From the IMG/VR virus record IMGVR_UViG_3300010429_001264: a DNA stretch of 64,000 bases; one strand, given 5' to 3'. Source of the stretch: a virus (lineage: Duplodnaviria > Caudoviricetes). This document shows, piece after piece, positions 1-64,000 of this stretch. Made by a program: the position numbers and the translations under genes. The notes under the pieces were generated by a model. It was not told where the DNA came from and searched no databases. It worked only from the letters and a program-made list of their open reading frames with translations. How positions within the stretch are numbered: the first letter of the stretch is position 1; the number at the start of each line of letters is the position of its first letter.

Positions 1-719
1 TGTTCGTGTAATAAAGCGACGACCATTTTTTGTTTTTTGTAGTGGTTAGAGTCTTTCTTTTTTCTAGCCAAGGATCGCTGCTCTATCCTCAACTTTTTCA
101 TAGCAGATTTAAAGAAATCTTGGTTCTTGAATTTCTTTCCATCTGAAGTTATTACAAAATCTTTTATACCTAAATCTAAACCAACCGTTGTTTGATCTAT
201 AATAGGTTTCTTTTCAGGTTTTAACTCACCAGTATCAATCAATATAGATACATAATATTTATTTGTTATTGTTCGTGATACGGTGACGGTTTTGATCAAA
301 CCTTTAAATTCTCTGTGTAAATCAATATCAACCAATTTTAGTTTAGGTATGAAAATCTGTTTATCATTTTCCAAATATACTCCTTGAGGTAATTGAAATG
401 ATTGTTTTCCAAATTTTCTTTTAAACTTGGGAAAACCGCCACCTCTAAAAAAATTTGTATAGGCATTATCCAGATTTCTTAAACTCATTTGTAATGCCTG
501 TGAAGGACTTTCCTTTAACCAAGGAGCATCTGTATCTTTAAGTTCTTTAACTTGATTTGCTAAATCAATGCAGGTATAGTTCTTTTTATTTCCTATGTAG
601 GCTTGAATTTTTGTTTCTAAACCAAGATTATATACAAACCTAACTTGACCAAAAATATGATACATCATATCTTTCTGCTCTTGATTGGGGTATATCCTAT
701 ATTTAAATGATTTTAGCAT
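1..719 (-). CDS. tnpB: IS200/IS605-family TnpB RNA-guided endonuclease (3' part outside window)
   Basis: Manual translation from the ATG at 719 gives MLKSFKYRIYPNQEQK...FGQVRFVYN...LDNAYTNFF..GFPKFKKK...VGLDLGIKDFVITSDG (RuvC-I motif). Absent from the ORF track because it runs off the window. Confidence 0.93.
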   Translation of the reverse strand, partial: MLKSFKYRIYPNQEQKDMMYHIFGQVRFVYNLGLETKIQAYIGNKKNYTCIDLANQVKELKDTDAPWLKESPSQALQMSLRNLDNAYTNFFRGGGFPKFKRKFGKQSFQLPQGVYLENDKQIFIPKLKLVDIDLHREFKGLIKTVTVSRTITNKYYVSILIDTGELKPEKKPIIDQTTVGLDLGIKDFVITSDGKKFKNQDFFKSAMKKLRIEQRSLARKKKDSNHYKKQKMVVALLHE

Positions 720-818
720 TTTTACAAAAAACTTTTTCGATTTGTAAGTATATATAATTAAAAATATATCACTTTTTTCCATTTTTAAAAATGGTTTAAA
801 ATGATTAAAGGGATTGGT

Positions 819-863
819 GTCAAATTCATCAGCTACACTAAAGATGTAGTTGTTTTCTTTGAC
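819..863. mobile_element. Subterminal hairpin of the IS200/IS605-like element
   Basis: Imperfect palindrome GTCAAA-TTCAT-CAGCTACA-CTAAAGA-TGTAGTTG-TTTTC-TTTGAC about 100 bp upstream of tnpB; no tnpA is visible. Confidence 0.6.
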
Positions 864-868
864 GGATT

Positions 869-1186
869 CTATAAAATTCCAAATATTTTATTTGAATTCA
901 AAAATTGATCTTCTATATAAAAATCGATATTAAATTCAATAAAATTGTTTTTTAGAATCTCTTTTATAGAAATATTTGAATAATATATTGAAAGTGTGAC
1001 AATATCTTTTTTTAGAATGTTTATAAAAAAAGATATGCCATATTTGTCTTTAAGATCCAGATAATATTTATCTTTAGAAAAATTATCATCTATAATTTTA
1101 TGAACGTCTAACATTATATCAGATACATATTTATCCACTTTTTCTATTATTAAATATGTTTTGAAGTTTTTGATCATTTTTTCCAA
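869..1186 (-). CDS. Hypothetical protein
   Basis: ORF track; near-N-terminal MIKNFKTYLIIE resembles the shared leader motif. Confidence 0.55.
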   Translation of the reverse strand: MEKMIKNFKTYLIIEKVDKYVSDIMLDVHKIIDDNFSKDKYYLDLKDKYGISFFINILKKDIVTLSIYYSNISIKEILKNNFIEFNIDFYIEDQFLNSNKIFGIL

Positions 1187-1264
1187 TTTATAATATATAT
1201 AAATTGAATATATTTTGTTTAGAAAAAAATATTATAAGTAAATATTTTTATATATAAGTTACAT

Positions 1265-1420
1265 ATGAAACACGTGAAACTATACGAACAATTTGATTTG
1301 GATGATCTATCAGATGAAGATATTTTTGGTAAAAAAACAGATCCAGAAGTTGGGGATAAAATTCGAGTTGGTTTAAATGATATCAAACTCAACCATCAAT
1401 TCTTCTTCTGCCTGTTTTAA
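1265..1420 (+). pseudogene. Truncated member of the YEQF/DDFSDEELFG family
   Basis: Manual translation MKHVKLYEQFDLDDLSDEDIFGKKTDPEVGDKIRV..., paralogous to the ORF at 9774; runs into the convergent polymerase 3' end. Confidence 0.65.
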
Positions 1421-2890
1421 CTCTCTTTTATATTCTTCGATGTCTTCACGATCTTTATTCATCATACCCTTATATTTCTTTCTATCGCCATATATATCCG
1501 TCATAACTTGATTAACGACACCGGTCTCATTTTTGAAGACGGTGCCGTTCAATAATATTATATCTGTAGGCTCGAGATCCACCCTATGATCATTAAATAT
1601 AGCATATTTCTTATCTGGCGACAGGACGCCTTTATACGAATCAGCCGATATATTAAACATTCTCATCGTTGTTGGATAAAGGCTCGCGAAATCATAACAA
1701 GAAACCCAAGTCGCCATTTTACCCTTAACTGGATCTTTTACCCATCCACCCTTAACTGCTTTCTCAGCATCATCAACCAAATTTTGTTGCATTGAATCGT
1801 TTTCCAATCTACATAAAATGATATTTCTTTCTTTTTTCAATTTCTTTCTCAAAATTCCTTCTGTAACAGGCAGTGTGCTGTAAGCGTCAAGAACTCTTAT
1901 TCTGGATAATGTGGATATACCATAAAGAATATCTATCCATTTTGTTTTTTCATGTATCTTTTGTACAAGAATAGAGTCAACAGCATTATAATAAATAAAC
2001 TTTTTATAATCTTGTTTAGCTAACGTTTTCAAAGTTCCTTCATAATTTACTTTTCTAAGTTTTAGAATATTATAAGAAACAAAATCCAAAGAATCAGATT
2101 CTTTAACTTTTATGGTCGTGTCCCATTTTTGATATAGTTCCATATAGTCTATGATGAGTCTATGGGCCGGCATTTCACAATATGATTCTTTATCTTTTCC
2201 AGTTTTATTGTCTCTTTTAAAGGGAGGTCTTAAAACTCTAGTAAAAGACGATACAGATGGGTCTATCCCTATCTTACGAGCCCGATTTATTAAATAAACC
2301 CAATCGTATTCAGTAAAATTCCACCCAGTTAGAACAGCCATTTTAGGAACATATTTGTTGAAGAAATTGAATATCATATCATATTCATTTCTATATTTTA
2401 TAAACTTGAATTCATATGTGGTACCAAATTTTATAAAATAGTTATTTATATCTTCTTCTATGGACGATATATCAGTATTTGATAGATCTTCTATGCCCAT
2501 AACAAGAACTTTATTTTTATTAACTATGGATATTGATTGGATGGCTCCTTCTGCCAAATGTGGAGTTGGTTTTGTGTCTAGAATTTCATTTTCAATATCA
2601 ATAAAATATATGTCAGCTTCAACATATTTAAAAACATCATCCTGCTCTTCCTGTGGTAAATTATCTAGAAAATCATAAACAGAATAACGGTCTGGTCTTC
2701 TAGTGTACACTTTTTTCACACTACAACCATCCCAAGTAACATATTTTCCATCTTTATCTCTATCATCATCATCACAAATAATAAACTTTTGAGGATTGGG
2801 CCATTTATAACTTTTCATCTTTATGTGCCCACTATCCGATATGTATGAAACTTTTAGATCCTGTTTTATATACTCATAATCAACTATCAT
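1373..2890 (-). CDS. Family B DNA polymerase, N-terminal subunit (3'-5' exonuclease plus motif A)
   Basis: ExoI DIE, ExoII GWNFTEYD, ExoIII YNAVD and motif A YDFASLYPT; ends after DRKKYK in the fingers, lacking motifs B and C. Confidence 0.93.
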   Translation of the reverse strand: MIVDYEYIKQDLKVSYISDSGHIKMKSYKWPNPQKFIICDDDDRDKDGKYVTWDGCSVKKVYTRRPDRYSVYDFLDNLPQEEQDDVFKYVEADIYFIDIENEILDTKPTPHLAEGAIQSISIVNKNKVLVMGIEDLSNTDISSIEEDINNYFIKFGTTYEFKFIKYRNEYDMIFNFFNKYVPKMAVLTGWNFTEYDWVYLINRARKIGIDPSVSSFTRVLRPPFKRDNKTGKDKESYCEMPAHRLIIDYMELYQKWDTTIKVKESDSLDFVSYNILKLRKVNYEGTLKTLAKQDYKKFIYYNAVDSILVQKIHEKTKWIDILYGISTLSRIRVLDAYSTLPVTEGILRKKLKKERNIILCRLENDSMQQNLVDDAEKAVKGGWVKDPVKGKMATWVSCYDFASLYPTTMRMFNISADSYKGVLSPDKKYAIFNDHRVDLEPTDIILLNGTVFKNETGVVNQVMTDIYGDRKKYKGMMNKDREDIEEYKRELKQAEEELMVEFDII

Positions 2891-2925
2891 TTTATTTAAC
2901 CATTTTATTTTAATATATATTTTAT

Positions 2926-3150
2926 ATGGACAAAAGTTTAATCATTAAAAAATTTATAATGGTTCATGGTAACGAATATGATTATTCTTTAGTCGATTAC
3001 ACAGTAAACTGGTTTGGTGGAGAAGATTCTTTAAAAAAACAAATAATTAAAGATTCTATAAAAACGGAATACTGCCAAGATAATAAAATTATTTTAATAA
3101 GAATAAAATATGATGAAAATATAGATTTAAAATTAAAACATCTATCATAG
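2926..3150 (+). pseudogene. Internally deleted homing endonuclease remnant
   Basis: N-terminal HGNEYDYSLVDY is joined directly to a C-terminal WFGGE...KTEYCQDNKIILIRIKY that resembles the end of ORF 11626-12009. Confidence 0.65.
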
Positions 3151-3255
3151 AAAAAATAAATTCTTTTTTTAATATATAGTGAATATAAAATGTTATAAAC
3201 GGAAAGGGGTAATTTTACTCTTACACTTTGTAAGTTTACATCTTTTGCTAAGTCT

Positions 3256-3525
3256 TTAATTTTCATTCTCTTTTGAATTAAAATCATCTTCTACAACCTT
3301 AAATAATCTATTCACTTCTTTAGCGTTCTCTTCAGCACTGTCTATATAACATATTGCCTCAGAAAGGCCGTCTGGAAATTCAATCTTTGTTATTAGTTCT
3401 TCTTGTGCCCCTTCTGTATCATAATCTATCATACAGAAATCAACGGGAATAGTGGACATTACATTCTGCACCATTCCCCCGTCTACAGTTATTATAATTT
3501 TTGGTATCATTTTAATCGTTATCAA
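3256..3525 (-). CDS. Hypothetical phage protein
   Basis: ORF track. Confidence 0.6.
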   Translation of the reverse strand: MITIKMIPKIIITVDGGMVQNVMSTIPVDFCMIDYDTEGAQEELITKIEFPDGLSEAICYIDSAEENAKEVNRLFKVVEDDFNSKENEN

Positions 3526-3556
3526 TTATGAATATTTTGCCATCTATTTTTAGCTG

Positions 3557-3739
3557 CTATGTTTTCCTGTGCTTTGCCCCGTTGTGTGTGATTCCGTTTG
3601 CTTTGGCATAGTTGGTTTTTGTTTTCAGATTCAGGATAGAAGCACAGTATTCAATTATTTGAACTAAATCAGAGTTACTTAATTCACCTTCAAATGAGGC
3701 TTTAAATAGTGAATCCTTTATCTGCTGTGCCTTTGACAT
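3557..3739 (-). CDS. Small hypothetical protein
   Basis: ORF track. Confidence 0.5.
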   Translation of the reverse strand: MSKAQQIKDSLFKASFEGELSNSDLVQIIEYCASILNLKTKTNYAKANGITHNGAKHRKT

Positions 3740-3784
3740 TGTTCAATTTTTTTAAGTGTTTTTAGCCATTAGTTAGCAGTAATA

Positions 3785-4564
3785 CTACATTCCATCTCCG
3801 AATGAAGTTACTACGTTAAATTCTTTTTCTTTTCTTTTTTCTCCCACCCTTTTTAAAGAAATATTGAAATGTTTTTCATCATTTTCAATCCCAATAAAAT
3901 TACGATTGGTGTTTATACAAGCAATTCCAGTTGTGCAACTTCCAAATGTGTTGTCCAAAATTGTATCACCTTCGTTACTGTATGATTTTACTAACCATTC
4001 AATTAATTCAATTGGTTTTTGTGTGCTATGTAATTGGTCTTGCCTTCTCCACTTTTGTTGAAAAAATTGAACAGTTGAAGGATACCTAAAACCATCATTT
4101 GAGGTTTCACTTTCAGAAACTACACCAAGTTTATGATTGTTTGGTTTATCTCCTTTATTTGCCTTTCGTTTCCTATAATAAGGTTCACCTTCTTCAAGTT
4201 GTGGATTGTAAACAACTTTACCTTTTCCGAATATCAAAATGTTTTCGTGTTTTTGAACTGGTCTATATTTAGCAGTAAATGAACTACCGCATTTTGATTT
4301 GTGCCAAATTATTTCATACTTATACATTTTCTCATTTGATAATGCTAATTTATAAGTAAACAATCCTGTTCCAAATAAAGCAATAGCACCATCGTCTTTA
4401 ATAATTCTTCTGTATTGTTCCCAAAGTTGTTCAAATGGTATTATAATATCCCAATGGTTTTTAGTTGAACCATAAGGTAAATCACAGCAAATAAAGTCAA
4501 TACTTTTATCAGGTATCAATTTCATTTGTTCTATTGTATCACCGTATCTTAAATCTATTGTCAT
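3785..4564 (-). CDS. Site-specific DNA methyltransferase (N4/N6, beta class)
   Basis: Catalytic DLPY near the N-terminus, HSTQKP, and the SAM-binding DNTFGSCTTG near the C-terminus. Confidence 0.92.
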   Translation of the reverse strand: MTIDLRYGDTIEQMKLIPDKSIDFICCDLPYGSTKNHWDIIIPFEQLWEQYRRIIKDDGAIALFGTGLFTYKLALSNEKMYKYEIIWHKSKCGSSFTAKYRPVQKHENILIFGKGKVVYNPQLEEGEPYYRKRKANKGDKPNNHKLGVVSESETSNDGFRYPSTVQFFQQKWRRQDQLHSTQKPIELIEWLVKSYSNEGDTILDNTFGSCTTGIACINTNRNFIGIENDEKHFNISLKRVGEKRKEKEFNVVTSFGDGM

Positions 4565-4654
4565 AATTTTATTTTAATATTTTTCCACAGCACAAAAAAA
4601 AGAAAAGAAAAAGGTTCTGTTCTCCGATTGAACATCTGTGATAATTTACCGTAC

Positions 4655-4787
4655 TACTGCTAACATCGTGTATAAAACATAATGGGTTCAGTGGTATATT
4701 TAAAGTTCGTACTTCTATTATAGTTCATTTTATGTTGAAAGTTTAGTGCTTCTAATCCATTACGTTTCATACACGCAGCCGTTATGT
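4655..4787 (+). mobile_element. attC-like recombination site
   Basis: CTGCTAAC ... GTTATGT ends enclosing an inverted repeat (CGTGTATAAAACATAATGGGTT / AATCCATTACGTTTCATACACG). Confidence 0.6.
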
Positions 4788-5227
4788 TTCAGTTGCGCCA
4801 AACTCTCGGTGCAGAAAGAAGCGCAACCGAAAACATAACAGCGTGTATAATAAACCAATAATAGTTGAGTGTACAAGCAGGAGTGCTAAGTGTCTAATTC
4901 TACACTTCCCCAAATTATTAATCCAATTATTATTAATCCAGCCATAATATTTAATAACGCCCATAATAAATTATGTGGGTATCTTGCTAATCCATCAGAA
5001 ATCAAAAATATAAAGAATATTCAGATTGGTATAATAGTATAAGAGATATTGTTCAAAACAAATATTTATCGAAATTAGAAAAATTTATTCAAAAAATAAA
5101 TTTAGGTTCTCAAAATGAGATATATTATTATGATTTTAGAGATAATGAAAAAAATTTTTATAACTCAAATATAGAATTCATAAAGAAAAAAGATGAACAA
5201 TTATCAAAAATTCCATTAGATTATCCG

Positions 5228-5884
5228 TTGAAAGATATTTTTATTGAGAATAGGAAAAAGGTAACTATATCATTGGATGAAGCTTTAAAAAAATTGAACA
5301 CACCATTATTATATAGAGGAGACATTAGATTCAATTTTGCTTTTACAAGAAATGATGATGAATTTAAAAGAATTTTATATCGTGATCTCACACATAGTAC
5401 TAGTTCTAATGCCGGTAGAGCCATATATCTTACAGTATCACCAAACGAATCGAATGGCTCGGCAGCGTATTACGCCATGCTAAGATTATTTCAAAAATAT
5501 GATCAACTCAAAAGGCCTAATAACTATTGGGAATATTCTTATTATCCTGTAATATACAGAATAAAACTATCAGACGATTTTCTTTTTCAAAATGGCGGAG
5601 TTTCTACAGATTATACCACAGAACAAATGAATAAATATTTATCTCTAGGGATAGATGGATGTTTCTCCACTAATCGACAACCAGGCGGAGGCGGAATAGA
5701 ATTACCAATCTTCAATGTTAAAAAAATTATCGGTTTTGAAATCGATCCAAAATCCGATGAATTGATTGATGAATATATTCATAAATATGGAAACGATGAA
5801 TATTATAAAATATTTAATATGGTGAAACCACATAAACAGGAAATAATGGATAGATATAAACAAAATTTAAATTTAAATCTTTAA
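5228..5884 (+). CDS. Hypothetical protein, possibly ADP-ribosyltransferase-like fold
   Basis: LYRG...GRAIYLT...AAYYA pattern; weak. Confidence 0.45.
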   Translation: MKDIFIENRKKVTISLDEALKKLNTPLLYRGDIRFNFAFTRNDDEFKRILYRDLTHSTSSNAGRAIYLTVSPNESNGSAAYYAMLRLFQKYDQLKRPNNYWEYSYYPVIYRIKLSDDFLFQNGGVSTDYTTEQMNKYLSLGIDGCFSTNRQPGGGGIELPIFNVKKIIGFEIDPKSDELIDEYIHKYGNDEYYKIFNMVKPHKQEIMDRYKQNLNLNL

Positions 5885-5941
5885 ATTCAAACTTTTTAAT
5901 CAAAAAATAATATAATCATTATATTAAAGAAATTCTTTCTA

Positions 5942-6154
5942 ATGGATAAAGCTAGAAGAAACCAGTTGCGTCAATCTCACTATAAAAAAAGATTAAAAAA
6001 TTTAGGGCTAAAAGAAACCGATAAAGATATAAATTTACATTGTTTTAAAGATCAAGGTAAACCCTGTTCATGCCCAATATGTTCACCCGAGAAATATAAT
6101 AGAAAAGAAAAACATAAAAATAAAGATATTGATGAAAGTTTGATAGAAGAATAG
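5942..6154 (+). CDS. Small basic protein with CSCPIC motif
   Basis: ORF track; AAACTT..TATAAT element upstream. Confidence 0.6.
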   Translation: MDKARRNQLRQSHYKKRLKNLGLKETDKDINLHCFKDQGKPCSCPICSPEKYNRKEKHKNKDIDESLIEE

Positions 6155-6568
6155 TTATGCACTAAAAACTTCATCTTTTAGATTTATAAAATTTTCTGTA
6201 TTTCCAGCCAAATCGACATCTTTAAAATTTCTTACCCACATAAAAGCATTGTGCTCACCAGATAATATAACATGTTGTTTTTCTTTCAGTTTCAACCAAT
6301 AAATATAAACTGTAAACCCTGTCATAGATTTTTTTTCTCCAACATATATTAAATCAGAATCTTTTGCAATTATTCCAGTTTCTTCATAGAGTTCTCTTAC
6401 GGCAGCTTCTATTTTTTCTTCACCTGGATCAATTTTTCCACCAGGTAATCCCCACTGATTGTAGAACATTTTGGAATTTCTTTTCAGCAACAATATTTCA
6501 TTATTATATTCAACAATTATAACACTCGCTCGTGTTGATTTTACAAAATTTTCAAATAAAAGTATCAT
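6155..6568 (-). CDS. NUDIX hydrolase
   Basis: Nudix box GGKIDPGEEKIEAAVRELYEETG. Confidence 0.95.
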   Translation of the reverse strand: MILLFENFVKSTRASVIIVEYNNEILLLKRNSKMFYNQWGLPGGKIDPGEEKIEAAVRELYEETGIIAKDSDLIYVGEKKSMTGFTVYIYWLKLKEKQHVILSGEHNAFMWVRNFKDVDLAGNTENFINLKDEVFSA

Positions 6569-7998
6569 TTTTTATAGAATTTTTTTATTAACTCTTCGGC
6601 TTCTTCCTTTGTCATATTTGGATTATCTAGATATGAATCCTTCAATTTTTGCATTATTTCGCCAACGATGCGACCCTTACCTATATTTAAAATTCTCATA
6701 ACATCATCTCCGTTCAATGGAGGCTTTACTATTGGAACGCCATCAAATTCTTCTAGCTCTTTTAATTTTTTTCTTATGTTTTGTATTTGATCTGGCATAC
6801 AATATTCTTTAGCATGAGAAACATTATCGGCATGAATCAAATCCAATAATCTATCCAAATTTTCACCCAAATCTAATTTTAATTTTCTGAGAGATCTTCG
6901 AGTCATAATACCAGAATTTCCACTCGATTTTGTCCTCATATGATTGACTATGATTTCCACTACATCTCTTATAAAAACATTTGGATATTTTAATCTTCTT
7001 AGAATGTCAGATGCTATATGCCCGCTCATTTCTTCGTGATCATAAAAATGAATTACTCCCTCATCATTTGACATAGTTTTATATTTTCCTATATCGTGAA
7101 AAAGCGCAGCCATTCTCGTCACTAAATCTGGTGGCGTGTTTTTTAAAACCCTCAAAGTATGTGTCATCGCATCGGAGTCGTGATATTTATTCTGTTGGAG
7201 ACCTATGAGTTTATCAAGTTCTGGGAAGATATATTTGCTCAAACCCGTAAATTGTATTAATTTTATAGCTTTATCTGGCTCGTTAGTCATCAACATTTTA
7301 GAAAGTTCGTTGTTTATTCTTTCAAATGAAATATATGTTATTTTCTTGGAATTCTTCATTATACTTTTTATCATAAATAAGGGGAGTTTCCAGTTATATT
7401 TTGTTGATACTTTTATGGCCCTCATCATGCGAAGAGGATCTTCTGTGAAAATAATATCTGGATCCAGAGTGGTTCTCACGACACCATCTTTTAAATCTCC
7501 TTTTCCCAACCCGGTGGGATCTATAATCTCATCATTTGTTAAATTTTTAAACATAGAGTTGACTGTCAGGTCTCTTCTTTCCGAGTCCTTTTCAATTGAA
7601 GAAAATTTTACTTCTGGTTTTCTAGATTTATCTTCATACTCCTCTGACCTCGGCATGACAGCTTCTATATCGACATCAGATAAATCATATTCTCCAAATT
7701 TTATTCCTATCAAATTGAATTTCGCTGTGCCGAACCTTGGGTACATTATTGGATTGGATCCTTTTTTATAGATGTTCAATTTTTTTGTTATCCATTCAGA
7801 AAATTCAATTCCACCATTTTCCTTGTCTACCATTAAATCTAAATCATTTGGAATATCTCCCAGCAACTCATCTCTTACATATCCCCCAGCTGCATACACT
7901 CTATTATCCCATTCGGTGCCATTTATTAATGATTTTATGAAATCATAAGCAGCATTTACCTTGTTATATTTTTTATATTTATTGAACTCTACAATCAT
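6565..7998 (-). CDS. cca: CCA tRNA nucleotidyltransferase with HD domain
   Basis: GGYVRD...DLD, RRDLTVN, EDPLRMMRA and ALFHDIGK motifs. Confidence 0.92.
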   Translation of the reverse strand: MIVEFNKYKKYNKVNAAYDFIKSLINGTEWDNRVYAAGGYVRDELLGDIPNDLDLMVDKENGGIEFSEWITKKLNIYKKGSNPIMYPRFGTAKFNLIGIKFGEYDLSDVDIEAVMPRSEEYEDKSRKPEVKFSSIEKDSERRDLTVNSMFKNLTNDEIIDPTGLGKGDLKDGVVRTTLDPDIIFTEDPLRMMRAIKVSTKYNWKLPLFMIKSIMKNSKKITYISFERINNELSKMLMTNEPDKAIKLIQFTGLSKYIFPELDKLIGLQQNKYHDSDAMTHTLRVLKNTPPDLVTRMAALFHDIGKYKTMSNDEGVIHFYDHEEMSGHIASDILRRLKYPNVFIRDVVEIIVNHMRTKSSGNSGIMTRRSLRKLKLDLGENLDRLLDLIHADNVSHAKEYCMPDQIQNIRKKLKELEEFDGVPIVKPPLNGDDVMRILNIGKGRIVGEIMQKLKDSYLDNPNMTKEEAEELIKKFYKK

Positions 7999-8321
7999 TA
8001 TATGTGTATAATATTTTCTTTTTTCAAAATATCCGTTAATAATATATCTTTTAAATTTTTTAAGTTTTTTCTAATATAATTTTCCCATAAATATATATAT
8101 TTATAATTGTTAGATTTTATGAATTCTATTTTTTTCTCCGATCGAATTCTTTTTTAAATATTGGATATATTTCACTAGCCGTCAAACCACTATCTATAAA
8201 CATATAATTCATTGAGACAATTCGTTTCTTTATCACTCCATTCCATTATAGTTTTATTTTTTATTAATATATATTATAAATTTATTATCGTAATATTCTA
8301 TGTGGATCGTGTATTATCATA

Positions 8322-9359
8322 TCAATAATATTTAATATCTTTTTCTTTAAAATAATTTTCCATATCGTCTCTTTGATGTGGAGTTATATTATTACCTATG
8401 TCAAAGAAAATACTTTTCAGTTTATCTAATTTTTTTATTCTACTAAAATCAGATAAATTATTTGAACTGCAAGAGAATTCTTCCAAATTGATCAATCTTT
8501 CTATTCCATCTAAGTTTTTTAGATCATTATTACTAATATAAAATTTTCTCAAGTTTATTAAATTCTCTGTTCCTTCCAAACTTGTTATTCTATTTGAAGA
8601 CAGATTTAAAAAAGTTATATCAACAAGATTTCTCACCTCTTTTAAACTTGATATTCTATTATTATAGCAATTTAATTTTTTTAATTTTGTAAATTTTTCT
8701 ATTCCAGCTAGACTTGTCAATTTAGAATTTGAGCAATCTATTTCAATAGCATCTTCTGATTTAGGATGATCTTTTAACCAGTCATTCAAACTTTTTTCTT
8801 TCACTGATTCTATTTTGTCTTTAATTAAATTGATGACTCTTTCACAATTATGTAAAACTCTGACATAAACTGGGGCCATTCTAATATTACTCAGTTTCTG
8901 GTAATATATAGTTATTGCCCAAGACCCTCTAACTAATTCAGCATCAAATCTTAAAGTCGCATTAATTTTATCTAGTTTTTTATTGGCTCTATAAATGTAA
9001 TCCTTAGCATTATAATATGATTTCGCCCATATTAATTTATCATTTAATGTGTCGTTATATATTTGTGTTAATATATCTCCTTCAGTTTTTGGTTGAAAAG
9101 ATAATTTTGATAATTGATGTGACTCACAAACCGCGATAGTTCCATCCTCAAATTTAATTTTATATTTAGTTGTCATATCATATATCTTCTTACCCATTTC
9201 AGCTATTATTTTGCACTTTTTGCCAAAATAAGATTGCGGCATTTTTGTTTCATAAACATTCAAAGTTCCCTTGACGTCTTCATCATAGATTCTGTTTGGT
9301 AAATATCCATTTTTTATATATTTACACTCATCACCAACCTTTAAATTTTTATCTTGCAT
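8322..9359 (-). CDS. Leucine-rich repeat protein
   Basis: C-terminal 22-aa LRRs (LxxLxCxxNxIxSL). Confidence 0.85.
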   Translation of the reverse strand: MQDKNLKVGDECKYIKNGYLPNRIYDEDVKGTLNVYETKMPQSYFGKKCKIIAEMGKKIYDMTTKYKIKFEDGTIAVCESHQLSKLSFQPKTEGDILTQIYNDTLNDKLIWAKSYYNAKDYIYRANKKLDKINATLRFDAELVRGSWAITIYYQKLSNIRMAPVYVRVLHNCERVINLIKDKIESVKEKSLNDWLKDHPKSEDAIEIDCSNSKLTSLAGIEKFTKLKKLNCYNNRISSLKEVRNLVDITFLNLSSNRITSLEGTENLINLRKFYISNNDLKNLDGIERLINLEEFSCSSNNLSDFSRIKKLDKLKSIFFDIGNNITPHQRDDMENYFKEKDIKYY

Positions 9360-9371
9360 TAAAAATTTTTT

Positions 9372-9710
9372 TTAATTTTTCTTTGGCATTTCTTTATACA
9401 CCTTTAAAACGACCTCTAAAATGTCCTGAATAAGATTTTGATTATCCTGTATTCTGAACAAAAGAACTGGATTTTTTTTATTCTTCTTCATATAAATATC
9501 TATATAGCACATATAATTCATTTGTAATTGATTTTCAACTTCATCGTAATTATCGCTCGCTTTAAATATTAAATCTATGGTTGTTTCTTTTTCGTTTATT
9601 CTTCTTATTGAATAAAAATAACCTTTATCAGTATTTAGATACCAATGAAACTTATTTTCATTCGTATCTTTTAATATTTTTTCTAATATTTCAAAATTTT
9701 GAGATCTCAT
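9372..9710 (-). CDS. Hypothetical protein
   Basis: ORF track. Confidence 0.6.
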   Translation of the reverse strand: MRSQNFEILEKILKDTNENKFHWYLNTDKGYFYSIRRINEKETTIDLIFKASDNYDEVENQLQMNYMCYIDIYMKKNKKNPVLLFRIQDNQNLIQDILEVVLKVYKEMPKKN

Positions 9711-9773
9711 ATAAAATTACATATTTTTTATTATATATTAAATTATATTTTAATTTTTTTATATATAAAAAAT

Positions 9774-10583
9774 ATGAAGAGTTTGATGTTATACGAGCAA
9801 TTTGATTTTGATGATTTTTCAGATGAAGAACTTTTTGGTAAAGAAGATAATGATATAAAAGTTGGAGACAACGTTTTTCTAATAGATAGAACAAAAGCTT
9901 TATATGATCTTTATAATGAAAGATTCATTAATTCTGGCAATCCCATTAATTGGGACTTTATTGTGAGTGAAATAAGAAGTATCAAAGGTGAATTGTGTAT
10001 ACGTAGCATATCAACAAATTGGTATAAAATGAGTTGTTTTTCTAAAACTAAATGCATTAAAGAACAATTTAATTTAGACGATTTTTCAGACGAAGAACTT
10101 TTTGGCAAAAATGATGAAATTGAAGTTGGTGATATCGTTTTTCTAAAAAATAAAGAAAATGCTTTATATGATTATGATAAATTTGTCGATTCTGGGTATA
10201 ATATTAATTGGGCGATCAAAGTGAAAAAAATAAAAATTTTAAAGGGCGAGTTGTGTATATGTGGGGGTGGATTGAATTGGTATAAAGCTAGTTGTTTCTC
10301 TAAATATCTTAAAGAGCAATTTAATTTTGATGATTTTTCGGATGAAGAGCTTTTCGGAAATGATAAAAGTGAATTCAAAATCGGAGATAAAGTTAGAATA
10401 ATAAAAAATGATTGGTCAACTGGTAATTGGTTCATAAGAGATTATTTATATGACATATTGAGAATTGGATATATTAAAAAATATGGTGACGGGAGTGTAT
10501 ACCATGCCCTATACAAAAGAGATGATGATGGCGATTATACATTTATTATAAATTTGCCAGACAATGCCATAGAAAAAGTTTAA
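9774..10583 (+). CDS. Three-repeat protein (xxEQF-DDFSDEELFG-...VGD units)
   Basis: Likely start is the ATG at 9774, just after ATATATA; three tandem homologous units. Confidence 0.8.
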   Translation: MKSLMLYEQFDFDDFSDEELFGKEDNDIKVGDNVFLIDRTKALYDLYNERFINSGNPINWDFIVSEIRSIKGELCIRSISTNWYKMSCFSKTKCIKEQFNLDDFSDEELFGKNDEIEVGDIVFLKNKENALYDYDKFVDSGYNINWAIKVKKIKILKGELCICGGGLNWYKASCFSKYLKEQFNFDDFSDEELFGNDKSEFKIGDKVRIIKNDWSTGNWFIRDYLYDILRIGYIKKYGDGSVYHALYKRDDDGDYTFIINLPDNAIEKV

Positions 10584-10586
10584 CAT

Positions 10587-11645
10587 TTAAAAATCATCAA
10601 ATATATCATCTTCATTATCTTCTTTTTCTAACAAATAATTTTTCTCTTCAACAGTTTCATTTTTCTTCAACTTGAAATCGAATATTGAATTTAAAACTCC
10701 CAATCTTTTATTTATAGGTGGCAGTTCCAACGCTTTTAGAAAACTATTACAGAGTTTTAGAATTGTTTTATCAAATTGAGCATCATAATCAAAGACAACT
10801 CCTTCTTTTTGTGTTATCTCTGTTGGGTGCATACCACGAAGATATCCAAAAACATTATTTTTATCGTGTCGACAATAATAGTATTTTATTTTGCCGTTCT
10901 TAATCATATCATATTTTGTTTTATATTCGGAGTTTTTATTCAATAAATAATTATATAAACCAGCGGCTTTTATGCTGAAATGAGCTCCAAGAACGGCTTC
11001 AACATCAGTGGTGTCATTCACTATTTTATTTGAATAATCCGTGCAACTTGTCTGACTAGATATATTATCTATGTCTTCCAATTCGAATTCTTTTCTTATA
11101 TTTTTTACAATCTTTAAAATGTCCTTTATATTCAAATCGTCTGGATTGGCAAAAAGATATTTTATAAAATCCCATATACCACCATTTTGATCAACTCCTC
11201 GAACAAAAGGTGGTGTTTCACTACGAACTATCTTAATGCCTGTTGCCGAGAAATTACTTAATGAATTATGGAATATACCATCATCGAATCGTATATTTTT
11301 TAGATAATTCTTTTTCTCAAAAAATAATACAGATTCACTGATTGTCTCGAGCTCAAAATCTTGTTTATTAGCGACGCCATATCTCTTAGCATATTCAAGT
11401 AAAAATCCAGAATATAATTTTTTCATTATAACTTTATCAAAATGTAAAATAAATTGTAATTCATCGCCTTGATAATGAACTGATTGCATTATTGGAGAAT
11501 AAGATAAATAACTCGAGTTATGAACAAGAATATCGTTGGCTATAAATGAGTGCGAATCGTCATCTATCTCTATATCATAGACATATTCATCATCAAACTC
11601 ACCAATTTCTTCGCACGATTCTATTTCATCTAAATAATAATTCAT
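10587..11645 (-). CDS. Split-intein C-fragment (43 aa) fused to PolB palm/thumb
   Basis: VYDIEI...HSFIANDILVHN|S junction at 11517; then KKNY and GIKIVRSETP. Confidence 0.92.
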   Translation of the reverse strand: MNYYLDEIESCEEIGEFDDEYVYDIEIDDDSHSFIANDILVHNSSYLSYSPIMQSVHYQGDELQFILHFDKVIMKKLYSGFLLEYAKRYGVANKQDFELETISESVLFFEKKNYLKNIRFDDGIFHNSLSNFSATGIKIVRSETPPFVRGVDQNGGIWDFIKYLFANPDDLNIKDILKIVKNIRKEFELEDIDNISSQTSCTDYSNKIVNDTTDVEAVLGAHFSIKAAGLYNYLLNKNSEYKTKYDMIKNGKIKYYYCRHDKNNVFGYLRGMHPTEITQKEGVVFDYDAQFDKTILKLCNSFLKALELPPINKRLGVLNSIFDFKLKKNETVEEKNYLLEKEDNEDDIFDDF

Positions 11646-12009
11646 CTAATATTTCTTCAATCTTATTGCTATCTTTATATGATATTTCTATATAAATTAT
11701 ATCGTTTTTTTCGCAAAATGTTTTTTTAATCTCATCATTTCTTTGTATGTACGAAAGAGTTTCTGCCCCACCAAACCAATCGATTGGTTCATAATGTTGT
11801 TTCCCATTATATTCTATTACCATGTTTTTACTCGGTATGAAGAAATCGAATGGTAAACAGTTGATATTTTTACAATTGTCAAATTTTTGTTGTCTATAAA
11901 ATTCCACATTACGACTTAATAAAATTTCACTTATCTTATTTTCAATTATACTTTTTTTACAAGATGGGCACCCTTGTCCCAAAAGATGGAAATTTGGGAT
12001 CTGATTCAA
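11626..12009 (-). CDS. Vsr-like/PD-(D/E)XK homing endonuclease, N-terminally truncated, between intein halves
   Basis: GQGCPSC, LPFDFFIP..NMVIEYNGKQHY motifs; location inside the fractured pol gene. Confidence 0.8.
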   Translation of the reverse strand: MNQIPNFHLLGQGCPSCKKSIIENKISEILLSRNVEFYRQQKFDNCKNINCLPFDFFIPSKNMVIEYNGKQHYEPIDWFGGAETLSYIQRNDEIKKTFCEKNDIIYIEISYKDSNKIEEILDELLFR

Positions 12010-12022
12010 TCATATAAACATT

Positions 12023-13123
12023 TCATTCTTTTATTATTAATATCTTGTCCGTTTTTAAAACATCTCGCGGTTTTACTTCTATTTTTTTATTATCTCTAAA
12101 AACAATGAGTGAATGATCATTAGTTATTATGATTTCTTTACCAGATTTGGTTTTTAATTTCCATTTAGATTTTGATACCTTATGTCTTATTATTCTTTTA
12201 ACTGGTGCATAATATAGATTGTTCTCATTCCAGTTTAATACTTTTTCTTCACATTTAACAGATTCATGTCCAGTTGGTGTTTCTCCGGCCGATCCACAAG
12301 ATATGCATTTTTCATATAGTTTCTCTATAGTTATATTACCAATATTTGTCGATATCAATGATGAAGAATCTATACTATCCGTGTCCGAGTACATGCTTAT
12401 AGGATTTTTACCTTTATAAAATGAAACATCATTTTCTTTATCATATTCCCAATATGGATTTTCATCCAGTTTATCTACTTCATCTATTGGATCAAAAAGA
12501 TTATATTCATAAAGAATTTCATAGTTCTCATTCTTGATATTATCAATTTTTTTCAAACGGCTCAATGGCATATTAATAGACAACAATATATCACCTGGTT
12601 CGTTGTTATTTAAAAAAGAATATGTGCCCCCAATCTTTCTAAAATCTCTATCCAAGAAAGTATATTTACCATTTTTATCTTTTGCGATATACTCTAATCC
12701 TAATAATCTATGAGCATCTTTATCATCATGCCATTTATTATAAAAATAATCTTCTGTTTGAATAACCATATATCTTATGAGATCTCTCCCCATTATTGTA
12801 ATAGCATTGGCTATTCTTGAATTTGATAAAACAAAATATTTGTTAGCGAATGCGCCGTATGTCGCATTCAACACAGTTTTGAGGGCCAACTGCATAGCTT
12901 TATGATAAGACATGTCAGCTGACTTATCATTGATCTTCTTTTTTAGTTCTAGAATCTTATTTAGCTTTTCAATTTTGTTTTTAGCATATTCTGATTCTGG
13001 CTTTATATCAATAGCGTTTTTATAGAGAGAGAAAGCTTCATCATAATCTTTTGATTTAGCTTTTTCATCAGCTTTTTTTATTATTTCGTTATATGTTCTG
13101 TTTGTGAGAGCAATATCTGACAT
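12023..13123 (-). CDS. PolB middle fragment (motif B, YSDTD) fused to split-intein N-fragment (117 aa)
   Basis: QLALKTVLNATYG; YSDTD|SIDSSS junction at 12376; intein block B ITNDHSL. Confidence 0.92.
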   Translation of the reverse strand: MSDIALTNRTYNEIIKKADEKAKSKDYDEAFSLYKNAIDIKPESEYAKNKIEKLNKILELKKKINDKSADMSYHKAMQLALKTVLNATYGAFANKYFVLSNSRIANAITIMGRDLIRYMVIQTEDYFYNKWHDDKDAHRLLGLEYIAKDKNGKYTFLDRDFRKIGGTYSFLNNNEPGDILLSINMPLSRLKKIDNIKNENYEILYEYNLFDPIDEVDKLDENPYWEYDKENDVSFYKGKNPISMYSDTDSIDSSSLISTNIGNITIEKLYEKCISCGSAGETPTGHESVKCEEKVLNWNENNLYYAPVKRIIRHKVSKSKWKLKTKSGKEIIITNDHSLIVFRDNKKIEVKPRDVLKTDKILIIKE

Positions 13124-13159
13124 TTGAAATTTATTCTTTTTATTTAATATAAAAGAATT

Positions 13160-14677
13160 TCAGTGAGATGTTTTAAAAATATATTTTAATTGTCCAGAGT
13201 CATATATTCTATAAATCTTACGTTCTAACATTATTTCGTGTTCAGTTTTACTTTGGTCGAATCCTTCTTTAACCAGTTTATCTTTTCTAAAATTAAATCT
13301 GTGATTTCTCACTCCATTTATAACATAATAATAATTTGGTCTAGTCTTACTATGAAGTTCGAATCCAAGTTTTTCATATAAGTTTCCTTGACTCCAACTT
13401 CTATCAGCATAACTTATAACTTCTATCGGACTAAATTTTTTTATGAAATATTTAAATAATTTACTGGCTCCACCTACTACATTGATGTTCAATTTATTAC
13501 AAAATCTCAACATCTCATAAGACCCTTCTTCACTTTTTTGCCCCATCGATCTTCTCAAGTTGCCGAAAGTCATTAGAGAAACAAGATCTTCTTTATAGAA
13601 AAGGCCAATTTTGATTTTAGAAGAAACATTTCCTTGTAAATGATTATTTTCCAAAAAACTTCTAATCATTTTATTATCATATATCTCTCTTATGTCGCAC
13701 TGGCGGGCATAAACTTTATTAGACCTTCCTAATAAATTTAATATTCTAGATTTAACAATGTCTCTTTTATAAAACCAATCATCTTGATATATATGTATTA
13801 ATTTAATCCCTTCATTTTCAGCCAATTTCGTCTTTTCCTGGTGATAATTATTAGATTTATAGATTTCATTATGCCAATATACCCCATTAAATTCGAATCC
13901 CAATTTTAGATCTGGTAGATAAATGTCTATTTCTTTTCCTGTTTTTTTGTCATTCGATAATATGGTTTTATCATAATTCTTTTTTATAAACTCCTTCAAT
14001 AGAATTTCTTGGCCGCTTTGAGTATGAGAACCAACCGGATTACATATGGTACATAAAACTGTTTCATTATTATTCTTTGTTCTATTTTTCAAAATTTCAG
14101 AATCAATTTTAAATTGGTGACCATTTTCACACATCATAATATAATTATAATCTTCATCTATATCCAAGACCCCCCTATTTTTTAGTTTTTCTAATAAATT
14201 TTTTTTATAAACATTATCTCTTTTTTCTCTGTATTTGTCGCCGAAATTGTTTATGGATAAATAAGATTCCACTCCATATTTTTCCAACATCGTCTCTTTA
14301 TGCTTCTCCATGTTATTATAATTTTCATTTCCATACTTTTCTCTTTTAATTCTTTTCACTTCATCGACATATCCACTCAATTTTGCGTAATTATCCACTC
14401 CAAATTTTTCAAGGCTCGTCAATTTCTTCTTTTTATCGCTACATTTTTTACAAGTAAAAAAACCATAATGAGAAATATTTTGATAATATTTAGCATACAT
14501 CAATGAATATTCTTTTTTACAAATATCACAGACGACATCTATTCTAATATGGGAATTATTTGATAGATCTGATGTTTTAATGTTCAGAGTATCGCCTGAC
14601 ACAACATATCCCAAATTTTGAAAATATGATTTATTTCTATTAGAAATATTAATTTCTATTTCATTGTTTTTTATCAT
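13160..14677 (-). CDS. Putative homing endonuclease (Zn-ribbon, PD-(D/E)XK-like, GNAT-like C-terminus)
   Basis: EIDIYLPDLKLGFEFNGVYWH, GGASKLFKYF, SYADRSWSQG and IYDSG; paralog of 57687 and 61081. Confidence 0.75.
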   Translation of the reverse strand: MIKNNEIEINISNRNKSYFQNLGYVVSGDTLNIKTSDLSNNSHIRIDVVCDICKKEYSLMYAKYYQNISHYGFFTCKKCSDKKKKLTSLEKFGVDNYAKLSGYVDEVKRIKREKYGNENYNNMEKHKETMLEKYGVESYLSINNFGDKYREKRDNVYKKNLLEKLKNRGVLDIDEDYNYIMMCENGHQFKIDSEILKNRTKNNNETVLCTICNPVGSHTQSGQEILLKEFIKKNYDKTILSNDKKTGKEIDIYLPDLKLGFEFNGVYWHNEIYKSNNYHQEKTKLAENEGIKLIHIYQDDWFYKRDIVKSRILNLLGRSNKVYARQCDIREIYDNKMIRSFLENNHLQGNVSSKIKIGLFYKEDLVSLMTFGNLRRSMGQKSEEGSYEMLRFCNKLNINVVGGASKLFKYFIKKFSPIEVISYADRSWSQGNLYEKLGFELHSKTRPNYYYVINGVRNHRFNFRKDKLVKEGFDQSKTEHEIMLERKIYRIYDSGQLKYIFKTSH

Positions 14678-14760
14678 GACAGGTATATATTAAATTTAAA
14701 TGCCCCAAATATGGCATTTTATAGATTAAATCAATGGATATTCATTTTTACACAAATGAC

Positions 14761-15156
14761 TTATGTCCAAGAACTTAGCCTTGTTGGGGGAGGAGACGGA
14801 AATGAACGACCAGATGAACTAGAATGACCAGATGAACTGGAATGACCGGAAGTAGTGGAATAAATATAACCACCTGAAGTGCCAGCAAATCTTTTTAAAT
14901 ATTCATTTTCATTTTTTTCAACTACAACATCATCGTCCTCGAATATATAAACATTCACAAATGGATTATTTTGAGATTCTATTATCGTATCCCACGCTTT
15001 ATCTCTAGCTTCAACACTTCTAAACATAAATTGAGTATTTTTTAACCCATAAAAAAAAATAGAATACCATTTATATGTTGTTGCTATGTCATCATGTTTC
15101 CAAAATTCTTGAACATTATTAAAATTAACACATTGCCCATTATATACATATATCAT
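14761..15156 (-). CDS. Hypothetical protein with Ser/Gly-rich tail
   Basis: ORF track. Confidence 0.6.
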   Translation of the reverse strand: MIYVYNGQCVNFNNVQEFWKHDDIATTYKWYSIFFYGLKNTQFMFRSVEARDKAWDTIIESQNNPFVNVYIFEDDDVVVEKNENEYLKRFAGTSGGYIYSTTSGHSSSSGHSSSSGRSFPSPPPTRLSSWT

Positions 15157-15210
15157 ATTAAAAAATTTAAATTGTTATTATAATTATATTTAAATTATTA
15201 AATTTGGTTT

Positions 15211-15243
15211 AAAAAAAATCCAGCTAAAATGCTGGATCTTTTT
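15211..15243 (-). terminator. Intrinsic terminator (probably bidirectional)
   Basis: ATCCAGC-ATTTTA-GCTGGAT followed by T8 on the minus strand. Confidence 0.75.
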
Positions 15244-15370
15244 CGGTCCCCCTACGAGCTACCACTTATTTTCTTTCACAACTGAAAAATAAGAAATATG
15301 TTGCCTATTCCTTTAAGAATATATTAAAATTTTATAAAAGTTTTAATTTTCTTATTTTATATATAGAGTT

Positions 15371-15619
15371 ATGAATGACTTTTTTGGTGATATTAATATA
15401 AAAAGATCTACTCTGTCAGATGAAAACTCGATTCTAGAAGATTTTTCAGCTAATGTTGAAATTAGAGTAAATGGTGAAGTGATCAATAAAAATGAAAACA
15501 TAAAAAATAAAAAAACCACTCCTTTATTAATAAAAAATAATGAAGAAGTGATTTATACAAGCGATACTCCTATGGATCCAGAAGCTTTTTTTGCCAGTTC
15601 TCTAAAAGGATTCATTTAA
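15371..15619 (+). CDS. Hypothetical protein
   Basis: ORF track; ATATATA upstream. Confidence 0.6.
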   Translation: MNDFFGDINIKRSTLSDENSILEDFSANVEIRVNGEVINKNENIKNKKTTPLLIKNNEEVIYTSDTPMDPEAFFASSLKGFI

Positions 15620-16245
15620 ATTTCAACAACAACTGGATCATTGGTGAACATATAACCGAGATTTAGATTCGAAGCATTAATAAATTTCATGTTTTCTTTT
15701 TCGACCACACCATAAGCTTCGTGAATATGACCAAAGCAATGAATTTTTGGTTTTATTCTATTAAATACTTCATTATATAACGACACAGAACCAGTCAAAT
15801 AACCTTTTTTATTTTTATCTAGAATACCAAAAGGAGTACTGTGAGTTATTAAAATATCCGTATCATCTGGAATTTTTTTCCAATGTTCAACTAGTTCATT
15901 TTCAACTCTATTAAAAGCCCAATTGAAAAAGACGGGCTGATATGGAGTACCCCAAAATTTTATACCATCTATTTCAATGCCAGCTTCTTCCAAATAAATC
16001 ACATTATCTGGTATAAGTTCTCGTGCTTCATCTGGATACCTTTCAAAGAAAAAATCGTGATTACCAGCTATAAAAATTTTATGCTTGTAATTTAGCTTCG
16101 AAAACCAATTTAAAAAATCTATGGTATCATTTTTTTCGCCAACATTTGTTATATCACCAGCCGAAACAATAACATCAGCTTCAAATAATGACATATTCAT
16201 TTCGTGATGTTTTCCATGTGTATCAGAAATAAAACAAATTTTCAT
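15616..16245 (-). CDS. Metallophosphoesterase (MPPED-like)
   Basis: SDTHG, AGDIT, AGNHD, THS and FGHIHE motifs. Confidence 0.93.
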   Translation of the reverse strand: MKICFISDTHGKHHEMNMSLFEADVIVSAGDITNVGEKNDTIDFLNWFSKLNYKHKIFIAGNHDFFFERYPDEARELIPDNVIYLEEAGIEIDGIKFWGTPYQPVFFNWAFNRVENELVEHWKKIPDDTDILITHSTPFGILDKNKKGYLTGSVSLYNEVFNRIKPKIHCFGHIHEAYGVVEKENMKFINASNLNLGYMFTNDPVVVEI

Positions 16246-16247
16246 AA

Positions 16248-16865
16248 CTACTTTCCTCTCTTTCTAATATCTATTTTTTCTTTTTTTAACATTATTCCTT
16301 TAACTTCATTATAGGATATTGGTGTATAATCTATTCCACTACAACCAACATCCATAACCCTTTGCTTGTAATACCAAATGAAATTTGGATCTTTTGTCAA
16401 TGATTGGTGTGAATGTGCGTGTAAATGCCAGGATCCATATCTCGCTCTATCCCAACTTAATATAGGATAATGAGAGAGAATGATCTGCTGATAACCAGCT
16501 GACATTTTAGCTTCTTCATTGTCTTCATCCTTTATCCATATTTCGGTCCCATATTCATATATATCTTCAAAGCGGTCGTACCTCTTTATTTTGTTTATTT
16601 TTTCATCGTGATTACCCATTATATGATAAATCTTTCCATTTAAAGAAAATAAAAACCACTTTATACTTTCACTCCTTCCGCCCATTGATAAATCGCCAAG
16701 GTTATAAACAATGTCATTTTCTCCGACAACAGAGTTCCATCTAGCGATAAGTTGAGCTATCATATCGTCCATGCTAGAAAAAGGTCTATCATCATACTTT
16801 ATAATATTCTTATGGAAGACGTGCAAATCCCCAATAAAAAATATATTTTGCTTTTCATACTTCAT
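16248..16865 (-). CDS. Calcineurin-like phosphoesterase
   Basis: GDLH, LGD, GNHD, SHYP and HAHSH motifs. Confidence 0.9.
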   Translation of the reverse strand: MKYEKQNIFFIGDLHVFHKNIIKYDDRPFSSMDDMIAQLIARWNSVVGENDIVYNLGDLSMGGRSESIKWFLFSLNGKIYHIMGNHDEKINKIKRYDRFEDIYEYGTEIWIKDEDNEEAKMSAGYQQIILSHYPILSWDRARYGSWHLHAHSHQSLTKDPNFIWYYKQRVMDVGCSGIDYTPISYNEVKGIMLKKEKIDIRKRGK

Positions 16866-16949
16866 AGAGCAAAATTAATAAAAAAAAGATAAATAAAAAA
16901 ATAACAAGTTTGAAATAAATTTATACGCTTTTAGTTCCAATATTCATTT

Positions 16950-17330
16950 TTATTTAATTATTTGAAGTTGTGGATTTGTTCTATCCATTTTAAATTTTGG
17001 TTTTATAGGATAGAGTTCGACTCTTTTTAATTTACTAATTATTTTTATGTTTTTCACAACAGGCTCGCCATAATTTCCAAGGTCAACTTGCTCTGCCTCA
17101 ATCAAATAACAAGATATCTTATTATATTTGAATTCGTCCAGGAACAGTTGCAAATCATTCACAACGCCAAGATCTATGGATGGTAATATGATATTGTAAT
17201 TATCTCCATCCTTTATAAATTTATAACAACTTACACCGACTTCATCTTTTATTTTGCCGAGGTCTCCGTCATAAATTCCACTTATCTCGTTTTCTGGTAT
17301 ATCTTTAAATCGAATGAATTGATCTCTCAT
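16950..17330 (-). CDS. Hypothetical protein
   Basis: ORF track. Confidence 0.65.
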   Translation of the reverse strand: MRDQFIRFKDIPENEISGIYDGDLGKIKDEVGVSCYKFIKDGDNYNIILPSIDLGVVNDLQLFLDEFKYNKISCYLIEAEQVDLGNYGEPVVKNIKIISKLKRVELYPIKPKFKMDRTNPQLQIIK

Positions 17331-17334
17331 TTTA

Positions 17335-18741
17335 TCATTTTTCCATTATATCATTTTCTATCACAAGATATTGTGGATGAAAATCAAAAGCAATGGTTTC
17401 TTCTTTGTGATCACCGTCACGGAGTTTTAGAATTTTTAGTCTATATTTATTATGTCTCTTCATGTCCGTATTTCGTATAATAGCCCAAACACTGTCAGCG
17501 GTTTCAGCGACAGCTTTACTCTCGGGTATATCTTGAAGTTTAATGTCATTAGCCCCCCACACAGCTCTATCTACTTGAGTGGCTGTTATAAGAGCCAAAT
17601 CGTATTTGTCTGCTAAGTATCTAAGTCCTTCTGCCAGATGTTTTCCTTTCAAATATAAATTGTTTCCAATATCTTTATTGACTTTATCCACACTCATTAG
17701 ATTTATATAGTCTAAAACCACAACATCAATATCAATATTTTTTACTTCTTCTAATTTTGTAAGATAATTATCTATATCGGCTATCGTGCAACTGCCTGTA
17801 TTAAACTTCTTTACGAATATTTTACCAGGTTTTTCAGTATTAAATAATCCATTTCCAGTGGATTTTAAAGCGTTTATTTTATTTTTTATAAAGATGGTGT
17901 CTTTACTTAGCTCTGCATATTGATCAACGTCTATGCGAAGTCTCATTGCCCCAAGTCTCTTTATTACTTTTCTCCACCCCATTTCAACGGTTATTACAAC
18001 GACATTTTTGCCTTCGTTTGCCGAGTTGCAAGCTATGTTGTATAACCACATTGAATTATGACTCAATATGCCATCTGTAAAGTAGCGATGATTTTCATCC
18101 CCTAGCTGGAGATCAAACATATTAGATTTTTTATCTGTTTTTAAAACCTCAACTACAATTTCCTTGCCATTCACAGTTTCTATTTCATCTCCTTTTTTTA
18201 AATCTTTAACAAAAGTTTCTACCATATCATCATTTACATATTTGAAAACGATATGATTGTCTGCGCATATTAACTCGTGATCTGGTTTTAAAGAATCTGA
18301 ATTTTTAGAGCTAAAATCATCATATAACATCCCATATGAATTAACTATATTTGATGTTCTCAATATCCACTCATCATATTCTATGGTTTTTCCAATCGCT
18401 TCAATATCAGACCATCCAGTGTCAGTCATCACTTGCCAATCGTCTACTTTTATTGTGTCAATGAATTTTTCTTCTTTTATTTCTGTTTTTATAAGTTCGA
18501 TATTTAGAGCCGCTTCTATTTTGGCTATATCCCGAATGGTTATATTTGATATACCATATAATAGATTATTTACTTTCTCTTCTTTCATATTTATCGCTTT
18601 GGATAAATCAAAAGTTGTCCAATTTTTTCTTTTCATAGTTTTTTCTATGTTGTCTATTATGTCTCCCAGTTTTCTTACGAAAATCTCACTATCTTTTGGT
18701 ATATTATCAAAAGCATTTTTAATTAATTCATTTTCATCCAT
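17335..18741 (-). CDS. XRE-type HTH + long split-intein C-fragment + C-terminal half of gp41/DnaB helicase
   Basis: HTH-like at about aa 27-85; intein ICADNH...FDLQL...YFTDGILSHN|S (junction 18055); helicase TVEM, VVLDYINLM, TATQVDR and LKLRDG. Walker A is absent. Confidence 0.88.
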   Translation of the reverse strand: MDENELIKNAFDNIPKDSEIFVRKLGDIIDNIEKTMKRKNWTTFDLSKAINMKEEKVNNLLYGISNITIRDIAKIEAALNIELIKTEIKEEKFIDTIKVDDWQVMTDTGWSDIEAIGKTIEYDEWILRTSNIVNSYGMLYDDFSSKNSDSLKPDHELICADNHIVFKYVNDDMVETFVKDLKKGDEIETVNGKEIVVEVLKTDKKSNMFDLQLGDENHRYFTDGILSHNSMWLYNIACNSANEGKNVVVITVEMGWRKVIKRLGAMRLRIDVDQYAELSKDTIFIKNKINALKSTGNGLFNTEKPGKIFVKKFNTGSCTIADIDNYLTKLEEVKNIDIDVVVLDYINLMSVDKVNKDIGNNLYLKGKHLAEGLRYLADKYDLALITATQVDRAVWGANDIKLQDIPESKAVAETADSVWAIIRNTDMKRHNKYRLKILKLRDGDHKEETIAFDFHPQYLVIENDIMEK

Positions 18742-18939
18742 TTATGAGTTTATTCTTTTTAGATCTTATATGAAAATATCTAATTAAAGTTTTTTATATC
18801 ATTAGTAATTTTAATCAAATATTTTTTCTATCTAATATCTTTATTTTTTCTTTATTTTGGACCAAGTCCTTTTAATATATAATTATACCAAAACACCAAA
18901 AACCCAAAATACCAAAAAAAAAAAATAATCAACAAAACA

Positions 18940-19884
18940 ATGAAAACAGGCACAAAAACACCATTTGTTTCAGGTGAGAATGATTTATCTGAAATAGGAT
19001 CCAAAGAAATGGATAATATTGTTTTATTATCCCCAGAAAAAATAACTGATAATCAAGGGAAATCTGGTATACAAAGAGCATATAATGTCGCAATAGAAGA
19101 CGAACAATTAAGAATATTTACTCTAGAATCAGAAATTCTTCTTCTGTCAAAAAAATCAACTTACAAATTAGCTCATTGGCTGAATGACAATATATTGAAA
19201 AAATATAAAACCATTCAATATCAAGATAGATCATATGATGAGAAAAGAAAAGTATTAAGAGATCTTTCTATCAAAGACGAAATAAAACAATGCCTTGATA
19301 TTATAACCGATAAAGTATATGATAAAATAACAGAATATTATGATATGGATAAAAATTCAACAATCAATAAATTGGATTTATATCATTTTATAAAAAATTT
19401 TCTTGTCGACGGATATTTATCTTTTGAAATTATATATGATGAAAATAACACTATTATAGATTTATCAATAGTGGATCCTATCACACTGATGTTAAAACAA
19501 GAAGGTGATAAAAAATTTTTTATACAATATGCTGGGAGCGAAAATGAGAGAATTATAGAAGAATCAAGAATAATATATTTGTCGTATCTGGATTCGGCAA
19601 CTTCTTATGTTGAAGAGCTCAAACCATTTTATGACAATATAAGAAAATTTGAAGCGGAATTTTTATCATCGATTATATCAAGTAGCATGATTGATAAAAA
19701 ATATTCTCACAAAAATTTAAAAATGGCTCATAAAAATTTTATAAAGGCTTCTAGAATACCAAAAAACTATTTCAAAAATGAATATGTAATAATAAATGGT
19801 TATGTTTTTGACAAATTCATAGATAGATTATTTATTATATTTAAAGAAGGTCTTTTTGATGTCATTAATTATAAACAAATTTGA
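18940..19884 (+). CDS. Short paralog of T4-like portal protein (gp20-like)
   Basis: NFLVDGYLSFEIIYD...IIDLSIVDPITL resembles the T4-like portal signature; only 314 aa. Confidence 0.55.
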   Translation: MKTGTKTPFVSGENDLSEIGSKEMDNIVLLSPEKITDNQGKSGIQRAYNVAIEDEQLRIFTLESEILLLSKKSTYKLAHWLNDNILKKYKTIQYQDRSYDEKRKVLRDLSIKDEIKQCLDIITDKVYDKITEYYDMDKNSTINKLDLYHFIKNFLVDGYLSFEIIYDENNTIIDLSIVDPITLMLKQEGDKKFFIQYAGSENERIIEESRIIYLSYLDSATSYVEELKPFYDNIRKFEAEFLSSIISSSMIDKKYSHKNLKMAHKNFIKASRIPKNYFKNEYVIINGYVFDKFIDRLFIIFKEGLFDVINYKQI

Positions 19885-19920
19885 TTTTCATAAATATAAA
19901 GAAAAAATAATAAAATTAAA

Positions 19921-20835
19921 ATGTTAGAAGATAAAAGATTTCAAAATAACGAGACAGGTGAAATTGTAAGAGTTGTATCTGAATCAGGTATGTTTTACTC
20001 ACTAAACAATGGTATGAACATTAAAAAAGATGTTTTTTTTCAAAAGTTCAGCGAGTCGGTTGACGCTAGTTCATTTTTTAGTAGTGGACCAGCTTTATCA
20101 GATATGGCGAGTAAAATAACACAAATAGACTCATCTAAAGTATCTGATGTCCCAGCTGATCCAATAGTCATTAACAGAGGTGAAGAGGGTGGTATATCTA
20201 GGGCTCCTCAACCAGACAGTAGAGAAGAACTCATAAGAAAATATAATGAATCACAAAGAAAAACACAAACAGAATATAAAGTTTATGAAAATGAAGATGA
20301 TGCTGCTGATGAATTTTTTAGAAAACAACAACAGCAACAAACTCCACAAAGACCGAGAAGAAGGCCAGAAGATGGTATGGATATAACCAATATGGATCTT
20401 GGTAAAATGTGGCCAGAAGGAGGCGAGCAATTTAATGACGCGCCTGGTGCCACAGTAAATATACCGACTGAAATATCAGGAGCCATATCACGAGAAGAAG
20501 AGTCATTCAAATTTTTTAGGTCTTTTAAAAGAGTTTATCCAATAAAACTTACAATAGATTTTGAAGAAAAAATCGCCGATCCAGAATTTATAAAAATGAT
20601 GGTTATGAACTTCGAGGGAGATATAATAAAATATTATACAAATGAGCTAATGAATAGAGTATATAATGATCCAGGATTTTTGGAAACAAAAATATATAAT
20701 AAATTGAGAGATTTGATAATGGGTGAAAGCAAACCAAAAACCGTGAGAAAGCCAAGAGCTAAAAAAGAAGCAGTAAAACCACCTCAGACTCCTCCCACTC
20801 CAAGATCTAAGAAAAATAAAGAAACCAATGGATAA
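19921..20835 (+). CDS. Hypothetical protein
   Basis: ORF track. Confidence 0.75.
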   Translation: MLEDKRFQNNETGEIVRVVSESGMFYSLNNGMNIKKDVFFQKFSESVDASSFFSSGPALSDMASKITQIDSSKVSDVPADPIVINRGEEGGISRAPQPDSREELIRKYNESQRKTQTEYKVYENEDDAADEFFRKQQQQQTPQRPRRRPEDGMDITNMDLGKMWPEGGEQFNDAPGATVNIPTEISGAISREEESFKFFRSFKRVYPIKLTIDFEEKIADPEFIKMMVMNFEGDIIKYYTNELMNRVYNDPGFLETKIYNKLRDLIMGESKPKTVRKPRAKKEAVKPPQTPPTPRSKKNKETNG

Positions 20836-21181
20836 AAAATATATTGAGCAGGCAAAATATCTCAGAAGCGAGTTTTTTAAAACTATTGTAGAGTTATCTT
20901 CATATGAAAATGATTTAAAAAAATATAAAGATGATTTAGATTCTATGGATTTGTCAGAAAAGAAAGACTCGGAAAGTGCTCTGGCTGTCATCAGTGAGTT
21001 TGAAAGAAAAATAACAGAGATCGAACAAATAATATCTCCAAAAGTGAAATATATAAAAGAACTTGAAAAACAAGCTGATACATTATTTGAAAATATAAAA
21101 TCATTTTATCCAGATATGACAATGGAAGAGCTCCAACAAGAACTCATACCACATTTGGAAGAAATCAAATTAAAATTATGA
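20828..21181 (+). CDS. Hypothetical coiled-coil protein
   Basis: ORF track; overlaps the upstream gene. Confidence 0.7.
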   Translation: MDKKYIEQAKYLRSEFFKTIVELSSYENDLKKYKDDLDSMDLSEKKDSESALAVISEFERKITEIEQIISPKVKYIKELEKQADTLFENIKSFYPDMTMEELQQELIPHLEEIKLKL

Positions 21182-21522
21182 ACGAAGACTCTCTTACAAT
21201 AGATTTGTCCAAGTATATAGAGTATATGAAATCATATTATCTCGTGTCGAAAGTTTATGAGATATGTGGAAATTTCTATGACGAAAATGATAATCCAGTT
21301 AATTTCAGGAGAATAGAAACTAACAAAGAAACTATAAATTACTTATCAGATGTGAATTTTGTTTTTTCAAGCGATGTTGATATGGATAATTTAAAAGAAA
21401 AAACAAAAGTTGGACAGTTATTGATCTTAGAAGTCTATTTCAATCCAGATTTAAAGAATGAAATTTTTTTCTACGATAAAGAAGATAAAAATAGTTTTAG
21501 ATTAGAAGTTTTAAATTTATAA
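21178..21522 (+). CDS. Hypothetical protein
   Basis: ORF track; ATGA coupling to the upstream gene. Confidence 0.7.
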   Translation: MNEDSLTIDLSKYIEYMKSYYLVSKVYEICGNFYDENDNPVNFRRIETNKETINYLSDVNFVFSSDVDMDNLKEKTKVGQLLILEVYFNPDLKNEIFFYDKEDKNSFRLEVLNL

Positions 21523-21527
21523 ATTTT

Positions 21528-22085
21528 TTAATCTTCTTCAAATCTTCTTTGTGTGGGATCATATTCAAAAGGATTTTCTCCTTTTATTTTTCTATAATAT
21601 TCGCCAGTGTATTCCGAGCCTATTTTTGAGATCTTTTTAATAATCTTGATTAGTTCGAAAAGACTCATATCATGGGGTTGATATTTATCAATTTGATTTT
21701 TTAAATATTCTATATTTCTGATATTGACGATATATGATCTTTTTTTAGCTAGTTTTTTGTAATCTTCTAATGTGGGGTATTTTCTTTTTACTTTTTCTAG
21801 ATTATAGATATTATATTTTACTTTACTTTTCTGTGAATCAGTGATATCTTCATCATTCAAAGCCAATTTCAATATTTCTAATATTTTATCTATATTATAA
21901 TAAACATTTAAATTGTTTTGGATTTGTTCTAGCATTATGTTTGGGGGCAAAAATTGTATGATTCCAAAAGCTAGAATATTTAAAGGGAGCAATAAAATGT
22001 TTTTTACAAGGATTTTTGCCATCTCTGTTTTTACTCCTTCGTTTAAAGAGTTATCAAATTTTTCAAAATTTTTTAAATGTTCCAT
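21528..22085 (-). CDS. Hypothetical protein with CTS-like N-terminus
   Basis: Starts MEHLKNFEKFDNSLNE. Confidence 0.7.
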   Translation of the reverse strand: MEHLKNFEKFDNSLNEGVKTEMAKILVKNILLLPLNILAFGIIQFLPPNIMLEQIQNNLNVYYNIDKILEILKLALNDEDITDSQKSKVKYNIYNLEKVKRKYPTLEDYKKLAKKRSYIVNIRNIEYLKNQIDKYQPHDMSLFELIKIIKKISKIGSEYTGEYYRKIKGENPFEYDPTQRRFEED

Positions 22086-22165
22086 AAAATTTATATTTTT
22101 TTTATTATATATTAATAATTTTTCTTCATTTTTTTTAATATATAGAATAAAATGAATTTTTATAA

Positions 22166-23299
22166 TTGAATAATATTTTAAATTTTAATGATTTTGTTTT
22201 TGAAGAATACAGACCCTTCACAAAAAGTTATGATCTCGGTGAATTAAAACCAATAGGCAGAGGCGGCAATTTAAAAGGTGAGGATGAAATGGTAAGACGT
22301 GGTTATGAATATTTGAAGGAATTGAGGAGCAAATTTAAATATACTAAATATTTATCATTCAGGAAGTTAAAAACAATAGAACTTGCTAAAAAGCACGAAC
22401 TCAATTATAATTTTGCTCGCATTATAAACTCGCACGAACTTATAGAAAAAAAGAGAATTTACTCTTTGAAGTTTCCTGATACTGAGCCAACTATAGATGA
22501 TGTCAGAAATATGTTTAGAGAATATAGGGAATATGATCGCTCGACTCATAAAAAGGTTTCAGAAATGACGCCAGATGAAATTGAGAAAAGAAAAGAATAT
22601 AGAAAATCTCACCTACCACAACATCTGGAAAGAAAAAAACAACTTCGTCAATTAAAAAAGTTTTTGGGCATACCAAATGAAGAAAATATAAAAAAAGAAG
22701 AAATAAGTAAAGAGGAAAAAGAAAAAATGTTTATAGAAGAGATAACAAAAATATCAAAGGATCCTGGTTTTAAAAGTTTTTGTTTAAGACTGGATCCAAA
22801 AAATTATGATGATATAATGCAAGACTCCTTAGAGGCAGCAATAAAACAAAAAGATACCTTTGTTCCAAAATCATCAAAAGAAGATTTAAAACCAGCGTCT
22901 ATAAGAACTTGGCTATATTCAATAGCAAGAAATAAGAGTTTACAAAGTTTCAAAAGAACTACGACCAGAAAAGATATACCAACATCGGATTTTAATGACG
23001 CGGATTTTTACAATATGTATCAAGAAACAGAATATGAAGAAAAGGATAAAAAAACATCCGAAGTAATAGAAAAATGTTTTGATGAAATACCAGCTTCTTT
23101 ACAAGAAATGTTAAAAATGGCGATGGAAGAAACTAGTTATAAAGATATTGCTAATATATTGAATGATAAATATGGAAAAAATTATGATGAAGAATATATT
23201 AAAAGTAGAATATACACGGGTAGAAAAATTTTAGCTGATAAAATTCATAAAATCTTGCCAAATCTTATTATAAAAGGCAAGACTGGAATAGAAAAATAA
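22166..23299 (+). CDS. ECF-type sigma factor with long N-terminal extension
   Basis: Region 2 DDIMQD...RTWLYSIARN; region 4 SYKDIANIL...IKSRIYTGRKIL. Confidence 0.82.
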   Translation: MNNILNFNDFVFEEYRPFTKSYDLGELKPIGRGGNLKGEDEMVRRGYEYLKELRSKFKYTKYLSFRKLKTIELAKKHELNYNFARIINSHELIEKKRIYSLKFPDTEPTIDDVRNMFREYREYDRSTHKKVSEMTPDEIEKRKEYRKSHLPQHLERKKQLRQLKKFLGIPNEENIKKEEISKEEKEKMFIEEITKISKDPGFKSFCLRLDPKNYDDIMQDSLEAAIKQKDTFVPKSSKEDLKPASIRTWLYSIARNKSLQSFKRTTTRKDIPTSDFNDADFYNMYQETEYEEKDKKTSEVIEKCFDEIPASLQEMLKMAMEETSYKDIANILNDKYGKNYDEEYIKSRIYTGRKILADKIHKILPNLIIKGKTGIEK

Positions 23300-23344
23300 C
23301 AAAGAAAAAAATTAATATATAGAACAAAAAATAAATCATAAGAT

Positions 23345-23641
23345 ATGGAAAAATTTACACAAAAAATCGGATCAATAGAAGAAACAAAATTTACTGACAA
23401 AACTAAAAATCAGATATATTCTTTAATAAAAGAAAATCTATCTATTGTGGAAGATAATGAAGATACTTATATAAAAGGCATTGAAGATCTGACAAATTCT
23501 ATTTTCGAATATATTCAGAAAGATAGGATTAAACAAGAGGTAGCCACCCTAGAAACCATAAAAAATATAGCCGCTACTGGTAATTTGAGTTTCAAACAAA
23601 TAAATGAAAGCATAGATAATCTGAACAAATCTATTTTCTAA
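23345..23641 (+). CDS. Hypothetical protein
   Basis: ORF track. Confidence 0.65.
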   Translation: MEKFTQKIGSIEETKFTDKTKNQIYSLIKENLSIVEDNEDTYIKGIEDLTNSIFEYIQKDRIKQEVATLETIKNIAATGNLSFKQINESIDNLNKSIF

Positions 23642-24087
23642 AATATATTGTTTCTTATTCTATGTCTGGTTTCATCCACAGATAGTCTGTTTTTCAAAAT
23701 ATAATCGAAATCGACTTCTATTATAATTCTATTAATCAAATCTATTTTATAGATTTTCATATTGTTTTTGCTGGCAATATCTGATTCATACACTATTCCA
23801 GCTCCAATTTTATCATCTCTAAAAGGCAAATAAGCAAAAGAATCGCAACGAAGAACTAGGTCATCAAAATATTTCATATAATCATTTGGATTATTTTTTC
23901 TAAATATTATGAAGTCGTCTTGTTGTTCTTTTGCGCCAGGATTTAAAACATCAAAACCATTCTCTTCTAAAATAGAAATTGATTCTTTTTCTATATTTGT
24001 GCCATATGTGCTGATTGGATGGGCAAAATATATCTTTTTAAAAGATTCTGTATTAAAATTCTCAAATTTTTTTATTTTATTTCTCAT
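23638..24087 (-). CDS. Nucleoside 2-deoxyribosyltransferase-like protein
   Basis: KIYFAHP...VLNP...CD...GAGIVYE pattern. Confidence 0.65.
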   Translation of the reverse strand: MRNKIKKFENFNTESFKKIYFAHPISTYGTNIEKESISILEENGFDVLNPGAKEQQDDFIIFRKNNPNDYMKYFDDLVLRCDSFAYLPFRDDKIGAGIVYESDIASKNNMKIYKIDLINRIIIEVDFDYILKNRLSVDETRHRIRNNIF

Positions 24088-25454
24088 TCAAAATCTTCAA
24101 ATTTTAATTTTAACTGATGTTTTCTTTTATTGATTTCTTTTATTATATAATTTGTTAACAACAAAGGTATGTTTACTCCTGATATAACAGAAAATGTTGG
24201 AAAGTGTGGAGCCGAATTTGTTTCCATAATATAATATTTTTTTGTTTCCAGATCCTGTAAAACATCAAAACCAATAAAATCACAGAAAAGATGTTTCGAT
24301 ATATCTTCACACATTTTTACTTGCTCTTTTGGTAGCTCAGAGCGAACAGCCTTGCCGCCAGCGGCTATATTGCTTCTGAAATCTTTCCCCTGAGATAATC
24401 TTTTTATTACCAGTGCCATTTTATTTTTTATAACTATGACACGATGATCTCCATCATTCGGTATAAATTTTTGTATCAATTTCATGCCTCCCCAGTTAAA
24501 TTGCAATTTGAGTTCATTCATATCATCAACTTTCTTCACACCTTCGCCTCTATTCAAATAAATATCCTTGACTATAACTGGAAAACCGAATTCTTTAACG
24601 CTTGCAATGACATCTTTTGTCAATTTTGTTGTTAATATTGATGGTATATATGGATAACCCAGCGATTGAACAAGATCCATTTCATAAGCTTTGCTGTCAA
24701 ATTCTTGATACGTGCCATATTTTAGATAAGGTACGTCATTTTTATCCAAATAGTTAATTAGCATTCTGCATATTGTAGTAAACTTAGTCATAAAACCAAA
24801 GAAAACAAAATCGAAATCTTTTAGTTTTATTTCATCCAAATAAAAATCATTTTTTATTCTATATATGTCATCATAGTTTCTAAATTCAACATGAACATCT
24901 GGTGCTATTTCTTTAAAATAGTCCATAAAAACTGGTTTTAAAGTTGTATATCCTCTAAAGAAATTCTCTTTATCTTCTTCTTTGTGTAGGTCCACATTCA
25001 AATCGAATTGTAAAAACAATACTTTCTTTTTATCTTTTGGTATAACAGGTTTTTCAAATTTAATGAATCTAAACAGCTTAAATGGTATACTATATCCAAT
25101 TTGAATGTGTGGAACACCAACTCCTTTGTATGGTTCGCCTTTGCTATCTGTAATTGCCTCCACCTCAAAGCTTTCCTGTCCTCTTAGATAATTAGTTGAT
25201 TTCCAACCAAGTCCATCTAGATTTACAGCTTTTACTGCATCCCCAACTTTTATCGGTAATTGATCGATTGGCACATCTGGTAATTCCTCAGGTTTTGGAG
25301 TTTCATCTAACTCTTCTTTCTTGTATGCTCTTTCTACCTTTTCTTTTGGCTGAAATGGTTCAGGCACATATTCTGGTTCCTCTGGAATATTAAATCCAAT
25401 TCTCTTTTTGAATGGCCAGATATAATATTCATTGAATTTTTTAATTTCGCCCAT
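24084..25454 (-). CDS. RimK-family ATP-grasp ligase
   Basis: FPVIVK..RGEGV, IQKFIP..GDHRV, FRSNIAAGG, GFDVL and ETNSAP motifs. Confidence 0.9.
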   Translation of the reverse strand: MGEIKKFNEYYIWPFKKRIGFNIPEEPEYVPEPFQPKEKVERAYKKEELDETPKPEELPDVPIDQLPIKVGDAVKAVNLDGLGWKSTNYLRGQESFEVEAITDSKGEPYKGVGVPHIQIGYSIPFKLFRFIKFEKPVIPKDKKKVLFLQFDLNVDLHKEEDKENFFRGYTTLKPVFMDYFKEIAPDVHVEFRNYDDIYRIKNDFYLDEIKLKDFDFVFFGFMTKFTTICRMLINYLDKNDVPYLKYGTYQEFDSKAYEMDLVQSLGYPYIPSILTTKLTKDVIASVKEFGFPVIVKDIYLNRGEGVKKVDDMNELKLQFNWGGMKLIQKFIPNDGDHRVIVIKNKMALVIKRLSQGKDFRSNIAAGGKAVRSELPKEQVKMCEDISKHLFCDFIGFDVLQDLETKKYYIMETNSAPHFPTFSVISGVNIPLLLTNYIIKEINKRKHQLKLKFEDFE

Positions 25455-25558
25455 TATTTGTATGTTTATTTTATTTATAAAAATATATATTAAATTTGTT
25501 TTTTCATTTATTATATATTTAAAAAAAACTTTTAAATAATAAAATCATAATTATATAT

Positions 25559-26443
25559 ATGGAATTAACAACAGATAACGTGAGGAATTTTTTACTGACT
25601 TCATATCCAGAGATGAAGATAATCCATATGAATTTTTATCAAAAATTTCCATCTAATGAACTCCTTTTTATCACAGAATATGAAAAGATCTTTAAGATGC
25701 TATTGGAAGAATTTTTTCCTGGATATACAATAAATGATAATTTTTTTGTAAAAAATGAAGGAATTCTTCCAATAGCATTAGCTTATACTGATGATAAATT
25801 TTTTTCTAAAAGAAATATAAAAAATGTAACTTGTTTATCTTTTGAAAGCCTTTATCCACATATTATGTTGAAGATAACAGATCTGAATAACGTTTCAGAT
25901 TTTGATCACCTCGATGAAGATCCTTGGAGCGAGGAAATCTGGAACGATATAAAAAGTTTCCAATGGAACTCGAAAGAAGTTTTTGAGATGTATAAATTTC
26001 TGGTGATAAATAAAAAAGAATTATTTTTAGACGATAACGATGATTTTAACTCTCTTATTAGGAGTTTGATAAATGCGATGTATGGTGTTATAAGGTCGAA
26101 TAAATCTTGGATAAAGGTTAAAAATTATGGTTTAGTATTAGAAGAAACAGCCGACATTCTGAAAACTATTCGTGACAAATTTGCTTATGAAGTTGGCTCC
26201 ATTTTTGATGATGAGTATGAAGATAACAAAAAAACATATTTAATATTCGCCAACGTCGATCAAATGTTTTTTACTAATTTCGATGAAATAAAGGATGATG
26301 TTGAAAATATTTTAGAAGATTTTGGTTATCCTTATAAATTGGAGATATATTCAGATTTATTTTATGTTGATATAAACAATTATATATTAGTTAATGAGAA
26401 TAAAATTAAAAAACACGGATTTTATGAACTTAAATCGAATTAA
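25559..26443 (+). CDS. Degenerate PolB palm-like protein (probably inactive)
   Basis: SFESLYPHIM (motif A lacking Asp), RSLINAMYG (motif B) and FANVDQ (degenerate YxDTDS). Confidence 0.7.
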   Translation: MELTTDNVRNFLLTSYPEMKIIHMNFYQKFPSNELLFITEYEKIFKMLLEEFFPGYTINDNFFVKNEGILPIALAYTDDKFFSKRNIKNVTCLSFESLYPHIMLKITDLNNVSDFDHLDEDPWSEEIWNDIKSFQWNSKEVFEMYKFLVINKKELFLDDNDDFNSLIRSLINAMYGVIRSNKSWIKVKNYGLVLEETADILKTIRDKFAYEVGSIFDDEYEDNKKTYLIFANVDQMFFTNFDEIKDDVENILEDFGYPYKLEIYSDLFYVDINNYILVNENKIKKHGFYELKSN

Positions 26444-26465
26444 TTTCAAAAAATAATAATAAAAA

Positions 26466-27236
26466 ATGAGTTTTCCTTATATTTTATCAGTTTCTCGTCG
26501 TGAAGATGTTCCAGCTTTTAAATCAGAGTGGTTTATAAACGTTTTAAAAGATGGATATGTAAATATGTGTAGCTCTTATAGAGATTATAGAATAAGTTTT
26601 GACAATGTTAAATTTATAGTTTTCTGGACGAAAAATCCAAGACCTATGATTCCTTATCTGGATGATATAAAACTAGATTATTATTTTCAATATACTTTGA
26701 ATTTCTATCCAGAATATGAAAAAAATGTGCCGCCAATAGCTGAGAGAGTAAGAACATTTATCAATTTATCAAAAAAAATTGGTAAAGAAAAAGTCATATG
26801 GCGATTTGATCCTATAATAATCAATGATATCATATCAGTTGATAATGTCTTGGAAAGAATAAATAAAATAGGGAGACTTGTTTCACCATATACTGAAAAA
26901 TTAGTTTTTAGTTTTATTGATCCATATTTTAAACTAAATGATAGATTTAGAGACTTGACAGAAAAAGAAATGATAGATGTTGTTCAAGGAATAAAAGAAA
27001 TGAACAAATCTTGGGGATTAAAATTGGCTACTTGTGCAGAAAGATCTGAATTTGAAGGAATCGAACATAACAAATGTATAGATCCAGATTTAATAAAAAG
27101 AATTAGTGGTGATCCAGATTGGTTGAAAGAAAGAAAAGATAAAAATCAAAGAGCTTTTTGCGGATGTATAGAAAGTTCAGATATCGGCTCATTCAAGTCT
27201 TGCCAACATCAATGCGATTATTGTTATGGGCAATAA
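26466..27236 (+). CDS. DUF1848 family protein
   Basis: SVSRREDVPAF, VFWTKNP, WRFDPII and DIG..SCQHQCDYCY motifs. Confidence 0.9.
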   Translation: MSFPYILSVSRREDVPAFKSEWFINVLKDGYVNMCSSYRDYRISFDNVKFIVFWTKNPRPMIPYLDDIKLDYYFQYTLNFYPEYEKNVPPIAERVRTFINLSKKIGKEKVIWRFDPIIINDIISVDNVLERINKIGRLVSPYTEKLVFSFIDPYFKLNDRFRDLTEKEMIDVVQGIKEMNKSWGLKLATCAERSEFEGIEHNKCIDPDLIKRISGDPDWLKERKDKNQRAFCGCIESSDIGSFKSCQHQCDYCYGQ

Positions 27237-27287
27237 GAAAAAATGAAAAAAAAAACATTAATATATAAATTAAAAAATTGTTGTATA

Positions 27288-27371
27288 ATGAAAAAATTTG
27301 AATCATTCGAACCTCAACATCAAGAAAACTTGAATATATCTGATATTAGAGGTAGTTTTTATTCGATATAA
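27288..27371 (+). pseudogene. Short ORF with CTS-like start
   Basis: MKKFESFEPQHQENLNISDIRGSFYSI*, preceded by AATATATA. Confidence 0.35.
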
Positions 27372-27427
27372 TAGTTTTACTCGGTAGAGAATTTAATCCA
27401 CCAACCAGGAAGAAAAATAATAAGTCA

Positions 27428-27721
27428 ATGAAAATTTTAACAGTAAAAGAATTAAAAGCTTTAATTGATTCGAATCAAGAACATCTCATTAAATGCGATG
27501 TTAAAACTTACGATCCTTATAGCGGTGGAGAACCATATATAGATACAGCCGAATTTTGTAGAAATTTTAAAATTAAAGAATATAAAAGTTATATCTTAGT
27601 GGAATTGAGCAATGATATGGGTGATCCAGAATTTTGTGTAAGTAATGAAAACGAGCCAATAGATTTCAAATATGATAATTCAGATAGTGATTATTCATAT
27701 AGACTATATATAGAGGAATAA
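27428..27721 (+). CDS. Hypothetical protein
   Basis: ORF track. Confidence 0.65.
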   Translation: MKILTVKELKALIDSNQEHLIKCDVKTYDPYSGGEPYIDTAEFCRNFKIKEYKSYILVELSNDMGDPEFCVSNENEPIDFKYDNSDSDYSYRLYIEE

Positions 27722-27754
27722 CTTTAGCATCACCGAAAATAGCATTTTCGGTCC

Positions 27755-27788
27755 GACGCCATCCCAAAAAGATGGCGTTTCTTTTTTT
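27755..27788 (+). terminator. Intrinsic terminator between convergent genes
   Basis: ACGCCATC-CCAAAAA-GATGGCGT followed by a T-rich run. Confidence 0.7.
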
Positions 27789-27802
27789 ACAATCCTTTTA
27801 TA

Positions 27803-28507
27803 TTAACCGAATAGTTTTTCATCGGCATCATCGCCTTCTATTTCGAAATCAGCATCTTGCTCGAATTCAGCATATTTTTCATCTAGTGAATCCATTTCCA
27901 ATTGATATTCTTCATATGATGAATAACGGAAATATTCATATATAATTGGTTCGAGAGCTTCCAATACTTCTTTTGTGAAGACTTTTCCATTATATAATTG
28001 GCTGTCGAACAAAGTTTTATCTAAATGTTTAACATACCATTTCGAGCCGTTCTCATAAGTTATTTCACCGGTCTTTTTATCGAGAACTGGTTTTACTTTA
28101 GCTATACCAACTTTTTCAAAGTTTTCGGGTGTGCAAAAGAAATCTAATCCTTTAAATGGATTACAACCTTTTGAGTGATCTATTTCAAATTTTACTTTTT
28201 TAGGTTTAGCCAAACGATTTTTTCTAGCCAATGCTGTTATGACCGAGCCTGTTGCGCCAGTGGATAACTCATCTTTTTCTTTATCCTCGAGTTTTGCCTT
28301 TGACAATAAAACGATTGTTGAAGCCAAATACATCAAGCCTTCACCACCAGTTAAAATAGCTTGTGGGAATAAGTCTTGTGAATTATGAGAAACTATTCCA
28401 TTTTTTAATATGTAATGATGAGAATCTTCTATATTGATATCATAAGTTATATCCATTTCATCTAGATATTCGATCTTTTCAATTTTTATTTCATTGAATT
28501 CTTTCAT
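27803..28507 (-). CDS. uvsX: Split-intein C-fragment (42 aa) fused to RecA/UvsX C-terminal part
   Basis: TYDINI..HHYILKNGIVSHN|S junction at 28382; then GGEGLMYLAS and KNRL. Confidence 0.9.
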   Translation of the reverse strand: MKEFNEIKIEKIEYLDEMDITYDINIEDSHHYILKNGIVSHNSQDLFPQAILTGGEGLMYLASTIVLLSKAKLEDKEKDELSTGATGSVITALARKNRLAKPKKVKFEIDHSKGCNPFKGLDFFCTPENFEKVGIAKVKPVLDKKTGEITYENGSKWYVKHLDKTLFDSQLYNGKVFTKEVLEALEPIIYEYFRYSSYEEYQLEMDSLDEKYAEFEQDADFEIEGDDADEKLFG

Positions 28508-28717
28508 AGAGTTTATTTATTATTTTTTTTATTTTTTGACCAATCTTTATATTCCTTTTTAGTTATTTTCTAAAAAAGATGTTTCATTTTTTATAAGTTC
28601 ATAGATATTTTCATTTCTATTTATCATTCTAATACACCCAGACAAACTCTTACATTCTTTTATATTTTTTATAATATCCATAAATGTTTTTTTTTTTATT
28701 TCTATTAATCGAATATA

Positions 28718-29668
28718 TTAAACATTTTTAACAGATAAAATAATATCATCTTCTTTTAATTCCTCAGCTGATTTCCAACAACTATTGTCATCATCTTTAC
28801 ACCATTCCTTTTTTATTAAAAATTTGTGTTGTGGTGTGCATTTTATAATATCCCCATTTTCTAAAGTTATTTTAATAATTGGGCTTTTCTGATACTCATA
28901 AATATCAATTATTGGCTTATCACCATCTAATGTTTTAATTAAATCTCCCTTTTTAAGATTTTCTATTAGTTCATAATCACCGTTTGATTTTAAGATTTCA
29001 TGCCCACTCGTTAAGCATAAATAAATGTGGTTTGTTGCCAGTAGAGGTATATTTAAATATCCAAGATCATCAATAATGATTCTCAACATACTTTTAATGG
29101 CTTTTGCCCTTGACATATCTTGTTTGTCATTTCCTTTAACAGCATCCTCAACTTCTTTCTTTGATGCTAAAGCCCCAAGACTATCGATTATTATGAGAGT
29201 TTTCGATACATCCTCACCTTTTTCTTTTTGTTTTTTCAATTCGTCCAATAATTGTGCTAAAAATACCTTCAAGTTTTCGACTTTATTCGATCTTATCAAC
29301 ATAAATTTATCTGGATCTGATGTATCCACACCAAACATATCAAAATCAGAATTTTCAATAGAGAACTCAGTGTCTATGTATATAACATTATATCCATCTT
29401 TCTGGGCATTTCTAACAACATTTAAACAAATGTATGATTTACCAGTTTGAGTTGGACCAGCGAGTATGGTGAACCTAGATTTTGATACTCCGCCATTTAG
29501 AATGCTTTTTGACAATAGAGCATTTAAGATGTAAATTCCTGTGTTTAAATATGTTCTTTCATTTTTTAAATTATCAATTGTAACCATAGATTTTTTGGAG
29601 AGATTATCGATTAATCCAGATATCTTTGAAAAATTAAAACCATCTTTTTTTGTTTGTTGTTTAGCCAT
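28718..29668 (-). CDS. uvsX: RecA/UvsX N-terminal part fused to split-intein N-fragment (99 aa)
   Basis: Walker A GPTQTGKS, YIDTE, IIDSLGAL; TNHIYL|CLTSGH junction at 29017; block B CTPQHKF. Confidence 0.92.
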   Translation of the reverse strand: MAKQQTKKDGFNFSKISGLIDNLSKKSMVTIDNLKNERTYLNTGIYILNALLSKSILNGGVSKSRFTILAGPTQTGKSYICLNVVRNAQKDGYNVIYIDTEFSIENSDFDMFGVDTSDPDKFMLIRSNKVENLKVFLAQLLDELKKQKEKGEDVSKTLIIIDSLGALASKKEVEDAVKGNDKQDMSRAKAIKSMLRIIIDDLGYLNIPLLATNHIYLCLTSGHEILKSNGDYELIENLKKGDLIKTLDGDKPIIDIYEYQKSPIIKITLENGDIIKCTPQHKFLIKKEWCKDDDNSCWKSAEELKEDDIILSVKNV

Positions 29669-29790
29669 TTTATTTTTATTTATTTTTAGATATATATATT
29701 ATATTTATTTTTTGAGTTATATAACAATATTTCATTTTTGTTTTATCGAACATTTTCAAACTTTAAATTAATTTTTTTATATTCATATCT

Positions 29791-30978
29791 ATGAACAAAC
29801 CAAAATTCAGTATTGTAACATCATTTTATAATGAACCTATCGAACTAATAGAAGAATGTTGTCAAAGTGTTCTAAATCAAACTTTTAAAGATTTTGAGTG
29901 GGTTATAACGGACGATTGGAGTCAAGATGAAAATACTACAGAAAAAGTCAAATCTCTAGTCGATAGAGATCAAAGAATAAGATATGTTGAAGAAAAAGAA
30001 AAAAAAGAAGTTTGGTGGAATCCACATACTTACGCCAATGGCGAAATAGTCACAACATTGGACGGCGATGATAAATTATTTCCAAAAGCAATAGAAGTTT
30101 TAAATCATTTTTATGATGCCTATCCTGATGTAATTTGCGCAACAACAGATATACATAATTATAGAGAAGATAAAATGTATAATGGATCTGTTTATTTAAA
30201 TTATGAGAACTATAAAAGTCATTTGAATTATTGTAAAGATATAAGGCACAATCCATCTATTAATAAGAATGTTACAAATAGTTTGTTCATGCATGGGTAT
30301 AATCGCTCTTATAGAAATATGAATATTGATTTTAGAGGCAATCTAGATAAAAGGCTAATTATTGTAGATTTTCTACAACTAACTATGTTAGAAGAGCTTG
30401 GAAAATATCTTCATATACCAAGAAGTTTATATGGATATAATACTCGCGAAATGTCAATAAGTAGAAAAATTGATGATCATAACAATTTTTCTATGCGGAC
30501 ACAAGAAATCGATCGGGCTGTCATCGATAGAAGAGAGGGAAAAGATATTGACACAATAAAAAGATTATTCGATGGAATTTTTGTTCAAAGCACAGCATTT
30601 TTTGGAAGTGACCTGAATTTAATAAGCGATAGAAAAAATATATCGCTGATAACACAAACTCCGCTGACTCTTTTACAACAATATCAATTAAAAGAGTTGT
30701 GGTTTGATCATAATCTATATTTTGATGTATATGATGATTCTATAGATTATTATTTTGTTCAATTCACTTCGATGGATGAAATAAATAATTTTATGCCAAT
30801 ATATCATAAATTGTTAAAATATTGCGGAAGAGGAAAGAAAATAACTATTCAAATAACATACAATGAAACAAGAATGGATAACACTCTTTTTACAAATTTC
30901 TTGAGTGTTCTACAAGGAAAACATAATTTATTGTGGTATGATTTTGATAACACGTATCAATTTATTGAAATTTTTTAA
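29791..30978 (+). CDS. Glycosyltransferase family 2
   Basis: FSIVTSFYN...SVLNQT..FEWVITDDWS; LDGDD. Confidence 0.9.
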   Translation: MNKPKFSIVTSFYNEPIELIEECCQSVLNQTFKDFEWVITDDWSQDENTTEKVKSLVDRDQRIRYVEEKEKKEVWWNPHTYANGEIVTTLDGDDKLFPKAIEVLNHFYDAYPDVICATTDIHNYREDKMYNGSVYLNYENYKSHLNYCKDIRHNPSINKNVTNSLFMHGYNRSYRNMNIDFRGNLDKRLIIVDFLQLTMLEELGKYLHIPRSLYGYNTREMSISRKIDDHNNFSMRTQEIDRAVIDRREGKDIDTIKRLFDGIFVQSTAFFGSDLNLISDRKNISLITQTPLTLLQQYQLKELWFDHNLYFDVYDDSIDYYFVQFTSMDEINNFMPIYHKLLKYCGRGKKITIQITYNETRMDNTLFTNFLSVLQGKHNLLWYDFDNTYQFIEIF

Positions 30979-32315
30979 ATATTTTCAGCTATTCGATTTC
31001 TAGAATCAACCATATCCTTTTCGCTCAGATAATCTGTATGAACATAAGAAGAATATTCGTCTGATTTACTTTTATAAAAATTAGACTGTTTTAAAAAATC
31101 TATATTTCTTATATATAAGGCATCACCATATTTACTGGTGAATTTTAAATGCTCGTTTGATATTTTGATTGATTTATTGAAATAATTGCAACCAGGATAA
31201 ATAGATACAATGGTGACATCTGTTTCATCTGGTTTCACTTTTTTTAACCATTTAATTGTTTCATTAACGGATTCTTCTGATTCGCCAGGATGACCAACTG
31301 ACATCAAAGCCTTTACTTTCAATCCAACTTTATTAGCCAGTTCAAAAGTTTTTGTGTTCATATCCGCTGTTGTCATTTTGTTCATATTTTTCAATATTCT
31401 ATTCGAGCCGGATTCAAATCCTATTAATAACCATTTAAAACCACAATCTCGCATCAAAATCGCTTGTTCGTGAGTTAAAAGATCGCTGCGAGTAAATCCA
31501 CGAAAATTGAACTCCACACCATTTTTATTTTGATATTCTATCAATCTGAATAGCAGCTCATTGAATCTCTTTTTATTTAGATTTAACTCATCGTCATAAA
31601 ACATAAATCCTTCATAACCATATTTTTTATATAACAAATCTATTTCTTCTATGACATTATCCACGCTTCGAGTTCGGACACGATTAAAAAATTTTGAATT
31701 TCTACCACTACAAAATTCACATTTAAACGGGCAACCAAGTTGGGATATTAGACTGGTTGATTTTTTTCCATCTATGAGATATTTATAACTTTCTACATCT
31801 ATGAAATCTCGGTTAGTTATAAAGTCATTGGAATTTATATTCATAGACTCTATTATTTTTTCGTCTAGAAATATGGCTTTTATTATTGTCTCTTCACCGT
31901 CCCCAATAACTATCGTGTCTATAACCTCGTTCAACTCGTTCATATGCCTGATTATCATATCTTTAATATCATCTGTTGATATATCAATGGATGTTTGCAT
32001 CAGCGTCACGTGCGGACCGCCCAATATGATCTTTATTTTATATTTCGATTTTATATATTTACAAAGATCAAAAACTATTTTTATTTGTGGAGTCGTTGAT
32101 GTGAAACATATTACATCCAATTTATTGTTTATTATATAGTCATCTAATGCTGAGTAATAATCATTGTTATTTGTGAGATCTATAAAACTTATATTTTCAA
32201 CATTTATAGATATGGATGTGGCTACGCGTAATATACCCAAAGAAGGGAACACTCTTTCTTCTGTTAAAAATGGAGATGGGGGATTAACAAATCCTATATT
32301 TTTACTCAATATCAC
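30975..32315 (-). CDS. B12-binding radical SAM protein
   Basis: LGGPH, GDGE, GCPFKCEFC, FYDDE and GFESG motifs. Confidence 0.92.
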   Translation of the reverse strand: MILSKNIGFVNPPSPFLTEERVFPSLGILRVATSISINVENISFIDLTNNNDYYSALDDYIINNKLDVICFTSTTPQIKIVFDLCKYIKSKYKIKIILGGPHVTLMQTSIDISTDDIKDMIIRHMNELNEVIDTIVIGDGEETIIKAIFLDEKIIESMNINSNDFITNRDFIDVESYKYLIDGKKSTSLISQLGCPFKCEFCSGRNSKFFNRVRTRSVDNVIEEIDLLYKKYGYEGFMFYDDELNLNKKRFNELLFRLIEYQNKNGVEFNFRGFTRSDLLTHEQAILMRDCGFKWLLIGFESGSNRILKNMNKMTTADMNTKTFELANKVGLKVKALMSVGHPGESEESVNETIKWLKKVKPDETDVTIVSIYPGCNYFNKSIKISNEHLKFTSKYGDALYIRNIDFLKQSNFYKSKSDEYSSYVHTDYLSEKDMVDSRNRIAENI

Positions 32316-32386
32316 AATTCTTTATAAAACAAAAAAATATAAAGTTTAAAAAAATAGATTTTTAATTTTAATATATAGAAAGAGAT

Positions 32387-32944
32387 ATGAGATATTTAAG
32401 GTTATATGAACAATTTGGTAAAAAAGATGAAATATTCATTGTTTCTATGCCAAGTGGTGAAGTTTTTTATGTTGATGGGGATTTATTTGATGATATGGAT
32501 GATCAAGGATTATTGAAGTATAATATTGATTATGATAAATCGTTCTATTGCTTTTCTGACAACATAAAGCATAAAGTAGAGAGTATGATAGCTTGGAAAA
32601 AAGGAACCGAAGTTGAAGAAGAAATAATAAATGATTCATCGAGCGGTAAAACATATCTTTTTTTCGCTAATGATTTTGAAAGCAATTTATTGAAAAAATT
32701 GAAAAATGTTTTATCTCCATTCAAGGTTAAGATAAAAGTTATGGCAAAAGATAGAACGTTGAAAATAATGTATATTAAAAATGAAAATGAAACGGTGCAT
32801 CAAAGCGAGATTTATGTGATCAAAAATGATGTATATACAATAAGAATATATAGAAGAGGCGAAAAAGTAGAAGAATATGTCGTGCCAACGGATGATATGT
32901 TACTTCAAAGAATAGAGTCTGAAGTTAGATTTTATTTTAAATGA
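32387..32944 (+). CDS. Hypothetical protein, CTS-like start; paralog of 60311-60808
   Basis: MRYLRLYEQF...VSMPSGE compared with MKHLKLYEQF...VGLPSGE. Confidence 0.75.
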   Translation: MRYLRLYEQFGKKDEIFIVSMPSGEVFYVDGDLFDDMDDQGLLKYNIDYDKSFYCFSDNIKHKVESMIAWKKGTEVEEEIINDSSSGKTYLFFANDFESNLLKKLKNVLSPFKVKIKVMAKDRTLKIMYIKNENETVHQSEIYVIKNDVYTIRIYRRGEKVEEYVVPTDDMLLQRIESEVRFYFK

Positions 32945-32959
32945 AAAAATGTAATAAGA

Positions 32960-33832
32960 ATGGAAAACTTAATGTCATATGAACGATTTTTGAATGAAAA
33001 AATAAATTTACCCAGTTTTCTTAAAAGAAAAAATCCAGAAATATCTCCAATTGATGAGAATGATCCCTGGGGCGAGGACACTCCAAGAAAATATACATTT
33101 GGAGAGTGGTTTAGATATAAATATAAAGATAAAGACCCACTGACAATAAAGATAATTGATTGTCATAATAATTCTCTCACCAGTCTTGATGGAATAGAGA
33201 ACTTGATAAATCTTAAAGAGTTATATTGTTACAATAATTCTCTCGCCAGTCTCGAGGGAATAGATAACTTGAGAAATCTTAAAGTGTTACATTGTTATAA
33301 TAATTCTCTCGTCAGTATCAGGGAAGTAGAGAACCTGATAAATCTTGAAGAGTTACATTGTTATAATAATTCTCTCGTCAGTATCAGGGAAGTAGAGAAC
33401 TTGATAAATCTTGAAGAGTTACATTGTTATAATAATTCTCTCGTCAGTATCAGGGGAGTAGAGAACCTGATAAATCTTGAAGTGTTAAATTGTTCTTATA
33501 ATTCTCTCGTTAGTCTTGATGGAATAGAGAACCTGATAAATCTTAAAGAGTTATATTGTTCTAGGAATTATATAACAAGTTTCGAGGGAATAGAGAACTT
33601 GATAAATCTTAAAGTGTTATCTTGTTCTAATAATTCTCTGACCAGTCTTGAGGGAGTAGAGAACCTGGAAAATCTTGAAGAGTTATATTGTTATAATAAT
33701 TCTCTCATCAGTCTTGATGGAATAGAGAACCTGGAAAATCTTCAATGGTTATATTGTTATAATAATTCATTTTCTGATGAATATAAAAATTATTTAAATG
33801 AACATTGTAAAAAAATAAAATTACGAATATAA
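32960..33832 (+). CDS. Leucine-rich repeat protein (about nine 22-aa LRRs)
   Basis: CxNNSLxSLxGIENLxNL repeats. Confidence 0.92.
   Translation: MENLMSYERFLNEKINLPSFLKRKNPEISPIDENDPWGEDTPRKYTFGEWFRYKYKDKDPLTIKIIDCHNNSLTSLDGIENLINLKELYCYNNSLASLEGIDNLRNLKVLHCYNNSLVSIREVENLINLEELHCYNNSLVSIREVENLINLEELHCYNNSLVSIRGVENLINLEVLNCSYNSLVSLDGIENLINLKELYCSRNYITSFEGIENLINLKVLSCSNNSLTSLEGVENLENLEELYCYNNSLISLDGIENLENLQWLYCYNNSFSDEYKNYLNEHCKKIKLRI
33160..33770 (+). repeat. 66-bp coding tandem repeats (LRR)
   Basis: Near-identical units AATTCTCTC...TAGAGAAC(C/T)TG...AATCTT(A/G)AAG. Confidence 0.85.
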
Positions 33833-33844
33833 TCAAAAAAAAAA

Positions 33845-34321
33845 ATGAAACACATAAAAATATATGAAGATGTAAATGATCCCAACAATCTTTTGTTTGA
33901 TGGTAGTTTTATGTCTTGGTTAAGAACCAATTATCCAAAAAAAGAAGAATGGAATAAAATCAAAGAGTTATATTGTGATGGTATGAATTTCACTTCAATT
34001 GATGGTATAGAAAATCTTGAAAATCTAGAGCTTTTATATTGTCACGATAATTCTCTTATAAAATTAGATAATATAGAAAAAGTTAAAAATTTAAAATATT
34101 TATGGTGTTTCAATAATTTTTTAACATCTTTAAAAGGATTGGATAAATTAGAAAATTTAAAAGAAATTTGGTGTTATAATAATTATTTAACAGAAATAGA
34201 TGGCATCGAAAATCTAACTGGACTAAGAACTTTATGGTGTAGTAATAATAGATTCGATAATGATTATAAGAAATATCTTATAGATTGGTGCGATAATAAT
34301 AATATAAAACTGGAAATTTAA
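33845..34321 (+). CDS. Leucine-rich repeat protein
   Basis: About four LRRs; starts MKHIKIYED. Confidence 0.88.
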   Translation: MKHIKIYEDVNDPNNLLFDGSFMSWLRTNYPKKEEWNKIKELYCDGMNFTSIDGIENLENLELLYCHDNSLIKLDNIEKVKNLKYLWCFNNFLTSLKGLDKLENLKEIWCYNNYLTEIDGIENLTGLRTLWCSNNRFDNDYKKYLIDWCDNNNIKLEI

Positions 34322-34373
34322 ATTAGATCTTCAATTTTTTATATATAGAGAAAAAAACTTCCACTCTCTATAA

Positions 34374-36410
34374 ATGAGTTTCAAAAAAATACAATTAATA
34401 GATCCTAGTACGATTGGTTGTCCAGAGACTGGACATATTTATTTAGGTAGAGATGCGACAGGTCTTTGGGAGAAAAGAGATAACTGCGACGTAGTTTATA
34501 TAGCCTTTGCCGAGAGTGGCTCGACCGATGGAGTAGATGGTACGTCAGGCTCCTCGGGTAGAGACGGAACGTTTGTTGGAACACACGGAACATCTGGAAC
34601 ATCAGGTCGTTCAGGAACATCAGGCACGTCTGGAAGAACAGGAACATCTGGCACTAGTGGTATAGGAACAGCTGGCACAAGTGGAACATCTGGAACTGGT
34701 TCAAGTGGATCGAGTGGTTCAAGTGGTTCAAGCGGTATAACTGGCACTAGTGGCTCTTCTGGAGTAGATGGAACATTTTATGGCTCATCTGGTATGAGCG
34801 GATCGAGTGGGAGTTCTGGTATATCAGGTGGTTATGGTGGGGCCACAAGGGTCTGGTATGGTTCAAGTGGAATATTGCCACCGTCTTCTGGATTTTTTAA
34901 ACTGGATGACATTAATCTTGGATCAGCAACTGTATTGAATATACATAATAATGATTCAACAGGATCTCTGGTTGATATATGGCTAAATAGTTGGAACGAA
35001 GGTGGCATTCTAAAAATTGAAAATAAATATAACATTAGCAACTTTGGTATATATAAAGTTAATGCTGGAAATGTCGTGTCCATTGGAAATTATCACCAAG
35101 TTTCTTCTTTGTTGTCATTAGCTGCTAACGGCAATGTGATCGATAACGAATATTATATATCCTTTATTAATAACGCCTATGGATCATCTGGAACAGCAGG
35201 AAAATCAGGGACATCTGGATTAACTGGAACTTCAGGCACTTCAGGTCTTATGGGCACATCTGGCACTTCAGGTATTATGGGAACATCCGGTACATCAGGA
35301 GTCGGACCAACAGGTGAAACTGGAACATCAGGTACATCAGGAATAACTGGAACATCAGGCTCTTCTGGAACCTCAGGCACATCAGGAATAACTGGAACAT
35401 CAGGTTCTTCTGGAACATCAGGTTCTTCTGGTGAATCTTATGAATTAATGTCCTTAGTTGCTGGCGATAATATAACTTTAACAGAAAGCGGCGACACCAT
35501 TATAATATCAGCCACTCTTAGTGGGGGAACTGGCTCAGGGACTTCAGGCACATCTGGATTGACAGGAACATCAGGCACATCTGGATTGACAGGAACATCA
35601 GGCACATCTGGATTGACAGGAACATCAGGCACATCTGGATTGACAGGAACTTCAGGAACTTCTGGAATCATGGGAATATCAGGCACATCTGGAACTTCTG
35701 GATTGACAGGAACATCTGGAACTTCTGGATTGACAGGAACATCAGGAACTTCTGGATTGACAGGAACATCAGGAACTTCTGGATTGACAGGAACTTCAGG
35801 AACTTCTGGATTGACAGGAACTTCAGGAACTTCTGGATTGACAGGAACTTCAGGAACTTCTGGAATCATGGGAACATCAGGCACATCAGGAAAACAAGGT
35901 ACATCTGGAACATCAGGAACATCAAGTTTATATAATCATTATATAGGAGAATCATATGAAGGTGGTATAGTCATAGATGTTTGGTTATCAGGTGGAACTG
36001 AATATGGATTAATAGCTTCACCAACAGATATTTCGACAGGGACAACTTGGAGTAATACAGGAAAAACAATAGGTTCTTCAGCGGCAAGTTTATATGATGG
36101 TTCTGGAAATACTACTGCTATTATAAATCAATCGGGACATACAACATCGGCAGCGCAATTATGCATAGATTATAGTAATGATGGTTACACAGATTGGTAT
36201 TTACCAGCATTATGGGAAATTAAAAAATGTTATGACAATGTTTTAACTCTTGATTTAATTCTAGGTAATAATGGATTCGGATTAAAAGAATATTGGAGTT
36301 CAACAGAAGAAACAACGAATGCTCATACTCAAACATTTAGATTTGGTTATACTCACACTCAAGATAAAACAACATCCTATTATGCTGTTAGAGCAGTAAG
36401 AAGATTTTAA
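34374..36410 (+). CDS. Gly-Thr-Ser collagen-like repeat protein with C-terminal DUF1566-like domain (putative fibre)
   Basis: (GTS)n blocks; C-terminal DWYLPALWE...YWSSTE...VRAVRRF. Confidence 0.8.
35538..35923 (+). repeat. 27-bp coding tandem repeat (GTSGTSGLT)
   Basis: GGAAC(A/T)TCAGG(A/C)AC(A/T)TCTGGATTGACA units. Confidence 0.85.
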
Positions 36411-36418
36411 AAAAAAAA

Positions 36419-36766
36419 TTAATTTTTAAATCCTTTATACAATTTGACAGAATCTTCTTCTAGACTCTTCCCATCTTTTATCGCTTTGTCTATCATACGA
36501 TTTAGAGCTTCGACATAGCGGGGACGTTTATCTTTAAAACAAATGTCAATTTTTCTCTTCAAACTAGCGACTTCTTCATCTGTTTCCGCCACGCCAATTC
36601 TATCTTCTAGATACCACATACGACAATGTAATATAGCCAATTTTTCAATCACTTCACCAATATTATCTGTTTCAATTATATCCATTGGCATTTCAACATC
36701 CTTGGATTTATTTAAAGTTTCTTTTACTATATTTTTAATAATATCTTCTATTTCTTCACCTATCAT
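36419..36766 (-). CDS. DUF4254-like helical protein
   Basis: IGEVIEKLAILHCRMWYLED...KRKID pattern. Confidence 0.55.
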   Translation of the reverse strand: MIGEEIEDIIKNIVKETLNKSKDVEMPMDIIETDNIGEVIEKLAILHCRMWYLEDRIGVAETDEEVASLKRKIDICFKDKRPRYVEALNRMIDKAIKDGKSLEEDSVKLYKGFKN

Positions 36767-36816
36767 GTTTATCTCTTTTTTTTATTTTTTATATTTATTT
36801 TTTTATATATAGTTTT

Positions 36817-37560
36817 ATGAAAATGTTCAATATGTTTCTTAATGAAGAAAGAAGAGTTGCTTATAAGAAACAACTCTCGCCCGACTTATGGGAAGATGGA
36901 AAGATAATAGAAAGAATAAAACAAAAACTTATAAAAATTGGAAAAGATTTTTATGAAGATTTGGATGTTGATACTGAGCTTCTTGATATTTATTTCACTG
37001 GCTCGATGTGTAATTATAACTATTCGTCTGATTCTGATATAGATGTGCATATTATCATAGATTTCGAAGATGTCAGTGATAACATGAAATTGGTAAAAAA
37101 GGCAATGGATGGTCAACGATTTATATGGAATCTCCGACACAACATAGTTATAAAAGGACACGATGTTGAGCTATATGTTCAAGACTCTGGTGAAAAACAC
37201 ACAGCATCATCCATATATTCATTATTATATGATAAATGGATAGTTGAGCCAAAATATAATCCACCAGCCGTAGATCAGAAATTTGTCGATATGAAATATG
37301 ATGCTAAGGCTTATGACATAGACGAGCTTGAAAAATTATCAAAAGATGAAGACTTGGTGGATCCTTATGAATGTGAAGTTTATTATGATAAAGCCAAAGA
37401 AATGAAAGCGAAAATAATGAAATCTAGAAAAGAGGGTTTGGATTTAAATGGCGAATTTTCTATAGACAATCTAGTTTTCAAAAAACTTAGAAAAAATGGA
37501 AAAATTAAAAAATTAATTGACACAATAACAAGGTTTTACGATAAAATATATAGCCAATAA
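36817..37560 (+). CDS. Pol-beta-type nucleotidyltransferase
   Basis: TGS.CNYNY..DSDIDVH and VELYVQD motifs. Confidence 0.85.
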   Translation: MKMFNMFLNEERRVAYKKQLSPDLWEDGKIIERIKQKLIKIGKDFYEDLDVDTELLDIYFTGSMCNYNYSSDSDIDVHIIIDFEDVSDNMKLVKKAMDGQRFIWNLRHNIVIKGHDVELYVQDSGEKHTASSIYSLLYDKWIVEPKYNPPAVDQKFVDMKYDAKAYDIDELEKLSKDEDLVDPYECEVYYDKAKEMKAKIMKSRKEGLDLNGEFSIDNLVFKKLRKNGKIKKLIDTITRFYDKIYSQ

Positions 37561-37564
37561 AGAT

Positions 37565-37975
37565 ATGAAACACTTAAAATTATACGAGCAGTTTGATGTT
37601 GATGATGATCCTTGGGGAGAGGATCCGGTTAAATATAATTTTAGAAATGTTCTACTTGACTCTGGGTATGAATTTGTTAAAGAAATACTCAGCGGAATAA
37701 TATACGATAATATTTATTTTCAAAAATATTATAATTCTCTTATGATGATTGCTGTTAGAGCTGAAATAAAAAAGATTTATGATCCAACTAATTGGGGAAT
37801 TAAAAGAAGCAATAATATTACATATTATTTTCAAACACTTCTTTATCGATCCAATAATACAGAAAAAATTGAAAATGTAATTGAAGTGAAAAACAAAGAA
37901 TTGACAAAAGAACTAATAGAAAAATATGAAGGCGAATTATGGAAATCTCATATTTTTTTACTTTCAAATAAATAA
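37565..37975 (+). CDS. Hypothetical protein (CTS-like start, DPWGE motif)
   Basis: Starts MKHLKLYEQFDVDDDPWGED. Confidence 0.75.
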   Translation: MKHLKLYEQFDVDDDPWGEDPVKYNFRNVLLDSGYEFVKEILSGIIYDNIYFQKYYNSLMMIAVRAEIKKIYDPTNWGIKRSNNITYYFQTLLYRSNNTEKIENVIEVKNKELTKELIEKYEGELWKSHIFLLSNK

Positions 37976-37982
37976 TTAATAT

Positions 37983-38294
37983 ATGAAGCGCTTGAAATTA
38001 TACGAGCAATTTAATGAAGACGATCCTTGGGGAGAGGATTCAGGTCCATCCGATGAAAGCTCAGAGGATCTTTGGGATGATGACGACTATGATTTTAATA
38101 TTCATTATAATGATGATGATTCTTATTATGGTGATGATGACGACGATTATGATAACGTCAGAGAAGAAAAAATAGATTATTTGATGCGCAAGTTATACGA
38201 TGATGATGATATTAAATATTATTATAGAAACTATGCTTATCTTGATGGTTTGTCGGACGAAGAACTGGACGAATTATATAGAAAAAATATTTAA
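37983..38294 (+). CDS. Very acidic hypothetical protein (CTS-like start, DPWGE motif)
   Basis: Starts MKRLKLYEQFNEDDPWGED; Asp/Tyr-rich. Confidence 0.75.
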   Translation: MKRLKLYEQFNEDDPWGEDSGPSDESSEDLWDDDDYDFNIHYNDDDSYYGDDDDDYDNVREEKIDYLMRKLYDDDDIKYYYRNYAYLDGLSDEELDELYRKNI

Positions 38295-38314
38295 AAAAAA
38301 TTATATATAGACAT

Positions 38315-38704
38315 ATGAAGATAATGAAAACATTTGAAGAATTTTATACACAAGAGTGGCCAATGGCTCCAATGAATGTAGGTATGACACCAGAAGATAT
38401 AGAGGGTAATCCTGATTTCTATAATAAAGAAAATAAATTTCAAGAAGTTCAAGAACAAATGAAACTTTTATTAAAACCTATTTTATTAAAGAAAAATAAA
38501 AACGTTGATGATGGTGATGTCGAGAAAGTATCTGATTCGTTTTTCAAACTTGGTAATAATAAATCACAAGAAATAAAACAAATGGTTGATAGATGTAAAG
38601 ATACAAAACAATGTGCCAATGATATAATCAATAAATATTTAAAATATGTAAAGATTAACTTTGGTAGAAAAGATAATATAAATGATGTCGAAAATGATTA
38701 CTAA
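38315..38704 (+). CDS. Hypothetical protein (CTS-like start)
   Basis: Starts MKIMKTFEEF. Confidence 0.7.
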   Translation: MKIMKTFEEFYTQEWPMAPMNVGMTPEDIEGNPDFYNKENKFQEVQEQMKLLLKPILLKKNKNVDDGDVEKVSDSFFKLGNNKSQEIKQMVDRCKDTKQCANDIINKYLKYVKINFGRKDNINDVENDY

Positions 38705-40148
38705 AAAGAAGAAGAACGCACTAAAAGCATATGAGGAATTTAATTTCAAAAGAAAATTTAAATCCCCAATATCAATAGACTCTGAAAAATCTACAAGAAC
38801 TGAAGTTACTAATTTGTTCTTAAAATTAACAAATACAACCACTCCGGCCGGTTATGAAAATTTGATGGAGCCATTTTTGCCTCCAGGATGGAAAAGAGAT
38901 GCTTTCAGCAATTATTATTATAAGATTGGAGATTCTGAAACAATGTTCACATCTCATTTGGATACTGCCGATTATAAGAAGCCAACTCCAATAAGGCATG
39001 TTTTTACTAAATATGAAAATCGGGATATTGTTAGTACTTATGGTAATTATATACTTGGGGCAGATGATAAAGCAGGGGCGGCCATAATGATACATATGAT
39101 CAACAAAAACATACCTGGTTTATATTATTTCTTTTTGGGCGAAGAACGTGGATGTCAAGGCTCTAAGGCGTTAAACAAAGGTATTAAAAGTGGTGAATAT
39201 AAAGATAACATTTTATATAGGAATATAAAAAGAGTTATATCATTTGATAGAAAAGGATATGGAAGCATAATATCTCGTCAATGTGGAGATGAATGTTGCT
39301 CAAAAGATTTTGTTAATGCTTTATCTGAAGAATTTTCTAAACATGGTTTAAAATTTGTTGACGATCCAAATGGAGTTTATACAGACTCCTATTCATTCAT
39401 TTACACTTATCCCGAATGCACTAATCTATCAGTTGGATATTTTAATCAACACTCATCAAAAGAAATTCAAGATTTAACTTATTTGAATAGACTGGCTGAT
39501 GCTTGTTTGAAAATAAATTGGGAATCTCTTCCAACAAGAAGGGAGCCAAAAGAACCTGTCGTTGTGCCAAGAAAAAAACACACTGGCAAAAGAATCGTTG
39601 ATCTAAAAGATTGTTATATAAGCGTAAAAAACAAAGAAAAGGCTATGGAAACCGCTAAAATATTGAAGGATAGTGGTTACAAAGTTTTTAATTACGAGCA
39701 AGTCGAATCCGGAAATTTAGATTTTATTGATTTTACTAAAGGAGATCATTTTTACGTGTATAGCGCCAGAAAAGATTGTTTCTATATAACTAAAATGTCA
39801 TTAACTCAAAGACAAATGAGATCGGCAATAGTGGATTTGAAAAAATGGGCAGAAAATCCACAAGTTGATATAAGAACGAGCGAAATGAGAAAAAAGGATG
39901 CTCCAAAAATGATATTACTAAGTTTTGGTGGTGACATTGAAGGCTATTATATAGCGCAAGACTTGAAAGAAGATGGTATAGTGATGTATTCCAACACACT
40001 TATACAATATACAGATGAGGTAAACTTTTTTAAACTGGCTGACTTATATGACACTGATGATATATTTTATTTTGATCCAAAGGAAGAAGTTTGGGTTGGT
40101 TATCAGAAGAACGAATTACCAAATGATATAAAAAGTCGATTATATTAA
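38682..40148 (+). CDS. M28/M20-like zinc peptidase
   Basis: SHLDT, LGADDKAG, GEERG, FDRKG, YTDS and GYFNQH motifs. Confidence 0.85.
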   Translation: MMSKMITKKKKNALKAYEEFNFKRKFKSPISIDSEKSTRTEVTNLFLKLTNTTTPAGYENLMEPFLPPGWKRDAFSNYYYKIGDSETMFTSHLDTADYKKPTPIRHVFTKYENRDIVSTYGNYILGADDKAGAAIMIHMINKNIPGLYYFFLGEERGCQGSKALNKGIKSGEYKDNILYRNIKRVISFDRKGYGSIISRQCGDECCSKDFVNALSEEFSKHGLKFVDDPNGVYTDSYSFIYTYPECTNLSVGYFNQHSSKEIQDLTYLNRLADACLKINWESLPTRREPKEPVVVPRKKHTGKRIVDLKDCYISVKNKEKAMETAKILKDSGYKVFNYEQVESGNLDFIDFTKGDHFYVYSARKDCFYITKMSLTQRQMRSAIVDLKKWAENPQVDIRTSEMRKKDAPKMILLSFGGDIEGYYIAQDLKEDGIVMYSNTLIQYTDEVNFFKLADLYDTDDIFYFDPKEEVWVGYQKNELPNDIKSRLY

Positions 40149-40470
40149 ATGAACCACTTGAAATTATATGAGCAATTTGATCTTGAGGATCTTTCTGACG
40201 ATGAACTTTTCGGAGCGCCCGTATGATGATATTTTAACATATGAAAATGATGGGCCAGAGTTCAAAGCTGGAGATAGAGTGATAACAAATAGAAATTTAA
40301 CACCAGGCTTAAAGAACGGTCATACTGGAACAGTTATTGATTTTTATAGCGGCGTATATTTAATCTGCTTTGATAATATTACTTTTGGACACAATGGAAG
40401 TGGTAATAATAATATACCAGAAGGACATGGTTGGTGGGTAGAAGGACATTTTTTAGATTCTATTTTTTAA
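40149..40470 (+). pseudogene. Frameshifted YEQF/DDLSDDELFG-family gene
   Basis: ATG 40149 gives MNHLKLYEQFDLEDLSDDELFG, then a shift near 40213 into the frame encoding ...FKAGDRV.... Confidence 0.7.
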
Positions 40471-40512
40471 TTTTAATTCTTTTATTTATCTTTGCAAGTA
40501 AGATAAACTATT

Positions 40513-40887
40513 ATGAAAAATCTTCCAAACAAAAAAGAAATCGATGATTATTGGATAAATCATTTAGCAAAAAGAAAGGCTAAAGATATGAAAGATATTC
40601 ATCTTCCAAATCCCTTGGAACCTTTCCACTATGACATTCTATATAATAAAATGGGAGTTTTAAGAAAAGAACAACTTGTTGATGGTAAATATTATAGGGG
40701 ATTTTGTAGAAACGCTGATGTGGCGATGTGGGATGAAAAAGAAAATTGTTTTTGGTATATGCGTCATAAATTTGGAGACGTATTTGCTGAAAAAATTAAT
40801 CATCTAGATGATGATAATTTTCATGATCTTTTTGTGCCAGTTGAAGAAGTTGAACCCAAAGAAAACGAAATAATTAAAAATGAATAA
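40513..40887 (+). CDS. Conserved phage hypothetical protein
   Basis: GKYYRGFCRNADVAMW; TATCTTTG element upstream. Confidence 0.75.
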   Translation: MKNLPNKKEIDDYWINHLAKRKAKDMKDIHLPNPLEPFHYDILYNKMGVLRKEQLVDGKYYRGFCRNADVAMWDEKENCFWYMRHKFGDVFAEKINHLDDDNFHDLFVPVEEVEPKENEIIKNE

Positions 40888-41173
40888 TAACTTGAAATTC
40901 AAACTTCCAAGAAAAAAGAAAAAGAAATTTAAAAAAGATTGCTACCCGCATTTTAAATCTTATTATAATAAAGAGTGTTGGGAGTGGTTTTATTTTAAAA
41001 GAAGAGTTGAGGTGCGAAATATGGAAGTGATTATCAATTATCCGGATATTATAAGTAACACAGAACTTCTTTCTTGGTATGAAGAAAATTGTCCAAACGA
41101 TAAATTGGCAAAAATGTTCTGCTTACAAAACAGGCACAAATGGGACAAGTTTAATAAAAAATGGAAACAATAA
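40880..41173 (+). CDS. Hypothetical protein
   Basis: ORF track. Confidence 0.6.
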   Translation: MNNNLKFKLPRKKKKKFKKDCYPHFKSYYNKECWEWFYFKRRVEVRNMEVIINYPDIISNTELLSWYEENCPNDKLAKMFCLQNRHKWDKFNKKWKQ

Positions 41174-41487
41174 CATTATATAGACCTATAAATAACGAAG
41201 AATTCGATTTAATAAAATTATCTAATTTTTCAAAATTTCCGCCAAGATTGGATAGCCATCCAATATTTTATCCAGTGGTTAATTTGAAATATGCTCTTGA
41301 ACTATCCCAATGGAACATGCACTCATATGGAGCAGGATTTATTACAAAATTTAAAATAAAAAAGGAATTTCTAGATAATTTTGAAATTCATTGTGTTGGC
41401 GATAATTATCATTTAGAATATTGGATACCAGCTGAAGAATTAGACAAATTCAATTCAAATATAGTTGGAAAAATAGAATTAATATGA
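41161..41487 (+). CDS. Conserved hypothetical protein (often annotated ADP-ribosylation/crystallin J1)
   Basis: LYRP...FPPRL..PIFYPV...EYWIPAEEL pattern. Confidence 0.7.
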   Translation: METITLYRPINNEEFDLIKLSNFSKFPPRLDSHPIFYPVVNLKYALELSQWNMHSYGAGFITKFKIKKEFLDNFEIHCVGDNYHLEYWIPAEELDKFNSNIVGKIELI

Positions 41488-41690
41488 AAGAAGAAGATAA
41501 AAAACCATATACCTTTGATGAAGATGATCCTTGGGGAGAAGAATCTTCAAATAATGATGGAGGGGTCTTGCTGGGATATTCTAGAATTGATGGTAGACCA
41601 ATATTTAGGGACGGCGCTAGAATTTATAAAATCCTTCCAGATGGTTCGAAAATAGATATACAAAATATAAATTGGTCGCTGAATAAGTAA
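41484..41690 (+). CDS. Small hypothetical protein (DPWGEE motif)
   Basis: FDEDDPWGEE. Confidence 0.6.
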   Translation: MKEEDKKPYTFDEDDPWGEESSNNDGGVLLGYSRIDGRPIFRDGARIYKILPDGSKIDIQNINWSLNK

Positions 41691-41691
41691 T

Positions 41692-41997
41692 ATGAATTTG
41701 ATGAATATAAATATCGGTGACTGGGTTGGAGATCAAGACGCCCTAGATTACTTCTCTTATTATCCTTGCTATGTTTTGGAAAAAAACGAAGAAAAAGGTC
41801 TATATGTATGTGAAGTATTCACGGAGGATTTACACAATAGAAAAAGATGGATAAAGAGTTGGTATGAACTGAACGAAGAAAAACAAAAAGAACATAACAG
41901 AAGATTGGCGAATTCAAAAATAAAAGATAAAGATCTTTATATAAAAAAACTAAATTTTATTTATAGTGAAGATGATCCTTTTGGCGAGGATAATTAA
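41692..41997 (+). CDS. Hypothetical protein (C-terminal DDPFGED)
   Basis: ORF track. Confidence 0.65.
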   Translation: MNLMNINIGDWVGDQDALDYFSYYPCYVLEKNEEKGLYVCEVFTEDLHNRKRWIKSWYELNEEKQKEHNRRLANSKIKDKDLYIKKLNFIYSEDDPFGEDN

Positions 41998-42111
41998 TTT
42001 CAACTTTTGATAAAAGCTCAGATACAAAAATAGTCAATTCTCTTGAAAATTTAAGACCTCTATGGTTGGGGGATAATTGTTCTAGAAAATTCAATAAAAA
42101 ATAAAGCAAAA

Positions 42112-42921
42112 ATGATTTCATGGATTGGAGGAAAAAGCAGGATAAGTAAATTTATTATACCTTTTATACCAAAAGATATAAAAACCTATGTTGAACCATT
42201 TAGTGGGGCAATGTGGGTTTATTTAAAGATGGATTTAAAAGATTATAATGACTTAAAAATAGTTGTATATAATGATTTTAATGATTATTTGACCAACTTA
42301 TTTATGTGTTGTAAAAATCATAAAGAATTTTATGATTTTATTAAAGATGTAAATCCTCAAAATAAAGATTTATTTTATCAATTTCAAGATGATCTTAATA
42401 AACATGAACCTTATGATATGCCAAATTTTGATAAGGCTTTAAAATTTTCATATTTGACTACACAAGTTTTCAGTGGAATATCCCCACTGGAAGGAAAATA
42501 TATCGATTTAAAGGATAAATATAAATCTAAATTTGACACATTTAAAGGCAAATTAATTGATAAAAAATATACAGATAATCTAGATAGAATAACAAATTTT
42601 GAAAATCTTGATTTTGAAGATGTTATAAAAAAATATGATAATGTAGACTCCTTTTACTATGTTGACGCTCCTTATTATAATGTTGGTGAAAAATATTATA
42701 GCAATCAATCTTTTTCATTGAATGATCACGAAAGATTAGCAAACACATTACGAAATATAAAAGGTAGATTCGCCATGTCTTATTATTATTTTGACCTATT
42801 AGAAGAATGGTTTCCAAAAGATGAATATCATTGGGAGTCAAAGGAATTCGCCAAGGCCGCTATGGCGAAGGCTGGAAAAGAACAGACAAAGGGGACCGAG
42901 TTGTTGATAATGAATTATTAA
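42112..42921 (+). CDS. dam: D12-class DNA adenine methyltransferase
   Basis: WIGGKS, YVEPFSGA, YNDFN, YVDAPYY and ELLIMNY motifs. Confidence 0.9.
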   Translation: MISWIGGKSRISKFIIPFIPKDIKTYVEPFSGAMWVYLKMDLKDYNDLKIVVYNDFNDYLTNLFMCCKNHKEFYDFIKDVNPQNKDLFYQFQDDLNKHEPYDMPNFDKALKFSYLTTQVFSGISPLEGKYIDLKDKYKSKFDTFKGKLIDKKYTDNLDRITNFENLDFEDVIKKYDNVDSFYYVDAPYYNVGEKYYSNQSFSLNDHERLANTLRNIKGRFAMSYYYFDLLEEWFPKDEYHWESKEFAKAAMAKAGKEQTKGTELLIMNY

Positions 42922-43322
42922 TGTTCTTCTTCCCAACCCCAATCTTCTTCATTCCAAGGATCTTCTTCTGGGTTGTTTTTTCTTTTTCTTTTTTTACTAT
43001 AAAATATTTCTTCAATAGTATCTACATTAACATCGAAATCTGTTGAATAACGAACAATAATAGTGAAAAAAGCCATATTTGTTTCATTTTTAACCCACAA
43101 CAATTCAATGTCTTTTAGAAATGCGAATTCACTTATTGGATTTCCCATCACCTCATAACCACATTTATCTAAAATGAAAACGGCTCTTTTGAATTCATCG
43201 TCATTTTTAATATTTATTATTGCTCTAGATTTATCATTATCCAAAAAATTTCTTAATTCCTCAATATTATAATCATTTTCAGAATTTTTTTCAAATTGTT
43301 CATATAATTTCACATGTTTCAT
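42918..43322 (-). CDS. Hypothetical protein (CTS-like start, C-terminal DPWNEEDW)
   Basis: Starts MKHVKLYEQF. Confidence 0.75.
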   Translation of the reverse strand: MKHVKLYEQFEKNSENDYNIEELRNFLDNDKSRAIINIKNDDEFKRAVFILDKCGYEVMGNPISEFAFLKDIELLWVKNETNMAFFTIIVRYSTDFDVNVDTIEEIFYSKKRKRKNNPEEDPWNEEDWGWEEEH

Positions 43323-43353
43323 AAGCGATTATATTTTTTATCTATATATAAAA

Positions 43354-44067
43354 TTATTTTTTTATCAATTGATAGACTCCTCTCATATTTAAAATTGTTT
43401 CTGTTATAAAATATTGTTTTAAACTATCCACCATTCCTCCTCCTTGCTTATATATAACGACTTGGTTATCAATTATTCTACTTAGATTTTTAGCAAAATA
43501 TTCTCTGTCTTGTTTGTCTATAAGAGGCTCAAACATATATATCACGTCATAATCTTTTATGTCGTTTTTATGCATTTCTAATATATTTCTTTTCTTAATG
43601 TCTAATTTCATGCATCTTCCTATATTTGTTAGTCTTTCGTTTATTTCATAACCAGAACATATGTAGTTTTTAGGCATCATTTTAAAAATCAAACCTGGGC
43701 CAGATCCAAGATCTAAAAATTTTATTTTTTTATTGTTTTCGAATTTCGATGATACAAATTTTATAATATTTTCTAGTTTATCTGGCTCAGTTAGCCAATA
43801 ATTATATCTCATATCATCACTTGTCTGAATAAGTCTTCTAAGCCCACGAATGGATTTCGACATACAATATAGATTGCTGTTTAAAACATCAAACATCCAA
43901 TCATATTCGTTGTATCTTTTTCTGGAATTAAAAATATATTTAATATTTATGGAAAAATAACAACGAGCTAGATTTATTAAAAAATTTATATAATAAGATT
44001 TTGTGCTATATAATTTTAAGATTTTATGACAATCTTTTATAGTGTCGAACTCCCATCTTATGTTCAT
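43354..44067 (-). CDS. Class I SAM-dependent methyltransferase
   Basis: FLDLGSGPG, GYEIN and YDVIYMFEP motifs. Confidence 0.8.
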   Translation of the reverse strand: MNIRWEFDTIKDCHKILKLYSTKSYYINFLINLARCYFSINIKYIFNSRKRYNEYDWMFDVLNSNLYCMSKSIRGLRRLIQTSDDMRYNYWLTEPDKLENIIKFVSSKFENNKKIKFLDLGSGPGLIFKMMPKNYICSGYEINERLTNIGRCMKLDIKKRNILEMHKNDIKDYDVIYMFEPLIDKQDREYFAKNLSRIIDNQVVIYKQGGGMVDSLKQYFITETILNMRGVYQLIKK

Positions 44068-44378
44068 ACGTCCAGAATATTTATTCTTGGTTTTTTAATA
44101 TCAAAATTATTAACACCATTGTTCCTCACCAAATGGATCTGATGATTGTCTCTACTTATCACCCTTGATGTTTTCGAATATGATTTTTTTTCTTCTTCAA
44201 ATGGATCATCACTCTTCTTATCTTTATCTTTTTTTTCTTTACCGACCATCTTTTCTCTTTCTTTCTTGGCTTTCTCTTCTTGTTTTTTATATTCTTCTTC
44301 GGGTGTTAACTCGCGTTTTTTGAACAAGTCTTTAAGTCCTTCATTTGTAAATTCATTGAATTTTTTTAAATTTTTCAT
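44064..44378 (-). CDS. Hypothetical protein (CTS-like start)
   Basis: Starts MKNLKKFNEFTNE. Confidence 0.7.
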   Translation of the reverse strand: MKNLKKFNEFTNEGLKDLFKKRELTPEEEYKKQEEKAKKEREKMVGKEKKDKDKKSDDPFEEEKKSYSKTSRVISRDNHQIHLVRNNGVNNFDIKKPRINILDV

Positions 44379-44430
44379 AATTTTTTTTTATTTTTTTAAT
44401 ATATATAATTAAAAAAAAGTCATTTTTTTA

Positions 44431-45156
44431 ATGTACAAGCAATTTGAGAAATTTAATCTTTGGAAAAAAATTAAGGATAAGGTTGTTTATATCGAGCCCA
44501 ATAGTATTTATGATTTTTCAAAGGATTATATAGACAAAATAGCCGAAAAGGTATCAAAGGAATTGGGGTTTAGATATTCTCATTTTGTGGGAATGGGCGA
44601 TTATGGCATAGCTTATGATGTTGGTAATGAAAAAGTATTAAAAATAACAACAGATAAAAACGAATATGAAATATCAAATTATCTGAGAACAAAAAACACA
44701 ACATATCTTATTGATATATATGATGTTAGAAAAATTGGAGAAACTGGATTGTATTCAATAGTTATGGACAAAGTTGAAAAATTGACATCGTTTGAAAAAA
44801 TATTTTTGGATAAATTAAATGGTTTTTTATACAATAAAAAAATGAATATACTAGATATTTTCTCCACATATGATAATGAAGATAAAATGAGATACTTTTT
44901 GGTGAATGAAATAAGTGATAAACCCGAGCCGTCTTATTCAGCTAATTTTAGTGTTTTATTAAAATTAATATCAGATCTTGTTTATATAAAATTAGAAGCA
45001 AGAAAATATAAAATAATTTGTTGTGACTTGCGAGCAGCCAATGTTGGATGGAAAAATAATGACAGTATAGGAAAACATCTCGTTTTCTTTGATATAGGAA
45101 GTTATGGAGAAAAGAATTTTAAAACTACAAAGAAAAGATTAAAAGATATATCTTAA
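44431..45156 (+). CDS. Protein kinase-like protein
   Basis: GMGDYGIAY, VLKIT, DLRAANVG and FFDIG motifs. Confidence 0.8.
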   Translation: MYKQFEKFNLWKKIKDKVVYIEPNSIYDFSKDYIDKIAEKVSKELGFRYSHFVGMGDYGIAYDVGNEKVLKITTDKNEYEISNYLRTKNTTYLIDIYDVRKIGETGLYSIVMDKVEKLTSFEKIFLDKLNGFLYNKKMNILDIFSTYDNEDKMRYFLVNEISDKPEPSYSANFSVLLKLISDLVYIKLEARKYKIICCDLRAANVGWKNNDSIGKHLVFFDIGSYGEKNFKTTKKRLKDIS

Positions 45157-45173
45157 ATATCAAATTTTATCAT

Positions 45174-45263
45174 TGGCGGAGGGCAATGTTGCCGCCACAT
45201 ATCCTTTTAAGGGGACCGACAATTTAGCAGATTGCGACTATCAACTGGATAGTTTTACCCTCC
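45174..45263 (-). tRNA. tRNA-Ser(GCT)
   Basis: Acceptor GGAGGGT/GCCCTCC-GCCA; loop CTGCTAA; long variable arm. Confidence 0.85.
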
Positions 45264-45385
45264 ATTAATTTTTATTTTAATTTCTGATTTCTTTTTATAA
45301 TTGTAATTTTTTTTACATTTTTTACAACAACCCATTTTATTTATTAATACTATTATGTGAACTTTTTCCATATTTACAATAATCG

Positions 45386-45472
45386 AGGAAGATTACGGTA
45401 CCGACCCGTATACGACTTTCATCGTATCTACTGATTTCCAATCAGAGGAAGCGCCTCACTTCTCAATCTTCC
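45386..45472 (-). tRNA. tRNA-Ser(GGA)
   Basis: Acceptor GGAAGAT/ATCTTCC; loop TTGGAAA; long variable arm. Confidence 0.85.
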
Positions 45473-45592
45473 ACATTAACAAGTGCCCGCCGGCACTTGG
45501 ATGGTTGCTGACATTCTTTTGTTTTACTTAACTAATAGTGCGCGTTACACCTAGTTTTTCATCCTCAAAGCGGGATACCATCATCACTGTAG

Positions 45593-45663
45593 CAGGCCTA
45601 CCCCGGATCGAACAGGGATCTAGAGATTTGGAGTCACTCGTGTTACCATTACACTATAGACCT
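45593..45663 (-). tRNA. tRNA-Trp(CCA)
   Basis: AGGTCTA/TAGGCCT-G; loop CTCCAAA; T loop TTCGATC. Confidence 0.9.
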
Positions 45664-45666
45664 ATT

Positions 45667-45756
45667 TGGCGGCGAATATAGGAGTCTAACCTATACATCG
45701 GATTCTCACCGACTTCACAATTTTCGAAATTGCTAACCACGACAATGGGATTCGCC
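45667..45756 (-). tRNA. tRNA-Ser(CGA)
   Basis: GGCGAAT/ATTCGCC-GCCA; loop TTCGAAA; long variable arm. Confidence 0.85.
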
Positions 45757-45761
45757 AATTT

Positions 45762-45825
45762 CGGAATACTTTTTGGATTCGACAATTTTCAGTTGTAAAT
45801 TTTTTCTTTTTGCTGTTTGTATTCC
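45762..45825 (-). ncRNA. ACAGCAA-motif small RNA, copy 1 (inside tRNA array)
   Basis: GGAATAC-AAACAGCAA...ACAA-CTGAAAA-TTGT...CCAAAAA-GTATTCC. Confidence 0.7.
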
Positions 45826-45830
45826 TCTCG

Positions 45831-45920
45831 CGGTAAAATGAGGTCCCGACCCCCAATCGTTTTCTAGACGATCCTGCTGTTTTCAAGACAGAGCTGACAA
45901 CCCCGGTCAGTTAATTTACC
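45831..45920 (-). tRNA. tRNA-Ser(TGA)
   Basis: GGTAAA/TTTACC-G; loop CTTGAAA; long variable arm. Confidence 0.85.
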
Positions 45921-45949
45921 AATATTTAAAAAGAAAGATTTTTTTCATG

Positions 45950-46022
45950 TGGGCCCGGAGGTATTCGAAACCTCATAGCATTGATTAAGAGTCAATTTCA
46001 TTACCAATTATGATACGAACCC
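45950..46022 (-). tRNA. tRNA-Lys(CTT)
   Basis: GGGTTCG/CGGGCCC-A; loop CTCTTAA; T loop TTCGAAT. Confidence 0.92.
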
Positions 46023-46028
46023 ATTTTG

Positions 46029-46101
46029 TGACTCCGAGGGACCACGATTCCCTAACCCCTTGATTAAAAGTCAAGTGCTCTACCAATTGAGCTACGAAGT
46101 C
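46029..46101 (-). tRNA. tRNA-Lys(TTT)
   Basis: GACTTCG/CGGAGTC-A; canonical D arm; loop CTTTTAA. Confidence 0.9.
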
Positions 46102-46108
46102 ATTTTTG

Positions 46109-46190
46109 CTGGTATAGTAAGATTCGAACTTACAGCCACGCTCACGCATTACCGGGTTGGAACCGGCTGGTCACGCCAATGAGTATACCA
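46109..46190 (-). tRNA. Atypical long-variable-arm tRNA with CCA anticodon
   Basis: TGGTATA/TATACCA-G; GCCGG-TTCCAAC-CCGGT; extra arm ATGC-GTGA-GCGT; T loop TTCGAAT. Confidence 0.75.
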
Positions 46191-46200
46191 ATTTTTTTTG

Positions 46201-46272
46201 TGACCCCACTCAGATTCGAACTGAGACAACTACTTTAAAAGAGTAGGATTCTACCATTGAAATTATGAAGTC
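46201..46272 (-). tRNA. tRNA-Lys(TTT), second copy
   Basis: GACTTCA/TGGGGTC-A; CTACT-CTTTTAA-AGTAG. Confidence 0.9.
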
Positions 46273-46304
46273 ATTTTTTTTTGTGGGTTCTTTCAGTCTC
46301 TTTG

Positions 46305-46377
46305 TGGGTCTCTTTGGTTACGCTCCAAACTCTTCAGTTCTTCAAACTGACGCTTTCACTAGATTAGCTTGAGATCC
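46305..46377 (-). tRNA. tRNA-Phe(GAA)
   Basis: GGATCTC/GAGACCC-A; TCAGT-TTGAAGA-ACTGA. Confidence 0.85.
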
Positions 46378-46382
46378 TTTTG

Positions 46383-46454
46383 GGAGTTTAATCAGAATCG
46401 AACTGATAACTTATCGGCCACAACGATAAATTTTTCCATTAAACTATAAACTCC
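46383..46454 (-). tRNA. tRNA-His(GTG)
   Basis: G-1:C73 pair; TATCG-TTGTGGC-CGATA; T loop TTCGATT. Confidence 0.9.
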
Positions 46455-46467
46455 ATATAAAATTTAC

Positions 46468-46550
46468 GGGGAAGTTTGGAATTGAACCAAAAATATATTG
46501 CATATTCATCAAAAAACAGAATACCATCTCACCTAAGAGATAATCTTCCC
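46468..46550 (-). ncRNA. tRNA-like RNA without a normal anticodon loop
   Basis: GGGAAG/CTTCCC acceptor; ATCTC/GAGAT D-like arm; T arm TTTGG-TTCAATT-CCAAA; 11-nt U-rich loop in the anticodon position. Confidence 0.55.
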
Positions 46551-46890
46551 TATAATATTCAGCCAACCATTAACAAAATAAATCTCATAAATTACCAATT
46601 CATTTTTCTGCCCATTACCCATCCTTTTTTAATGTCTAAATTATTTGTGATATGACAACCTATATATTTTTTATTATTTATCTTATTGGTTATTTCATAA
46701 ATTATATAATATTTCATATTTCTTTTTTTATTCTATATATAAAATAAAAAAGTTCGATTTTGGTTCAATATGGATTACAGAAAAAAAAAACAGAAAGTTA
46801 TTAATTTCAACAGCGAGCATCCTCCTTTACGTCGAGCCTACCAATTTCGCCACTAAAGAAAACATATCATCGTTTAAATATTCATTACAA

Positions 46891-46903
46891 CATGTCAAAG
46901 AAC
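46891..46903 (-). promoter_or_regulatory. boxA-like antitermination element 2
   Basis: GTTCTTTGACATG. Confidence 0.55.
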
Positions 46904-47210
46904 AAAAATATTGAACAAAAATAAGTAACAGCTCTCCTCTTCTTTCATAGATTTTATCATATAGAATCCTCGGTGTTTGTATCGAGTTAGTCTATACCCC
47001 AAACTTATTTGTTTGGATGCCAGTATCATTCAATTTTATTTGACTTCTTTCCGGCCCCCGTCTCTTTACGTACACGGTTACTGCCTTTATCACAGTTTTT
47101 CATCTGTGATCGGTACTTTACGTCGAATTTTTTAGGTCGTCCTATATCGGGATCGAACCAATAATAGGGTTTAAAAAGTTTAACAATTTCCCAACTATTT
47201 TTATTCAACA

Positions 47211-47221
47211 TTTCAAAGAAC
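47211..47221 (-). promoter_or_regulatory. boxA-like antitermination element 1
   Basis: GTTCTTTGAAA immediately downstream of the attenuator terminator. Confidence 0.6.
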
Positions 47222-47225
47222 TTAC

Positions 47226-47262
47226 AAAAAAAAATCCGAACTTTTTTTAGCTCGGATTTTTT
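47226..47262 (-). terminator. Attenuator terminator upstream of tRNA array
   Basis: AAAAAATCCGAGC-TAAAAAAA-GTTCGGATTTTTTTTT. Confidence 0.85.
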
Positions 47263-47293
47263 CTGTGAAGGAGGTATATATTAATATGATCTC

Positions 47294-47377
47294 TTAAAAG
47301 ACACAGACATCCCGAGCCGTTGGTTTTGATGACCAAAAACTGGAAAAATGTTTACTATGTTTCTTAAAAGTTCTCAT
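47294..47377 (-). CDS. Putative attenuator leader peptide MRTFKKHSKHFSSFWSSKPTARDVCVF
   Basis: Manual translation; codons 4-18 are only F/K/H/S/W; the 3' part is complementary to the terminator 5' arm. Confidence 0.8.
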   Translation of the reverse strand: MRTFKKHSKHFSSFWSSKPTARDVCVF

Positions 47378-47438
47378 TGTTTTATTATATATTATGGAAA
47401 AAATATCATTTTTTTCCATTTTTGTTTCATTTATACGA

Positions 47439-47446
47439 CAAAATTA
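47439..47446 (-). promoter_or_regulatory. Bacteroidota-type -7 element (TAATTTTG) upstream of leader/tRNA operon
   Basis: Matches TAnnTTTG; a TAATATATA element also lies at about 47386-47394. Confidence 0.6.
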
Positions 47447-47484
47447 TAAAAAAGTTTGAAAATAAAAAAATAAATTTAATTTTT

Positions 47485-47697
47485 TTATATTTTTTTATCA
47501 TCAATTTTATTCAATTTTGCTGTTTTATACGTGATTTTAGTTCTTGCTGTTCCATAAAATCCCAATTTCTGATTAAATTGACATGTCAATAATCCTTGAA
47601 TTGTTTTCGATGTCGTTCCGCCGAATCCTACCCCAACTCCTTGAGAAAAACAAGTGCTAGATAATGCTAAGAATAAAAGAATGAATATTTTTTTCAT
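47485..47697 (-). CDS. Small secreted protein (possibly truncated)
   Basis: Signal peptide MKKIFILLFLALSSTCFSQ. Confidence 0.55.
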   Translation of the reverse strand: MKKIFILLFLALSSTCFSQGVGVGFGGTTSKTIQGLLTCQFNQKLGFYGTARTKITYKTAKLNKIDDKKI

Positions 47698-47793
47698 TTT
47701 TTTTTGTTTTAAGTGACAAAATTATAAAAAAGTTTTAAAATAAAAAAATATTTTTGTTCTTTTAACTCTATATATTATTCCTTTATTTTCTAG

Positions 47794-48048
47794 TTATATT
47801 TTTTCTATTATAATTCTATACATATGATCTCCTCGTTCATAACCCGTCCGATCTTTTATCTTGTCACCGAGATTTACACAAAAAAGTAATGATTTCTTAT
47901 TTTTCCCAACCATGACCGGTGAACATTTAGATAAATTCTCACTTTTATATATTTCATGCAAACTTTCTGTGAGATCACAATGTTCTTCACTAAATTCAAT
48001 GTTTTCTTTTTTAAATGTTGACTCATCTATATATTCAAATTCTTTCAT
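47794..48048 (-). CDS. Hypothetical protein
   Basis: ORF track. Confidence 0.6.
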   Translation of the reverse strand: MKEFEYIDESTFKKENIEFSEEHCDLTESLHEIYKSENLSKCSPVMVGKNKKSLLFCVNLGDKIKDRTGYERGDHMYRIIIEKI

Positions 48049-48068
48049 AATCTATATTGTTATTTTTT

Positions 48069-48554
48069 TTACCAATTCTTATATGGGTTTTTAACTAGAT
48101 TGCAGTTATAATATTTATCTATTCCTGTCACTTCTTCTGTAATAAATTTTGGTTTATGAAAAGACTCATTTTCATCATTCAATTCTATTTCAGCAATGAT
48201 AAGCCCATCATTATCGCCATCAAAAACATCTATTTCCCACACATGTTTTAAATCGCTTGTGCTGACATATCTATATCTAGTTTTAGATATTTTTTCTTGA
48301 CAAAACTCTAATAACTCTATAGCATCTTTTATTGGTATCTTATATTCATATTCCTTTCTAGATATACTACCTTTACCTTTTATTGTAATATATCCAAAGA
48401 GATCAGTTACCCTAATTCTCACTACTTTTTCTGGATCATCGAATAAATATCCTTGTTGTATCCTAAAAGAATGGCAATTCTCTTTTATTTTTAAAAAAAG
48501 ATTGTCATCAACAAGAAATTTTCTTTCTATTTCAATATTGCTGTTAGATTTCAT
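48069..48554 (-). CDS. CYTH domain protein
   Basis: EIERKFL, VRIR, EYEY, KTRY, WEIDVF and AEIEL motifs. Confidence 0.93.
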   Translation of the reverse strand: MKSNSNIEIERKFLVDDNLFLKIKENCHSFRIQQGYLFDDPEKVVRIRVTDLFGYITIKGKGSISRKEYEYKIPIKDAIELLEFCQEKISKTRYRYVSTSDLKHVWEIDVFDGDNDGLIIAEIELNDENESFHKPKFITEEVTGIDKYYNCNLVKNPYKNW

Positions 48555-48610
48555 ATTAATAATTATAATTACAAATTTAAAAAAAGTTTTACAATTAAAA
48601 AAATTAATAA

Positions 48611-49060
48611 TTAATCAGAAGTGTCATATTGATATAGTTTATTCTTCTTTATTATCGCCGAGACTCTACTTGCCCAGGCGCTAGACTGAGAATATCCACT
48701 TCTCTGTATCGCTTTTACCCATAAATTATAATCTTTATTACCCTTTAATGAATAGTAGAACTTTTTATTAGAAATAAATTCACAAAAATGATTAAAAGAT
48801 GCTGTGTCTGACACATATCCTCTATAATATTTACCTTTCTTTATTCCAAAATAATTATTTTTGTTCTTGCTCAAATAACTAGTTCCGTATCCAGTTTCAT
48901 GCGCTGATATACCAAGAATAATACTTGCTGGTATATCTGTTTTATTCATTAACTCTATTGACAAGTCTTTGTATTTTTCTATGTAGTTTTGTGTAGATTT
49001 TTGAGCGAATAACGATAAAGATAGTAGTGCCATTAGCACTATTAAGATTATTTTCTTCAA
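48611..49060 (-). CDS. GH73 glucosaminidase with signal peptide
   Basis: IPASII..AHETGYG..NNYFGIK...GYS motifs. Confidence 0.88.
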   Translation of the reverse strand: MKKIILIVLMALLSLSLFAQKSTQNYIEKYKDLSIELMNKTDIPASIILGISAHETGYGTSYLSKNKNNYFGIKKGKYYRGYVSDTASFNHFCEFISNKKFYYSLKGNKDYNLWVKAIQRSGYSQSSAWASRVSAIIKKNKLYQYDTSD

Positions 49061-49332
49061 ATTTCATTTAATTTGTTTTTGATTTTTAAACACCAACTAA
49101 TAAAAAGATCAGCGCCGTCACATTGTTTAAAAATTAAAAGTGGAAAAGAGAGTCCACTAAAATCGTCACATTCTTATATATTAAAAAATAATATTAGTTT
49201 TTTTTAATATATACTATTATGATACAAGAATTTGAATTATTTGAAAATCAACGCAAAAGGCTCTCAAATAATCATCTCGAAGAGATGATAAGCTTTTTTT
49301 TATTTCATTGTCTGTTTTCTTATTGTTTGTTT

Positions 49333-49620
49333 TCATTTTAAATAAGTATATTCCAAAATTTTTGGATCTAATGTGTTACCTATTGGTTCAACAATAGATA
49401 AATCAGAAGTAGTTTGACCGTATATAACCTTTATTAAACCGGGTATCCCCCAATGTTCAAATGTTATTTCATACAAATCACCAAAAAAACATGATTCATT
49501 ATTATAAATTGTGTGAGTAACTTCTATCACATATTTTTTCGTTGTTATGAAAGATTGTTGTAATTCGATCAAAAAAAGTTTTGTTCCACTTGGAATTATG
49601 TATTTATCTCCGATTTTCAT
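49333..49620 (-). CDS. Hypothetical protein
   Basis: ORF track. Confidence 0.6.
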   Translation of the reverse strand: MKIGDKYIIPSGTKLFLIELQQSFITTKKYVIEVTHTIYNNESCFFGDLYEITFEHWGIPGLIKVIYGQTTSDLSIVEPIGNTLDPKILEYTYLK

Positions 49621-49838
49621 TTTATTTCCTTTTTGTTTAGTATCTTATTTTTTTATCAAAATCAAGCCCAAATGAATCCCTATCCAATAAGTTCTTCTTT
49701 CTTGAAATTTTTATCTATATGACTATCAATATCTTCCAATTTTCTAGATTGTTTGCTCGAAAGCCTTTTGGTTTTCTTATTACCAACTCTACCTCTTTGA
49801 TTTGGGGTCGATATTTCATTGAAACTTCTGCTCATTTT

Positions 49839-50060
49839 TTATGTATTTTCTGATTCATCAATTGATAAACTAACATATATTTCATTTTCTGGTGCTCGGC
49901 ACACACTTCTTTTTAGACAAGACCATTTCCCCATGTTTAAAGCGCATAAAAGACAATGATGTTCCCCAACATATTCTTGCGCCCCTTTATCAAGAGTGTT
50001 TTTTAGGTCATCAAAGTTTTTGGTTTCTAGATTCAGGATCAAAGTTTTTTTCATTTTCAA
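49839..50060 (-). CDS. Hypothetical Cys-containing protein
   Basis: ORF track; TACATTTG upstream. Confidence 0.55.
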   Translation of the reverse strand: MKMKKTLILNLETKNFDDLKNTLDKGAQEYVGEHHCLLCALNMGKWSCLKRSVCRAPENEIYVSLSIDESENT

Positions 50061-50330
50061 AATAATTTAAAATATTATTGAACAAATGTAAAAAATAAAT
50101 TCGAATAAAAAAAATAATTACGGTTCATATGATCTATAAATTCCATTAACACTCTTTTTCAAAGGAAACATTAAATTGAAATCTTTTAATCTTTGAACAT
50201 ATTCTGGATAAAATTTCATTCTTTCTATGCAATCTTGTATAACATCTCTATCGATGTATTCAGCAAGTTGTTGTTCGTAAATTTTCTTAACTTTCATAAT
50301 TTTTATTTTTTTTTTTAGTTATATATTAAA

Positions 50331-50360
50331 ATGAGAAGCTCGATTTTTCGAGCTTCTCAT
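50331..50360. terminator. Perfect 13-bp hairpin, probable terminator
   Basis: ATGAGAAGCTCGA-TTTT-TCGAGCTTCTCAT. Confidence 0.65.
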
Positions 50361-50587
50361 TATGACCACACAAGATTTATTCCAATATCATAGGGTGTAA
50401 TATAAACTCCATCTTCTATGCAAGCATCTATAACATCCTCGTTTCCACCATACTCCAAGCATTTAGAAACAAAATGATCTTCAGCTTTTTTTACGACATC
50501 ATTAATAACATCATCATCTCCCAGAATAAAGGAATCGATGGAATTAACTACATTTTTTTCTACTACAATTACATTAATAATTTTCAT
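50360..50587 (-). CDS. Hypothetical protein
   Basis: ORF track. Confidence 0.6.
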   Translation of the reverse strand: MKIINVIVVEKNVVNSIDSFILGDDDVINDVVKKAEDHFVSKCLEYGGNEDVIDACIEDGVYITPYDIGINLVWS

Positions 50588-50631
50588 AATTTTATTTTTT
50601 TATGATTAAACAATTAAAAAATTCTTTTTGA

Positions 50632-50844
50632 TTACTTAAAGTTTGAAAGATACCATTCACAAAACTTGTCTCGCCAAAGCGTATCATTCATCCCCCATTC
50701 ATTTGCTTCATGTTTTAGATTTAATGGTAGTTTTTCATAAATTTCCATTAGTTCTTCTCTCCTACAATTCTTTTTATTTCCATTCCAAGTTAAATCTAAA
50801 ATGCAATCGTGCATGTGATCCCAATCACTATCTGTAATTTTCAT
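50632..50844 (-). CDS. Hypothetical protein
   Basis: ORF track. Confidence 0.6.
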   Translation of the reverse strand: MKITDSDWDHMHDCILDLTWNGNKKNCRREELMEIYEKLPLNLKHEANEWGMNDTLWRDKFCEWYLSNFK

Positions 50845-51052
50845 ATTTATAAACTATTTCTTCCACTTGTTGTTTAACTCCTTTTATTTCACAATCCCTG
50901 TAATCGCCTTTCCATCCACAAAGTTTGCATTCGTGATAATAGTATGGATTTGGGAAAATTTTAGTTATGCTTTGACATTGAGGGCAAATATCAACACTAC
51001 CCCTTTTAAAACACACTTCTATTTCTTTATAAAATTCATCAAAGTCTTTCAT
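50828..51052 (-). CDS. Small Zn-ribbon protein
   Basis: CPQC...CKLCGW. Confidence 0.6.
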   Translation of the reverse strand: MKDFDEFYKEIEVCFKRGSVDICPQCQSITKIFPNPYYYHECKLCGWKGDYRDCEIKGVKQQVEEIVYKYENYR

Positions 51053-51057
51053 TTCTA

Positions 51058-52515
51058 CTATATTTCAACTGGTTCATATCTTTCAGAATTGATCGTCTTC
51101 AACATAATATCATAAGGAGTCTCCTTAGCTGGAGTTTCTACTTCACTACCAGATAATATCGATTTCAAAATACTTGGACTGAATCCAGAGATCAATCCAA
51201 CATTTTCGTCAAAAGCCGAAGCTGTCACATTGTCATTTTCTGCTCTAAGATTCCAGAATATAACTCTTGGTATCTTATATCCATAGGAAGCGTACTTGGA
51301 TTTTATCATTTCGAATCCAGTTTGAGAATAATTTCCCTTATTTGGATCGAACTGTAAGTCAGATAAAACCAATAAAGTAGTTGGCATTTCATTTTCAGAT
51401 AAATGATTTTCGACGGCCTTTCCTAACATTAAATCGAAAGCTGCTGTAAAGTCAGTAGTATTATTCCAAGGAGCCGATCCTATTTGTCTAATTCTTTCAG
51501 AAACACTGCCTTTCAAATACATCATTTTTGGTATGCTTGAGAAAGTGATGAAGGCGTCTTTAAATATACTTTCATTTTTTTCTGAAATATAAATAGCTAA
51601 TGACTGGGCAACCCTGCCTGGTAATCCACCATACCAACCCATTGATCCTGAAGTATCTACAACTGGCATCAATCTTTCTGTTGTGCCTTCCATATAATTT
51701 GGCAAACTATACCACTGAGCTTCAATTGCTTGAATATCAGCTTCATTTTTTGCTCTAACGAAAGCATCATATAATTGATATGGATAAATAGCAGAGGCAC
51801 ACATTTTAGAAACGCCACTTTTAACATTAAGTATGTAGTCGTTAAACCTGTTTTTATCGTTACGATAGAAAGCCTTGCGATATTTGTTCATAGCAACAGA
51901 AGGAACTTGATCGTATTTTATACCATCATATTCTTTTTTGCACATCAACTGCTCGACTGTATTTGAAAGCCCCACTATTAATTTGCGATAATCTTTTGGT
52001 GTTAATTTTAAAGATTTTCTAATCTTATTTGCTCTCCATCCCTTTCTATCTAGCCATTTGGCCAATAGGAATTTAGTTGAGTCTTCACCATACAACATTT
52101 TTTTTATGATATTTAAAATCTCAATATCAATTTCTGTGTTTGATCCATCATTCAATAGCTCGACCATATCATCCCAACGACCATACTCTGGTATAAGATG
52201 AATATTTTTCATTAAATATCCATTGTAATATTTTTCTAGATATTTTAAACAAACTCTAAAAAATCTTCTTTCACCTGCTCCTCCTCTAACATCTCTAACC
52301 CAAAACATGAGTTTTAAAGCCATTAAAGGATCTTCTGATAGTGCTTTTTGAAATAATTGCTCAATTTTTCCATCATCCCAATGACGGGCTGAGCCAGCCA
52401 TGAAAAACATATCCACACAAGAGTTTAAGCTTGTTGAATTTGTAACCATACCCTTTTCGGTGTATGAATCCTTTTGACGTGCCGCGTTGACAAGTCTTGA
52501 CATTGAAATAGCCAT
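51058..52515 (-). CDS. DUF2828-type Ro60/TROVE-like protein with C-terminal vWA domain
   Basis: RDVRGGAGER, EYGRWDD, AKW, VPSVAM, MIDAS VDTSGSM, LSDLQFD, FWNL and SGFSP motifs. Confidence 0.85.
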   Translation of the reverse strand: MAISMSRLVNAARQKDSYTEKGMVTNSTSLNSCVDMFFMAGSARHWDDGKIEQLFQKALSEDPLMALKLMFWVRDVRGGAGERRFFRVCLKYLEKYYNGYLMKNIHLIPEYGRWDDMVELLNDGSNTEIDIEILNIIKKMLYGEDSTKFLLAKWLDRKGWRANKIRKSLKLTPKDYRKLIVGLSNTVEQLMCKKEYDGIKYDQVPSVAMNKYRKAFYRNDKNRFNDYILNVKSGVSKMCASAIYPYQLYDAFVRAKNEADIQAIEAQWYSLPNYMEGTTERLMPVVDTSGSMGWYGGLPGRVAQSLAIYISEKNESIFKDAFITFSSIPKMMYLKGSVSERIRQIGSAPWNNTTDFTAAFDLMLGKAVENHLSENEMPTTLLVLSDLQFDPNKGNYSQTGFEMIKSKYASYGYKIPRVIFWNLRAENDNVTASAFDENVGLISGFSPSILKSILSGSEVETPAKETPYDIMLKTINSERYEPVEI

Positions 52516-52560
52516 TTTCTTTAAAATTAATTTTAGTTAACTTGAATGATAAAAAAATCT

Positions 52561-52617
52561 CGGATTACTTTTTTTGGCACCTTTGCTTGGTTTTTTTTTA
52601 GTTGCTGTATGTAATCC
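52561..52617 (-). ncRNA. ACAGCAA-motif small RNA, copy 2
   Basis: GGATTAC-ATACAGCAA...ACC-AAGCAAA-GGT..CCAAAAAAA-GTAATCC. Confidence 0.7.
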
Positions 52618-52629
52618 ATCAAACTTACA

Positions 52630-52689
52630 CAGGATATTATTTTGGTTTTTTAATTTTCGGTTAAAAAAAAATGTTGCTGTAAATATCCT
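52630..52689 (-). ncRNA. ACAGCAA-motif small RNA, copy 3
   Basis: AGGATATT-TACAGCAA...TTTTAA-CCGAAAA-TTAAAA..CCAAAA-T-AATATCCT. Confidence 0.7.
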
Positions 52690-52747
52690 TCAAGTTAATA
52701 TCTTTACTTTATATATATTTTAATTAAAAAAGTCGTTTTTTTCCAAT

Positions 52748-52930
52748 TTATTTCTCATTTAACCATCTTTCGCATACTGCCAGGTCATTTGTATCCCAAC
52801 CACCCAATTGATCAAGCAATTTGGCGCAATCAGTTTCTCCACTTGCGATAAAATCATTAACGATTTGCAAATGTCTTTTAGTGTAATACATAACACCAAG
52901 TTTTTGTAATAATCCTTCTGCTGTTTTCAC
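52748..52930 (-). CDS. Hypothetical protein
   Basis: ORF track. Confidence 0.55.
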   Translation of the reverse strand: MKTAEGLLQKLGVMYYTKRHLQIVNDFIASGETDCAKLLDQLGGWDTNDLAVCERWLNEK

Positions 52931-52938
52931 ACTCTTCC

Positions 52939-53157
52939 TTATATTAAATCATGTTTTTTTAATATGCCCAAATAAGAAGTATCTTCTAATTTATTTAAAT
53001 GTTCGTCTAGTTGTTTTTCAAATTCATCATTTGTTATATTTTGATAAACTGGTATCTGATCATATTTATATTCACCAGTTGCACCATATCCAGGATCGAT
53101 TAAATAAAACCTGGCCCCTAATGATTTAGCTTTTAATATTTTTTCTTCCAATGTCAT
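52939..53157 (-). CDS. Hypothetical protein
   Basis: ORF track. Confidence 0.55.
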   Translation of the reverse strand: MTLEEKILKAKSLGARFYLIDPGYGATGEYKYDQIPVYQNITNDEFEKQLDEHLNKLEDTSYLGILKKHDLI

Positions 53158-53234
53158 AATTCAACATTTAATATTTATCTAGATGATTAATTTTTTCAGC
53201 AAATCTACGACATCTTTAGTGTCGTAGTAGTTCA

Positions 53235-53579
53235 TTATTTTACTTTCTTTTTCTTAAAAAGACTCATTTTATAATTTTCATAATCCAGTGAATATAAAGA
53301 ATCCTTTGGTAATTCTATTGATACGACAACCCTATCATCGTTTAATTTTTCGATAACCTCACCTTCAAATTCACCATCTATATAAAATTTACATTTATCA
53401 CCAGATTTCATAATCTTTGAAAAACGTTTTCTTTCTTTTCTATCTTCTTTAGTGCTTTTTATTGAAAAGAAAATAAGAAATGATAATGTAATAAATAATA
53501 ATATTACCACTACAATCAATATCATCTGTGGGTTATTGGCCATTAAGTAATCCATAAAATTTTTCATTAGATTTTCCAT
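53235..53579 (-). CDS. Single-pass membrane protein (YajC-like layout)
   Basis: Hydrophobic N-terminal helix, then MKSGDKC...GEVIEKL; weak. Confidence 0.5.
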   Translation of the reverse strand: MENLMKNFMDYLMANNPQMILIVVVILLFITLSFLIFFSIKSTKEDRKERKRFSKIMKSGDKCKFYIDGEFEGEVIEKLNDDRVVVSIELPKDSLYSLDYENYKMSLFKKKKVK

Positions 53580-53730
53580 ATTTTTATTTTTTAATTATTT
53601 CGTTTTCTTTAGGTTCGACTTCTTCTACTGGCACAAAAAGATCATGAAAATTCGTCCCTTTAATTTTATATTATATGAAGACAAAATTATAAAAGTTGTT
53701 GCTAAAATAAAAATTATTTTAATAAAATTT

Positions 53731-53940
53731 TCATATTCTTTTTATGATCTGGCAAGCTTTACTTATTATTAAAACTTCACCTTTTGTTGTCAGAACTTCG
53801 ATGGATTCATTTGCTTTATCGAACCAATCTGCTCTAAAAGCGTCACCTCTTGTATAATATCTCAATATGGGCTGCGCGTTTCTATTATATAGAATAACAT
53901 TTCCACTTATAATTTTTAAAAATGTGTTTTCTGTTGACAT
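53731..53940 (-). CDS. Hypothetical protein
   Basis: ORF track. Confidence 0.55.
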   Translation of the reverse strand: MSTENTFLKIISGNVILYNRNAQPILRYYTRGDAFRADWFDKANESIEVLTTKGEVLIISKACQIIKRI

Positions 53941-53991
53941 AACGTTTTATTATTTTATGTAAATATATATTAAATTTTGGAAATAAAAAAA

Positions 53992-56616
53992 TTAAATCAA
54001 CCTATCTATTCTAAATAAAAGATCGCTCTGACTTATTGGTTTTGTTACATAATCATCACATCCCATATCATAAGCCTTGTTTTTTTGATCAGGCATAGCC
54101 AGTGCCGATTCAACTATTATTGGCAATCTTTCGTCAAATTCTTTTATTTCCTTTATTAATTTATATCCGCTTTTTCCAGGTAGTCCTATATCCAATAGAA
54201 CTAAATCAATTTTATTATTTTTTATAATGTCCATAACCTCATTACCGTTCCAACATTCTATTATATTTACATTGGTTTTAAATAAATGTTTAGCTATAAT
54301 ATAACGACTATCTTTATCATCTTCAACAACAAGTATTGTTTTACCTTTCAAATTCATTGATTTTTTATGAACCTTCTCTTTAACACTTTCAACATAATCA
54401 AATGTTTTAATTTCATATGGAGCATAAAAATAAAATTTGCTACCTTCTCCCAATTTTGATTCTAATTTTATATCATCAAATCCCAATAATTTTATTAAAG
54501 ACTTTGTTATAGAAAGTCCCAGACCTGCTCCTTTAAATTTATTTCCAGAACTATTTAACTGCCTAAATCTTTCAAAAATTATTTTCTGATTTTCTTCGGC
54601 TATACCAATTCCAGTGTCTTCGACAAATATCATAATCTTTTGTCTATCAATTATTTTATAACCAAATTTAACATACCCCTCTTTCGTGAATTTAATAGCG
54701 TTTCCGATTAGATTCATTAATATTTGACGTAAACGATATTTATCTGTATTAATAATAACATTTTTATTTATATCTTCTTCGATTATTATTTCTATCTTTT
54801 TGTCTTTTATTTGTTTGGAATAACTCAATCTCAACTCCTCTAATAATTTGTTGATTTCAAACTCTCTTTTTTCTATTTTCAAACTATTTGTATCGATTTT
54901 AGAAACATCTATAATATCATCGATCAAAGCCATTAAAAATTTTCCATTGTTTATGATAGTATTCACATAATCAGTTTTTTCTGATTTTGTTAGATTATTG
55001 TTTTTCAATAAATCAGAAAAACCTATTATAGCATTCATCGGAGTGCGGAGATCGTGACTCATATTGGCTAGGAATTCGAGTTTCATTTTATCTGATTCTT
55101 CAGCTTTTTCTTTAGCTTTTATGAGCTCTTCTTCAAAAACTTTTCTATCTGTTATATCTACACCAAAAGAAACTATTTTTTCAACTTCTTTGTTTTTCAC
55201 CACCAAATTGTTTCTCCAAACTAAAAATCTTCTTTGACCACTTTTTGTTACTATTTCATTTTCATGCTTTCTATCTTCATCTGTAAAATTGAGCTTCATT
55301 TTTGTCATAAATTGAAACATTTTAACTTTATCTTCTTGTGGTATAAGAAGACTGAACCAGTTTTCGCCAATAACCTCATCTCTTTTATATCCTGTAATTT
55401 TCTCGGCAGCTTCGTTAAAAAATAATATATTGCCATCTGGATCCAATTCGACAACAATAACATTAGCCATTTGTATAATGTTCTCCGCGTTTTCTTTAGA
55501 GTTTCTGAGTTCATTCTGCACATTGATTTCATCAGTAATATCTCTTATCATAATAATTACCTCATCTTCACCACTTTTAGTTGTTCTGGAATAAAAAAAT
55601 CTTTTTTCACCATTTTCCATTTTAATTGGATATTGATGCTCGTCTGTTATACCATTTCTTATAACACGCTCGATGGTTTCAATGGATTCTATTTTTACAT
55701 AATCATCTATTGGCAAAGAATACATATCCTTTCCTATATAATCTTTTAAATTTTCATTACTCAAATAATCATCCATACCTGGTTTGATATCCAGAATTAA
55801 AGCGTCTTCTCTAACGCGCATAACCATATACGGTATCGCATTCAATATAGCAATATAATTTTCAGTATTTTCCTTATTTTCAGTGATATCAACGATGAAT
55901 AGAATTAAATATTCACCTCCATCTAGTTTTATATAATCGCCCGAGAATTCACCATACCGAATTTCATTATATTTTGTTTTATATTTTAATGGTAAATTTT
56001 TAATAGTCCCATACACTTTTAATTCTTCCGCCAAAATCTTTCTATCTTCTATTGTCAACAACCCTAGATCTATAGATCTCCTACCTATTAATTCTTCTCG
56101 TTCATATCCAGACATTTGAACAAATCTTTCATTAACATCCAATAAAACTCCTGTATTTATTTCAGATATGGATATAGCATAAGCATTTGAATTGAAAATC
56201 TTTTTTATCTTCTCTTCATAATTAGTTATTATAGCATAATCCTTACAAAAGGCATACGCTATTTTTTTATTTTCTTTTATATATTTTCCAACATAAACCC
56301 TTGAAACAACTTTGATTTCTTTTCCGTCTTTCGACACCAGTGGTATCTCACAACTTTTCGTTTCGCCTTTAAATAATGAAACCAGTTTTTGTTTTAAAAT
56401 ATCATCAAATTTAGAATCCCGAATTTCAAATAAAGTCATATTTTTCATTTCTTCATTGGTATATCCGATTGTTTCTCTAGCCATGGAATTTGTTTTTAAT
56501 ATTTTTCCGTCTTCATCAAATATAAATATCATATCGTCGAGCGATTCAACGAAATCCTCCATCCTATAGCACTCAAAACTATCATTATAAGCACAACTAA
56601 AAGAATTTTTATCCAT
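53992..56616 (-). CDS. Multi-PAS hybrid sensor histidine kinase/response regulator
   Basis: About four PAS repeats; FLANMSHDLRTPMN, NAIKFT, DTGIGI and GAGLGL; receiver VEDD...DIGLP...KP. Confidence 0.95.
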   Translation of the reverse strand: MDKNSFSCAYNDSFECYRMEDFVESLDDMIFIFDEDGKILKTNSMARETIGYTNEEMKNMTLFEIRDSKFDDILKQKLVSLFKGETKSCEIPLVSKDGKEIKVVSRVYVGKYIKENKKIAYAFCKDYAIITNYEEKIKKIFNSNAYAISISEINTGVLLDVNERFVQMSGYEREELIGRRSIDLGLLTIEDRKILAEELKVYGTIKNLPLKYKTKYNEIRYGEFSGDYIKLDGGEYLILFIVDITENKENTENYIAILNAIPYMVMRVREDALILDIKPGMDDYLSNENLKDYIGKDMYSLPIDDYVKIESIETIERVIRNGITDEHQYPIKMENGEKRFFYSRTTKSGEDEVIIMIRDITDEINVQNELRNSKENAENIIQMANVIVVELDPDGNILFFNEAAEKITGYKRDEVIGENWFSLLIPQEDKVKMFQFMTKMKLNFTDEDRKHENEIVTKSGQRRFLVWRNNLVVKNKEVEKIVSFGVDITDRKVFEEELIKAKEKAEESDKMKLEFLANMSHDLRTPMNAIIGFSDLLKNNNLTKSEKTDYVNTIINNGKFLMALIDDIIDVSKIDTNSLKIEKREFEINKLLEELRLSYSKQIKDKKIEIIIEEDINKNVIINTDKYRLRQILMNLIGNAIKFTKEGYVKFGYKIIDRQKIMIFVEDTGIGIAEENQKIIFERFRQLNSSGNKFKGAGLGLSITKSLIKLLGFDDIKLESKLGEGSKFYFYAPYEIKTFDYVESVKEKVHKKSMNLKGKTILVVEDDKDSRYIIAKHLFKTNVNIIECWNGNEVMDIIKNNKIDLVLLDIGLPGKSGYKLIKEIKEFDERLPIIVESALAMPDQKNKAYDMGCDDYVTKPISQSDLLFRIDRLI

Positions 56617-56682
56617 ATAATGTATATATTAATTTTTTCTGACCTACACGCTATAATATATAATAATTAAAAAAGAGAGTAT

Positions 56683-57363
56683 ATGAATTTAATAGGAATA
56701 GATATATCAATAGATTCAACAGCGGTTTCAATCGAGCGTGGTGATGGTGATTTAATCATTTCAAATTTTACAACCTTAAAAAATAACACCAAATGGATTA
56801 AGAATACTATGGATGTTGTTGACTATGAATTCATAAATTATAGTTATAAAGAAATAGATAATTATGCTGAAAAAGAAATAATGAAATTGAGAGAATTTAA
56901 CCATGTAACAGACTTAATCTATAACAAAATATTAGGAAATATTGATAAAAAAGAAGAAACTGTCATAGCGATTGAGGGTTATAATTACTCATCTTTTGGA
57001 AATTCTATAATAGATATTGTTGGGTTTTCAACATTATTAAGATCAAAATTATTGAATATTCCAAAATTAGATAATATGTTAATAATATCGCCGAAAACTG
57101 TTAAAAGTTCTATTGCTTCTATTGTTTATGGATTTCATATAAATAAGAAAGGTAAAAAAATTATAAATAAAAACTCTGAAGGCAGATCAGGTGGTAATTT
57201 CGATAAAAAAGATATAATGGTGGCTTTGTTCGAAATGAATACTAAAAATAAATTGATGGAGATATTAAATAAATATAAAGAAGAATTATTAAAATTTAAA
57301 AACGTGTCAAAACCGCTGGATGATATTTTAGACGCTTATTTTATTATGATGATTTTGAAATAA
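56683..57363 (+). CDS. RuvC-like Holliday junction resolvase
   Basis: IGIDISI, IAIEGY, ISPKTVK and DDILDAY motifs. Confidence 0.8.
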   Translation: MNLIGIDISIDSTAVSIERGDGDLIISNFTTLKNNTKWIKNTMDVVDYEFINYSYKEIDNYAEKEIMKLREFNHVTDLIYNKILGNIDKKEETVIAIEGYNYSSFGNSIIDIVGFSTLLRSKLLNIPKLDNMLIISPKTVKSSIASIVYGFHINKKGKKIINKNSEGRSGGNFDKKDIMVALFEMNTKNKLMEILNKYKEELLKFKNVSKPLDDILDAYFIMMILK

Positions 57364-57437
57364 TTCTATCAAACTCTTCATAATTTTTATTTTTTATAAA
57401 TATAAAATTATATCCTTGTTCTAAGCAAGCTTCTTGT

Positions 57438-57620
57438 TTGGCTAAATTTTTATCCAAATCTAGACCAAAAATTTTAGATAAAAAGAAGCCTATTTCAATA
57501 ACGATCAATATTGAGTTAGATGAGTTATTGGAAAAATTATGTATTGAAAAAAATATTAATAAATCAAAATACATAGAACATCTTATAGAGAAAGATATGG
57601 AGAATAATAAGTCAGAATGA
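57438..57620 (+). CDS. Small ribbon-helix-helix-like DNA-binding protein
   Basis: ISITINIELDELL...NKSKYIEHLI. Confidence 0.55.
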   Translation: MAKFLSKSRPKILDKKKPISITINIELDELLEKLCIEKNINKSKYIEHLIEKDMENNKSE

Positions 57621-57686
57621 TTTCTGACTTATTTTGTTTCTGCTATTTTAGTAAAAACTCTTTTAGATTTTAATATATACTTCATT

Positions 57687-59408
57687 ATGATATTAGATAA
57701 AGAAATAGAAATAAAAGTGAATTCCACGTCCATAAAACATTATAAAAATAAAGGATATGGTGATATTAAAATAGGTGATAATTTATTAATAAAAATTGAG
57801 GATTTAACATCATCATCTTCTTACAAAATTAATGTGATGTGTGATGTCTGCGGAACGAAGAAATCATTGAGATATCACAATTATTTAAAGAACATAAAAA
57901 ATACCGGAACATATTGTTGCTCAAATAAATGCGCTTATAAAGTGAAAAATGAGAAATCTTGTTTGGAAAAACATGGAAATAAGAATTATAACAACACACA
58001 AAAACGTAAAAAAACTTGTTTAGAAAGATACGGCGTTGAAAACGTTTTTCAAAATGAAGAAATAAAAAATAAAATAAAAAAAGCCAACATAAATAAATAC
58101 GGTGACGAAAGTCATAACAGAAACGAAGAAATAAAAAACAATAAGAAACAAATATTTTTAAAAAAATATGGAGTAAGTTGTTATTTAAATACAATAGAAC
58201 AGAAAGAAAAATCAAGAATTAAAAAATTAAGAAAATACGGAAATTTAAATAATCACAATAAAATTAAAGATACATTTTTAAGAAAATATGGAGTCGAACA
58301 TCCATCTCAAGTAAATGAGTTTAAAGAAAAAAGAATAAAAAATTATAAAAAAACTATAGTAAATAATATCCTGTTTAAATATGAAAATATTGGGATGATA
58401 AAAGCTGATTTTGAAAAAGACAAATTTATATTTAATTGCGAGAAAGGACATCAATTTGAAATAAGCAGAGATTTGTTAAAAAATAGGATAAAATGTCATA
58501 CTCTAATCTGTACTCAATGCAATCCAGTATCGAGTCATGTATCTGGACAAGAAATTTTATTCAATAACTATATAAGAGAAATATATAGTGATGAAATGTC
58601 ATTTAATGACAAAAATATAATATATCCATATGAACTGGATATTTATTTACCAAAAGAAAAAATATCTTTTGAATTTAATGGCCTATATTGGCACGATGAA
58701 ATACATAGAGAAAATAATTATCATTTAAATAAAACTGAATTAACAGAAAAAAAAGGTATTCGATTGATACATGTTTATGAGGATGATTGGATATACAAAC
58801 AAGAAATAGTTAAATCTAGAATAAAAAATTTATTGAACAAGACTCCGATTAATATTTATGCTAGAAAATGCGAGATAAAAGAAATATTTGATAATAATAT
58901 TATTAAGAACTTTTTAGAAACAAATCATCTACAGGGTTTTGTAAATTCAAAAATTAAAATTGGATTATTTTATAATAATGAATTAATGAGTTTAATGACA
59001 TTTGGAAATTTAAGAAAATTAACGTCCCAAAAATCTATCAATAATTCTTATGAGATTTTAAGATTTTGCAATAAAACCAATACAAATGTCATTGGCGGGG
59101 CCAGTAGATTGTTCAAATATTTTATAAATAAATTCAATCCAAAGGAAATAATAAGTTACGCTGATCGAAGTTGGAGTCAAGGAGACATATACAATAAATT
59201 AAAATTTGAGCTTGTTAATAAAACCAAACCAAATTATTTTTATATAATAAAAGGAATTCGAAAGCACAGATTTAATTTTAGAAAAGATAAGTTAGTAAAA
59301 CAGGGATTTGAGTCACATAAGACTGAACATGAGATAATGTTAGAAAGAAAAATATATAGAATATATGATTCTGGAAATTTAAAATATTATTGGAAAAATA
59401 ATATATAA
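57687..59408 (+). CDS. Putative homing endonuclease, paralog of 13160
   Basis: KYG repeats, ELDIYLP..FEFNGLYWH, SYADRSWSQG and IYDSG. Confidence 0.75.
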   Translation: MILDKEIEIKVNSTSIKHYKNKGYGDIKIGDNLLIKIEDLTSSSSYKINVMCDVCGTKKSLRYHNYLKNIKNTGTYCCSNKCAYKVKNEKSCLEKHGNKNYNNTQKRKKTCLERYGVENVFQNEEIKNKIKKANINKYGDESHNRNEEIKNNKKQIFLKKYGVSCYLNTIEQKEKSRIKKLRKYGNLNNHNKIKDTFLRKYGVEHPSQVNEFKEKRIKNYKKTIVNNILFKYENIGMIKADFEKDKFIFNCEKGHQFEISRDLLKNRIKCHTLICTQCNPVSSHVSGQEILFNNYIREIYSDEMSFNDKNIIYPYELDIYLPKEKISFEFNGLYWHDEIHRENNYHLNKTELTEKKGIRLIHVYEDDWIYKQEIVKSRIKNLLNKTPINIYARKCEIKEIFDNNIIKNFLETNHLQGFVNSKIKIGLFYNNELMSLMTFGNLRKLTSQKSINNSYEILRFCNKTNTNVIGGASRLFKYFINKFNPKEIISYADRSWSQGDIYNKLKFELVNKTKPNYFYIIKGIRKHRFNFRKDKLVKQGFESHKTEHEIMLERKIYRIYDSGNLKYYWKNNI

Positions 59409-60304
59409 TGAGTATGAAAGAGGGAACATATAATAATATGAAAGATATTATCTTCATTCAAAAGAAAAGATATAATATCAAAAACAATAAGCTCGTCTTG
59501 GAACAAGCTGGAGGAGATAAAGATCTTGTGCCCGGATTTCCTGTAAATCAAAAATTAAAATTCAATGAGGGGCTGATGGTCAAGGCGATACAAAATGGCA
59601 TGATATTATTGATAAATTATCGAGGGGATCAGGACGAATGGTTGGGCGGCAGGGAGCGTGTCATATATCCAATGACGCTTGGTGTCAATCAAAACACTCG
59701 AAACATGCTTCTCAGAGGATGGCACCTGAACGGATGGAGCGTTAAGGAAAGAAGAAACACAGAAAAGGTGTGGCGTTTATTTAAAACAGATAACATAATG
59801 AGCATGATGTTTACTGGTGATTTTTATAGACTTCCACCTGCCGGGTACAGATTGAATGACAGAATTATGACTGAAAGAATTATAGCTCAAGCTGATTTTA
59901 ATGTCATAAGAAGAAATCAACAAAATCTATTAAAAGAGGGAAAAATTGAATTGGAATCAGAGCAAGAAACAACAATTGATAAATCGACAGCTATCGCTAG
60001 TGTTAATATTAGAGAAACTAGTACAGAAATAGATTTGAGAGATCCTTGGGCAAATACATTAATGGATCGTAGAAAAATTGACGATCTAAGACTCACAATA
60101 ATGAGATCTATCATATCAAATGATTATATAGCTATTCTCGGTGCTCTTGGTAAAGAAGGTAGGGTGTCTAAGATGTTTGTAGATAAGAAATTATTAGGAA
60201 GCTTTAAAGTTATTAAATCCATTGCTGGACAAGAAATTCATCACGTAAAAATTGTCAATGGACAAAATATTTTCAAACTATATATCTTTGTTGAAAAAAT
60301 GTAA
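59408..60304 (+). CDS. Hypothetical protein with WYL-like segment
   Basis: INYRG...RVIYPMTLG..LLRGW..WRLFK..NI pattern. Confidence 0.55.
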   Translation: MSMKEGTYNNMKDIIFIQKKRYNIKNNKLVLEQAGGDKDLVPGFPVNQKLKFNEGLMVKAIQNGMILLINYRGDQDEWLGGRERVIYPMTLGVNQNTRNMLLRGWHLNGWSVKERRNTEKVWRLFKTDNIMSMMFTGDFYRLPPAGYRLNDRIMTERIIAQADFNVIRRNQQNLLKEGKIELESEQETTIDKSTAIASVNIRETSTEIDLRDPWANTLMDRRKIDDLRLTIMRSIISNDYIAILGALGKEGRVSKMFVDKKLLGSFKVIKSIAGQEIHHVKIVNGQNIFKLYIFVEKM

Positions 60305-60310
60305 TGTAAT

Positions 60311-60808
60311 TTATTTTATTTTATTTAAATAAAGCTTAATAGAGTTTGAGATATCATCTAATATTTGATCTTTTTTCAAAAAATAATCTTGATATTGTTT
60401 ATGCTCCCTGTAAACTTTCACATTATGCAATCCTTTAATCGAACCGTGTGGTTTTATAATAAAATCATATCTATCAGATGTAATCGACAATTCGCCTTCA
60501 ACAGCTTTTATTTTTAAATAAGCTTTAATGTTTTTTAATCTATTTACTAACTCGTCTACTATATCAGAGAATTCTGATAGATGCGATTTTATTATACTTC
60601 TTATTCCACCATTTATTGTGCTCTTTATCTCATCGACAACATTATCGTTAAATGCAAATCTTTCTATTTCATTATTCCATCTAATATAGCCCTTTTCTAT
60701 TAACTCTGGCATGGTTACTTTTCCAACTAAAATGGCTTCACCGCTTGGTAATCCAACAACATACATATTAGAATTTTCAAATTGTTCGTATAATTTCAAA
60801 TGTTTCAT
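60311..60808 (-). CDS. Hypothetical protein (CTS-like start)
   Basis: Starts MKHLKLYEQF; paralog of 32387. Confidence 0.75.
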   Translation of the reverse strand: MKHLKLYEQFENSNMYVVGLPSGEAILVGKVTMPELIEKGYIRWNNEIERFAFNDNVVDEIKSTINGGIRSIIKSHLSEFSDIVDELVNRLKNIKAYLKIKAVEGELSITSDRYDFIIKPHGSIKGLHNVKVYREHKQYQDYFLKKDQILDDISNSIKLYLNKIK

Positions 60809-60932
60809 AAAGTCCTATATTTTTACAAATGTATATATTAAAAAAAAAAATTAAATGATAAGATGTTTTTTTTTGAAATTATCTAAAATTAACTTATATT
60901 ATTTAATATATACTACAAAAAAAATAAAAAAA

Positions 60933-61100
60933 ATGATAGATATTGAAAGCGCTTCAAAATTAATATCAGTGTCTAAATCAACATTAAGAAGATGGGAGAA
61001 AGAAGGCAAATTAAAGTCATACAGGACTCCAGGGAATCATAGAAGATATGACGAAAAAGAATTATTTAAAATGATATCAAATGATAAAAGAATTTGTTGA
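60933..61100 (+). CDS. MerR-type HTH protein
   Basis: ASKLISVSKSTLRRWEKEGKL..RTPGNHRRY; probable start is the ATG at 60933. Confidence 0.75.
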   Translation: MIDIESASKLISVSKSTLRRWEKEGKLKSYRTPGNHRRYDEKELFKMISNDKRIC

Positions 61101-62982
61101 AATAGAGATAGTTGATGAAAAAATTCAAAGAAAATATCTCAAACTTGGATATTTGTGTGAAATCGGGGATGTTATACATTTTCCTTTTAAAAAATTATCT
61201 AAGGGAAGTCACATATTAGTGGAAGTTATGTGTGATTTTTGCGGAAAAGAATTAAAAAAACAATATAATGTTTATAATCGAGAGACGAAATGTGGTGAAT
61301 TACCGGTAAGTTGTTTTGAATGTATGAGTGAAAAAAGAAAATATGTAACAGAAAAAAAATATGGTGTTAAAAATGTGTCTCAATTAGATGACACAAAAAA
61401 TAAGGTCAAAGAAAGATTGAAAAATAGATCAGAAAAGAAATCTATTGAAATAAAAAATAAAAGAAAAGAGACCAATAAGAAAAAATTTGGTAAAGAATGG
61501 GTCACACAAACAGATATTTTTAAGGAAAAAAGTAAAATAACATCACTAAATAAATATGGAGAAGAATATCCGACACAATCTGATGAAGTTAAGAATAAGA
61601 TTGTAAAAACATGTATGGATAAATACGGTTACGATTCATATATGAAAACTATGGATTTTAAAGAAAAAAGCAAAAATGAAATAAAAAGATTGTATGGAGT
61701 TGAATATGTTTCTCAATCAGATATTGTGAAAAATAAAGTTAAAGAAACGAATTTAAAAAAATATAATAATGAACATTATAGAAATACAGAAAAAAACAAA
61801 AAAACTTGTCTAGAAAAATATGGTAATAATAATTATAGAAATACAGAAAAAAACAAAAAAACTTGTCTAGAAAAATATGGAACCGAATATTATAATCAAT
61901 CAAATTTATACAAAAATTATGTTAAAAAACGAAAGATCGAAAATTTAACAAAAAAATATAAAATAAACATAGTGGACATAGATGAAAACAACTTTATAAT
62001 ATCCCATTGTGATGAATGCGGGGAGAATTTTAAATTATCATATCAACAACTATTGAACAGGCATAATTATAAAACTATTTTATGTTCAAATTGCAACCCA
62101 ATAAATGTGGCAATATCTGGACATGAGATGCAACTTCTAGGATTCATAAAGAACAATCATTCTGACAAAATTTTAACTAATGTTAGAAATATTGTGAATC
62201 CCTATGAATTAGATATTTATCTTCCAGATTTAAAATTGGCATTTGAGTTCAACGGTCTTTTTTGGCATAATGAGCTCAGCAAGTCCAACAACTATCACCT
62301 AGAAAAAACTGAACTAGCTGAAAACCAAGGAATCAAGCTTGTTCACATCTACGAGGACGACTGGATATATAAACAAGAAATTGTCAAGTCCAGGATATTA
62401 AATTTGTTAAACAAGACGCCAAACAAGATCTACGCCAGGAAGTGCGAGATAAAAGAAGTGTCTGATAATAAGCTTGTTAGAAATTTCCTGGAAACCAATC
62501 ATATTCAAGGATTTGTGGGATCTAAAATCAAGATCGGATTGTTTCACGATAATGAACTTGTTTCCCTGATGACTTTTGGAAGCTTGAGAAAAGCCATGGG
62601 TCAAAAGGGCGAAGAAGGTTCTTATGAGATGCTGAGGTTCTGTAACAAACTGAACACCAATGTTATTGGAGGAGCTTCAAGACTGTTCATGTTTTTTGTT
62701 AAAAATTTCGAGCCAAAAGAAGTAACTAGTTATGCTGACAGGTCTTGGAGTCAAGGAGTTCTATATAAAAATCTTGGATTCGAACTTATCAGAAAAACTG
62801 AACCCAATTATTATTATGTTATTGATGGCGTGAGGAGGCACAGGTTTGGTTTTAGAAAAGATCAGCTGATTAAAGAAGGATTTGATCCTTTAAAGACAGA
62901 ACACGAAATAATGCTTGAGAGAAAGATTTATAGAATTTATGATTCTGGGAATTTAAAGTTCATTTGGAACAAACTTTATTGA
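61081..62982 (+). CDS. Putative homing endonuclease, paralog of 13160/57687
   Basis: Same C-terminal motifs; KYG repeats, including a 60-nt tandem duplication near 61777-61880. Confidence 0.75.
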   Translation: MIKEFVEIEIVDEKIQRKYLKLGYLCEIGDVIHFPFKKLSKGSHILVEVMCDFCGKELKKQYNVYNRETKCGELPVSCFECMSEKRKYVTEKKYGVKNVSQLDDTKNKVKERLKNRSEKKSIEIKNKRKETNKKKFGKEWVTQTDIFKEKSKITSLNKYGEEYPTQSDEVKNKIVKTCMDKYGYDSYMKTMDFKEKSKNEIKRLYGVEYVSQSDIVKNKVKETNLKKYNNEHYRNTEKNKKTCLEKYGNNNYRNTEKNKKTCLEKYGTEYYNQSNLYKNYVKKRKIENLTKKYKINIVDIDENNFIISHCDECGENFKLSYQQLLNRHNYKTILCSNCNPINVAISGHEMQLLGFIKNNHSDKILTNVRNIVNPYELDIYLPDLKLAFEFNGLFWHNELSKSNNYHLEKTELAENQGIKLVHIYEDDWIYKQEIVKSRILNLLNKTPNKIYARKCEIKEVSDNKLVRNFLETNHIQGFVGSKIKIGLFHDNELVSLMTFGSLRKAMGQKGEEGSYEMLRFCNKLNTNVIGGASRLFMFFVKNFEPKEVTSYADRSWSQGVLYKNLGFELIRKTEPNYYYVIDGVRRHRFGFRKDQLIKEGFDPLKTEHEIMLERKIYRIYDSGNLKFIWNKLY

Positions 62983-63014
62983 TAAATAAACATACTATAT
63001 AATAAAAACTTTCT

Positions 63015-64000
63015 ATGATTAAAATTTTAGTTTTAACGGCCGACACGGATGGCGTAGGATTTTTCAGATCGCTATCCCCACATTTAGTAATGCATGATGA
63101 TGAGTTTGAAGCAGATATTCGATTATTAATGGACGGTACATTAAATTTACTTGATGAAAATTTCTTGAAGCAATATAATATAATTTGTTATAATAAGCAA
63201 ATACCCTTTGCTAAGAAAGAATATATCGATCATTTTTTCATGTTACTAAAAAAGCACAATATAAAACTTGTTTTTGACATAGATGATTATTGGATTTTGA
63301 ATTCATCTCATTTAAATTATGACATGTGGAAAAAGTCTAAAGCCGATGAAGCCGTGGTTTTCAATTTGAGAAACGCTGATCTTGTCACGACTACAACTCG
63401 TTTGTTTGCTGAAAGAATATCAGAAGTTAATAGAAGCGTTGCTGTTATAGAAAATGCTGTCAATTTGAATGAATTACAATGGACGTTTAACCGAAAACCA
63501 TCAAATAAAATAAGATTTTTATGGGGTGGTGGCATTTCACATCAGCCAGATCTAAGACTTCTCAAAAAATCATTTGAAATGTTTGATAATGACTTCATTA
63601 ACAAGTCTCAGATTTTTATGTGTGGGTATGATCTGAGAATGAGAACACCTGGCGGCATAATTGAAAAAACAGATCCTCGTTTAAATCAATGGACATTTTT
63701 TGAAGATATTTTCACAAATAGTGGAAGATATGTAAAATCAAATGGATATAGAACATATTTACATAGCTCAGATGATACAAATTATGGAATAAAAGAAGAG
63801 TTTTCAAATGAGTTTTACCAACGTAGATGGACAAAACCTATTATGTTGTTTGGTACGATGTATAATGAAGCAGATGTTTGTTTGGCTCCTTTAAAAAACA
63901 ATAATATGTTCAATTATTATAAATCTAATTTAAAAGTTATAGAAGCTGGTGCTCATCATTGTCCGATAATAGCCAGTAATTTCGGTCCATATACATTGGA
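63015..64000 (+). CDS. Glycosyltransferase (GT-B-like), runs off window
   Basis: Manual translation MIKILVLTADTDGVGFFR...FDIDDYW...WGGGISH..DL...DVCLAPL...FNYYKSNLKVIEAG. Confidence 0.8.
   Translation, partial: MIKILVLTADTDGVGFFRSLSPHLVMHDDEFEADIRLLMDGTLNLLDENFLKQYNIICYNKQIPFAKKEYIDHFFMLLKKHNIKLVFDIDDYWILNSSHLNYDMWKKSKADEAVVFNLRNADLVTTTTRLFAERISEVNRSVAVIENAVNLNELQWTFNRKPSNKIRFLWGGGISHQPDLRLLKKSFEMFDNDFINKSQIFMCGYDLRMRTPGGIIEKTDPRLNQWTFFEDIFTNSGRYVKSNGYRTYLHSSDDTNYGIKEEFSNEFYQRRWTKPIMLFGTMYNEADVCLAPLKNNNMFNYYKSNLKVIEAGAHHCPIIASNFGPYTL

Follow-up and report, generated by a model that had tools for sequence, protein, structure and literature searches.

Leader-peptide attenuation has featured in textbooks for some fifty years. 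In enterobacteria, leader-peptide attenuators are found at ilvGMEDA (Ile/Leu/Val), thr (Thr/Ile), trpL, hisL, pheL, and leuL, and the pheL attenuator has been reviewed (PMC3082878). The E. coli pheST attenuator, with its pheM leader, controls phenylalanyl-tRNA synthetase and senses one amino acid. To our knowledge, no leader-peptide attenuator regulates genes beyond amino-acid biosynthesis, transport, or aminoacyl-tRNA synthetases. Phage tRNA genes counter tRNA-targeting immunity by replacing cleaved or scarce host tRNAs, including tRNA-Lys (PMC10264068, PMC11464382, PMC11555353). Judged at title and abstract level, the subject of these papers is the tRNAs and nuclease resistance, not a sensor that controls tRNA synthesis. 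No published account of leader-peptide control for tRNA genes was found in the literature searched, and the authors of a preliminary description of the present locus, made from the sequence alone, knew of no such case for phage tRNA arrays.

We analyzed a 64,000-nucleotide stretch of virus record IMGVR_UViG_3300010429_001264, here called the window, in which a ribosome-mediated (leader-peptide) transcription attenuator likely controls a giant-phage tRNA operon (probability about 0.8). Translation of the leader, coupling of transcription to translation, and the regulatory response are inferred, and there are no expression data. The leader ORF (47377-47294, minus strand), which consists of 27 codons plus TAA, lies upstream of the tRNA array on the same strand. 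Its codons 4-18 (47368-47324, minus strand) are 15 consecutive Phe, Lys, His, Ser, or Trp codons. No other run of this kind equalled this sensor run in length in any of the six frames of the 76,982-base contig, where the runners-up had 10 and 9 codons, and the run lengths observed there (30,934 runs; in-set fraction 0.284) gave an expectation of about 7e-4 runs of at least 15 in-set codons for the contig. The anticodons of the array can read 15/15 codons of the run, and CGA is the sole anticodon without its codon there. The ORF, codons, and coordinates given in the preliminary description held exactly, as did its claims of a 15-codon run at codons 4-18 and of Ser-CGA as the only anticodon without a cognate codon. 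An in-frame ATG at 47419, which had been missed, is an alternative leader start that would give a 41-codon ORF.

The array had been described as 11 tRNAs, and this count is reasonable: six genes exceeded the Rfam tRNA threshold, three were detected by relaxed ARAGORN only, and two were placed by hand reading only (all on the minus strand). The first six are tRNA-His (GTG, 46382-46453), tRNA-Phe (GAA, 46305-46377; Rfam 38.1 bits, also relaxed ARAGORN), two tRNA-Lys (TTT, 46200-46272 and 46028-46101), tRNA-Lys (CTT, 45949-46022), and a canonical tRNA-Trp (CCA, 45592-45663). The three genes detected by relaxed ARAGORN have long variable arms and comprise a gene with a CCA anticodon (46108-46190) and two Ser-type tRNAs, TGA (45830-45920) and GGA (45385-45472), both with an 8-bp acceptor stem and a 4-bp T stem. 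Long-arm CCA tRNAs (>78 nt) occur in relatives too. The TGA and GGA genes aligned well with Ser tRNAs of relatives that default ARAGORN accepts; the GGA gene is homologous to Ser-GGA of relative L093 and alone folds to a cloverleaf (fold z -3.77). The hand-read genes are Ser-type tRNA-like genes with an encoded CCA end, namely CGA (45667-45756), which the tools at default settings missed, and GCT (45174-45263), which is last in the array and was aligned with the other Ser-type genes. Five of the 11 are non-canonical, and it remains possible that these are non-functional. Beside the 11, a twelfth tRNA-like item was seen at 46467-46550 (minus strand), with an aberrant anticodon arm and no clear anticodon (relaxed ARAGORN; Rfam tRNA-Sec 21.3 bits, sub-threshold). 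Allowing introns and lowering the threshold in ARAGORN produced about 130 spurious calls, which were disregarded outside the array.

Three mutually exclusive helices can form in the leader RNA. Segment 1 is the sensor run itself. Segment 2 (47291-47318, minus strand) covers the distal leader through the stop codon and, on the basis of helix energies, has segment 1 or segment 3 as its partner. Segment 3 (47249-47267, minus strand), located by folding, is at once the 3' strand of the antiterminator and the 5' arm of an intrinsic terminator hairpin with a U-tract (47224-47266, minus strand). The 1:2 helix, in which the sensor run pairs with the distal leader (-23.8 kcal/mol, z -4.35), had been missed earlier. 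The 2:3 antiterminator helix (-19.3 kcal/mol, z -3.15) pairs GCTCGG with CCGAGC and CTGTG with CACAG, and the 3:4 terminator helix had an energy of -19.1 kcal/mol (z -7.57). Each helix was more stable than 200/200 shuffles, and the whole leader fold had a z of -6.2. The 2:3 helix takes up the terminator 5' arm and so excludes the terminator, as is required of an antiterminator. The pairing of the distal leader with this arm, proposed in the preliminary description, therefore held, with 0/200 shuffles as stable.

When the full-length leader was folded at equilibrium, the terminator was kept under every ribosome mask and the states were not discriminated. Because full-length RNA always prefers the terminator at equilibrium, the switch must be kinetic, and since such folding could not separate the states, truncated RNA was folded instead. 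In this co-transcriptional masking model the RNA was cut before the terminator 3' arm and the ribosome footprint was masked codon by codon. The free truncated RNA formed the 1:2 helix with segment 3 unpaired. With the ribosome A site at codons 1-16 the 2:3 antiterminator was formed, and at codons 17-27 it was not, which places the predicted switch point, in silico only, between codons 16 and 17. The geometry of ribosome-mediated attenuation that had been proposed was thus supported. The 1:2 helix also predicts termination in the window when the leader is not translated, a feature present here and not family-wide.

The comparative set consisted of the window cassette and 19 more from related giant-phage contigs, 20 in all. 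The relatives were reached in IMG/VR via the neighbouring Ro60-like gene and via a scan for the cassette-head motif. No relatives were found via the adjacent CYTH protein, a pattern from the relatives' terminator recovered only two already known contigs, and the INPHARED phage genomes contained no relative, only tRNA-Lys fragments being matched. Every one of the 20 cassettes has a short open frame, then a terminator-like hairpin, and then a tRNA array. The Ro60-neighbour relatives have the same layout with a Thr/Pro/Arg/Cys/Gly/Val/Gln/Ala array, and the same residues make up their leader ORFs. Across the set the leader amino acids tracked the array class (F/K/H/S/W, D/E/N/Y/M/L, or T/G/A/Q/P/R/V), and the leader-versus-array matrix was block-diagonal by class. 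In a 98%-complete 676-kb relative, all three arrays stand behind such leaders (in-set runs of 13, 21, and 14 codons) and jointly cover all 20 amino acids. Within the F/K/H/S/W class, Ile codons occur in the leader run of both arrays with an added tRNA-Ile, and one of the two also has tRNA-Val together with Val codons in its run; neither feature is seen in the remaining five arrays of this class. At the codon level, 173 of 205 codons were decodable by the array anticodons versus 160.9 +/- 4.1 expected. An attenuator should carry a cluster of regulatory codons that matches the function of the downstream genes, and the run length, the matrix, and the codon-level match all meet this criterion. The preliminary description had set leader-array correspondence in homologous loci as a test that could refute it; the result was clearly in its favour, since the leader residues change with the array.

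The RNA elements were retained as well. A terminator-like hairpin with a U-run was picked after the ORF in 20/20 cassettes (the pick in relative L071 is doubtful), and in 11/20 the distance from its end to the first tRNA is 17-36 nt. In 17/20 cassettes the ORF contains a stretch of 7 nt or more that is exactly complementary to the terminator 5' arm; in 13 of these 17 this stretch begins 2-3 codons past the run, and the arm sequences vary between loci. Comparison of the window with L094, its closest homologue, shows one 2:3 pair changed from C-G to T-A and one 3:4 pair from G-T to A-T. Complementarity was measured locus by locus because a MAFFT alignment of the seven F/K/H/S/W leaders placed the stems one column out of register. 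Sequence conservation of the leader peptides is poor, while their composition and the RNA pairing are retained. Across loci the antiterminator strand and the terminator arm change together, which supports the attenuation reading. The masking model placed the switch at or near the run end in most relatives too. The untranslated RNA already favours the antiterminator in most of them, so the four-segment logic of the window is not universal in the family.

Upstream of the ORF, the promoter-like element noted earlier at 47439-47446 (minus strand) was found to have the sequence of a Bacteroidota-type -7 promoter-like element (TAnnTTTG), and in 14/20 cassettes such an element lies 13-41 nt upstream of a conserved head motif. 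This motif (47385-47421, minus strand, exact match) is a GGAAAAA/TTTTTCC inverted repeat followed by AATATATAA. Its hairpin is present in the MFE fold of the leader, and in the scan of IMG/VR contigs the motif preceded about 18 tRNA arrays. It could be a phage-specific promoter or a 5' hairpin/operator; either is possible, and both are inferred from its sequence. The leader ATG is only 7 nt downstream of the motif, so the mRNA would be nearly leaderless if the motif is the promoter. A clear Shine-Dalgarno sequence is absent in most relatives.

The terminator and the first tRNA-like gene of the window are about 675 nt apart, which the preliminary description had missed. The spacer (46551-47223, minus strand) contains two GTTCTTTGA(A/C)AT elements (47210-47221 and 46892-46903), a T-loop minihelix (about 47139-47170), and a remnant GIY-YIG-like ORF (46592-46717). 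With one mismatch allowed, the GTTCTTTGA element showed no enrichment in the window, and no overall excess structure was detected over 47225-46555 (z -0.24). No spacer homologues were found in the relatives apart from one 45-nt block (46881-46924), which recurs in L071 just upstream of the first tRNA. An unrecognised internal promoter in this poorly conserved spacer is conceivable and could bypass the attenuator.

In the proposed mechanism, transcription would begin at the cassette head (47446-47385), followed by translation of the 27-codon leader by a ribosome. If any Phe, Lys, His, Ser, or Trp codon of the run were decoded slowly, the ribosome would be held on segment 1; segment 2 (here 47318-47302) would then pair with segment 3 (47267-47249), no terminator would form, and RNA polymerase would continue into the tRNA genes. 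With fast decoding the ribosome would advance over segment 2 as far as the stop codon, leaving segment 3 to pair with segment 4, and transcription would end at about 47226. Without translation the 1:2 helix would form and termination would result as well. The net logic would be a negative-feedback OR gate, in which the tRNA set is made at low decoding capacity and its synthesis is halted once the tRNAs accumulate. Termination at 47226 and regulated read-through are inferred from sequence, and the responsible polymerase and its coupling to the ribosome are not known. Attenuation of the tRNA genes by the ribosome is well supported and probable; the physiological trigger (anticodon nucleases, codon mismatch) is inferred only, and the earlier suggestion of host anticodon nucleases or starvation likewise remains an inference.

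The rival that stays closest to these data keeps the attenuator and changes its signal to amino-acid supply, that is, to uncharged tRNA in starvation rather than tRNA shortage. To a stalled ribosome, the absence of a tRNA and the lack of its charging are indistinguishable; charging is what every classical leader-peptide attenuator is known to report; and the structural evidence fits this reading equally well. However, the leaders sense five to eight unrelated amino acids together, grouped like the arrays and not by biosynthetic pathway, and leader-tRNA matching would have no selective logic because extra tRNA does not relieve starvation. We consider this reading unlikely.

Still less probable is a translation-independent role of the helices, as a processing or stability element or as the site of a phage antitermination protein, with an incidental ORF. 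The inverted repeat of the head motif could bind a protein, and the lack of a clear Shine-Dalgarno sequence in most relatives is in keeping with this reading. However, an incidental ORF would not stay open in 20/20 cassettes, and neither the tracking of array class by leader content nor the run's usual end 2-3 codons before the antiterminator strand would be explained. A chance arrangement, in which an unrelated small-protein gene with its own terminator lies beside an independently transcribed array and the codons match by accident, can be all but ruled out. The 675-nt spacer could house a separate promoter and A/T-rich sequence favours Lys and Phe codons, but the run is unmatched elsewhere in the contig and the match recurs with other amino-acid sets in independent cassettes. 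Moreover, composition and RNA pairing are kept where the peptides are not, and the leader-array matrix and the helix complementarity already contradict chance.

The attenuator reading implies a device that appears to gauge decoding speed, with feedback onto the production of the tRNAs themselves. Such a device, if confirmed, would account for the way in which giant phages that carry dozens of tRNA genes dose them and for the sorting of these genes into fixed amino-acid groups. It would also provide a natural, programmable sensor for codon-specific decoding capacity and make the idea of phage tRNAs as an answer to host tRNA depletion directly testable. A bolder and more tentative reading is that the cassette may be a sentinel for tRNA-targeting immunity: decoding of any one of the sensed codons, if slowed by a host anticodon nuclease or another tRNA-depleting defence, would open the attenuator and release a burst of tRNAs to replace those lost, some of which have unusual bodies. 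Together with its sister cassettes it might then form a per-subset tRNA homeostat for all 20 amino acids.

The cassette resembles T-box riboswitches in that the choice between terminator and antiterminator depends on tRNA status. However, a T-box acts without translation, by direct binding of uncharged tRNA, and its targets are synthetase or amino-acid genes, whereas the ORF is the conserved sensing part of the phage cassette; no covariance-model match to a T-box was obtained at E <= 1 in 44500-48000. With the enterobacterial attenuators the cassette shares a short leader ORF in which regulatory codons form a run, a terminator 5' arm that can pair with the distal leader instead, and an antiterminator favoured by a stall in the run; the 1:2 helix of the window is predicted to enforce termination when the leader is untranslated, as in those systems. 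Unlike them, it is phage-borne, it would regulate tRNA genes and not biosynthetic enzymes, and its run mixes five to eight unrelated amino acids that mirror the downstream tRNA set. There is also no sequence relation: Rfam Thr_leader (RF00506) scored 25.2 bits versus a threshold of 55, below gathering, and this match, like a sub-threshold match to STnc240, rests on the terminator hairpin. That the downstream genes are tRNA genes, unlike those of described attenuators, is a point of novelty and not a mechanistic failure. In pheST/pheM, too, leader-peptide attenuation governs a component of the decoding apparatus and not a biosynthetic pathway. In the phage cassette, however, the regulated product would be the tRNAs themselves, and the loop would therefore close directly on decoding capacity.

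The cassette lies on the minus strand of the window. A Bacteroidota-type -7 element (47446-47439) and a conserved inverted-repeat motif, the cassette head (47421-47385), are followed by a leader ORF of 27 codons (47377-47294), a hairpin with a U-tract that forms the terminator (47266-47224), a spacer of about 675 nt, and the tRNA genes, which extend down to 45174. The preliminary description had claimed 15 consecutive Phe, Lys, His, Ser or Trp codons in the leader. This claim held: every one of codons 4-18 (the sensor run) belongs to this set, and the run was the maximum for the whole contig in all six frames, the next longest being 10 and 9 codons, with about 7e-4 runs of ≥15 expected per contig from the run-length distribution. 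The 5' UTR would be very short if the conserved motif serves as promoter. Within 700-784 (minus strand), a one-mismatch copy of the motif immediately precedes an ORF that is similar at its N-terminus to TnpB/IS605 OrfB proteins; therefore, the motif is not confined to tRNA operons.

The count of 11 tRNA genes in the preliminary description is reasonable. Six genes scored above the Rfam tRNA threshold: two Lys-TTT genes and one each of Lys-CTT, His-GTG, Phe-GAA, and Trp-CCA. Relaxed ARAGORN added three genes with a long variable arm, whose anticodons are GGA, TGA, and CCA; each combines an acceptor stem of 8 bp with a T stem of 4 bp. The GCT and CGA genes were positioned by hand. The GGA and TGA genes aligned closely with Ser tRNAs of relatives that default ARAGORN accepts. 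The claimed codon-anticodon match held for the sensor run, as the array anticodons can read 15/15 of its codons, with the caveat that several array genes are non-canonical. The Ser-type tRNAs that show this 8-bp/4-bp stem geometry, at 45385-45472 and 45830-45920 (minus strand), were missed by default ARAGORN and by the Rfam tRNA model; the geometry is known from tRNA-Sec and allo-tRNAs. The long-arm (Ser/Sec-like) tRNA body with the Trp anticodon CCA (46108-46190, minus strand) coexists with a normal tRNA-Trp, and its charged amino acid is not established. Long-arm CCA tRNAs (>78 nt) were present in at least five related contigs (L079, L093, L103, L105, and L178), where they were often the first gene past the terminator. 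A small Cys/Lys/Asn/Tyr/Ile-rich ORF at 45255-45371 (minus strand), with a degenerate head-motif copy upstream, extends without a terminator into the start of the Ser-GCT gene; it could be a decayed second cassette or a chance occurrence.

The source contig (76,982 bases, about 28% G+C) carries phage genes for a collagen-like tail fibre, an endolysin-type glucosaminidase, homing endonucleases, and a Ro60-like RNA-binding protein. No relative was found among the sequenced phages of INPHARED. Since IMG/VR relatives of 33-71 kb were rated only 5-10% complete and two further relatives measure 640 and 676 kb, the window is a giant-phage fragment. The region 51058-52748 (minus strand) holds the Ro60-like gene (PHROG 850; DUF2828/DUF7788), with small RNA-like elements and a two-mismatch head-motif copy (52726-52748) upstream of the gene. 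A phage-borne hybrid histidine kinase of 874 aa with PAS, HisKA, HATPase, and receiver domains is encoded at 53992-56616 (minus strand). The 676-kb relative, L179, has a tRNA with anticodon TTA (1674-1747, minus strand), predicted to read the UAA stop codon, a hint that this phage group may use recoding or suppress stop codons.

Relatives were reached via the neighbouring Ro60-like gene. Two of them, L063 and L064, share the head motif with the window and have an array of other specificities (Thr, Pro, Arg, Cys, Gly, Val, Gln, Ala, and Glu), and their leader ORFs are composed of their own array's residues. In L063 a short ORF, antiterminator, and terminator are followed immediately by the array, while L064 has an extra short ORF between terminator and first tRNA. 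A motif scan of IMG/VR gave about 18 sites with a same-strand tRNA array within 200-500 nt, nearly all with an ORF of 22-44 codons between motif and array. Leader ORFs were picked by rule, not by eye, and each leader region was scored against each array. The matrix was block-diagonal, with three main classes, F/K/H/S/W(/I/V), D/E/N/Y/M/L(/C/I), and T/G/A/Q/P/R/V(/C), and smaller ones such as E/M/Q. Absence of leader/array correspondence in homologous loci had been named beforehand as a refutation; the correspondence was found, in clear support of the claim. In the 676-kb relative (98% complete), all three arrays, which jointly cover all 20 amino acids, had such a leader in front, and the in-set runs of these leaders were 13, 21, and 14 codons long. 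Within the F/K/H/S/W class, two arrays with an added tRNA-Ile have Ile codons within the leader run, and one of these also has tRNA-Val and Val codons; the remaining five have neither feature.

A terminator-like hairpin with a U-run was picked after the ORF in 20/20 cassettes (-8 to -21.5 kcal/mol), although the weakest of these hairpins, that of L071, is probably a false pick. In 11 cassettes, 17-36 nt separated the start of the U-run from the first tRNA, and in the others the distance was greater. An exact Watson-Crick complement (7-14 nt) to the terminator 5' arm lay inside the leader ORF in 17 of the 20, starting 2-3 codons past the in-set run in 13 of these 17. The arm sequences diverge widely between loci; in the control comparison, 12% of mismatched leader/arm pairs reached 7 nt, many of them homologue pairs. 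Between the window and L094, its nearest homologue, one pair of the antiterminator helix (2:3) changes from C-G to T-A, and the equivalent position of the terminator helix (3:4) from G-T to A-T. Cassette anatomy and its conservation are shown.

In the window, the anti-antiterminator helix 1:2 (sensor run with 47318-47291) reached -23.8 kcal/mol (z -4.35), helix 2:3 (47318-47291 with 47267-47249) -19.3 kcal/mol (z -3.15), and helix 3:4 -19.1 kcal/mol (z -7.57); none of 200 shuffles was as stable in each case. The complete leader RNA at equilibrium kept the terminator in every case, so the switch decision must be kinetic. Therefore, the RNA was folded as present just before synthesis of the terminator 3' arm, with the ribosome footprint masked codon by codon. 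Without a ribosome, 1:2 was present and segment 3 unpaired, and the model therefore predicts termination. With the A site at codons 1-16, 2:3 was present, for which read-through is predicted; at codons 17-27, 2:3 was unable to form. The modelled switch point is the end of the sensor run. The fold with and without the ribosome-protected region, proposed as a check in the preliminary description, thus supports an attenuator switch in silico.

The spacer allows another source of array transcription, as this long degenerate stretch with a homing-endonuclease remnant might conceal a promoter. Its 41-codon ORF (46592-46717, minus strand) is similar to the GIY-YIG motif found at the N-terminus of homing endonucleases and is probably a decayed insertion between attenuator and array; in relatives, the corresponding position holds intact HNH genes. 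A stand-alone hairpin with a canonical T-loop (GGTTCGATCC) at about 47139-47170 (minus strand), shortly past the terminator, may be a tRNA top-half minihelix or a remnant of a lost first tRNA. It is inferred that the leader ORF is translated, that this translation is coupled to transcription, and that the tRNA operon is regulated in response. Slow decoding at any sensor-run codon would open the tRNA operon, and accumulated tRNA would close it again. Host tRNA cleavage, host shut-off, and codon-usage mismatch are all conceivable natural triggers, among which the data do not discriminate; phage tRNAs are able to counter tRNA-targeting defences (PMC10264068, PMC11464382, PMC11555353). The full-text literature searched, coverage of which was incomplete, yielded no account of a leader peptide controlling tRNA genes or phage tRNA arrays. 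The simplest reading, which we consider likely (about 0.8) in the absence of expression data, is classical ribosome-mediated attenuation acting on tRNA genes; in classical attenuators, the equilibrium RNA likewise keeps the terminator.
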